DNA of 62,027 nt, filler included, from Sphacelaria rigidula (lineage: Eukaryota): assembly GCA_964200075.2 (NCBI GenBank). It is 10 parts of 10 records of this genome, joined end to end, with 100 filler letters (N's around TTAATTAATTAA, not from the genome) between each part and the next. Parts side by side here need not be neighbours in the genome. Positions count along the whole stretch, not along the records: positions 6,215 to 12,328 come from CAXNAA020022139.1; 9 more parts are not named here. The stretch is one strand, 5' to 3'. A program made the position numbers and the translations under genes. Shown here piece by piece: positions 1-62,027 of this stretch (within the stretch, counting starts at the first letter, position 1; the number at the start of each line of letters is the position of its first letter). Below the pieces are notes generated by a model that did no database searches, was not told where the DNA came from, and saw only the letters and a program-made list of their open reading frames with translations.

Positions 1-7
1 CCCGACA

Positions 8-69
8 TTGTAGGGATCCTTGGTCAATGGTCTCATGACTATGGCATGCATGATCATGAGTACACCCCC
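8..69 (+). mobile_element. 3' end fragment of C-tailed LINE (subfamily II), in the secA intron about 40 nt upstream of a splice acceptor
   Basis: TTGTAGGGAT..GGTCAATGGTCTCATGACTATGGCATGCATGATCATGAGTACACCCCC matches copies at 21317-21377, 30861-30921 and 35289-35333, and is homologous to the 3' end of the LINE at 57327-57410 (minus strand). Confidence 0.85.
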
Positions 70-109
70 ACTCCTGCCACCCTCTCGCGATCGAAACCCA
101 CAAAATCAG

Positions 110-3100
110 GTCGGCGACAGCTTTTTCCCTTGCGATCTGACGGAGGAAGCGAGTGACGCTCTCACGGAAGCCGTTAATGCGTGTGCTAAAGATCCGGACC
201 TTGGAAATGCAAACAATGGCGACGAGTCCTCTACGAAGGGAAAGTTGTCTCGAGAGGAGCTGGAGGCTTTGGTCTCTGCGGCTTGCGAGGCCGGCCCGGT
301 GTCGGGGGAGGGCGTGGAGGCCGTGCGGGAGGCAGCGGCTTCGGTGAAGGAATGCTTTCAGGAGGCATTGAAAGACGAGAAAGAGAAGGTGCGCGCATGC
401 GTCATTCCCCAGTGTACGTCATTCTCCAGCGTGTGTCGTACTGCAGTGTGTGTGTTGCCCCTGACCGGAATTTTTTATTTGTTGTATGCCGTTCTTGTAG
501 ATCTAAATCTTGCGAATGGTGAATGCTGACGAATATCTCGCGTTGGCACCTGGAGACCGCGCGCTTGACCTTCGATATCTTCAGACAAAACATTATAAAA
601 AAATCGACAGCAACTGTGATGCCATTTTTGAAAGAGCTATTTGTTAACACAAGGCCATGTGCTACTGGCGTTCGGCGTCCTCACCTCGCGAGGGGAGCTG
701 GCGCTGTTGCTACTCAACGTGCCAGCGGAAAAAAGAAAGTATGAGTGATTCAGGGACAAAGAATCTGAGAGTAAAAGGTTTGACATTGTGTCCTGGTTCT
801 CGATGTCGGTAGAAGGTGGAATATCTCCACTTTCGCAGGTCAAGGGCGTGTTGAACTGGGTCGTAGTACTGACTGTACCTCAGCACGTGGTCCTTAGGTA
901 CCATTGCGCCGAAAGCAGATACACAACGCGTGCACGGTATGCGTGTGTTGTGTTGTCATTCCATCTATTCTGGGCGCCAGCCTATACCTTGCGGTATATG
1001 TGGGTACATCAGTCAGGGTCAAACACGGGGAAGGCCAGCAACACAGGAGTTTTTGCTTTTTTCATTTTGTTTTAGTAATCGACCGTCCTTCTGCGGTGCT
1101 TGCCTCTATTTTTTATCGCGACAGGGGTTCGGCAGCCCCTTTCCCTCGTTGACCGTGAAGTCGACCATTGTGTACCCGCGACATAGTCGCTCTTCTTTGT
1201 TGGCGTGTTTGTGTGAGAAGAATCCCAGATCGTGTGACTGTCCCGAGATTCGAACCCACGACCCAACCGTCAGAAGGTTTCGAGGTTACCAAGTGAGCCA
1301 CCGGGGCGACCGGCTATGTCGCCCACCTAGTTATTGAAGTAGTGTTGATGTGAGAGAAGTCACAGGCATTGCGGTGCGGAAGGCTTGACGCCCCTCGATA
1401 TCTCGCACTTCGTTTCCACGTGTCCACGGAGCTTCTGTTCCGAAACGATTCGTAGCAGGTTGACCAAACATATTTCACATATTAATAGCCCTAGAACGAC
1501 CGTGTGCCGATGTATTGACTGTATTGTCTGTATGCCGTACTGTAGCAGCTACTTATATATCGTCGACCACGAACACGTGAACAAAATTCCACAGCGCGCT
1601 TCATCCAACACTTCTCTTAGAAGAGGCGAACAATGACTTTTATTCAAGCTTGATCAGGAATCTACTTTCAAGAGTGGATGGAAGGGAGGAAGTAGTGTCG
1701 ATGTGGAGCTGCCACGTTTATGGGTGATGACCCGGATCGTTTCGTATGTCTTGTCTGTCTGTGGATTTGCTTTCCACTTTTTTTGTTACGAGGGCGGGCG
1801 CGGGCTGGGGTGTTGTTTCGTATGTTTTGAAGGGGTTTTTGGAGACAGTTCCAGGAGGTATCAGCGAAGGAGCGGGATAAGGTCTCGATGATCAATTTAT
1901 TCTTGTTTGAGGGGGGCAAATATTCTGAGGGATCAGCGCTTCCTCATCTATGGAACCTGGCTACTTATAAAAAATATTTTCGACTCATGCTCTCGTCGAT
2001 TTCACAATACTTGTCACGTCTCTTGTATACCTAAGTGTGTCAACCTTGGAAACATTTTTGGCTTAGCCTTTTTTTCTTTTTTGCAGGTGTTGCACGTACC
2101 TCCGGTGGTACTGTAGGTACACGGTGATGTTTTGTGTGTGTGCTTTTTTCGCTATTGCGTTTTCACTCTGTTTTACGGTCGATTGCAACCGTACGAATTA
2201 GCCACTTGTAGCACACACACACACCTAGTGCGCTCTCCGTCGCAACGCCCCTTCTTTTTCAAACACGTCCAACTCCTCCCCTCGAGACGACTCCGTAGTC
2301 TCAACGGATCAAGCCATCTCTCCCCGTAACAGGCCTTGCATTCTGGACCCGCAGATTGGATCATGACCAATACTCCCGCACCGCGTCAATTTTTGTAAAA
2401 AAAAGTCGGCGAAACTGCTTTGTCTACTGATGTCCTCACTTGTTCACTTCACCTGCGAAAATCAGATACTACACGTTTACTGTTCAATTGACCCATCTGG
2501 CGGGAACCGAACCCCCGCATTTGTACAGCCATGGTGTCTATAGTGCTGTTCAGTTGTTTTGATCCGCCCAGAACTATTAACTGTTAGTATTGTGCACAGG
2601 GCACATAACATTTCTTCCCCTTTATTATTGCTGGTCCGAAGCTGTGGTGGCGGTTGGCTGACCCCAGCTCAACTAAGGCGACCTCCACCACAGGAACACT
2701 GTCGCCGAGACAGTGCGATATCAACGGAGGCCACAGCCCCGCCCTTCCCCCCCTCGCCCCCCGTCCTCCCGCAAAAAGGCAGGTTGGATCTCTCTGAGCT
2801 TTGGTGCCTACATGTTTGCAATTGTTTTTATCCCCTATTGTTACTAATCTCAAGTCCGCGTGAAGATGAGGACGGTGGTGGTTTGCCTTTTGCTGGAGTT
2901 GGATAATTAGCAGAGCGAATCGTCGGGGCTCTCGTCTCTCCGTCTGATGATTTTCGACTGATCGACGCGACGCATGATTTGCTTCGTCCCTAACCACGTC
3001 GGCAGGTGCTTGAGCTAGGAGGCCTGTATGTTATCGGAACGGCGCGACACGAAAGTCGGCGAGTGGACAACCAGCTGAGGGGCAGGGCGGGTAGACAGGG

Positions 3101-6012
3101 AGACCCGGGCGCCACTCGCTTCTTCCTCTCACTGGACGACGATATTTTCAGGTGCTCTCTTGCATTTTTGTTTTCGTTTTTGCTCTTCGTGTTGCACTTT
3201 TTTTTTTTCTTGTATACTCGACCAAGATAGAGACTCCTTTCGAGGGTGTTTCCGTTCAGTTTGCCACGGCTACTGGGCGCGTCTCTCATGGCCACGGCAA
3301 CTGTAGATACAGCGTAGATACAGCCTTTAGACACGGTCGCAGCCGATGAAATGCGGCAGTGTTTGCTGGTTCGCTGTCCAGAAAATTCAACCGCATGTGG
3401 CAAATACACAGTGGTGGGATACGCAGCATTCGAGATACAACGTACAATATACAAGACAGAGTAACGTCGCGCGCCGGTGATCTCTATGGTGTATGGTGTA
3501 TGATGTAGCCTCTATCGTACAGCTGCAAGCAATTCAATTACATGGGAACAAGGCGAGGTCGAACTATTGGCTGCTGGCAGATGCATATGCGTTTGTGAGA
3601 AAGTGTCTAATTTGTCTCGGTGGAAACGCGAGGACGCGAGAAGGGGCCTTTTTATGTGAGTCGACCGCGGCGCGGAAGTACTGATGGTCATTATCCAATC
3701 AACGATACTAACATACGATGTATGTACTTCGCCCGGGGGAGAGAGAGGGCGGCTGATTACTCGAGAGGATGGACTCGTCTCGAGTAAGGGAACAAGTTGA
3801 GGGTATGACGGAGAGCAGAAACTGGGTGCTTGCCTGATACCTGTTGACGGTCCCGACCACAATGGGTCTTTCTGGAGGCTAGCCCAACCCCACCACCCCA
3901 TCCCACATCTGGCAGTATACTAATCCACACCCTGGATTATGACAGTATATTGCACTGTCAAGAAGTGCACTATGTACAGTACGACTATTGCGCCTATCGC
4001 ATTAGACAATATATGCCACATTGTACGCAGTATAATGTTTGACAGTGTAATAGGTTGTCCTGAGTGTGTACTAATGCCAAGTTAAAGGCTATGAAGATCC
4101 AGATTTGGGAGAAATCCCCCCAGAGATGGTTGACTGTACTGGTTCGCTCTGTGACATCGGGTGAAGTACCTGGCTACAAGAGAATCGGCGATGAAGGTAA
4201 TGAAGGCAATCTTAGACCTTATTCGTCATGTGTGCGCGCACTGTGACTTTTGTGCTCATGTTGAATGGCGGCGTGCTATCTTGAGCAGCTAACCGAGCGC
4301 TCCCGTCTCCAACTCTTGTATCTGTTGGCATAATGTTCATCCAGGGTGTTCGGAGGGGATCAAGTGACGAAGATCATGGACAGCTTCCGCCTTTCGGACG
4401 ACATTCCTATCGAAAACAAGCAGGTCAGTCGTGTTCCACGGTATTCGGAGAAAAATCAGCATGTTCCACAACGAACAGGTTGGTCGCGCTCGACAGACAC
4501 AGATAACAACACCCTTTAACACCTTTTGGTTTTCATGACAGGCTGGCACTTCACTCTCCACTCTCCGCAGAGAACGACGCGTGGTCATTTTCCACGACGT
4601 GATAGTTTACCCACGTTCCACACGAAGAAACATCGTCGGTGATATTGCGTGACACAAGAGGTTGGTCATCACCCCTGTAGACAAGCGAGTACATGGGGTT
4701 GGTTATGTTTCATGAAAATTATCCCAGGGTGTGCTTCGATCAAGGGGTTGAGGTCACGACTTGCTACATGAACACTTATATGTCGTTCCTCTGGTGCATG
4801 GTGCTCTATCCATCTACGATGCTCGCAAATGCGTGCAGTGTATCTTGTCAAAAAGCTATAGTATTGCTCCAGTGTGTAACTGCGTACCTTTGCGGGCTTG
4901 TCATGTGTCATCGATAGATCGATAGATCGATATATGGGTAGATCGATCGGTTGGTTGGTTGATCGATTGACTGTTTCATTGACTGTTTTACTGATTGCCG
5001 CACGATTACTGACCCGCGAGGCATACCGTTAGTGTCTACCGTGTGTGGTGATGTGTGGCGATGTGAGGTGGCCTGATTTTTGTGGTGTTATGTGCGTTGT
5101 CAGGTGTCTAACACGTTGGACAAGGTGCAAATGAAGACGGAGGACTACTTTGCTGGCATCCGAAGGACAGTCTTCTCGTTCGATGAGGTGAGCGCATGTG
5201 CCCATCTATTCCTGCCTCGAGATATACTTTTGTCGTGTCGAGGTGAGCGCATGTGCTTCGGCCCCTGGGCCGAGACCAAAATATATCTCGAGGGGACCCT
5301 TGGAAAAATCGGTTCCGACAAAATATCTCTTGAAGAAACTTTCAAATTTCCAGTATATACCGTCGTCGCCGCCGTTTCGTAGATCGATACGAAGAATTTT
5401 CTCTATCCAGGAGGTGAGCTGGAAATGATTATGCATGCACCTGTGTGTCGTTTCCTCGATCGGAAGTGCGCTTCATTTTTTTCGTCCGACGAGAAGTACG
5501 CTGTGAAAGCGCGGTGCATGCCTGATGCGTGCATGCACTCCAGCTTTTCAATGCTTGTGGTTTTCGCCAACCAGTGGAGAATTGTTTTTCGTCTTTCAAT
5601 GTCATTCCGTGGTTTTTACTACCTCGATTCTCCCATGTGTCTTGTATATACGGCTATCATACGTGAATTCGCTATCGTGGACCCCCATGTGCGGACACGA
5701 GCGCCTCGTACGAATCAAATTATAGTTCTTGTATTTCGTGCAAACCTCCTCACCCCATCTTCTCCGTAAGATTACTCTCACAGTGTTTTATTCTCTTCTA
5801 CTCTACTCTGTTGTGCGCTGGACTGTTATATTTCGTTGTATAGGAAGCTGACCCCCATATTGTGTGTGTACGCGCTCATGAGTGCAGGTAATGAACGAGC
5901 AGCGTCTCGACATGTATCGCGCCAGGGACGGCATTCTCTACAGAGACCCCGAGTCCCTCGCACAGCTGGCACTCGATTACGCCGAGAAAACATGCACGGA
6001 GATCGTCCAAGG
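110..6012 (+). CDS. secA: Nuclear-encoded plastid/cyanobacterial-type preprotein translocase SecA, internal fragment; exons 110-388, 3006-3151, 4345-4423, 5104-5187, 5888-6012 (gene continues beyond both contig ends)
   Basis: Exons have AG/GT boundaries and compatible phases. They splice to ...DSFFPCDLT...[122 protein letters not shown]... The [21 protein letters not shown] motif is diagnostic of SecA. Confidence 0.95.
943..1315 (-). mobile_element. tRNA-derived SINE family A, full-length copy in a secA intron
   Basis: The minus strand starts AGCCGGTCGCCCCGGTGGCTCACTTGG (A box), then GGGTTCGAATCTC (B box). Body and ACAACAC-rich tail are shared with 12935-13302 and other copies. Confidence 0.85.
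2271..2540 (-). mobile_element. SINE family B, degenerate copy
   Basis: CTCGAGACGACTCCGTAGTCTCAACGGATCAAGCCATCTCTCCCC is the reverse complement of the 3' part of 14703-14995 and 29853-30112. Confidence 0.65.
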
Positions 6013-6039
6013 GTAAGAGGGCGGATAGCAGATGAAGTA

Positions 6040-6114
6040 CGTGTGTGTGTATTGTCGTCCCATTTATTTTGGGCACCAGTCTACACCTTTCGGTATATGT
6101 GGGTGCATCAGCCG
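6040..6114 (-). mobile_element. SINE family A 3' end, cut by the contig end
   Basis: GTGTGTGTATTGTCGTCCCATTTATTTTGGGCACCAGTCTACACC matches the SINE A tail. Confidence 0.8.
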
Positions 6115-6214
6115 NNNNNNNNNNNNNNNNNNNNNNNNNNNNNNNNNNNNNNNNNNNNTTAATTAATTAANNNNNNNNNNNNNNNNNNNNNNNNNNNNNN
6201 NNNNNNNNNNNNNN
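6115..6214. other. Artificial contig linker N44-TTAATTAATTAA-N44; also at 12329-12428, 18542-18641, 24755-24854, 30968-31067, 37180-37279, 43392-43491, 49604-49703, 55816-55915
   Basis: The same 100-nt spacer, with stops in all six frames, occurs nine times. Intervening contigs decrease monotonically from 6114 to 6112 nt. Confidence 0.99.
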
Positions 6215-9200
6215 GTACGTGCCCATGTTACATGTCTTGTCACGGAGATAGTTCCTCGTACAGTCAGAACTCGCATCGCGTCACGTGGGTAGCCCTCGGC
6301 TGGGCTCAAGTACCAGCACTTCTCGGCCTTCGGCTGCAATTTATTTGTCCGCCTCCTCCTACAAAAACCAGGCTTTAAGAAAGGAATGAAATCACCTTTC
6401 GGTGGTGATCCATACCACATCTCATGCGGTGATTTATGGTGCGGGTTAGCCGAGGCAGCGGTGCAGTTCAGGGCGTGACACGCCCAGTTCGCCTCTTCAG
6501 CCCACAGGCTGTCACCGTTTGGGATGCGCTGGTCGGGATACAGCTCAGATGCTTGGATTCTGGCCGCAAGGCCTGCTGTTTCGATGATACCTAACGCTCG
6601 CTCTGCAACACCGTTGAACTGGGGTGAGTCTACAGTTGTCTTCTATTGCTTAATCCTTTCTCTGCCGCACAGTTCAGCGAATGCACCCTCCGAAAATTCC
6701 CCCCCGTCATCGCTATGGACTATCTCAACTTTTCTCGGAGAGGCCCATGCAATGTACTTCGTGAAGTATCTCTCTGCCTCATCCTTCTTACGGAGGAAAT
6801 ACAGCTTTGTGTGCCGTGAGTGATGATCTCGGACAATCATCGTGTACGACTTTCCCCCGTTAGACTTGACTGGTTTCGGCCCCGGAAAGATCTACGAACA
6901 CCCTAGACGCTGACTTAGCTGCTCTCGTGTGTGTCGATCTTGGAATCGGTGCCCGCAGTGCCTTCGCCTCTGAGCAGCCGCGGCAGGGCCGCAGCTCCCC
7001 AGCCAGCTGCTTTCCCTGCTGCTTCGCCGTCTTCCTCAGTAAGTCCTCGTGGACGTGAGCGTGGGAACAGTGGAACTCGTTCATGTCAGCGGTCTCGGGG
7101 CTAGGCGGAGCCCCCGGGGCGATAACAGCATATGCCGAAGCACACTTGTCACTACCACTTTGATTGAGGCGGCGGGCGTACATTCTGAGTTGACGTGGTT
7201 GTCCGGGTATTATCAGTGCATTTCCTGAATTGAGATCTACCCTGAAACCATCACGAAAACCAGTGTAGGTGTGTCCCATGTATTGGACCCTCGTGAGTGA
7301 CAAGAGGTGATGACGGACACCGGGTACATGGTCAACATCCACTAGTTTCAGGATTGCATTCTGTCCGTCAGATCTGAAGGCAAGAGACAAATTTCCTCTG
7401 CCTACGATCGGGTAAGTACTACCTCCCGCGCACCGTAGTACCCTACCCTTGCACTCTCTGTACTCCGTCAGCCCATGGGAATCGTGGGAGAAATGCTCGG
7501 TAGCCCCCGTGTCAATTATCCACGGTTCGCCCTCACCCTGCTAACTATCACCCCCCCGCTCAACACTCAATGCATACTCGCCTAGGTTGCCGTTGATGGT
7601 GGTGTCCAGAGAGGTGAAAGCCTCCCCATCGGCCACCGAACAGACGGAGGAGTTGTCGCTGTCATCGGCCGTGCTCGTAGCCATCACCGCGTCTTCTTTC
7701 TTCTCTGTTGATCTCGGGCAGTCCCAGAACGTGTGCCCCTGCTGGCCGCATCTCCCGCAGTATCTCTTCGGGCAGTTCCTGGCTCGATGCGTCGTGTCCT
7801 CGTCGCAAACGTGGCAGCGGAGCAGCTGCCCAGCCGCCGGTTTGCCGTCCGACGATGCCGACCCAGATCTACTCGAACTCTGGCTCCCGCCGTTTTTGTG
7901 ACCATAGCCCTGGGATTTTCCCGGTTTCCCCTTGCGGTGAGCACCGCTCGGTTTCCCGGTTCCACCCCCGGCAAGAAGAGCCCGGGGATGACTTCTTTCC
8001 CCGGGCAAGTTCCTGTTTCAAAGATGTTGATTCGAAGCGCTTTCGAATCGAAGTCAACACGACCTCCCGTGTCAGCGGTCCCTCTCGATCCTCGAGCAAT
8101 TGCTTCTGGATGTGATACTCGAAAGGCAGCGCATTGAGGAATTTCAGGAGAACATGTTTTTCGCTTAGTCGTTCATGTTCCTCGTACGAGTTCAGGTTTC
8201 GTGCAAGTTCCTCCATCTCGAGCAGCTTCTGCTCTGGATCATCACGAACACCGATCTTGATTCCGTCAAACGTTTCCAACAAAGCGGTTCTCGCCCCATT
8301 TGTTTTGGGGCGAAAGACATCCTCGAGTTTTCTCCAAACCGCAGCAGGTGAGTGGGTTCTAAGCCAATATTTTTCTCCCTCCTTCCTTCTAAACTAGCTA
8401 CAAGCATTCGTCTGGCCCCTACGTTGACTGCCACTGTGTCCTTCCCATGTCTGTTCTCTAGATACCCCATCGTTATCTCAGGATTACCGACATCTACATC
8501 TTAAGAACTATTGCCGGCCATGGTGAACACCCAGTCAATTCCTTCGCCCCAACTTGCAATGGTCAAATGACTAAGGCAAGCAACAAATGAGTACCCCCCC
8601 CCCCTTGCGAAGTTAACAAACAGTTAACCAACAAATGAGTACGCCCCTTGCGAAGTTGACCAGTTCGTGCCCGTACCGAGCATAATCAGCGCTCTTGCCT
8701 GAAAATTTCGGGACGTTCGGTCGAAAAACGGGAATCCCTGACACATTTCCACTTGTATCGTTAAGTTGGAGTGACTCACGTGCGGGGACAAAGCCCCTGG
8801 CTTCGTCACTGGTGGCCTCGTTAACCATGTCGTCGCGCGCTCCGTCCTCTGGAACAGCTTGTCTCCCGATGTACCGTCGCTCCCGTCGAACTCCAGCGCC
8901 ACGCCGTTCCGCTGTCCTATTTGTGTTGAATTCCCCCCGTTCACTGTGGGAACCGTCACTATCGAGGGCGCCGTTGTTTTCTGCGCCCCCGGCCTCTCTT
9001 ACTGTCCTCATCTTAGCCAAGTTACTCTGTATTGTAGCTTGACTTAGCTGCATATCACGGATGAGCTGAGCCAAGGAACTCATCTGACTACGTACCTCTC
9101 GTAAATCCTCTGTAACACTCTGCTCACCGAAAACTGTAGCAGGCCTATCACCCTCTTGTGCCATTCTGCCCAACCGGTTGTAACACCAGTGTATTCCGTG

Positions 9201-9463
9201 GCCCGTGGCGAAGGATAGATAATTTTATCTTTTGTATTATTGGAGAGTGCCTAGACTGAGTTGACCCTATGACTGAGGGATCAGATGCTGAGAGAGAGTG
9301 AGCGCACATGGCAGCTACCCAGCTGCCATGAGCGGGATACTGTAGTCACAAACACTCGACTACCGGTACCCGCACGTCCGCATAGTTATATCCGCACGTG
9401 TGCATGTTCAGTCAGTGTACCTGTTCACATGAACACAGCAACCGCTCCGCGATATACACCACA
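6215..9463 (-). mobile_element. Decayed Ty1/copia LTR retrotransposon, 5' part: putative 5' LTR ~9190-9463, primer-binding-site-like TGGTGTTACAACC 9176-9188, then gag, protease, GAG-pre-integrase, integrase
   Basis: Two CCHC knuckles (CHVCDEDTTHRARNC, CGRCGQQGHTFWDC), protease WIIDTGATEH, HHCC region (FHCSHAH...CRGC), integrase core (RVFVDLSG, VHSDDGGEF). Copia domain order; frameshifts present. LTR limits are approximate. Confidence 0.92.
8557..8643 (+). mobile_element. Two stacked micro-insertions of the C-tailed LINE 3' end (subfamily I) interrupting copia gag
   Basis: 8557-8600 reads CAATGGTCAAATGACTAAGGCAAGCAACAAATGAGTA followed by a C-run. 8615-8643 ends CAACAAATGAGTACG and is flanked by the 14-bp direct repeat CCCCTTGCGAAGTT (8601-8614, 8644-8657). 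Removing both restores gag VNFARGEGIDWVFT. Confidence 0.88.
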
Positions 9464-11752
9464 GCACCCGCCGAGCGGAAAGTTTCCCCCACTGTGTAGT
9501 GCAATTGATTGAATTCCTAAGCAGAAGAAAGCAAGGCTGCTTCGTGTACCGAGACGGTCCGCGAACGTCTCGGAGTTTCGTTTTGCAGGATACATACGGT
9601 GGCTGCCCCACTCCTTGATGCCTCGACCCGTAGGCCATGCCGACATATATGTACTGAGCAGTTTTGGCTGTTTGACAAGGGTTAGCAGGGACATGCTCCT
9701 CGGATGGCTTGTGTGGCGTGGGCATGGCGCTTTCAGGTTGTGATGTTGCCTCTCAATGTAAGTCTCCAATACGTGGTCCACGTAATGCCCATGTAATCGG
9801 CATGAACGGTTTCATTTTATTGTGACTATTTTGCCGCTGCTCGCATCGGCTTCAGGCACATGTACCGGGGGGTGTAGTGGGCTCGAATTTACTCTCAGGA
9901 AAGCTAGCATCACTTTATCATGATGGTTCCCGGATGACGGACATTTTGGACATCCCATCCAAATGGCCACAGGCGAGCGAATGGAGCGAGGCTGCGATTC
10001 CACTATTGGGATCCTTTGCAGCAATTCCGCCCACTTGAAAGGCGTGTAGCAGTCCGAAATCAGCTATAACGCCCAAAGGAGTCGCTTCGTGCAGCACAAA
10101 ACCGGATCTGACGGCACTTTTGATCATCACTTCCGTGCACCTTTTTGGCCGGTTCGGGGGGGGGGCTATCTCTGCATGTGATATGATGTGACTGCAGGAC
10201 GTAGCCATGATCTTGGGCAAAAGTGACATTGAATGATGGACATTTTCATGCTCAATTAGCGGAGAATTCGCTGCCCCTTGAGGTTGACGTTCTACGGAGA
10301 GCATGTATTTGAGTTCGAAAAAAGGTAGTGACCCAACCATGGCATGAATTGACGAGCACGCCTTTTGGGATTGTATGGTTTGACCTTAGCTATGTTGATT
10401 TAGGGGGCGGCGAAGCGCGTTCGAAATAAGCAGCCCCGACGATCACTCTCTCTTCTCATCTCGGTTTTTGGCTGCGATTCACCAGTTTCCCCATTGGAGT
10501 ATCTACAAACCGGGAGAAAGTGAGTCCCAGAGATGAGAGCAGTAGTCGGGCTGCTTTTTTGTCTGGTGTGTTTATTTATATAGGTTTCGGCTTGTTTCGG
10601 TTTGTGTTGTATCTCCCTGTTCTTTAGATGAGGTTGGATGCAGCCAATTGTGTGATAAAAGTGCTACTCTGGTCTGTATTATTTGCTCGTTGTCTCCTTG
10701 TGCGAAAGCAACACGAGAGCGACTGTGGTCAGCCCGCGCTGTTGATCTGAGTAAACAAACAACGTACGCAGAGGTCTGAACCTGGAACAATCTTGGTGAA
10801 CACCATGACAACCTCCTCAAGTGCCTTCATCTTTATCACATCACAGTTGGAGCTCCCGCACTGCCTCTGCTGTACTTTTGTTTTTAGTTGCGTTGTGTTC
10901 ACAACTGCCGAGCTGCCGTGTACACTACACTCCCACTGTGTGCCTTGCATGCGCGTCTCTTTTGTTTGTTGATCGTCTAGCCGTCTGTAGTTGTTGCTCT
11001 GTCCTCTATCCCTGGCAAGATGAGTTCAAGGGCCTCTGATACACTAGACGCTCGCACCCTGCGCCGCCTCCGACGCGAACGTACGCGAGCAGTAGCACTT
11101 GCCCCCCCCACCATCCTCACCTGCTCGTCCCAGCTGCCTATATGTGGCAACTGCCCCAGTAATGATACCCATCTACTCTGTAGCGGATGCGAGTCACCAG
11201 GTAGAGTCCAATTTATACCGTGACTCTCCTGCCCCATTACATTTTTTCCCACATGAGCTGCCCGAATGTTATCATATACCAACTCTTTTCTACCACCACC
11301 GGCACTGTATCAGCGTGCATCCTTTCGCTACACCCACCCCGCCGCATGTACCGCCGGCCTTTTATTCTTCAGTAGCTAATATTGACCGTCTCTTGCTGTC
11401 TCAAAATATGCTCACCGTGCAACACATTTGTTTTGTGCCCAGCCTGGGTGTTGACTGTACATCATCCGACCCCACCATGTACTATGTATGTGAACCCAAC
11501 GTCCGTGATAACACTCCCGTACCACCCTCTTCCCAAGGTTCTGTGCTCATCCAGTAAATTTCGTGGACTCCGGTATGGACAACTCGTCCGCACACTCTCT
11601 CTCATACCTTCTTAGATTGCCCCTCCCTGTCTATCACGGGGGCCTGGCCGACTCCCACCACGCCCACAGCCTCCTACAATAGATTATTTGCCTCTTCCAT
11701 TTCCAATGCAACACCCCGGTCACTCATTACTCTCCTTCTTTCTACACTGACT

Positions 11753-12315
11753 GTGACGCGCACCCGCGCAGGTACACAAGCAATATCTAATTCCCCGACT
11801 TCGCTTGAGCTACGTGCCGATGACGAAGGCACATCCTCTTCCGAATCCGGTGAACCACTGCTTGCGTCGGACACAGTCTTGCATGATCCAGTCATTGAAA
11901 GTGTCGAGGATGATGATGATGATGATGCTCAATCTCAGTCGGGAGGAATCCCCCTCTCTACGGTGCCCGACGTACAGCCGGGACTTGATTTCCCACTGTA
12001 TGCCGCCACCGCTCAAACTTTTACCAGTGACACTAGACACGTCGACTCTACTGCTAGTGGTGACCATTCGGTTCGTGATCATTCCCCTCCTGAGCCCTAC
12101 GCTTCTGACGTCGTAGCCTCGACGAGTGATCGTGAGTCGGAAAAAAAAACGTCTACGCACCTACCCAACAAAGCACGCGACAAAGCTAAGACCCAGTTCA
12201 AACATGGCCGTCCCGCTGCTATTCCAGCCCACGCGTGGGACGAATTTTCCCGCGAGGAACAAGCCGCGTACTGGGACGACTTGTTGGCCCAGACCGTACA
12301 AGCGCAAGTAGAACG
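11753..12315 (+). other. Acidic/Ser-rich ORF, possibly the N-terminus of a retroelement gag-like protein; interrupted by a MITE end at the contig edge
   Basis: About 190 open codons of low complexity; no recognisable domain. Confidence 0.25.
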
Positions 12316-12328
12316 GACACTTTCTACG
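12316..12328 (+). mobile_element. Left terminus of MITE family S1 at the contig end
   Basis: GACACTTTCTACG matches the terminal inverted repeat (TIR) of 21243-21604. Confidence 0.6.
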
Positions 12329-12934
12329 NNNNNNNNNNNNNNNNNNNNNNNNNNNNNNNNNNNNNNNNNNNNTTAATTAATTAANNNNNNNNNNNNNNNN
12401 NNNNNNNNNNNNNNNNNNNNNNNNNNNNCGGGGGGGGGGGGGGAGCAAGGGGGTGGGGGAGCTTTGGGGGGGGGGGGGGGGGGGGGGGGGTGGAGTTCCG
12501 TGCAAGATCTTTACCAGCACTACAAGTGCGATTCTGTTTGCCAGCGCTTTCATCTCAACCTTCAATCAACGAAATCCTTGCATGTTTACAGGCTGTCACA
12601 TCTTGTTCATTATACGATAGTAATCGACAGGCCCATCATCTGTGTGAGGCTTTTGGATTGATGCCAAGGAGATAAAGGTGACTTGCAGCCCCGGGACCAC
12701 CCCCCTTGCCTTCCGCGTATCATCGGCACACCGGCAGGCGCGACCAGCATGGTCATCAGCAGCCAAGAACCACGCCTAAAATAACATAATATCTATTTTG
12801 CTCCTTGTGAGCTCTGGTGCATCAACGGTAAATGAAAACTGAAAACGATATTTTTACAACGCACGGATTCCAAATGTATATATATATATATATATAACAT
12901 TCTCATGTTCATTATTTCATTCCCATCATGTAGT

Positions 12935-13302
12935 AGCCGGTCGCCCGGGTGGCTCAGTTGGTAACGTCGAAACCCTCTGACGGTTGAGAGGTGGGTTCGA
13001 ATCTCGGTGAAGTCACACGATCTGGGATTTTTCCTCACATGACGCCCAACACTAGAGAGCGACGACGTGGAGGGTACACAATATTGCGGTCGATGCGGGA
13101 AAGGGACCGCTGCACCCTTCTCGCGATTTAGAAAAGAAATAGGGCAAGCATCGCAAAATGAAGGTGGAGTGCCAAAGCAAAGCAAACCAAACCAAACTCC
13201 CCTGTGTTGACCTCCCTCCTGTGTGACCCCGAACAATGCGCTCACATGTACCAAAAGGTGTAGACTGGCGTTCCAGAATAGACGGGATAACAACACACAC
13301 AC
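12935..13302 (+). mobile_element. tRNA-derived SINE family A, full-length
   Basis: A box TGGCTCAGTTGG, B box GGTTCGAATCTC, conserved body, and a tail ...CCAGAATAGACGGGATAACAACACACAC. Confidence 0.88.
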
Positions 13303-14578
13303 CATACACAGATTTACGTTTCACCCATCCCCTTCCTCGGGAAGAACCCATGGTCCCAAGAGATCTACCCATCCCTGCACGGTACGTGTGTGCCACAAAA
13401 AATGTTGCAGCCATTCGAGTGCGATGGATAAGTCATCATGTTTTGTTGCGTGTGTTACCCATTTGATGGATGATTCACCCAGTGAATAACCGTTGGCCGA
13501 AGGCTTCAGTTTTGTTGCGTTCGTTACGCAACACTCACCGGTTTAGAGGTCAAAAAAAGCTTGCTTTGCGGAGCTGTAGGTCGGGGGTTGGATCCCCGGA
13601 CGCTACACACACGTTACCTTCGCGCACAAACATTACTGGAAAATGACTTTACCAAACCCTCCTCCAGGAGACTGTGATTTGGATCATGACCCTGCCCTGT
13701 TTCACTACTTTTTTACCTAGCCCTTGACCTGAACTGGATCCCTGAGCGATCAATTAGTTGGCCTTGAACGGATTTAGGCTTGCTCGGGGCAAGCACGCCT
13801 CTGAGTCGCAACTGGAGAGCCGTTGAGCTCAATAGTACCCATTTTTCGGTTGGAACGGCTACTCACTACATATAGGCGGAAATTGAAGATACAGCTTCGA
13901 CCTCCCCATTTTTTCCCGTTCCTTCTTTTTCTCAGAGCGTGTTTCAGCTTCGTTTTTGTTGTGTACGTCTATCATGAAACCACGTCTGGACCCCTGGGGG
14001 GTCAGTTGAAGTGCGATAATCAATCAATCAATCAATCGATCAGAGCATGAGGAGCGATCTGCACGAAATCCAGAGTGATAACAGCTTCCAGACCTTTCGA
14101 TGGGAGACGTACAAGACTCTCAACTAGCGCCAACTTTGACAATGGCATCACGTACTCAAGGGGACTGAACTAGACTAGGAACGTAGCGCAAAACTGGTCT
14201 TGCTTGTTTGCGGTAGGAAATCGTACTGTCGAAGCTATATGGTAGGCGACGGAGTAAAGCCCGCTTGAGATAGTGCAAAATTACCCTGAAACTCTCGCAG
14301 GAGTCTCCAGAAAATGAAACCCCCACATTCCTTGGAAATCGTACGTATCGAAACATCTTGATGACGCGTATTGAACTCCACATTCCTTACAAATCTGACG
14401 CATCGAAACACCTTGAAGACGCGTATTGATTGAATGATGTATTTTTCGGTGGCGTGTCCGGACGATGTAGTCACACCGCAGCTGATATCGAAGAAATTGT
14501 GTCGAAATTCGTCACCCCTCACGGTTGTCATACTCCATAGGTAAATTAGTTATTATGGTCAAGCCGCGAGGGGGGAGG

Positions 14579-14637
14579 AAGGGGGGGTGTACTCATGATC
14601 TTGCATGCCGTAGTCATATGACCGTTGATCTTGCAGG
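14579..14637 (-). mobile_element. C-tailed LINE 3' fragment (subfamily II)
   Basis: Minus strand GATCAACGGTCATATGACTACGGCATGCAAGATCATGAGTACACCCCCCC, flanked by an imperfect direct repeat (plus strand CGCGAGGGGGGAGG / CGCGACGGGGGAGG). Confidence 0.82.
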
Positions 14638-14702
14638 CGCGACGGGGGAGGGGGGTACACCCGTTTTGAGGTGGGTAACCCTGATAAACCACATAGATTG
14701 GC

Positions 14703-14995
14703 CGCCGCGCCCCGGTGGTGTACTGTAATAGTCCGACTGACACCATTAAGGTGGAGAGAACGTGAATTCGATACCCGATGCGTTGTGCTTCGCCTTCGAG
14801 TTATCTGATTTCCACTCCCTAAACTGCGAGTGCGTGAGTAAACGAAAAGTAGATGGCTGAGTTTATTTGACGAGACTTGACGCGTTGCGGGAATGGTGGT
14901 CCAACCCGCGAGACCAAAATTCAGGGGGTGTATTGGGGAGAGATGGCTTTATCCCTTGGGACCACGGAGTCGTCTCGAGGAAGGGGAGGGGTTCC
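14703..14995 (+). mobile_element. tRNA-derived SINE family B
   Basis: Head CCGCGCCCCGGTGGTGTA...GAATTCGATACC. 3' part GAGAGATGGCTTTATCCCTTGGGACCACGGAGTCGTCTCGAGGAAGGGGAGGGG is shared with 29853-30112 and 43492-43760. Confidence 0.75.
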
Positions 14996-16362
14996 AAGTA
15001 CTACAACAACATGAAACAACAATGGTGACAGTAAGTAGTAGGTACTCTGTCAAGATTTCTACCGTATTTTCAAAGTTTTTCGTTTACATTGGGTCACTCA
15101 CAGTCCACGATGCCGTTGTTCCCGCAGGTCAGGCTGGAGCAGCAGTGCCCATCGTTGCGACACGCTTCGAACTCGTGCGAGCAGTTCGTCAACACCAACG
15201 AGCATTCTTCGCATACGTGGGTGGTACAGGAGATGAGGAGTTCCGCGACAACAAACACGGGGCGCGAGGACAAAACAACGTACTTATCTGACGGAGGTGG
15301 GATGAGCAGTGACAATTATCCATGTTTTTGTTTTGGTTGCTATACGTGCATGTGGAAACAAAGCACAGCACGAACACAGTGCGAGACTGCAGGCTTTGTC
15401 GGTGGGGCACATTTCGCCTTCGCAAAAACAGGTCGATGCGAGCAATGAGTGATCTGTTTGAGCCTCGATGTTAGATGTTGACTGAGCGATATCGATGTTG
15501 GCGCTCGTCACCATGAGTTAATGCCATGGTAAAACCTTGTTGTCTGACTTTACCTACCCTTAGGAGACCTTCACAAGTCACAAATGCTCTCTCACTCGCT
15601 CGCATTTTCGCACTATACTCCCCCGTTTAGGGGAACTAGGAATTTATTTTTCAGCCACAACTGTGTAAACCACGGTAAAAAACTTCCGAACGGTGGCGTT
15701 CACTCGACAAGACCTCTGCGGCAGGCTATGCCATACATAACGCACCAAGCGCTACGCCTCGGAGGCGTATGTTGATAGCAATCGTTAATTGAAAGTAGTA
15801 GGTGAATATAAATCCTCGAATATTTGAGACGCCGTGAATTACAAAACGGTTTCGTAAATCATCTGCTCATATGCCGCTACCGACGCCTCTGACTTCAATC
15901 ACACACTCACTCTTGTCGACGCACTCTAGCCCTCTGCAGCACCCGGTGTTGCTCGAACAAGCGCTGTTTTCCCACCCGCACGTTGACGAGGATCCGGATC
16001 CTGCTCCACGAGCACACATTTTCACGCCGGTGATGGAGACACCGACGATAACGAATCGAGACGACAGGTGATGATATGTCTCAAGTACTGGAGTTGATCA
16101 ACTGAACTCGATGGACAGTCGGGAAATCGACGCGGCAGGGAATTCTACGCGACGTCAAAAAGATTGAATAGGCCAAAGTGCACGGTGCAGGCTCTCTCCA
16201 GCAGAGTCCCCATCGTCCTTACTAATCCAACGGAGACGCACGACCTCTGCAAACTTCGTCAGTTCAGGTGTTGCGCTGATGCTGTCAGCTGCGCCGAGTG
16301 CTCCGCCGACGCGTAGATACACGACGTCTGCCAGTGCATATACACCACGTTTTGTTCCAACG

Positions 16363-16748
16363 CGCACGGAGTCCTCCTCGTTGCACACGAGACCCTCCCC
16401 ATCGCACAGGAGATTCTCCTGGTTGCGCTTGAGTTTCTTAACCTTTTTCACACGAGGTTGCCCCGGTTCCACATGTGGTTGCACCGGTTCCACATGAGAT
16501 TTTCCCGGTGGCACACGAGGTGTTCGCGGTCACAGACAAGGTCGTTCCGGGTACGCGCAAGGTTGTCCAGACTGCACACGAGGTCCTTTCGGTTACAAAT
16601 GAGGCTATTCCGATCACATTTACGAGGTCGTCTTGGTTACAAACGACGCGATTCTCCTCTGTGCACTCGAGATCATCCCGAGTTCCACACGAGGTTCTCC
16701 CGGTTACAAACCAGGTTCTCCCGAACACACGGGGATGTCCTGGTTCGC
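16363..16748. repeat. Degenerate ~21-bp minisatellite (about 18 units, consensus ~CACACGAGGTTNTCCCGGTTN), probably intronic
   Basis: Consecutive units such as CACACGAGGTTGCCCCGGTTC, CACATGTGGTTGCACCGGTTC, CACATGAGATTTTCCCGGTGG, CACACGAGGTGTTCGCGGTCA. Confidence 0.8.
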
Positions 16749-16820
16749 GCAACACGGCGTTAGGGATGGGTTCGGATCGATCAGTTGGTCGAGGGCGGTT
16801 CCGGAGTCGCACGGACTTAC

Positions 16821-16999
16821 CAATGCTGTAGACGTTCATGGCATTTCGGCCGCCACACATCATGTCTCCATCGCCGCTGCAGGGCATCGTGCAGGCGTCC
16901 GACAAACCGTGCTTATCGATGGCGCTCGAGTCAGGTCCACACCAGCACTGCAGTGCAAGTAGCCGAGGGGTGGAGAGGGGGTCACACACACACACACAC

Positions 17000-17035
<36 letters not shown>

Positions 17036-18128
17036 GGATTCACCATTTGCATCCGACTCCGTTCACATTCACCTGTTAGAATAATAGTGACCACGTACAA
17101 CCTACAGCGACCAGCGTAAAAAAACATTTATTATTTTCCGTGAGCAAGCTCCGGGCCACGAACGATCTCGGCCATTCTTTCATGATACGACGACTTAGCG
17201 ACGATATCCAACGCTGCCTAGATGACTCTTGCTTCTGCCGTACCTCGTTTGCGAACTGAAGGCCGTAGTATGCGTTCACGGAGTTGGCCTCGCAGAGCAA
17301 CTTGCAGCTCTGTTGCATCAACAATTACGGGATCGCACAGAGGAACGCACAAAGAGAGGCACATCACTCGAGGCGAGAACGAAATCTGCAGACATAATGC
17401 ACAACAACACTGACTGTCCACGGCGGCGGTGGGTGGGTGTATGTTCCATTTAAATACGCACCACACAGAAGACAAGAGAACCAAAGTCGGGGGAGCAAAA
17501 AACACACCTGTAGACTGCTTCGGGTCTCGGGTCTCTCATCGAATATAGGGCTTTGTACCTGGCGTGGACAACAACTCTTCTCTCGTAACAGACCCCTGGA
17601 GATACAGAGGAGCAGATGAGGTCACTCTCCTCTGGTGCCACTGCGCAAGTAACAACCGTCTCCCGTCTATTCCAGACCGCGGGTTCAATGATTTCATGGC
17701 TAAGGCTTATAAACCGATGAATGATTTTTCGCACGACCCGTTAAACACGTGCTCTTTTCACGTATCCCACGCTCCTCAAACGATTCAAAGCTGGCCACGT
17801 GAGACTTTCGCTCATGCCATCAGATTGGTTCCATACTGTGGATGTTCATGAAAGTGTTGTGCGTGGTTTGTAGATGGTCGCGTGACATATTCCGTTTTGC
17901 GCTGTCGGTTCCGAACAGAATCACGGGAGAGCTGGCAAGTACATCCATCACAACTTCGCTCCTCCACCCTACCCCCTTGCCCCCATAAGCCTATTTCCAC
18001 AACAAAACATACCGCAGGGGTGACATCAGCAATGCCCTTGATGGCCTGGGTGAAAATGCGGTCACCGTTTTTGTCGTTGTAGCATTCACCGTTGGCGCCG
18101 ACAGTGGGGGACGGAGACGGCACGCATT
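16821..18128 (-). CDS. WSC (carbohydrate-binding) domain protein, partial; exons 18128-18013, 17309-17244, 16947-16821, with a possible further exon ~16328-16155
   Basis: Phase-compatible GT-AG exons give ECYNDKNGDRIF...VTPA/SCKLLCEANSVNAYYGLQFANE/CWCGPDSS...ACTMPCSGDGDMMCGGRNAMNVYS, the WSC cysteine pattern (CY.D, C...C, GLQ...ECWCG, C...C.GD....CGG). Confidence 0.9.
16983..17034. repeat. (CA)n microsatellite; others at 51760-51785 (SINE A tail) and 56098-56154
   Basis: Read directly from the sequence. Confidence 0.95.
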
Positions 18129-18641
18129 CTGCAAAAACGGGGAAGAACGACGAGCGGACGTATTCATTAACCCGTTCGATTCGAAGAGTTCTCGGATCTT
18201 CAAGGGTACCTCCAGCAGGGCCTGAGACGATAATCTGACCAGTCGCTGTACACGAGAAGTAGACAATTGGCGAAGAGGTATGTTCGCGTAGACAGACCTC
18301 TAATAGTATCGTCACAAGCCATGGTAATACTAGGACGTTTCTGTTAACCCTTGGACAGCGACACCCCCATAGGTGGACTGAGATGGACTACGTCACATAT
18401 GGATTCAGAATAGCTCATTTCTCGCTACACAAGACGCCTTTTTTTACAAACATGTGGACGTTTGGTATCTATATAGAACTAGCACGGTTAGGACAAATCA
18501 TCACGACTCAAAATCACCAAGTTCATCATTTCTTCGGCCTGNNNNNNNNNNNNNNNNNNNNNNNNNNNNNNNNNNNNNNNNNNNNTTAATTAATTAANNN
18601 NNNNNNNNNNNNNNNNNNNNNNNNNNNNNNNNNNNNNNNNN

Positions 18642-19235
18642 GGATTTTCCTGATCTTCGTTACAAACAAGTACCGCGCATCTGTTAACGTTCGCTGTCAC
18701 TCTCCATTTTCTAGTGTATTCTAGTGTCTTCTCTATTTGTTTTTGCCATTGTAGTTATTGTGGTGTTTTCTGATATCCCCACAAACTCATTCGCGAACTT
18801 CAATCCTGATACCATGTCTTCCCCCACCTTGACTCCTTGAGTTGCTGTTTCTATAGCTATCATTGAGTCACCAATGAACACTTTGAATAAAGTGGGTGAT
18901 AACGTACACCCAACTCCTTGTACCATTTCAAAATATTTCCATATTTTCCCGTCTAGCATCATAGCACTTTTTGCACACTGTCATATTCTTGACCGTTCTC
19001 GTCATCTTTCCTCTGATCCCAATTTCCCGCAACGTTTCCCTCAGCCCATTTCTCCATACTGTGTCGTAGGCCTTTTGTACGTCCAGAAAGAGACAGTACG
19101 TTGTCTGCCCAGCGTCTTTCCTACCTTCGATAATATTACCTAATGGGTACATATGGTCCACGCAACTACGGTTTGATCTAGAACCTGCTTGCCCCTCGCT
19201 GATTTTTTATTATTTTTCTAGCATCGATAAGGTGA
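18642..19235 (-). mobile_element. LINE reverse-transcriptase fragment, same family as 57327-61100
   Basis: FLDVQKAYDTVWRNGL, GV..GCTLSPTLFKVFI and GLKFANEFVG (decayed FADD); aligns by eye with 58560-59130. Confidence 0.9.
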
Positions 19236-21242
19236 GTATCGCAGTGAGTTTGTTGAATCGATACAAACAAAAATAGACCGTAAAAAGTACAGATGCACTC
19301 CATTCCCTACTTGATGAATTGAATACCGATTTCCGAAATCTGAATATCATGGTTCCGAGCCCTTTTTCTAATCGACGGGTAAATCCGAATCCCGACCCCG
19401 AATGATATTTCCATAATTAGTAGTATTCTCGGACCGGAAGGTTTAATCCGACGGATTCGTAGATTTCACCGCTCATGAGGCCGCCACCGCTACGGTTCGA
19501 ACCAGTAGCTACAATAGTGGTCAAACTGAAATAGGTGCGACTATGACCACGAGGTGAGGTGGCGGTGTGATAATATGATTGTGGCGCCATAAATTACATT
19601 ATCTTGACCGTTGTCCATGAGAGATATTTTGTTGCAAAGACGGGTGGGAAAAGAGTACCGTATTAACAAGTGAATACGTATATATACATATATATATATA
19701 TATAAGTGATATACGTATATGTGGATGTTTCAAGGATTTTGCCAGGCAGATATTTGGTTGTTGTCGCTACCCTTACAGCGCTCGCGCTCCCCTCCGTCCA
19801 TTTCACTACTCATCCGACCAGTTCGGCAATAACAGAAATCTATCAGGTACACAATTTATAAAAGCTACGTATTCATCAGAGTTTATGAGCCCCCTCTTTG
19901 TCAGGGGCTCCTGTAATGGTCGTCGGGTGATACAGTTATCATCGAAGGGAGTGGGGTCTATATTATTGTCTCTTCACCCGATTTTCTACGTGCGGATAGT
20001 ACAAAAAAAATACTTGAAACATATCTTCATATTCTTCTCGCTCGCTGCAAGAGGGCATAAATGTGTTTGGGCACAGAACAAGAGGCTGTTGTCACTGCAA
20101 GATCATCCGGTCAACACGATCATTCGGATGCGTTCACGTCAATAGTTCGAACTTGGATCGTTGCTATGAGACGGCTGATCAAGACAGTGCAGTCGAAGAA
20201 TTGAGAGGGCTACTCCAGGCACGGACAAGAGCCTGGGTAGAAAGGCTGTCGTTCGTTGAGGCTGCTCGGGAGACAACAAGCGGGCGGATAGAGAGGTCCG
20301 TCAGTGGAGACCAACCACCGTTTCTCAATAATTCTTCGGTCGCGGAGCGGGTAAGGTTTGCTTCCGGTCGTAGAGGTGGTGCCACCACCGATAGCCTGCT
20401 GCCAGCTATCGGTGAGGTTGATTGAAGGAGGTAGTACTTTCGCAATGAGTCCTAGGAAAATGAGCAGCATAAAAAAACTGCTGTCCCCAAGCTCGGAAGT
20501 AGTGTTAATTTTCCGTTATGGAAAATATGCTTTGAGGGTTCTGCTCTATCTAATAATTATATGCAGGCTTTTACTGCAGATATTGACATGCCCCTAGGTG
20601 ACCCCTCAGCCACTTCCCGTTTTTCGGTTGGCCAAGGTTTCAGTGAGACAAGCATCATAAGAGGAGCACGTATTTGACGGAGAGCACCACGGACCGTGGA
20701 TTATCAAGTACGGTATTTGACACGAACTCCCCGAGCGCATGCTGGCACCTTCTATGTAATTACTTTCTCCCGAGAACCCTCTCCGAAAAATCGAAGTTGG
20801 GAAGCGCCTTTCCAACGAGTTACAGATGGAGAAAAAGGAAGATCCGATGACGTTTTTCGCGCGCGTAGATAAGATCGTGGGTGTGCTAGTATCACTAGAA
20901 GTGCATATTAGGTCTGTCGAGGATGTGACCCTCAAGATAGTTGACGTACTCACAGGCGATTACGAGTACGAACAGCGTACAATCTTGTACAGAGACAACA
21001 TCACCCGAGCAGAGATAGAGGCTGTTGTCAGACAGAGATACACGCTCATGTCTAGGAATGGTACGAAGAACCGTAGCGTAGGGCAAGCTCTCGTTACGAG
21101 CAAGTCCACCCGCCGAAATCGAAATCAAGAGAGCGTTAAAGGTGGTACGGGTGTTTCCAGGGGTACTGTAACCGACAACAACGACCAGAACAGCAGTACA
21201 AAAAATGTAGGCAAGAAGTACGACGACATGCGAGACAAGTGT

Positions 21243-21604
21243 GACACTTTCTATGATAGCCCCTCCCAAAAAAACCAGCCTGGTCCGGCGAAAACCCGGC
21301 GTGCTCCGTCCCGGCTTTGTAGGGATGCGAGGTCAATGGTCATACGACTATAGCATGCATGATCATGAGTACACCCCAAAACCAGCCCAAAAGTGTCCCG
21401 AAAAAAATGGTAATACAGCGCCTGTTGTTTGGGTTCAAGCTGCATTAAGCGCCTCACATGGGCGACATTTATTTGCGAGAACGAACCCATGCGTGGGAAT
21501 TTCCAGCTGCTCGTTGTGCTCGGCTTTTTCCATTTCGATTTACGTGAACATTTTGCCTCCCCAAGCCAGGCACTTTTTTGGGGAGGGCTATCGTAGAAAG
21601 TGTC
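21243..21604. mobile_element. MITE family S1 (TIR GACACTTTCTAYGATAGCCCC), 4-bp TSD GTGT, Sola-like
   Basis: Left end GACACTTTCTATGATAGCCCCTCCC; right end GGGGAGGGCTATCGTAGAAAGTGTC. GTGT at 21239-21242 and 21605-21608. Excision restores the copia zinc knuckle DKCYRCLEPGH. Confidence 0.92.
21281..21377 (+). mobile_element. C-tailed LINE 3' fragment (subfamily II) nested in the MITE
   Basis: Ends GATCATGAGTACACCCC. Direct repeat AAAACCAGCC at 21271-21280 and 21378-21387. The MITE copy at 41018-41273 lacks this insert (empty site CCCCCCCAAAACCAGCCC). Confidence 0.9.
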
Positions 21605-24600
21605 GTGTTATCGTTGCTTAGAGCCAGGACATCGATGGTTCGACTGTACCGCACACGTCATCCCGGCCACGAAGATATCACAAAGTGGCTCTGCGGTGCT
21701 ATCATAGCGTGCTTATCGATTGATATCCGAGAATGTAAGGAGGGTGCGGTGGGAAAGCGTGATAGCAGTAAAGATGGTAGTGAAAGGTGGATAGCTGATA
21801 GTGGAGCAATATTTCATATGACTAAATCAGCTGAATTGCCCCGTGATGTGCAACCATCAGAGGACAAGGGTAAAATCGGTAATAACACCCTCATCGACGT
21901 TGAGGTTCATGGGTGGTTGACTGTACGAGGAGTAACAGTAAGGCTTGACAAGGTCGCATACGTACCCGATTCAGCTTTCAACCTAGTCTCATCGGTGGCT
22001 GCGCACACACAAAGAGTAGGCTTCTCGACTGATGACTCGGATATGAGTGTAACCCTACTGGATGGATGTCTGAGGTTTTGGTGGATCTGGATACCCAACG
22101 TATGGTAAAAAAATTGATCCTGGTAATGACTTCTGTACATCCCCTCTCCCTTGTTGGTTCCCGAGTCTGTCGAAATTTCAGTACAACTTAATCGCCGTAT
22201 CCCCCTGGCGTTCCCTGTGGTAGCCCGCGGTAGTGCTGACTCACGCGAGACCGCCGCAGACATCAACGTTTTCCACTGCGTGCAGGGACATGTCAATGAA
22301 TTTATGTGGAAAGAGACACCAAACTCGCTAGGTATAAAGTTACTGGGTAACGTGAGACAGTGTACAGGATACTCTATGACAAAGGGGTATCGGAAGCCGA
22401 TTGCAACAGCGCGGTTCCTCGTGCTCCACAAAAGCTTGAAAGAGTCTTTGTTGATCTTAGTGGTCCCAAGAGAACTTCTTCATGGCTAGGGAAGAAAATT
22501 GTCATGATAGTGAAGAACGATTTTACCCGGTGCGTATGGGTATACTTTCTCGAGCATAAGTCTGGTACCGCTGATGCCTTCAGGAAGTTTTTGGCTGATG
22601 TACGTGCGGATGGTGTACCTTCGGAAGTGATACTAGTTAGGTCTGACGACGGAGGAGAGTTTTTTGTGGTGATTTTGAAGACGTGTGTGGGCACTGCTGC
22701 ATCGAGCAGGAATTCACAGCGTGAAGTGTCCGGAACTAGATGGCGTTGCCGAGAGAGCTCTAGGTATGATTCAAAACGCCGTACTTGCCGCTCGCATCTA
22801 AGCCCCCATCCTCTTTACTCATGTCGAGCTGCCACCATCGGAGACCCTCTGCGCTGAGGCGATATACTGGGCGTGTGACGCCCTGAATCACACCGCGACG
22901 ATGTCCAACCTAGGTAAAAAGTCGCCCTTCGATATGTGGCACGGTAAGGCAGCACCTGCATCACCACACGTGTTTTTTCATCCGGGTTATTACCGCTGGA
23001 ACCGACCGTCAAAGTCGTTCCCCCAAGTGTGAGAGTAGCTTCTACCTCGGGTCCGGCATCGGCTACCCCCGCGGTTCATCGGGGATGCTGACGTGGGCAG
23101 AGAAAGTAGTAGAGACGAGGGACGTCGCCTTGGAGGCGCCGCCGGTCATCGTGGTGCCGCCGGTACAGTTGAAGCCGCCAGCTTCGCCAAAACTGGCAGG
23201 GGCGTCGGAGCTGGGAGGGACGTCACCGCCGCGAGGGACATTGGAGCTGGGAGAGACTCTAGAGCCGAGAGGGTTGGATGATTTCGATTTTGCTCCACCG
23301 ACTCCGGGGAGAGTAATTCCCCATCAGCGTCGAGTGACGTCTCTGGCGAAGAGTGCAGACTATGGTGGTGAAGGTGAGCGGGGTTCTCTTGGCGATGAAA
23401 ATAAGCCGGCCCCCGACAACGCAACTGCTTCTTCAGGTATTTATTCGCCATCGGTGAGTAGTGAGCTGTCTGTCGATGGTGATCTATTAGTCGAGAGGAG
23501 CGGTTCGCCTTCGTCGGACGAAAGGGTTCCAGTTTCAACGGCATCGCAGACTGCGAAGCGCCGACTTGAGTCAAATCTGGTTAGATCTGGAAATGGCGAG
23601 GAGCTTGGGCGAACCAGAGCGCAGACGCGAGCGCTCAATCGAAAACCGTCTGGGCTACGCGTAGGGCCCGATGAAGGGAGGAAAGTAATATATGGGTTGC
23701 TGGCGGTACAAAAGGTTATCCGTAAGCTGGACAAACTCCCTTGATGTTTCGTCAGGGAAGCGGTGCCGGAGTCGTTGTCGTACCCTGCGGCGTGTTCATC
23801 ACAATACTCGGATGTGTGGATGGAGACGATGAAGATAAAGCTCGACGGACTCATGGCTGCCGGAACGTTTGCGGAGATGACTGGTATTCCTGAGAAGTGC
23901 AACATTGCGGACGCGAAGTGGTTGTATATGTGGAAGGATGATTCACATGGTGTGGTTGACAGAGGAAAAGTCTGTATGTTAGCTTTAGGGTGCAGTCAAA
24001 TAGAGGGAGTAGACTGGTTTGAAAAACATTCCTACGGCATCTGCTACTTCAAACAGATTAGTGATGGCTATGGCATGGTTGCTAGAACGGGATTTGAGGC
24101 ACTTAGATGTAGACCAGGCTTCCATTCAGGCGGAGTTGGACACCGATTTCTACTTGCACCTGCCCCCCGGTTGTGGATCAGTGCGTGTTAACGAGACTTT
24201 GTACGGATTGACACAGCAGAGGGGTAGTGCGTGGTACCAAATTTTGTCGCCAACCCTGGTGGAGTGTGGTTTCGAGAAATGCTTGGTAGATCTCTGTGTG
24301 GTTTGATTGAGAGCTGCTTGTGACGTCGTGGCGATGATGGTCTACCATGCAAACGACATCATGATAGCAGCTACTGAGGAGTTGACTAAGGTGATAGTCG
24401 GTGCAGTCGATCAGGGATCCCCACTGGACCTCTAAACATCTCAGGGTGGTAGAGTGGTACATGGGGAGTGAGCACAAATGGGACCGGGAGAAAGGTACTT
24501 TGGAAATTCCACAGACCCACTTCATTAGGAGGGTGCTCAATCGTTTTGACGTCTCGAAGACTAGCCCCGTTCCAGCTACCCCTTCCTTAGACCTCAGGCA

Positions 24601-24681
24601 TGCAAGCGAGGAGACCTTGGTGGATGTACCTTTCCGTGAAATCGTAGGGAGCTTGATGTGGATAGCGAACCAGACAAGGTC

Positions 24682-24754
24682 TGTGACGAAATATCGCCTA
24701 CATGATGTGCTATGTAGTGATCAGCAGGATGATGACCGTTGACTGTGTAGTGAT
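24682..24754. mobile_element. Probable start of another LTR inserted into the copia RT, cut by the contig end
   Basis: Copia coding similarity stops abruptly after IANQTR, and the new sequence begins TGTGACG (TG start). Confidence 0.4.
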
Positions 24755-24899
24755 NNNNNNNNNNNNNNNNNNNNNNNNNNNNNNNNNNNNNNNNNNNNTT
24801 AATTAATTAANNNNNNNNNNNNNNNNNNNNNNNNNNNNNNNNNNNNNNNNNNNNTGCATGGATAAAAGGTTCCTTCCTGTCCTCTGGGGACAAAAAAAA

Positions 24900-26750
24900 A
24901 AATACCCTGGAACCATAGGTATCGTAGGTATTCGTTTCGAAAATACCGGATTGGGTCGGTATCGATAGGGTATAAGATGTCCCAAATACCGGTACTGGGT
25001 ACCTGCTTTACCCTCTGTATCAAATTCAGAACTGCCATCTGGCAGTGCGCAGCGTTTCATATCTGGGTGCAAGTTGGGCAGTCAAAGTTTTCACAGGCAC
25101 CGTGGTATGCGGTGATATCGTAGGTATGAGTCGTGGAAATACCGGATTGGGCGGGTACGGTAGGTATTGAAATTTCGCAATACCCTGGTATCGCAGGTAT
25201 CATAAGTATGACATTCGGAAATACCGGAATGGGTCTGTATCGGTAGGGTATGAGATGTCCCTTATACCGGTACCGAATACCTACCTTACCTACGGTGCCT
25301 GTGTTATGTATATGTACAAGATTTTTGGCGCTTCGCTTTGAACCACCGCTTGATGGAGCGATTGCAAAGGCGGAGGGTAACCCTTTCACCGCGAGAGTAG
25401 GTCACCTGCTGAATCGGCATCAATAATCACTTGAAAAAGGTGTGCATGATCCAGATGGACTACCCGCATCGCGGTGTAAGGGTCCATAAAATGGGCATCA
25501 GCCGTCGCCCACATTCAGGAGTGGTTAGAGGCGAGAATATTATTGAGAGATGACTCTTTCGACATTCAGATATTCTCTTTTTCTTGTCTCTCTTGACTTT
25601 CAAACATCATCGACGACGATAAAACCCTTCCGAAAAATAATCGAACGGGGCAAGAGGCACTGATCTTGTACAACGAAAAAAAACAAACCTGAAGCTCTAC
25701 CCAGTCTCCGCCCGAAAAACCAAGGCAAAATAAACTCATTTACGATTCAAACAACTATAAAACCCGAACGAAAATGAAGAATCGGAAGGAGGCAGAAAAC
25801 ACTGATCCAACAGAAGCAAAAATAAACCATGAATCTCCACCCATCCTCCGTCTGGGATATCTGCGCAAAATGAACTCATTTTAGCTTTCAAAGATCAACA
25901 CAACTCGACCGAAACGTTCCAGCTCCGAGATGCCCCTCCACGACGCCTGATATGCTTTCTGGAGTAGCTTGCCAGTGAGATCATCTTTAATGACAACGAA
26001 TCTCGATTTTCCTAGACTTGAAATTCGCGAACTCGAAATTGGGGGGAAATTTTTATGGTACAGACAGTATCACAAATTTGTGAAACAGTTCTGTACACAG
26101 GCGGCCATTTTCTGCATGAGTGTGGTACTGCGTACTCGTCTATGAAGCCGAAGAGCAGGCAGGCGGTGAATTATCCTTCGAGTACGGTGTCGTACTTTGT
26201 TACCCTAGGGTAATACAGTGCAGGACACTCCATCAGTACAGTACATGACAATGCCGTGCGGAAGTACATGATGGCACAGTCAGTATTGCGAGAACAGAGA
26301 ACGAACAGTGCGCGAGCATAGTTCAGTAGTGCGTTGCCACACATCAACCTGCAAGTATTACACATCACACAAGTTGTGATTTCGATAACCGAAATACAAA
26401 CTTGTAGGGTGTGTAGCAGTTTTCAGTAGCTACCAGTAGGTCCATCAGTACAGTACATGACAATGCCGTGTGGAAGTACATGATGGCACAGTCAGTATTG
26501 CGAGAACAGTGAACAAACAGTGCGCGAGCAGAGTTCAGTAGTGCATTGCCATACATCACCCTGCAAGTACTACACCTCATACAAGTTGGGATGACGATAA
26601 TCGAAATCCAAACTTTTAGGGCGTGTAGCAGTTTTCGATAGCTACCATTAGGTGAAGGAACGGAACCATATTTCAAAGATTTGATGTGGATACGAAGATT
26701 TTACTCCTCCGGGTTCTCATCCTCAAGGAGAAGCTCCATCCACAATTTCG
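24900..26750. repeat. Cluster of tandem/dispersed duplications: ~115-bp unit at 24900 and 25180, ~145-bp unit at 25600-25900, ~212-bp tandem at 26229-26660. The last shares sequence with the foldback arm at 36059-36185.
   Basis: For example TCCATCAGTACAGTACATGACAATGCCGTG at 26229 and 26442, and TGTGGATACGAAGATTTT at ~26685 and ~36146. Confidence 0.75.
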
Positions 26751-27574
26751 ATGATCGGCTATTCTGTGACTACGAGAGCCATAGACTACTCTCGGTCCCC
26801 GAGTGTTTACCATCTGCCTTCATCGGCGGGTAACAGTTGGGGTTAGGGTTTTAGAGTGCAGTTGGGTCAATCTATCAAAGATTTGGATATATCATGAAAA
26901 GGGGAACTGACGACGAAATCGAAGCCTTTGACCACCTCTTGTTCATTAGGATTCATTTTCAGGTATCTTCCAAGTATAAACAAGCAGTGGTAACCACTGG
27001 CACGAGAGAGGGGTCAGTCGGCTGAGAACGTCACAAACGGCTGAGAACGTCACTAGTACCGGAGAGACACGTTCCGTTGCACTGACTGGTGAAGAGTCAG
27101 TCACTGGCGCCGGGGAAATAGGGTGCCTTAGATTTTCAGGAGGGCAAAATCAAACGGCTCGGCACGTCACCAGTGTCGGAGGTTCCGCGCCCTAAATTCC
27201 CAAAAAGAGAAAGAAGTGAAGAGTGCCACGGAAACAGGTTGCGCAAATTCCGAGTAGGGAAACGCGAGATTCTGGTGGCTAGAGAAGTCACTGGTCCCAG
27301 AGTAAATTCCGCGGAGAAAAGGGCCAATTCCGCGATGGGAAACGGGAAAGTGCGGATAAAGGGCAAATTCTCAGAAACAGACGGGGGAGTAGAAGCGGAA
27401 TAGTGAAAAACTGGCAGCTGGGACGTCGGAGTGCGGAGGAATACTGCGCTGTCAGGCATCGTTACTGTCGCACCTGCGTGCAGGGATCGCATCTGCGGAG
27501 AAACATAGTGTCCAAGAGTAATATCTCTATCGCTTGTCATATCCCCCCGTTGTCCACGACGGAAATCACAGATG

Positions 27575-27903
27575 TGTGTTGGCATGCTATTCTGGACGCC
27601 AGTCTACACCTTTTGGTATGTGTGAGTACATCAGCCGGGGCCACACAGGAAGAAGGGCAACACACCCAGGAGTGTTTACCGTTCATTTCTTCAGCACTCC
27701 ACCGACCTCCCTTCTGCGGTGCTTGCCTCGTCTGTTTATCGCGAGGGGGGTTCAACGGTCCCTTGAACGTCGTCGACCGTGAAGTCGAATCTTTGTCTAC
27801 CCACAACGTTGTCGCTCTTCACTGTTGGGCATGGTGTGAGAAAAAAAAAAAAAAAACACAGATCGTGTGACTACTTCACCGAGATTCGGACCCACGACCC
27901 GAC
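27575..27903 (-). mobile_element. SINE family A copy, head partly missing
   Basis: Homologous to 943-1315 (CAGATCGTGTGACT...GAGATTCG.ACCCACG). Confidence 0.82.
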
Positions 27904-28051
27904 GATGCACAGTTATTTTCAACAAAAAACTAACAGTATAGCATCTGCCGGGATTCGAACCCTCGACCCCGCCCCGTCACCAGTGCAAAAACATACCGTC
28001 TCAAGACGATCGGAGCACGGCGGCCACTACACGACCCAATCGACTCCTCAC

Positions 28052-28684
28052 CTCTCTCCCGGCGGAACCCACACCTCCGGCACCGGCACCGCCACCCCGG
28101 ACTCTCTTGAGCCCCTCCGGCGGGGGCAGCACCGCAGCCCCGGCAAAAATCCTCGCAATCTTGATTGCAGCCACAACACCACCACGCGGTTCACCATCAT
28201 CACCAACACCGCCGCCGCCGCTGTCGCCGCCGCCGCCTCCCACCCTTCCCGCCCCATCAACACCCGCTGCACCACTGGATCTCGCCCTACCGCCAGCACC
28301 AGCATCAGCACCGAGGCCCCCCTGTGGGTGTTGTTGATGCTGCGGCTGCAGCGTAACACTGCCCGCTGGGAGGGAAGGAATGGGGGACGCGTTTCCCCCG
28401 ACCCCTGCTCCCATCACAGGGGTTGCTCCGACTGCAGGAGCGGCGGCGGCAGCGGCGGCGGTGAGTCCGGTACCGGTTCCGGTTTGGCCTTGGGCGGCGG
28501 CATTAATGCCGGTTGGCGCTGGTTGTTGGTTTGGTAGCTGGCCATTGTTGTTCCTGCCAGCGCGGCCGGTGGAGTTCCTGCCGTCCTCTTCGTCCTTGGC
28601 TTCTTTAGTGTCGAGCAGGGCGGCGCTGTGCTCTACGACCCTCAGCAGTCGTCGCAGGTGTAGGCTCTCGTTAGCGCGGAAAAT
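28052..28684 (-). CDS. Single internal exon (211 codons, phase 0/0) of an unknown Gly/Ala-rich low-complexity protein
   Basis: AAACAG|ATT acceptor, GAG|GTGAGG donor, open frame IFRANESLHLRRLL...GSAGRE, GC-rich coding-like composition. Confidence 0.6.
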
Positions 28685-29542
28685 CTGTTTTTTTTTGTCA
28701 TTTTGTATTTGCGTTGAGGTTGGGAGTCGTCGGGGCAAGCTCGTTAAAGCGATTTCCTCTTGAGGAGCGCACATTCCAGACGTCCCTGGATTCTACGACA
28801 GCTCCGATACCCCCCATGTAACTTTCACGAAGGGGTTTTCCCACCATTTATCGGGCACCTTGCTGTGTAATAGCTAGGCTTCTACTTATCATGCCAGCGC
28901 GGTGTTTGAAGAATCCGTTTATCTTGAAAATAATAATGGGTCGTTATTTTGTAAAACCGTGATTTCAAGAGCATAGAAAGTAGAAGCCTAATAATAGCTG
29001 ACCCTGTTTCCGGGAGGGATAACACTCGATCCGAAGCAACCTGTGCGTTACTCACACTACACCCACGAACACAACGAGCCCACAGGCTATGGCTACAGCA
29101 CCCGTGATAGGCGATCTTCCGTGCTAACATAGTCTCCTCACTTTCCTTTATTTTTTCTTTCAAATACGCGGAAAGTTATTATTGGTTACTCTTTCGTATG
29201 AAACAGGGGTGAACGGTGCGGGGGGTGCCATCACTTGACAACCGCTTATTTTTGCACGAGGCTCGTGGCTTATTTCCTCTGGGAGGCAACCGACAGCGAC
29301 TATGTAGGATTGGGCCAAGGGTTACCTTGCCGGCGTCATAGTTTGTACACAAGGTCTCATATTTCGATATTTCGAGAGGGCGGGAGTCACGTTTTCAAGT
29401 GCGAAGTTCTTGAGGGGTAGCGTCACCTGTACACTTCGAGAAGAACCCACTATATTCACCGGTTTTGCAGAAAGCGACAATCAATCCGAGAATAAATCAC
29501 TGACACAAAAAACGGGGTTATGGGATGTCTCTTGCCTCAAAT

Positions 29543-29807
29543 GAGTCATGCTACGATAGGGGGGCGGGGGGAGGGGGGGGAGAGGGGGGGATTCCACAAA
29601 AAAGTGGGCTGATGAATGCTTCAGACGACCCAACACACTCGCGGTGCGCTTGTATTTGGGTAAAAGCGGTGTCAAGCAGTATGAATGAGCCTCATTTATC
29701 GGAAGTAAGCGCGTTTGAACAACTGTTGCTGCTATTAACAACGATTTCAAGCGGAATTTCGTTGAACAAAACGGCCCAACATACCCCCCCCCATCGTGGC
29801 ATGACTC
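29543..29807. mobile_element. MITE family S2 (TIR GAGTCATSCTACGATAGGGGGG), 4-bp TSD AAAT, Sola-like
   Basis: Left end GAGTCATGCTACGATAGGGGGG; right end CCCCCCCCCATCGTGGCATGACTC. AAAT at 29539-29542 and 29808-29811. Confidence 0.88.
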
Positions 29808-29852
29808 AAATATAAACAAACAGGCGGCAATACTAATACTTGAACAGTAAGC

Positions 29853-30112
29853 CGCCGCGTCCCGGTGGTGTAATGGTCCGACTGTCGCTATTAGGGAGAA
29901 CGGGGGATCGATTCCCGATGTGTTGGGGTTTTTCTTCGTCATGTATGATTTCCACGGTGGAAAGCGTGAGAACGTGAGTAAACAAAGTAGTCGACTGGGT
30001 TTGTGTGACGTGAGTNNNNNNNNNNGAGACCAAAATGAAAGGCGCGCACCGGAGGAGAGATGGGTTGATCCCTTGAGACCACGGGCTCATCCCGAGGAAG
30101 GGGAGGGGTTGA
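29853..30112 (+). mobile_element. tRNA-derived SINE family B (contains a 10-N scaffold gap at 30016-30025)
   Basis: A box TGGTGTAATGG, B-box-like GGATCGATTCC; body shared with 14703-14995 and 43492-43760. Confidence 0.82.
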
Positions 30113-30504
30113 AAGTGGGAGGGGGAAAAAAAGAAGGTATACGGACTAGACAAGGGGTGGGAGTAAGGAATGTATGATCCAAGAGTGTTTCACGTAAGCC
30201 ACAGAGTGACTCAAGTTTTTTTCAATCACGAAGGTGGTAACTTCCATCGGTGTTATTTTCACTCTTACTACACGTACATATTCCTTACTCGGCAATGGGA
30301 TAAAATGAAAGAAAGTCTTGTTACCGACAGCTGACCGTTTATGATACAATACCAAACAAGATCCATTCGATACCTCACATGACACATGCAGTAACAGGAG
30401 AGGGGAAGGAGGATTGCAGTGACGAACTGATCAGAACCAAACTCAAGCCAAGACACTCTTCGATCACTGTTTCAAATCTCGACACGATGTAACGATACAC
30501 CACT

Positions 30505-30921
30505 CCAACTCTCATCCGCTACACAAAAACCTTTTTTACATATGCATCACCTTGCTGCTCCGCCGTCTGCGCCCACCATCCATCTCCTGTGGTATACCGA
30601 TCGATTTCTCGCTGCTATCCAATGTACCAAACGATTTCATGCCACGCCCAAATGCTTGAGGTGTCTCTATTGGGAATAGGAACGGTACTCCGTCTCGAGA
30701 GGGATGCGTGATCGATGGTCACATGGCCAAGGCAAGCAACATATTGAGTAACCCACCCACCCCCCCCTCCCAACTCTCTTGACTCCGTCACTAAAGGGAT
30801 GTGTGTTCAATAGTTACACGACTAAGGCCAGCAACGAATGATCACGCACCCCCCCCCCCCTTTGTAGGGATGCGAGGTCAATGGTCTGATGACTATGGCA
30901 GGCATGATCATGAGTACACCC
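30505..30921 (+). mobile_element. Tandem stack of three C-tailed LINE 3' fragments: 30514-30769 (with 5' inversion), 30782-30860, 30861-30921
   Basis: Three successive GGGATG...CA/GAT.GT...TGA..AC + C-run units. The first is flanked by CCAACTCTC (30505-30513, 30770-30778). Confidence 0.85.
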
Positions 30922-31067
30922 AAATGCAAGATAATCAGTAGGCCTCGGGCCGAACAATCCTAGCAGGNNNNNNNNNNNNNNNNNNNNNNNNNNNNNNNNN
31001 NNNNNNNNNNNTTAATTAATTAANNNNNNNNNNNNNNNNNNNNNNNNNNNNNNNNNNNNNNNNNNNN

Positions 31068-31235
31068 GTTGTTCGAACAAGCTGGTTGCGGATCAATAAC
31101 GCTCATCCATACTGCCTGACATCGTTTGAAACCAAACCCAAGCGCAACGCCAGTGTGAAAAGATGTCTGACACACTCATGAGCCTCGTTATTCGTGCAAC
31201 CGAATACCCCCCCCCCCCTTATCGTAGGATGACTC
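31068..31235. mobile_element. MITE family S2, partial (inverted relative to 29543-29807)
   Basis: Ends CCCCCCCCCCCCTTATCGTAGGATGACTC; internal similarity to the reverse complement of 29610-29720. Confidence 0.8.
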
Positions 31236-34200
31236 AACGCCAAATCCAACCACATGACACCCACTCGGACGATGATGTCAACGACGGAGTGGCTTCTTCC
31301 ACTGACTGCTTTAATGACAGGTATACCGCCACGCGTGGCAGTGGTGATGCACTTTCTTGCATATCCATGGACGGTGTGGGTATTCGGTACATGGGCGCGT
31401 AACAAGACAACAAACGGATCTCCACACCTCCTTCGTGTATGAGAGTAAGGATGACAAACGATGAGATGAAACTCTAATGCGGACTCGAAGTGAGCGAAGT
31501 ACGTACCCTTCGAAGAGGCACACGAGGTTTCTTTTATTGCCATACACTGCGATGTGTCGGGTATGTATCGTGAGAACGGGAAGGTCGACTTGGTCTCGCC
31601 CTAACACTCCACCAATATTTTGCCTTCAAATGTTGGATGTTTTACTTCCCTCGGGCACAGAGACTCAGAAGACGGGAAAAAGCGCAAGCGAGCACAGGCT
31701 GAGACAGGAAATAGCGAAACATCGCTGGGCACTTCCAACCAAGCGCCCTACGAACACGCACAACGCCGGTGGAAGGTGAATGCGCATTACTGAATTGGCG
31801 CTTAACGGTTCGTCCTGTACCAGGCAGGAGCACACCCGACACACACAACTCTCAGTATACAAACTTGGCACCGAGTAGACTCCCTTCCAAGGCCCCAAAC
31901 AGGTACGCCTCTCACTCCCTTCAACTATTCGTGTAACAACGCTGAATGATACTGAATATTCCTCGATGTTCCTTACCCCATGCGTATCATGTTATTGAGG
32001 ACCAACATTGACGATCAACACTACGAGGCAGGCGACGACGACTTTGAACAGACGCCACAAGGACTAACAGCCCCCACCGGGATGGAGGCATCTCCACCCC
32101 CCCCGTTTGTTCGAACACGAAGAGTCGCGGGAATCAATGTACGTCCTCGGTTTCGATATGCTTGAAGTTTTCCTGGAAAGATGCGTGCAAACGGCGTTAG
32201 CCATCAAGTATGTCGAGAATCAGGCTTGTGTTTCGCAACCATTTATCTCACCACATCATCATAAGCCCTTTTTAAAATTGCTGCTGAACCATCGCCACTT
32301 CGCTGTGCCATCCCTTTTCTCGTGTGTCTTCCGGAAATACCGTGCTTACCGTACAGGTCCTAGATCGAGACCACTATTCTTGAGGCCAGGGTACACTTCC
32401 AACAGGAAGCGCGAAAGAAACCCGTTAACGAAGGGCATGTCTCGGCGTGGCTCATGAAGAAATTGAGTCGGAAACTCTTTCGAAACATTGACCTCGCGAT
32501 AAGTGTATCCCAGAGACTACCAAGCGCGATTACAACCGCGTATGTCTTCGGCCCCGGGGCCCTAAACAAAATCAAAAAGACAGTCACACAGGAACACCTG
32601 CGCACTTCGGACGTAGCCAAGTACATCTTCTCCCCAGGGGACAAGTATGGGTCGGTGTTGGACCTGATAGTACGCAACAACGGAACGGAGTTTTCAATCC
32701 CTAATGGCAAGATTGACGCAGTGTGGAGCTCATGATGACGCCCATCGGGTTGGACCGCATTTCCATGAAGTTGTTTGATGTAGAGGGCAAAAAGGATATG
32801 CTTGCGTCGAACTGCGGGGTGTGGAGGCCGCGGTATACTGTATTTTACCTTTGGGATCTTGGCATGAATGCACGCTGGGAGGTTCGGTTTGTATGTGCCT
32901 GGAAATTGATTGTCCGGTGGATGTATCCACTGTTAAATATACTCAACACCCCGAGGGGGTGAGCGCGGGGCGGGCGCGGGCCAACAACGACACCGTAGGA
33001 GCTGATGTCTTGCTGTATTCTTGAGTGGATTTATGGCGTAGGAAGTATGCTGTATACCGAGGGAGTGGGGAGCAGGTATTGGGGCACCCTCATATAGTTT
33101 GCGACTTCATGGGAATATCGACATCAGAAGTCTAGGGACGAATGTAAATTGGGGATGCACGCGACTAATGCAATCTCTGTGTCATTAAGGTCTGGGCAAA
33201 TGCGATTTGCCTCCACGTTCGCATGCACGGTCGCCGCTTCTCTGAAGACGCCAAGATACCGACAGTTACAATGGCCACCTGTTCAAATTGCATGAATTCA
33301 AGTGCTTCATATAGATCCTTCGCCAAATTCAGTTTTGGCATCACGTGAACAAAAACGTGCAACCCTTTCGTAGCACGACTCCGTATACAGACTAACCTCG
33401 GCGTTCTCGGCGAAGTGGTCGGGTGGTGGATTTCTCCCATCACAACCCATCAATATGGGTAGCGATGTTGTGCTGTCTTGGCATCACAAAACCAATCATG
33501 CAGAGTAATGTACAACAAATAAACTGTCCTAAATATTGCTCCGCACGCATGGAGGGCGACGCCAAAATTGAAACGGTCTCGTGCTGCACACATGGGTTTT
33601 TCAGGCGTGCGCAAACAAACTGAAGACAAAGGGGATATGGCCGGTGCTGATATAGAAATGAAACGTCGAGAGTGATGTAGGGTGCACGTTGTGAACAAAA
33701 GTGGTGTAGTGGCGTACGAGGATGAACCCCGGTGATGTGTAAACACTGCGGTGGGGTGTACACAGACCTCGACGCAGCCCGCTTGGGATTTCTTTTTCGG
33801 TGCCCTGAACCAACTGTACACATGCGGTTTTGCGCCTGAAACGGGGTAGACAGCAAGGGAACGATTGCAGCTTGTACACAATTCACAAAGCCAGAGCATA
33901 CTATTTACAAAAGCAAGCACGGCAGTGCACGCTGATCCTGTGATCGTTACTTGTGCCGACGGCAACCAAGGGCGAACGTGTACACAGGATGGGGCTCTAG
34001 AGGCGAGAAAAACAAAGCGTGTAACTGTAACAACAGCACACCCGCAGGTAAGAAAAATGAAAAACCCTCGGTACCAAAAAGTGCGACTGACTGTTTTAGC
34101 ATATGCAACATACGCACATGGGCACGATTAAAAAATACAGTCGACACGACACACTAGCAGAAGCGGCATGAGGGAAAACAAAAACAATGAGCCGTGGGCC

Positions 34201-35288
34201 TGAAACAGACCTTCAAAAGGAATAACAAATGTAGGAGATACCCTCAGGGAAGCACAGAAGAACACCTTGCAACGTAGTAGGCAGGACACAACAAGAGCTT
34301 GATCGCTACAAGCTGAAACCCCATATATTGTCCCAGCTGAAGCCCCATATATTATGAGCTTATGGCTAGTCGCCTTGGAGAAGGCAGCCTCAGTACACGT
34401 TTACCCTGATATGTTCTCACAAACAGAGGCTCAAGCCGTGCGTGCCAGATTGCAATGCACAGCAGCTGCGCAATAAGAAATAAAGACAGATCAAATCACA
34501 GTAGTAGCAATTGAATAAGGTGTTCACAAAGATTGATTCTCTTCTTATACTCTAAAATACAAACCAGAGCCAGTACTTTCCCCACGACCACAAAACGCTC
34601 TGGCGAGGACTCACTTGAAACTCAGAGCAACGGCGGCAAGGCTGATGATATCCTGGGCCCAAGATGAAGTGCTCATGGTAGGGCTAGGGACGATTGTGTG
34701 ACTACCTTACGCAGGAATTAAATCCGTATCAAATCATAGTACTATAACCAAAGAGCAGAAATCCTCCATTCAACGAACGTTCCGGGAACACTATCCGTTG
34801 TGCAGATGATCATTCAATGTGCAGCAGACATCAACCATACTGTGTCTCCCATCGACTATTCGAAACATGAAATAGGATCATTCAACAAACTGACATATCT
34901 CGGCGACTAACCAAGAGTCATATCCAACGTTCATTTACTCCGACATCTGTGTCCAGAACGCTGTGGTACCTTATCGACGCTATCACTATTATAAATACCA
35001 TAACAATGTCAGGTCCTGCGGTGTGCTTTGGCGCCCTGCACCCTGCCGCTGGGCAGTGAGTAGGTAGTTCCGCCGAACGCGTCGCGCTGCGGTTGGTACG
35101 CAGTGTCGAACACAGCAGCAATCAGCGTATTTCATGTACCGTACTTGTACATAGATCTGTGCTCTGAAGACCGATGCGCACACACACAGCAACTACTATT
35201 GTCATTACCCATCGATGAGGGGGGGTGCCACTTCCCCCTCTTCAAATAGGGTACCCAGAGGTCTCCCCCTCCCCCCCTATAGCCCCAG

Positions 35289-35330
35289 TCAATGGTCTGA
35301 CGACTATGGCATGCATGATCATGAGTACAT
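35289..35330 (+). mobile_element. 42-nt C-tailed LINE 3' micro-insertion (subfamily II)
   Basis: TCAATGGTCTGACGACTATGGCATGCATGATCATGAGTACAT, flanked by CCCTATAGCCCCAG (35275-35288) and CCCTACGGCCCCAG (35331-35344). Confidence 0.88.
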
Positions 35331-35790
35331 CCCTACGGCCCCAGAATGAAGTTTGGGCGACCTGGTGGAGGGGTGCCGTCATTTACCGATATGGGGCCCC
35401 TCGCTTCAGCGTGCAGCTGCTTGACGCTTGACACTGTCTCCTGTCTGCCCGAGAAACAGCAGTTTGCAACATATAGTCTATGACATACCGGGAAGCAAGT
35501 CGTGTACGTGTACTTCAAAACAGGAATGGTAGTGACTGGGACTGGTGCGGTACGACCTAGCGGGAATTTGCCGGGAAACGGCTCGCGTCTCAGCGCCGGC
35601 TTGCTGCGGGCCCTTGCCAATGTAGGGCGACGGCGATAGCACGAACACGATATTTGCTCTAATGCAACTTTGCGCTCCGTGCAACGACGCATCACCATAC
35701 CCCGGGTGCGTGCGGCAGACCTTCATTTTAGAGTAGAAGGGCCCAGCCGAGACCACTCCGGTTTTATCGCCGAAATCCGGGACCGCAACG

Positions 35791-36223
35791 AACACGGGGT
35801 TTCACAAATTGGGGATGGAGTTTTTATAGGGGTTCAAAACCCGGAGAGTTAAAATCTTCGTATCCACACCAAATCTTCGAAGTATGCTTCCATTTCTTAA
35901 CTTGCAGATAGCTATTGACAACTGCTACACGCCATACAAATGTGGATTTCGATAACCGAAATGTCGGGGTCCTCAGTGGAAAACCAATTTTGGGGTCCGA
36001 TCGGATCACCTAAATCCCCAATAATTGATTCTTCACCCAAGACCCCGACATTTCGATGATCGAAATCCAAATTTGTATGGCGTCTAGTATTGTCATCAAT
36101 AGCTACCAGCAAGTGAAGAAATGGAACCATGTTTCGAAGATTTGGTGTGGATACGAAGATTTTGATTCTCCGGGTTCTCATCCCCATTAAATGATTCATC
36201 CCCAACTAATAAAATCTCGTGTT
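35791..36223. repeat. ~430-bp imperfect palindrome (foldback element), arms ~200 bp, loop ~20 nt
   Basis: For example AAAATCTTCGTATCCACACCAAATCTTCGAA (35851) versus TTCGAAGATTTGGTGTGGATACGAAGATTTT (~36133), and CGAAATGTCGGGGTC versus GACCCCGACATTTCG. Confidence 0.9.
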
Positions 36224-36806
36224 AACGTCTCGAACACCGAAACAAATATAAATTGGAAGCATCCTGGACGCAGGGCACTATATTTTCCGAACACATAAGA
36301 ATATGTAGTTTTCTACGTTACCATGTCGTTTTTCTATACTATAAATCTCACCGAAAGCATTGCTTGTAAAGTGAAAACGATCCTGAATTTATGCTCGCTC
36401 TCGGACAAAACGTATGCTCGATTTATGCTCGCCACGTGGAAATTATGCTTGGCCATGCTCCGCTGAAGGAGCGAAGCGTGTGGAACCAAGGGGCCCTAGA
36501 TCGGAATGTCACGGCACCAGGGCCTTCCTTGTCGCCAAAACCTCATTCTGGGGCAGGGGGAGGCGGGGGGGTTCCCCAACTTTGATGGGGAGGTACCCCG
36601 CTGATCGTTGGATAATGGCGATAGTACTTGCTGTACTGCGATATTAAAGATAGAAAAATATTAAAAGTAGAAAATAAAAGCAATATATAATAAAACATTT
36701 CCTTTGCAGCCTCTCAAAGTGTTTCGTCGTAGTGCAGCATGATGACGGCATGTAGAAATACACGTTGGATGAATGTCGCTTTCTGCTGAAATGCGGGCAA
36801 ACCACG

Positions 36807-37108
36807 CACACGCGGCCATTTGGCTACACCCAAAAATGCCTCCGGAGGGGTGCGCGGCCCTCCAGAGGGAAAACAAGCCTCCGTACGCCTTCAAGCCCTC
36901 TGGAGGAAACCACACACTACCGACCTCGAGGGCCGCGCACCCCTCCGGCAAAAAAAAGCCCCCGGAGGCGTGTAATACCTCTGGAGGAAACAAACAAATC
37001 TCCTCTGGAGGGCCGCGCACCCCTCCGGAGGCGTTTCGTTCCTCTGGGGGCTCGAAACGTTTATCCACCTGAAGGAATTTTGGAGGTAGCCAAATGGCCG
37101 CGTGTGCA
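36807..37108. mobile_element. ~300-bp MITE-like element with TIR GCACACGCGGCCATTTGGCTAC and internal CCTCYRGAGG repeats
   Basis: Left GCACACGCGGCCATTTGGCTAC, right GTAGCCAAATGGCCGCGTGTGC. No clear TSD. Confidence 0.75.
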
Positions 37109-37130
37109 TTGTTGTCGTTGTCGTTGTCGT

Positions 37131-37179
<49 letters not shown>
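37109..37179. repeat. (GTT)n/(GTC)n microsatellite at the contig end
   Basis: Read directly from the sequence. Confidence 0.95.
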
Positions 37180-37279
37180 NNNNNNNNNNNNNNNNNNNNN
37201 NNNNNNNNNNNNNNNNNNNNNNNTTAATTAATTAANNNNNNNNNNNNNNNNNNNNNNNNNNNNNNNNNNNNNNNNNNNN

Positions 37280-37398
37280 CCAAGAGTGGGAATTCCCAGC
37301 TTCTTGTTGTGCTCGGCTTTCCCCATTTTGATTTACGTGAAGATCTTGCCTCCTAAAACCATGCACTTTTTTGGGGGGGGGCTATCGCAGAAAGTGTC
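37280..37398. mobile_element. MITE family S1, right part
   Basis: Matches 21490-21604; ends GGGGGGGGGCTATCGCAGAAAGTGTC. Confidence 0.88.
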
Positions 37399-40300
37399 GA
37401 ACTCTCTCGCCGCCGTGATCTTCGCGACCCTCCCTCGTCTGCCTTCGTTTGTATAGGACCACGTGCTTTACGTGCGCTTAGACCGCCATGCTTGTGGTAA
37501 CTACGCAGGATGAAGCGGGACCCATCGTATTCGGATCAGCCGTTGTAGGTACAGCATCCGGGTGCACATGGCTAGTATCGGTCCGGGATATTCCCCACGT
37601 CGTGCCGCTACAGGCCTCGGTGCAGGTCTTGACGAAGCTGCTGTAGCCGAAGGGAATTGTGATCTGCTTTGCGGGCGGTAGTATACATACATAACGACGG
37701 CGGCTTGAGAGCCCATGACGTGTGATAGTGCTCATTCTTGTGAATCAGTCGATCCACTGGCCACCGACAATGGTCAAAGAAAAGAACGCTACGTTTTAGA
37801 CGAAAGATCAGAAACGTGCCTGATGCGCGGTGCAGGCGCGGAAGCCAGGTCGGAAGCAGAAGAAAATTGAATGCATCGTTCTATTGGGGATATAAGATGT
37901 GTATTCCCGAGCACCGCGCCCAAGCAACATCTGGGAACTGTCATCATGTTGAACACCAACGTTATTAGATGAACTATTCAGTGCTTTGTACCAAGGCGCA
38001 AACGTCTTGCATCGACTCGAACGTCGAACCCCCATATAACAAGTGTCGATCGACCAATATGAATACATTGCTGAACAAACGTCGGCGTGTCAGTACCACT
38101 CTCTTAACACCAGTAAAAATGAAACTGAAGACGTCAAAAGGATCTGACTCGATGGAGCGATGCCCGATCTTAATCGAACTTGGCGAAGGAGGCCTCGATT
38201 GTAGAGAACATGAAAATAATCATTCGCGTTGCAGGAATGTTGCCATTGAAAAAATGCACGTGCCAATATGCAGTTCGTGCGCTTAACCTGACACCACAAG
38301 AATATGTTCGCTAGATGAGCCATGTAAGATATGTGAATAACGGCGTCACGCAACCAACTCCAATGTCAGCCCCGATTGAGTTCAGATTCCATGGGTCGGG
38401 TCACACCTGTCGCTGGTAAGTCAGCCACTCACCTCCGTGATGTATAGCGTCGAAAGCACATGAAGCATGAAAGAAATATCGTTCGCGTGTTCAATCTGCA
38501 CGGATTAGAAAGTTAGGGATGGGCGCATCATGTAGTTGTCATGACTCGTAGGTATGATTCCCGAAGGTAGATTATCCAGTGTATACACAGCTTCGCTCAC
38601 GTTTCGTTATCATGCATCGTTAAATCAGCTCCCACGAGTGGGCGATACTATGAAACCCCTTGTACTCGCTACTATACTATATAAGCGCGCTTCTTGTGAT
38701 GGGGTCGACCAACACGGTACGAGATACTCTCCTCGACTTGAGCGTTTTTCGTGTTACAATCGGGATGTACAGCCTGATCTCTTCTACAGGCATGCTGTCG
38801 CTCGCACCCCGCCCACATCGTTGTAACGCTCCTTCGCACTTTTATACCAGAGATTTTCGTTTGTCACCGTGATACGGGATGTATTTTACCCGGACGTCCG
38901 TTCATACTGTCTGCTTGTATCACTTCGCAGGTGAGTGCTCCTCGAACCACTCACACGTCGCGTTCCGCTCGCCGGGTTGACCGCTGCGTACCCAAGGATT
39001 GTCGTAGCCAACAGCACAAGCATCATGACCACGGTACACACCACGTTGCGTACGAAGACCCGTCTGTATACTACCATCGCCGACCTGTTGTGCACCTTCC
39101 CGATCACCACAAGTGGTTTCAGGAATAGCGCCAAAAGCACGGCGAACTGTGGCAAGTACAGAGAAAACGCGGGCGGTGGGGAGAATTCCTGAGGACCAGG
39201 CCGCAGGGACAGAGACAGCTGCACTGCAGTAAGAGCCTGTGCGATGTGGTGGCACAGGTGACGGGAGACACAACCATTCGAACGTGATATCGCTTGGCGA
39301 TATATCCTTGACGGGGACGGTGGTGGTTGAGGCAAACACAATTCCGTTCATTCGACCAAACAGTCTCGTTAAACCGATACCCCAGCTTGGGCGTCACAAG
39401 CACGTCGGGTCTCTGAGAAATGGCACGAGCATCCGCGATCATTTGCACGCGAGTACGGTTGGACGCACGAAAGTGGCAAAGCCAAATAAATTCGTCGAAA
39501 GGAAGTGTGGAAGACCCTTCACATTTGAAACAATTGTCGTCTGGACATTCTCTTCCTCATCACGATAGTGTACGCGGAGTGCGGTGCAAGATACGGGGAA
39601 TATTTGCATTGAGAACGCAAAGCAGAGGGCGTGCAGCGTATCGGAGGGCAGCAGGAGTGACATTGGCTGTTCTCGTCGTGGTAGCGAACGTTTGCCGTTG
39701 ATAGAGCCATTCGGCACGGACTTAAACTTAGCTGTTCGGTATCCGTGAACGGCAAAGTGGAACAGCTATCTAATGTCTAGCTGCCGCGGTGGTCCGCCTA
39801 TCTGCTACAAACTTCCTCAGGTAACGAACCGTGCGTGGACAAATAAACCATCATTATACACGGCGTTTAGGGGTGAACAAGTGAAATCCCTTCCAATTTG
39901 TTCGGGGTCAAGAGAATGACGTATTTGCTTTGTGCAGAACACACCTTCTGCGTCCGTTTCACGGGTGAAGAAGTAGAATCCCTTCAAACTTGTTACAGGT
40001 CAAGGGAATTGCGTATTTGCTCTGTTCAGAACGCATCGTTTCGTTTTGTACAGTAGCCGAGACGTTCACTGGGATGATGCAAGACCACGGTCAATTGGAC
40101 TCTCAGTACGGGCGCGACACTCCCAGGGCTCTACGTTTGCGTACCTGAAGCAGTAGAAGAATTTGGTTAAACAGATAGGTCTTGGAAAGGCGTCGCCGCC
40201 CGGCTGGCGTCATTTCCTCCGTGCCACTCATGCACTCGTTTCCCTATGAACACGAGCGAAAACGGCACGAGTCGTCGTCAAGGACACCGGTAGAACCGCA

Positions 40301-40555
40301 ACGTTGAGGAAATGTATGTAGCCGATGGAAAATCTCACAGTTTTTTACCTTGGACCAAGAAGTCGACCGCAATAACCGGCGCTCGCCGATCCCTGCCGAT
40401 TTGCGCATCGGCTTCAAACATTTGTTCGACGGAGTATAAACTGTTGTAATGTGTGGGAGGACTGCGTGCTTCTTGGGCCGCTTCGGAGTTCAAAACCCCC
40501 TAGGACGGACGAATTTCAAAACCAATCGGGCCGGTCCCTGCAGGGACCGCGCCGA

Positions 40556-40627
40556 TGCTCCGTCTCGAAAGGGATGCGTGGTTAGTGGTCAAACGACTTA
40601 GGCAAGCAACTGATGAGTACGCCCCCC
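40556..40627 (+). mobile_element. C-tailed LINE 3' fragment (subfamily I) abutting a telomere-like hexamer array
   Basis: TGCTCCGTCTCGAAAGGGATGCGTGGTTAGTGGTCAAACGACTTAGGCAAGCAACTGATGAGTACGCCCCCC is nearly identical to the reverse complement of 57341-57409. Confidence 0.88.
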
Positions 40628-40698
40628 TGACCGTAACACTGATACTAAAACGCTGATCCTGATCCTGACCCTGACCCTGACCCTGACCCTGACCCTAA
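40625..40698. repeat. Interstitial telomere-like (CCCTGA)n/CCCTAA array, degenerate
   Basis: CCCTGA CCGTAA CACTGA ... TCCTGA TCCTGA (CCCTGA)x4 CCCTAA. Confidence 0.8.
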
Positions 40699-41017
40699 CT
40701 GTAGGGGTGTTTAAACTCTGGCGCGGTTCAAAACGCACACCTTCCTCCCACGCTCACATTTCCGGTTACCAATCTGATCTTTCCAGTTACTGTTGTGTGC
40801 TGTGTCAGCATCCCACCTCGGTGAACGCGAAAAGCACGGGGACAGGAACCGGGCCGCGTTTTACTGCAGCAAGTGGCATGAGCGATGCGGAAATCAAACC
40901 GTTGGCGGTGCAGCCGTGACTCCCGCGCGTACATGGACTAGGATCTGCCCGCAGGCAGCATACGTTGCTCATTCACGATACCTGGCTAGTCGCACCTTCG
41001 TTCCCAGGGGGATGCCT

Positions 41018-41273
41018 GACACTTTTCACGATACTCCCCCCCAAAACCAGCCCAAACGTGTCACGAAAAAAATGGCCATACAGCGCCTAATGTTTGGGTT
41101 CAGGCTGCATGAAGCGCCTCATGCTGGCGACATTGGCTAGAACGAACCCAAACGTGCGAATTCCCAGCTGCTCGTTGTGCCAGGCTTTTCTCATTTCGAT
41201 TCAAGGGAAGAAATTTCCTCCCAAAACCATGCACTTTGTTTTGGGGGGGGGGGGGACTAGCGTAGAAAGTATC
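41018..41273. mobile_element. MITE family S1, uninterrupted copy
   Basis: GACACTTTTCACGATACTCCCCCCC ... GGGGGACTAGCGTAGAAAGTATC; flanks GCCT/CCCT (4-bp TSD with one mismatch). Confidence 0.88.
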
Positions 41274-42679
41274 CCCTTCAGAACACGCAGGTAAAATTTC
41301 ACTTTCCAACTCTTGAAACTAGCGTGCGAAATAGCTGCTACCAAAAAATGGGGTGTTTCATCCCGCGAATCAGTCTATAGGACAGCGCACGGGGTTCAAT
41401 TCCCATCAGATACTCATTCACCGAGCATTTGTTTCCTCACGAGTACAGTAGCACAACTTGAACACGATTTATTTACCCAATCGCGTTTGTTACCTTTATC
41501 CAAACGTCTGAGCGTCGACAGGAGTTGAAAAAGAAGCTCGTCCTGAGGACACATCCTCCAATTTTGTATCGTCGAAACGATACGGAGTAAAACTGAGCCC
41601 TAAAACTGTTTATTATATCCATCCTGGTCGATTCGATCGGGCGAAAATATCGAAGAGCGGGGACCAGGGACATAGGACTCCCAACGACTATTGAATCCGA
41701 ATACTGTTCAAAATCGCTCGTAATATATATATATATATAGTTTTCGAACTTGAAGTCGGGTACTCATGTCTCTCGATTCCCGTAGTTTGGGATCAAACAA
41801 GAGCCGTAGTAAGCCTCGGTGACCAAGAAGCCTGAAACACTTACTTTCGATTGAAAATGCTAAGTGTGAACTTGTACTACTACACCTGATTTTCGTCGTT
41901 GAAAACGAAAAGGGCTTGAGTGAGTGGAGTAGACGCGGTGCGAGATTGCTGACCCAACCCGCGGTACCAAAATGCGAGGCACTTACCGGGGGATAGTGGG
42001 GTTGATTCCTCATGTTGCGGAAACCTCTCGGGGAGTGAGAACCAGCGAGGAAAATGACAAAAGTGCAAAACACTGTGTACCGAACGTATTCCGACGACGA
42101 AATAAATATATAACGAGCGAGTGAAGGAGAAGGTGAGGTCGGGATGGTCGCCTCACGACACATATGTCGAGTATATACCTCGAGGTTGTCAGTGGTACCT
42201 CGTGCTTCAGCCTTGCCGAGATGCCTTTACGGGGACTGGAAGACACCGGAAAATCCCGGTTCAACCGAAAATACTTCCAAAGTCCCGAACACTGATAACC
42301 TTGGTCGTTTCGTGCGAGACACTCAGACGTAAGACATGACTCACCAATCAGTGAAAACGGCGTGAGGAAAGCGGCACTCCACGTTTCTAACCTTTGTCGA
42401 GGGAGAGTCCACCAGCGCCCAAAAAATGAAATTTGGTCCGTTTTTGCACGCGTATTCGAGCCATTGGGGACGAAGTTCCGCACACGAGTCGCTTGAGCCA
42501 AGTCCGGGGTCTTCCATGTGTGACAACATACTATTTCGCTCGTTTTCGGCTCGTTTTTTGTCATTGGTCTCCGAAAACATGCGAACACCAGCTCAAAACT
42601 TGTAAACATCAGCTGGGGAGGAGTACATGAGGAGGAATACATAGACCCTGGTTGCCCTGGGTTTATTTACGAACATATG

Positions 42680-43391
42680 CGCGAGATGTTGTTTCTCACT
42701 TCCAACAACGCCTCAGATGAAGGAGCGGAAGTGAAACTCTGTCGAGAGAGTAGGGCTTACAGAGGTCGGCACGCCCAAAGGCCGTTGGAACCGAATGAGG
42801 GGATGGGTGATCATACGCAGGCGACCTCGGGTGTTATTCGGGAACCCACATACGAAGAACGATTCTTGCAATTCCAAAACGTCGCGAGAAATGTACAAAA
42901 TAATACAGTTTGATCCGGGAATATTGTATGTACAATCACCGCGAGCACCAAGAAACCGATGAGGCCGGGCAAATGACGACACATCCAGACGCTGGCGTCC
43001 TCAGGCTTAGTTTAGAGAGGCCTATGTCACTCCTGTAAACGGCCGAGGAACGAAGGCAGAAGGGAAAATATCTGGGGATTGTATTTGTACACGGTTGACT
43101 TTCGAAAGAGCATCTCTATGCCAACAGTAAAAATATTACGACACATAACCCTCTCCTCATTGATTTCATGCAGGCGGCGAAACGTATCCCGCGGCGTTAT
43201 GCTCGATACATACAACGATGCGAGGTGCACGTCAAGTACAACAACAACGTGCGGCGTATGCACGAAGAAACGACCCGTATACTGCGACGAGATCGATTCG
43301 GAGGGTCACGCACACCGTGTTATGCGTGAGAGGACCGCGTGCTTGGAGGACTGCACCGTAGTTCAAAATACCTCAGGATCGACGTTTTTCA
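42680..43391 (+). pseudogene. Probable decayed N-terminal half of a Sola-like DNA transposase
   Basis: Fragmentary frames give GMGDHTQ, LYLYTVDF...SLISC, TCGVC and HAHRVMRERTACLEDC. These recall the GD.MP / Y..Y / D.C..C / H...v..ER..Y pattern of Sola-type transposases; recognition by eye only. Confidence 0.4.
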
Positions 43392-43491
43392 NNNNNNNNN
43401 NNNNNNNNNNNNNNNNNNNNNNNNNNNNNNNNNNNTTAATTAATTAANNNNNNNNNNNNNNNNNNNNNNNNNNNNNNNNNNNNNNNNNNNN

Positions 43492-43760
43492 TCCTCGGAA
43501 TGAGTCCGTGGTCTCGAGGGATCAACTCACCTCTCCCCCGGTACGCGCCTTTCGTTTCGCTCTTGCGGATTGGGTCAGCACTTCCGCACCGCGTCAACCC
43601 ACGTCACACAAACCCAGTCGGCTAAAATTGTTTACCCACGTACTCACCTTTTCAACGGTGGAAATCGTACATAACGAAGAAAAAACCCAACCAATCGGGA
43701 TCGAACCCCCGTTCTCTCCGCCCCAATGGCAACAGTCCGATCAATACATCACCGGGGCGC
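43492..43760 (-). mobile_element. tRNA-derived SINE family B
   Basis: Reverse complement of 29853-30100, with B box GGGGGTTCGATCCC. Confidence 0.82.
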
Positions 43761-46700
43761 TAGAAGCAAATATTTCCGTGATGTGTCGGGAGCGGTTTAG
43801 AACGAAGGCAATATAAAACTGAGGATGCACCTAATGCCCCCCAATCTTGGCCCCCGAAAAGTACTGGGAAAAAGAATTTGCTTTGACGACGTTACTGTAA
43901 GAATACACAACGCCGAAAGAACCGGAGCCCAAAACGAGAAGCAACGACGCTGCTAAAAGGTCACAGAGACTGACGGAAGCTGACGTGGATGATGTCGGAT
44001 CTGACGAAGTTCGTCACGTCCCGAGTGTAGACATCTGGTTTTGGAACGCAGCACGGTATCAAGAAGGTAGACAAGGGGAAGGCAAAGGAACGAAGAGACG
44101 TGAACAAGCGTGCAGGCTGAAGATTGCACTGAGGCATGTTGGAAGGAATAAAGAAAGAAAAGTCTGGTACCGACAAGCGCAATCACTGAAGGTGTGAGAG
44201 GGCAGGATGAAAAGAAGACTACACATAGTTGAGAGGGAGTTGAACAGGGACAAGGAATGGCCACTTGTGGCACTTACCGTCAGCGGCGGTTTAGCTTCCA
44301 GCTCCGCTCCTGGTGGCCGTGGGTCGGCTACCTTGTCGGGTCGTACTGTTTTTCTTCTTTTCGAGGGGGGGTGATATCTTAGTTGGTGGCATGACGGATT
44401 GGTTCCCGTGAGGGAGCAAGGAGTTATCACTGACCCACGGTGCTTTTCGCGGTGTCGAATCGTCGTTTCTTGACGCATATGACGCTTTCTCCTTCAACAA
44501 GTGCCGTTGGAAGTCAGACAGGAGCGTGGCCCGCGTGTCGTAGAAACAGAGATCACACCTTATGAAAGCTGGTTCGCCATCCCCCGCCAAGAGACCATAG
44601 AGTGTTTTTTGGGACAGGGTTGCTGTACACTCGTAACGCGGATGAGTGCACTCCTCGGCCGCTTTTACGAGGGTTTCTACGCACGCGCGGCCGTCCGCGT
44701 GGGCGTATACCCTGTCTTTACCGCCGGTAGGATCGGACATGCGGTGGTACGGGGTGCTGACCCCGATCTCGCCGCCACACGGTAAGCAGAGGAAGGGCAG
44801 CTGTTTTCTGGAGCCCTTGGGGACTGGTTTGGTATCTTGCGAGACAGAGATGTGGGGGTTGCAGGTGGAGCACCTGTCAATGCCGAACGAGTTAGGAGGA
44901 GGACGAAGCGACGGTTGCGGAAAGGTCAGCGAGAAAATAGTACGGAAGGAAAGATAGTTGTACTGTGAGCGAATGCGCGACGAACGGGTGTTGAAAGCAA
45001 CGATGTCGAATAGGTTGAAAAGGGAGGAAGCGCGATAAGAAGTTGCCTTCGGTTATCAGGATACTTCTCGATGAATCTGCACTGAGGAAACCACGGCCTC
45101 CACGTAAGTGTGGTATTCTGTACAAGCAAGTCTAGCATGTAGGAGTGTATTATCAAAAAGAAGGTGGGAGGTCCCCTCCTAGCGTCCCGTTCCTAATGTG
45201 TGTCGAATCGTGGGCTTGCAATGGTTGGCGCCAACTCCGGTGGGAAAACACACCGAAAGCGTCGAAGAAATGGGCTGGGGAGTGAGCCAGGTCAAATTCT
45301 ATATCTCCATTGGTATTATTGGTGTTCAACTGGAAATGGGTACGAGAGCGCTAGTTGTCCAGTTCATGTGGAGGTGTTGCGCCGCTTGTCTATACCGAGT
45401 AATTTCTAAATAGTTCAATTATGGGGAGTTTATAAGAAAGAAACCCTGTGTACGATTAGACTGTAAGGTTGAAGTCAGCAGTCTACAGCAGTTCAGGTCC
45501 CACAAACGTCGGTAGTACCCGGTTGTTCGGTATTTCTTTTTTTTATCGCCGACATCGGGTCGGTCAAAGGCTGGTCAGTCGAGTGAGATAAACGAAGAAA
45601 TGAAGAGGTGGGTCTCAGTTACGGTGAGACGCTTGGTGCTGAAGTGCCGAACTCCATACCCCAATTCACAATTGCATGAAGATCGATGTGAATGTGAAGC
45701 AGGAGATACTCACAATACGTCGAAGTCATGTAGCAGGTATGTACCTCATCCGAAGAAAACAAAATCCGGTAACGGTCGATCACAAAACACACAAGCGTTC
45801 TATCGAATAAGCTGCGGTGAGAACCTGTTTACTTCAATTGCCCGAGGTACTGCCAGGGTGTGGCATGTTTGTTCCGATCCCCAGGTCCCCAAGAAGAGGG
45901 TCTGCTGCTGGATGGTGTAGAGAAATGATGTCCGAATCGCTACTACATACCGAAGACATGTTAGAGTAGTACGAGGCTCGTATCAGCTCGCAGTGAATGG
46001 TTACATTATTCACAACCAATTACGGTTACCGCAGGAAAAAAGGGGCAGACACGGGAAACATTCTGACTTGGGCGACGCTCCTGAGCGGGACCCCCTACCA
46101 GCCGGGAGGGACAATTAGCTGGAAAAGGTGGATGGAGTGGCAACTGGCGCGGCAAGTGTTGACGGAACTGAACAAAGCTGATTGTTCACAGCCCCGATAA
46201 TGATTTGAGTTTTTGGAGCGTCAAGGTGCATTGGGTAGGGTACGAGAGTTTTCGTTGATCATACAGGAGTAGGGAGTACCGATAAAAAAGCGCTCGGAGG
46301 CCACGGAACTTGTCGGGTAGGGATAGGAGGCTGACAGAGAATCCACTGGTGGTCTTGTGATGAAAAAGGGTTGAATAGAAGATAGAACACGCACCCGGAT
46401 ATTTGTACAAGGGTGTAGGGTTAAACTGTGTGTACAGAGAGAACAGAACTATCTTGGAAGGGTATGGTGTATCACAACAGTCACGCAACTGTCGTGGACC
46501 GATAGATAGGACAGTCTTCGACAAGTCACAGAACTGCCGAGGGATTAGGAAAGCGTTACTGAAGTCAAAGATGTGTCGAGTAGGGGTGTGCAAGTGACAC
46601 TGCAGTCATAGAGCTATCAAGTTGGGCAACGAAAGCCTCACAGATTTCACTAGAAAAATCGGGTAGGCCAACCACAGTCCAAGAGCAGCTACAGAACTGT

Positions 46701-47799
46701 CGGTTACGGGGATGAAAGTTTTCCAGAAGTCACCGAAGTGTCTTATAGGGATAATATCTGTAAAGAACCCATGTATGCAACAAACCGGCCCCCATACGAG
46801 ATAGGGTTGGGCACCATAGACCGATGCCCTGCAAATTGATACCGATGGCGGCGCAGATGAAGGCCCCCCAGTGGGTCCGATACCTGTTGATTATCATGTT
46901 TCGCTTTCCCTTTCAACTCGTACCCTGTAACCCGTCTGTTCCCCGAACAGGAAAAAGTATCTTGAAGGGTGTACGGAGTTGAATACCAAGGGGTGTTAGA
47001 TGGATGGAGGTTGGGGAACAAGTGCGAGTTTTCAGAACAAAGGTAGGGATTGAGTTTAAATCTTCACCCCTCCAGGGTAATACCCGCACTCTGCCTGCAT
47101 CGCATATACGCACAAGGGTATATATGTTGAATCCGGGCCGGGATTACGGGAGGCTCACAGACCTTGCAGCGTTGTCGACCAGGGGTATGAGGCAGTTTCA
47201 GATAAATAACAAACTGGCGAGTAAAGTTGCGAAAGGTCTTACACAGCCTCTGCGTACCGGTTTGATAGGTTTACGCGGTTGAAAGAACTGGGCAAAAGAC
47301 AGCAGGAGCCAATCGCCCCGGCGAAGACGCGATTTTCTTGTTTTGCCACATCATGCCGACAAGGTGTAGGTTCGTTTGAACCATACGTCGGACGACAAAA
47401 CACACAGCTTGTTGACAGACCTGATGGCAGCACGCCGGAATTTGTGTTTCAGTGCGGAGCGATGGCACGATAAGCTGCGTCTTGCCGTTGATCCCAGTAA
47501 AGGAAAACAGCGCACATGCATACCGGCTCTGCAAGCAATAGGCTGCAGGGTCAAACTCAGTTACCGATTCCCCGGGATAATTCCCACACATATGACAAAT
47601 ATTGACATGTTCATAAAACGTATCTTGCGTAGCGAGAGAAGAGCAGACCTAAATCTCAAATGTTGCGTCGTCAAACTCGATCCACCCACGGGGGTGTCGT
47701 TGTCGATCAAGGGTGTGATGGACTTACAGAACATACAAAACTGTCGGGTGCCGGTATAAAGTTTCACAGGGGTGACAGGATCGAGGAACACACAGCAGT

Positions 47800-48080
47800 A
47801 GCCGGTCGCCCCGGTGGCTTAGATGGTAACCTCGAAACCTTCTGACGGTTAAAGGACGTGGGTTCAAATCTCGGGAAGATCTGGGATTTTCTCCCACACC
47901 ATGCCCAACAGTGAAGAGCGACTATGTCGTGAGTAAACACAGTTCGACTTCACGGTCGACGAGGGAAGGGACCGCTGGACCCTTCTCTCGGTAAAAAAAT
48001 AGGCAAGCACCGCAGAAGGAAGGTGGGATGCTCAAAAATATTTGAAAAGAAAAAACCCCTGTGTTAGACTTCCTCTGTGC
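47800..48080 (+). mobile_element. SINE family A, 3'-truncated
   Basis: AGCCGGTCGCCCCGGTGGCTTAGATGG...GGGTTCAAATCTC head plus body. Confidence 0.85.
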
Positions 48081-48557
48081 GAAAAAAAGTGTTTTCAGGG
48101 CCTGTCTTAGCACTTTTCTTTTCGATCGAAAAGTTCTCGTTTTGATGCAGTTGGATCCGGATGGATCTTAAAGCTTTCGATCGAAGAGAGACAGTGAAAA
48201 TCGTGAAACGGTACATGGTCACTCGTGTACAGTACAGACAGTCTGTACTGTCTGCACTGCTTGCAAGCAGGGTGTCTTGAGTGCGTGTGTGCATGTTTCG
48301 TACAGGAGGATATAAACGAGAAGCGGGCAACGTGCAGTGCAGACTGCCCAGGACTATGAATTTTATCTGCTTACAATGCGACGTGAAAAGGACTTCATTC
48401 AGCAACGTGCAGCTTTGTACTGCCTGCTGCACTATCCATGAGCGTACACGCAACTTGGTCTGCAGTTCACAGCGATATGTTCAAGTCGAGCTGATTTGGT
48501 ACACTTGAGGAGTTAGGGTTGGAGATGCAAATGCGGCACTCTTTGCTGGCCCAGCCT

Positions 48558-48853
48558 GCACGGTCGACGAGGGAAAGGGACTGCTGAACCCATCTCGCGA
48601 TAAAAAATAAAGGCAAGCATCGCAGAAGCTAGGTGGAGTATGAAGGGCTAGGTGGAGTACTGAAAACAAACAAAAAACAAAACACTCCTGTGTTGACCTT
48701 CCTCCTATGTGACCCCGGCTGATGCGCCCACATATACCGAAGGGTGTAGACCGGCGTCCAGAATAGATAGGACGACAACGCACACACTACACGAAGTTCG
48801 AACATATGTGCCTTGAAACCAACCCCCAGAATAGATGGGACGACAACATACAC
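48558..48853 (+). mobile_element. SINE family A, 5'-truncated copy (48558-48790) plus an extra 3'-tail fragment (48826-48853)
   Basis: CACGGTCGACGAGGGAAAGGG...CCAGAATAGATAGGACGACAAC, followed by a second CCAGAATAGATGGGACGACAAC. Confidence 0.82.
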
Positions 48854-49510
48854 AGGCTGTAGTGCAGCATAAAATTACCATCGCACCAGGATACGGCGTC
48901 AACACTTCTTATCCGCTTGTCAAACCCCGTGCGAAGCGCAGCTCTGCAAGCACAGACAGTTCAGCAGTGCAAGGTCGCACCTGCACAGTCTTCATTTGTC
49001 ACCGTGGAAGCCGAGATACGTCTCCACCGCCCGCGGACGTTGCGACCAGAAGCGCCCGTACGTTCACCGCTTGTCGACAGGCGACACACGGGGAGTAGTT
49101 CGAATCAATCAGATCACGTACTTTCACACCCTTCCCTTCTCAGCCACGGACGGCGTCGGCATGCACAAGCAAAGACAAAGAAGAAAGCAGCGATGAAGCT
49201 AAACCTTCTTGAGGGCTTTTAAAGTGATTCGGAGAGCCGGTTGCTGCGTGTGATGCCTCCAACCTCCAAACGTGCCTCGTTTGAGTTGCGACAGTCAAGT
49301 CTGAATAGTTGAATCAAGACCAGCGCTGGTCAAAAGGGGTCAAGCTGGGCTGTTCTCGAGACCGCTCACAGACAGAAGCGAAACACAACGCCATGAGCAC
49401 CAATGAAGCTGAAACTTGTTGACGGCATCTCGATTGATGTTAGAAGAGTGATGGTATGGTTTCTTCGCGCCGCGCGGCTTCGAATCCATTCGAGGAAAAA
49501 AAGTGCGTGG

Positions 49511-49603
49511 GAGTCATCCTACGATAGGGGGGGGGGTATTTTGGGCCATTTGTTGCTCGAAATTCCGAGTCAGGTCGTCGTTGAACGCCGCAACGGGTGG
49601 TCG
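49511..49603. mobile_element. MITE family S2 terminus, cut by the contig end
   Basis: GAGTCATCCTACGATAGGGGGGGGGG; continues as the reverse complement of 29735-29807. Confidence 0.85.
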
Positions 49604-50040
49604 NNNNNNNNNNNNNNNNNNNNNNNNNNNNNNNNNNNNNNNNNNNNTTAATTAATTAANNNNNNNNNNNNNNNNNNNNNNNNNNNNNNNNNNNNNNNNN
49701 NNNTACACACCATGGAAGGGATACGGCGATTTCCACCGTAATCCAGCGGTGACTATTATTCATACCACACGAGCGTCGAGCGCGTGTCGTTTCGCGTACG
49801 TTCCAAAACTCAAACACATCTGGCCTTTTCTTTACAGTGGAGTTGCCGAAGATCGGTTTTGTCCACTGACTCTTAGATGCCTCCACAAGTTCCCACGTAG
49901 CTCCAACTACGACGCTGCGCATTGTACAGCACTGCCGAAAGTGTGCCGCGGTCGCGCCACACGAAACTGTTACACGTCAACAACAGTCCGGACCCTCTGG
50001 ATATCGACAAGTGTATCTGCGTTTTTTAGCATGTACTCAC

Positions 50041-62027: not shown

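Follow-up and report, generated by a model that had tools for sequence, protein, structure and literature searches.

Two short LINE insertions at one CCCC of a copia gag region in Sphacelaria rigidula and the preference of their family for C-runs

Results

An insertion block in a degraded copia element

The DNA analysed here (the window) is a composite stretch of 62,027 nucleotides from Sphacelaria rigidula, in which masked blocks of N recur about every 6.2 kb. It contains a degraded copia-type LTR retrotransposon (6163–9224, minus strand) with a gag, a Pol beta-barrel and a weak SH3-like region, assigned from its Pfam domains, namely copia-type gag and Pol domains in copia order. The gag domain (PF14223, E 8.8e-9) lies at 7869–8393(−) and Pol_BBD (PF22936) at 6860–7540(−), accompanied by a weak match to PF25597. 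The gag ORF is broken in its N-terminal part by a 97-nt block at 8551–8643, which contains two copies of a LINE 3' end, 44 and 29 nt in length; translation reveals additional stops and frame changes in the host ORF. Minus-strand translation gives ...YGHELVNFARG in frame 0 before the block, and EGIDWVFT follows it in frame 1, a shift explained by the length of the interruption (97 nt, or 3n+1).

Read along the plus strand, the upstream flank (8541–8550, CCTTCGCCCC) ends with the target CCCC at 8547–8550 and is followed by insert 1 (c2; 8551–8594, plus strand), which is 44 nt in length and derived from LINE subfamily B. Its first 6 nt are unmatched, and the remaining 38 nt correspond to the subfamily B 3' end, coding for the last residues of the ORF and the stop. 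This matching part (8557–8594) shows 94.7% identity with the end of the long copy c11, described below, and is identical across 38 nt to the external copies L001 and L004. A run of ten Cs (8595–8604, plus strand) marks the 3' junction of insert 1, four of them from the target and six extra; the latter may be either tail-derived or the result of later slippage. Next comes the upstream copy of a 14-bp TSD, CCCCTTGCGAAGTT (8601–8614, plus strand), which leads into insert 2 (c3; 8615–8643, plus strand; 29 nt). The subfamily B end is reproduced exactly by the final 15 nt of insert 2, whose first 14 nt, read by eye against the consensus, match the element loosely (about 8 of 12 positions plus a gap). 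Insert 2 terminates with GAGTACG, the consensus end, whose final G is absent from insert 1 but present in L001, L002, L004 and the copy ending at 40621. It is bordered by the downstream TSD copy, again CCCCTTGCGAAGTT (8644–8657, plus strand), which begins with CCCC and is identical to the upstream copy at 14 of 14 positions.

Siblings of the host element were sought among contigs of four public runs (X1–X4, with X2 and X4 representing one sample), which were aligned to 6215–12328. All four runs contain contigs with a joint from 8544 to 8642 (2, 3, 3 and 5 in X1, X2, X3 and X4, respectively), which carries 5–6 letters assignable to either side, and a second joint, from 8547 to 8645, is represented by 1, 1, 0 and 1 contigs in X1 to X4. 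Self-comparison of 4500–9800 detected no sibling copia element within the window; the matches were confined to LINE tails and one short repeat of 72 nt. A preliminary description of this DNA had proposed that two insertions hit one CCCC in a copia gag and had suggested comparing the site with other copies of the copia family. Both inserts are indeed present, and sibling copies in four of four runs are empty at this site, lacking exactly these 97 nt. The claim that removal of the inserts restores the gag sequence VNFARGEGIDW agrees with the rejoining of the two frames across 97 nt, and the described 29-nt insert with a perfect 14-bp TSD beginning with CCCC (starts at 8601 and 8644) was recovered as such. 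The other insert, given as about 45 nt and ending on the CCCC, has the position described and a measured length of 44 nt. Because siblings skip the 97 nt and the gag frame continues across them, four Cs were present before the insertions. The interpretation of both inserts as retroposed copies, shortened at the 5' end, of an element whose endonuclease is of the APE type is supported.

The LINE family and its copies in the window

The element is a single-ORF LINE that encodes an APE-type endonuclease and, behind it, a reverse transcriptase, with the stop codon 4 nt before its end and no poly-A. A nearly full-length but frameshifted subfamily B copy (c11; 57345–61326, minus strand) is colinear with residues 13–1360 of the relative P0004 over its coding part (61326–57352, minus strand). 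Its stop codon at 57349–57351 is followed by GTAC alone, and an 18-nt C-rich stretch (57327–57344, minus strand) lies directly beyond the 3' end. Neither the 5' end nor a TSD of c11 was found within the window, and its 5' end probably lies past the window end. In P0004, PF03372/PF14529 were detected at residues 170–414 and PF00078 at residues 740–989; the window fragments by themselves score below the Pfam cut-offs. Both P0003 (1328 aa) and P0004 (1360 aa) are products of single ORFs that combine the two domains on one protein, and the Ectocarpus homologue P0006 is 56% identical to a degraded fragment. An internal reverse transcriptase fragment from the same kind of LINE (18641–19227, minus strand; P0004 residues 769–964), which adjoins a masked block, was left out of the junction counts because no 3' end is visible.

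Altogether, 11 3'-anchored copies were found in the window, between 29 nt and about 4 kb long and sharing the 3' end, with variable 5' truncation. They fall into two subfamilies, A and B, which have only the last ~52 nt in common (82.7% identity over 52 nt). Apart from c2, c3 and c11, subfamily B comprises c6 (30514–30751, plus strand), with an inverted 5' part (30521–30645) and a direct 3' part (30647–30750); c7 (30783–30860, plus strand), with a divergent end and a C12 run at 30849–30860; and c10 (40556–40621, plus strand; ~66 nt), followed by CCCCCC. Subfamily A is represented by c1 (1–64, plus strand), which is cut by the window start and followed by CCCCC; c4 (14588–14637, minus strand; ~50 nt); c5 (21281–21373, plus strand; 93 nt); c8 (30861–30918, plus strand), which is inserted immediately after the C12 run of c7 and followed by CCC; and c9 (35289–35330, plus strand; ~42 nt). 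No A-run follows the element end at any of 15 ends (11 in the window and four external), and a search of viral contigs with the tail pattern gave no match. A consensus fold of 14 tails contains one 5-bp hairpin (GGTC-N4-GACT) whose stem is invariant and whose loop varies; compensatory changes in the stem were absent among these 14 tails, making a structured 3' RNA signal a lead at most.

C-runs in tails and targets

In 10 of the 11 window copies, the element end is directly followed by CCC, scored as starting within the first 6 positions past the end, compared with a background of 7.6% (121,774 strand-positions). The remaining copy has a divergent end, with a C12 run starting 7 nt further on. 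The first 10 nt after the end contain on average 6.27 Cs versus 2.51 in the background, a value not reached in any of 100,000 resamplings, and 8 to 13 Cs come directly after the end in each of the four external copies. The sequence past the C-run differs from copy to copy, so that insertion is not strictly site-specific.

In addition, the element contributes a C tail itself, as indicated by surplus Cs at two junctions: the six at 8595–8604, and the 16 C-rich nucleotides behind c6 (30752–30767), which are missing from its upstream TSD copy. At the loose end at 8604, 484 to 1147 contigs per run go on with a consensus of 16 to 22 more Cs, a tail length that is overstated because this sample is limited to copies already matching ten Cs. 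The existence of a C tail was overlooked in the preliminary description. Since the element has such a tail, a C-run at the 3' junction is by itself no evidence on the target.

The upstream TSD copy, by contrast, never touches the tail. Of the nine short copies flanked on either side by window sequence, five show a clear TSD (9 to about 20 bp), a small sample in which the upstream TSD copy starts with CCC in four of five cases, against a background of 1.8% for CCC; the C-run was accordingly already present in the target. Apart from that of c3, these TSDs include the G-rich copies flanking c4 (14565–14587 and 14638–14655), which are C-rich over their entire length on the element's strand and differ by an indel, and those of c5 (21265–21280 and 21374–21387), c6 (30505–30513 and 30770–30778) and c9 (35275–35288 and 35331–35344; 12 of 14 positions identical). 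The exception is c6, which entered at T/CCAAC (the slash marks the nick) and has a TSD starting with CC only, showing that the preference is not absolute. For two of the nine short copies, c7 and c10, no TSD was found, and in c2 and c8, only Cs are duplicated, so that tail and target are not separable. All other repeat pairs listed in the preliminary description (21271/21378, 35275/35331, 30505/30770 and 14565/14638) are found in the sequence. Collectively, these results support a target preference of the family for C-runs.

The C-runs left by earlier copies appear to be targeted again. Two clusters hold five of the 11 copies, with neighbours separated by 48, 91 and 76 nt, and random placement produced three gaps of at most 100 nt in just 42 of 100,000 trials. 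Moreover, contigs from elsewhere in the genome pass from a tail through a C-run into another tail, visible as joints that go back by 43–48 positions; back-joints from 8600–8604 to 8555–8559 are present in four of four runs. The clustering and the tail/C-run/tail contigs fit the earlier proposal that each insertion regenerates a target and support a re-targeting of existing C-runs by later copies.

The window contains 19 runs of at least eight C or G, only four of which adjoin a recognisable tail of the family; poly-C/poly-G runs of 25, 27 and 44 to 53 nt are present. An origin of the window's C-runs from copies consisting of a tail and just a few nucleotides was considered and rejected, given that three of 135 runs of five or more Cs have GTAC or GTAA at most 2 nt before them (2.4 expected), all three being known copies.

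Discussion

A landing of such elements in C-runs is already on record for the RTE-X families of Ectocarpus: supplementary file 1 of PMC12477816 lists RTEX-1a/1b_Ec32, RTEX-2_Ec32 and RTEX-N1/N2_Ec32 with the annotations '(C)n 3'' and 'C-rich' TSD. According to the entries of this library, these elements likewise have a single EN-RT ORF and a high copy number and 'can be present in tandem'. The element described here matches the RTE-X kind, a putative label that derives from these published notes and the Ectocarpus homologue P0006 rather than from phylogeny or consensus sequences, and on the level of library descriptions, none of its features was shown to differ from Ectocarpus RTE-X. The non-autonomous RTEX partner listed there shares about 60 bp of its 3' end at 83%, comparable to the 82.7% over 52 nt between A and B, and subfamily A is probably such a non-autonomous, RTEX-N1-like partner. 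Other families in the library also carry simple-repeat tails instead of poly-A, including RTE-1/2_Ec32 with (CAA)n 3' and CRE-1_Ec32 with (CA)n 3'; these differ from the present element in their tail unit, their entries note no C-rich TSD, and CRE has the order RT-EN, so that tail and domain order rule out both the RTE and the CRE of the library. The main text of PMC12477816 does not mention 'C-rich', 'homopolymer' or 'insertion preference', and a literature search returned no C-tailed LINE beyond the Ectocarpus supplement.

Among proteins of known structure, the best sequence matches of P0004 are human LINE-1 structures (8uw3 and 8c8j), with E-values of about 1e-20 that apply to the reverse transcriptase core only. 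Human LINE-1 has a poly-A tail, a T-rich nick site and a separate ORF1 before ORF2. The element shares with it the APE-type endonuclease and reverse transcriptase, target-primed reverse transcription (TPRT), truncated 5' ends, an inverted 5' part as in twin priming and a homopolymer tail whose letter also opens the TSD. It differs in its C tail, the lack of a separate ORF1 and the near absence of a 3' UTR, and it thus works similarly to LINE-1 without being a member of that group. Since the tail consists of C rather than A, polyadenylation cannot be its source. For L1, base pairing between the tail and the nicked target has been proposed as the first step (PMC3812793). The same article describes APE-type LINEs that target microsatellites, namely Waldo (ACAY), Mino (AC), Kibi (TC), Koshi (TTC) and Dong (TAA), by a mechanism that it considers not well understood. 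As in these elements, the simple-repeat target is the same as the element's own 3' tail, so that every copy recreates a target. In contrast to them, the element belongs to another clade, uses a mononucleotide C/G run, which is missing from that list and of which 3 to 4 nt suffice, and shows a preference instead of a strict site specificity.

The copies display the hallmarks of TPRT, including 3' anchoring, variable length, TSDs and, in c6, a 5' inversion. We consider it likely that the locus records two separate TPRT insertions at one CCCC, made by a C-ended, RTE-X-like LINE. In the proposed mechanism, a nick on the bottom strand would generate a 3' end formed by a short G-run, whose Gs could then serve as a primer by pairing with a C-run of the RNA located behind ...GUAC, with reverse transcription beginning at the paired Gs. 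The duplication would begin with Cs because synthesis starts at this pairing. Every new copy would leave a C-run behind and hence a fresh landing site, and the C-run of the RNA may in turn arise from transcription of the C-run behind each source copy.

We slightly favour the notion that selection occurs mainly when the primer pairs with the RNA tail. Alternatively, the endonuclease itself might read G-runs, either as a sequence or through an unusual structure of G:C tracts, and nick at their 3' end, with RNA pairing being secondary; of the two options named in the preliminary description, this is the first. The deduced nick sites indeed lie at or inside runs (G/CCCC in c3, A/CCCCCC in c4, T/CCC in c5 and CCCC/CCC in c9), one and the same CCCC was struck by two events, and target-preferring nucleases are on record for the APE-type LINEs Waldo, Mino, Kibi, Koshi and Dong listed in PMC3812793. 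However, c6 integrated with a 16-nt C-rich tail despite its poor target, as predicted if a long RNA tail anneals when the primer offers few Gs, and unspecific nicks filtered by annealing would give an identical junction pattern, leaving a leading role of the nuclease possible but doubtful. A scenario without any target preference, in which all C-runs are made by the element, for instance by untemplated addition of Gs to the primer by the reverse transcriptase, would account for the surplus Cs at two junctions, the long C consensus that 484 to 1147 contigs per run show after the element and the annotation '(C)n 3'' in the Ectocarpus library (PMC12477816). Yet it is contradicted by the tail-free upstream TSD copies (CCC start in four of five versus 1.8%) and by the siblings and the gag frame, which place four Cs before the insertion, and we regard it as highly improbable.

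As to the number of events at the gag site, it is conceivable, but improbable, that insert 1 alone was retroposed and that insert 2 and its apparent TSD are the product of a tandem duplication, local and about 48 nt long, across the 3' junction of insert 1. The repeated stretch does span the element end and the target (CAACAAATGAGTAC, Cs, TTGCGAAGTT), and by eye, insert 2 bears in its initial 11 nt a loose similarity to the downstream flank at 8658–8665. The two units are, however, perfect over 14 + 14 nt and barely alike over the other 14 nt, which points to a TSD plus an element end rather than the uniform decay of a duplicate. In addition, insert 2 has the consensus end GAGTACG, whereas insert 1 lacks the final G; microhomology is absent at the supposed joint; and tail/C-run/tail arrangements are common elsewhere in the genome, in line with the library's remark on tandem occurrence (PMC12477816). 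An origin of both inserts from one complex template-jumping event was rejected because a duplicated piece of the target lies between them. Two independent insertions thus remain the preferred reading of the site.

A more far-reaching idea, which we consider rather unlikely, is that the reverse transcriptase or endonuclease of the LINE has evolved a true requirement for G:C homopolymer tracts and makes or lengthens the C tail by slippage or untemplated synthesis. If true, C/G runs would be self-propagating landing pads and the family a main source of long poly-C/poly-G tracts in these genomes; the element would represent a natural 'mirror L1', allowing the pairing of tail and target to be tested without polyadenylation or poly-A-binding proteins.

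From the perspective of annotation, the locus is an ordinary nested-repeat site with two tiny LINE tails in a dead copia element. With its empty target, perfect TSD and two events at one CCCC, it nevertheless provides a clean worked example of a property so far recorded only in a supplementary table. Because a C-tailed LINE separates tail-target base pairing from polyadenylation, two factors that are confounded in L1, it could be used to test the relative contributions of primer-template pairing and the nuclease to LINE target choice. Moreover, landing in C-runs accounts for the head-to-tail and nested pile-up of these elements, which is relevant to the repeat masking and assembly of brown-algal genomes.

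Two insertions at one C-run of a copia gag gene

The interruption of the copia gag begins behind the upstream flank CCTTCGCCCC (8541-8550, +) with insert 1 (44 nt; 8551-8594, +), which is followed by ten Cs (8595-8604, +). The last four of these open the 14-mer CCCCTTGCGAAGTT (8601-8614, +), behind which insert 2 (29 nt; 8615-8643, +) and a second copy of the 14-mer (8644-8657, +) complete the arrangement, with both positions of CCCCTTGCGAAGTT confirmed by a separate position search. The layout of 8541-8657 thus bears out the preliminary description, which had proposed two inserts at one CCCC of a copia gag and a perfect 14-bp target site duplication (TSD) around insert 2 (14/14). Translated from the minus strand, the gag sequence stays in frame 0 as far as the block (...YGHELVNFARG) and is picked up beyond it in frame 1 (EGIDWVFT), a shift that is exactly explained by a 97-nt interruption. 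Pfam places a copia-type gag domain (PF14223, E 8.8e-9) at 7869-8393 (-) and a Pol beta-barrel (PF22936) at 6860-7540 (-), so that the insertion site falls in the N-terminal part of gag in a degraded copia element, whose copy at this site carries additional stops and frame changes.

Self-comparison revealed no second copy of the host copia in the window. Sibling copies were therefore sought by comparing the contigs of four public sequencing runs with 6215-12328 at 85% likeness. The paired 44-nt N blocks that recur, 12 nt apart, every ~6.2 kb (6115-6214, 12329-12428 etc.) are masks rather than assembly gaps, and they restrict which stretches of the window could be compared. Each of the four runs contains a joint skipping exactly 97 nt (8544 to 8642), seen in 2, 3, 3 and 5 contigs, and in three of them a single contig shows this skip shifted onward by 3 nt. 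Two of the runs (X2 and X4) represent one sample, and the best-matching run may derive from the source of the window itself; this evidence stands for one kind of genome, not for independent replicates. Siblings without the block are hence found in every run, contrary to the possibility, raised earlier, that all of them carry it.

The inserts belong to a LINE family with almost no 3' UTR

A sequence of ~40 nt ending in ...ATGAGTAC recurs across the window and falls into two subfamilies. Subfamily B ends in ...CAACAAATGAGTAC, often followed by G, and subfamily A in ...CATGATCATGAGTACA; across their final 52 nt, the two are 82.7% identical. Eleven 3'-anchored copies are present: c1 (1-64, +), c2 (insert 1), c3 (insert 2), c4 (14588-14637, -), c5 (21281-21373, +), c6 (30514-30751, +), c7 (30783-30848, +), c8 (30861-30918, +), c9 (35289-35330, +), c10 (40556-40621, +) and the long copy c11 (57345-61326, -). 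A further piece, at 18641-19227 (-), is internal and lacks a 3' end.

The long copy retains frameshifted endonuclease and reverse transcriptase (RT) pieces. Its RT fragment identified two full-length protein relatives, P0003 (1328 aa) and P0004 (1360 aa), and a protein from Ectocarpus (P0006). P0004, with residues 13-1360 of which c11 is colinear, contains PF03372/PF14529 at 170-414 and PF00078 at 740-989 (Pfam), and its top matches among solved structures are the L1 ORF2p and R2 proteins, within the RT core only. The C-terminus of the protein relatives, ...VVNGQMTKASNK (...NGQMTKASNK), is encoded by the conserved tail, and the stop codon of c11 (57349-57351, -) lies 4 nt before the element end, leaving GTAC alone behind it, a position also seen in the external copies L001-L004. 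The ~60-nt "tail" common to autonomous and short copies is thus the coding end of the ORF. An alignment of 14 LINE tails further contains a 5-bp hairpin, GGTC-N4-GACT (columns 34-47; e.g. window 8560-8573), whose stem is nearly invariant and whose loop is variable in both subfamilies. No compensatory changes were found among the 14 aligned copies; the hairpin may serve as a signal recognised by the RT or may just reflect codon conservation.

C-runs derive from both the target and the element tail

In ten of the eleven copies, CCC starts at most 6 positions past the aligned end, compared with 7.6% of all strand-positions in the window (n = 121,774); the eleventh, c7, has a divergent end followed by C12. 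The first 10 nt past the end contain on average 6.27 Cs versus 2.51, and 6.27 was reached in 0 of 100,000 resamplings. All four copies identified outside the window, two on metagenome contigs and two on contigs filed as bacterial MAGs, also have a C-run after the end (G+C8, G+C10, C9TC9 and G+C13). The two MAG-filed contigs (L003 and L004), one titled Sulfitobacter sp. and one uncultured bacterium, carry the LINE 3' end with its C-run and are most simply explained as algal host DNA binned with bacteria. In the four runs, 661 to 1204 contigs per run enter the site from the upstream sequence of the element; a further 484 to 1147 exit past the tenth C in each run, their consensus adding 16 to 22 Cs, but this sample is restricted to copies already matching ten Cs and overstates the typical length.

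The TSD survey covered the nine short copies with both flanks inside the window and yielded five clear duplications, those of c3 (14/14), c4 and c5 (each containing an indel; about 18 to 23 bp and 14 to 16 bp, respectively), c6 (9 to 10 bp) and c9 (12/14); none was found for c7 and c10 within these flanks. The two copies of the c9 TSD (35275-35288 and 35331-35344) differ at one dinucleotide, TA versus CG, a pattern that CpG deamination on both strands would leave. The upstream TSD copy, which has no contact with the element tail, opens with CCC in four of the five cases, against a CCC background of 1.8%, and at the copia site four Cs preceded the insertion, as both its empty form and the gag reading frame demonstrate. 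However, ten Cs stand at the c2 junction, and 16 C-rich nt behind c6 (30752-30767) are missing from its upstream TSD copy, its entry site offering CC only. At c2 and c8, the duplication consists of Cs alone, so that the two sources are indistinguishable there. The C-runs at the junctions thus come from the target as well as from the element tail: the target runs postulated in the preliminary description are supported by the upstream TSD copies and the empty site, but the element's own C tail had been missed.

Other repeats also adjoin C-runs. Runs of C9 to C12 precede a conserved motif resembling TATCGTAGGATGACTC at 29784 and 31207 (+) and at 49536 (-), with the sequence before the run conserved too at two of the three sites (...GGCCCAAnATA), and in the external copy L002 the C-run is likewise followed by a similar motif; these sites are probably termini of other repeat families bounded by C-runs. 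Another family starts directly behind C9 to C13 (AAAA..GTGCATGG...) at 41255, 37381 (-) and 21374-21587 (-), one of its copies abutting the 3' end of c5, and a looser form of its motif behind C10 at 10165 (-) perhaps belongs to it. Very long homopolymers, namely a C tract 44 to 53 nt long (56394-56446), C27 (53961-53987) and G14 plus G25 (12429-12490, +), have no recognisable LINE tail beside them and may represent landing pads or remnants. Located 30 nt behind c10 is an array of the hexamer CTGACC (7.3 copies; 40653-40696); read as CCCTGA, the unit is one letter off the C-strand sequence of telomere repeats of the TTAGGG type. The ORF at 56024-56725 (-) matches PF14922 (FWWh, a protein of unknown function; E 1e-20) and probably belongs to a host gene situated between repeats.

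Repeated targeting and the selecting step

The two inserts in gag have one CCCC in common, and c8 lies directly behind the C12 of c7, 91 nt from where c6 ends. When 11 sites were placed at random, only 42 of 100,000 trials gave three neighbour gaps of at most 100 nt. Joints going back by 43-48 nt (8600-8604 to 8555-8559) occur in all four runs, indicating that the order tail, C-run, tail exists elsewhere in the genome. A tandem duplication across the c2 junction could mimic a second insert. This origin is improbable, because the two units show perfect agreement over 14 + 14 nt but almost none over the remaining 14, because insert 2 has the consensus end GAGTACG, the G of which insert 1 lacks, and because the presumed joint shows no microhomology. 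Element sequence does not account for the opening 14 nt of insert 2 or the opening 6 nt of insert 1.

In what we take to be target-primed reverse transcription (TPRT), the G-run of the nicked bottom strand would pair with an RNA C-run behind ...GUAC. Most simply, we infer, this RNA run would stem from transcription of the C-run behind every source copy, and slippage or untemplated synthesis could lengthen it. We lean slightly towards annealing of the primer to the RNA tail as the step that selects the site. Selection could instead lie with a run-specific nuclease, which we rank lower and consider rather doubtful, because c6 was cut without a run and kept a long tail, suggesting a nuclease able to cut at such a site, with the long RNA tail then retained in the product. 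The 5' part of c6 (30521-30645) is an inverted copy of positions -252 to -131 from the 3' end of the element, its 3' part (30647-30750) corresponds directly to positions -104 to -2, and ~26 nt are missing between them. This structure matches the pattern that the twin-priming mechanism produces in L1. Twin priming is described in PMC2837659 as a TPRT variant yielding inverted, truncated L1s with flanking TSDs.

Relation to catalogued elements

The part of the review PMC3812793 that treats target repeats names LINEs targeting ACAY, AC, TC, TTC and TAA repeats and no mononucleotide C, and a literature search brought up no description of a C-tailed LINE other than that of the Ectocarpus library. 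Such elements are listed in this curated transposable element library (PMC12477816, supplementary file 1), whose entries include RTEX-1a/1b_Ec32 ("single EN-RT ORF; (C)n 3'"), RTEX-2_Ec32 ("(C)n termini/TSD") and the non-autonomous RTEX-N1 (607 bp, its 3' 60 bp being 83% like RTEX-1/2, with the remark "can be present in tandem") and RTEX-N2. The TSD entry for RTEX-1a/1b, RTEX-2, RTEX-N1 and RTEX-N2 is "C-rich". The 3' termini of the other LINEs in the library are (CAA)n for RTE and (CA)n for CRE, which has the order RT-EN; the main text does not treat the C-runs, with 0 matches for "C-rich", "homopolymer" or "insertion preference" (PMC12477816). By these library descriptions, Ectocarpus RTEX matches the families of the window in the order of its domains, its tail and TSD, the presence of a partner family and the tandem arrangement. 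The S. rigidula element is probably of an already catalogued kind and behaves as the catalogue says.
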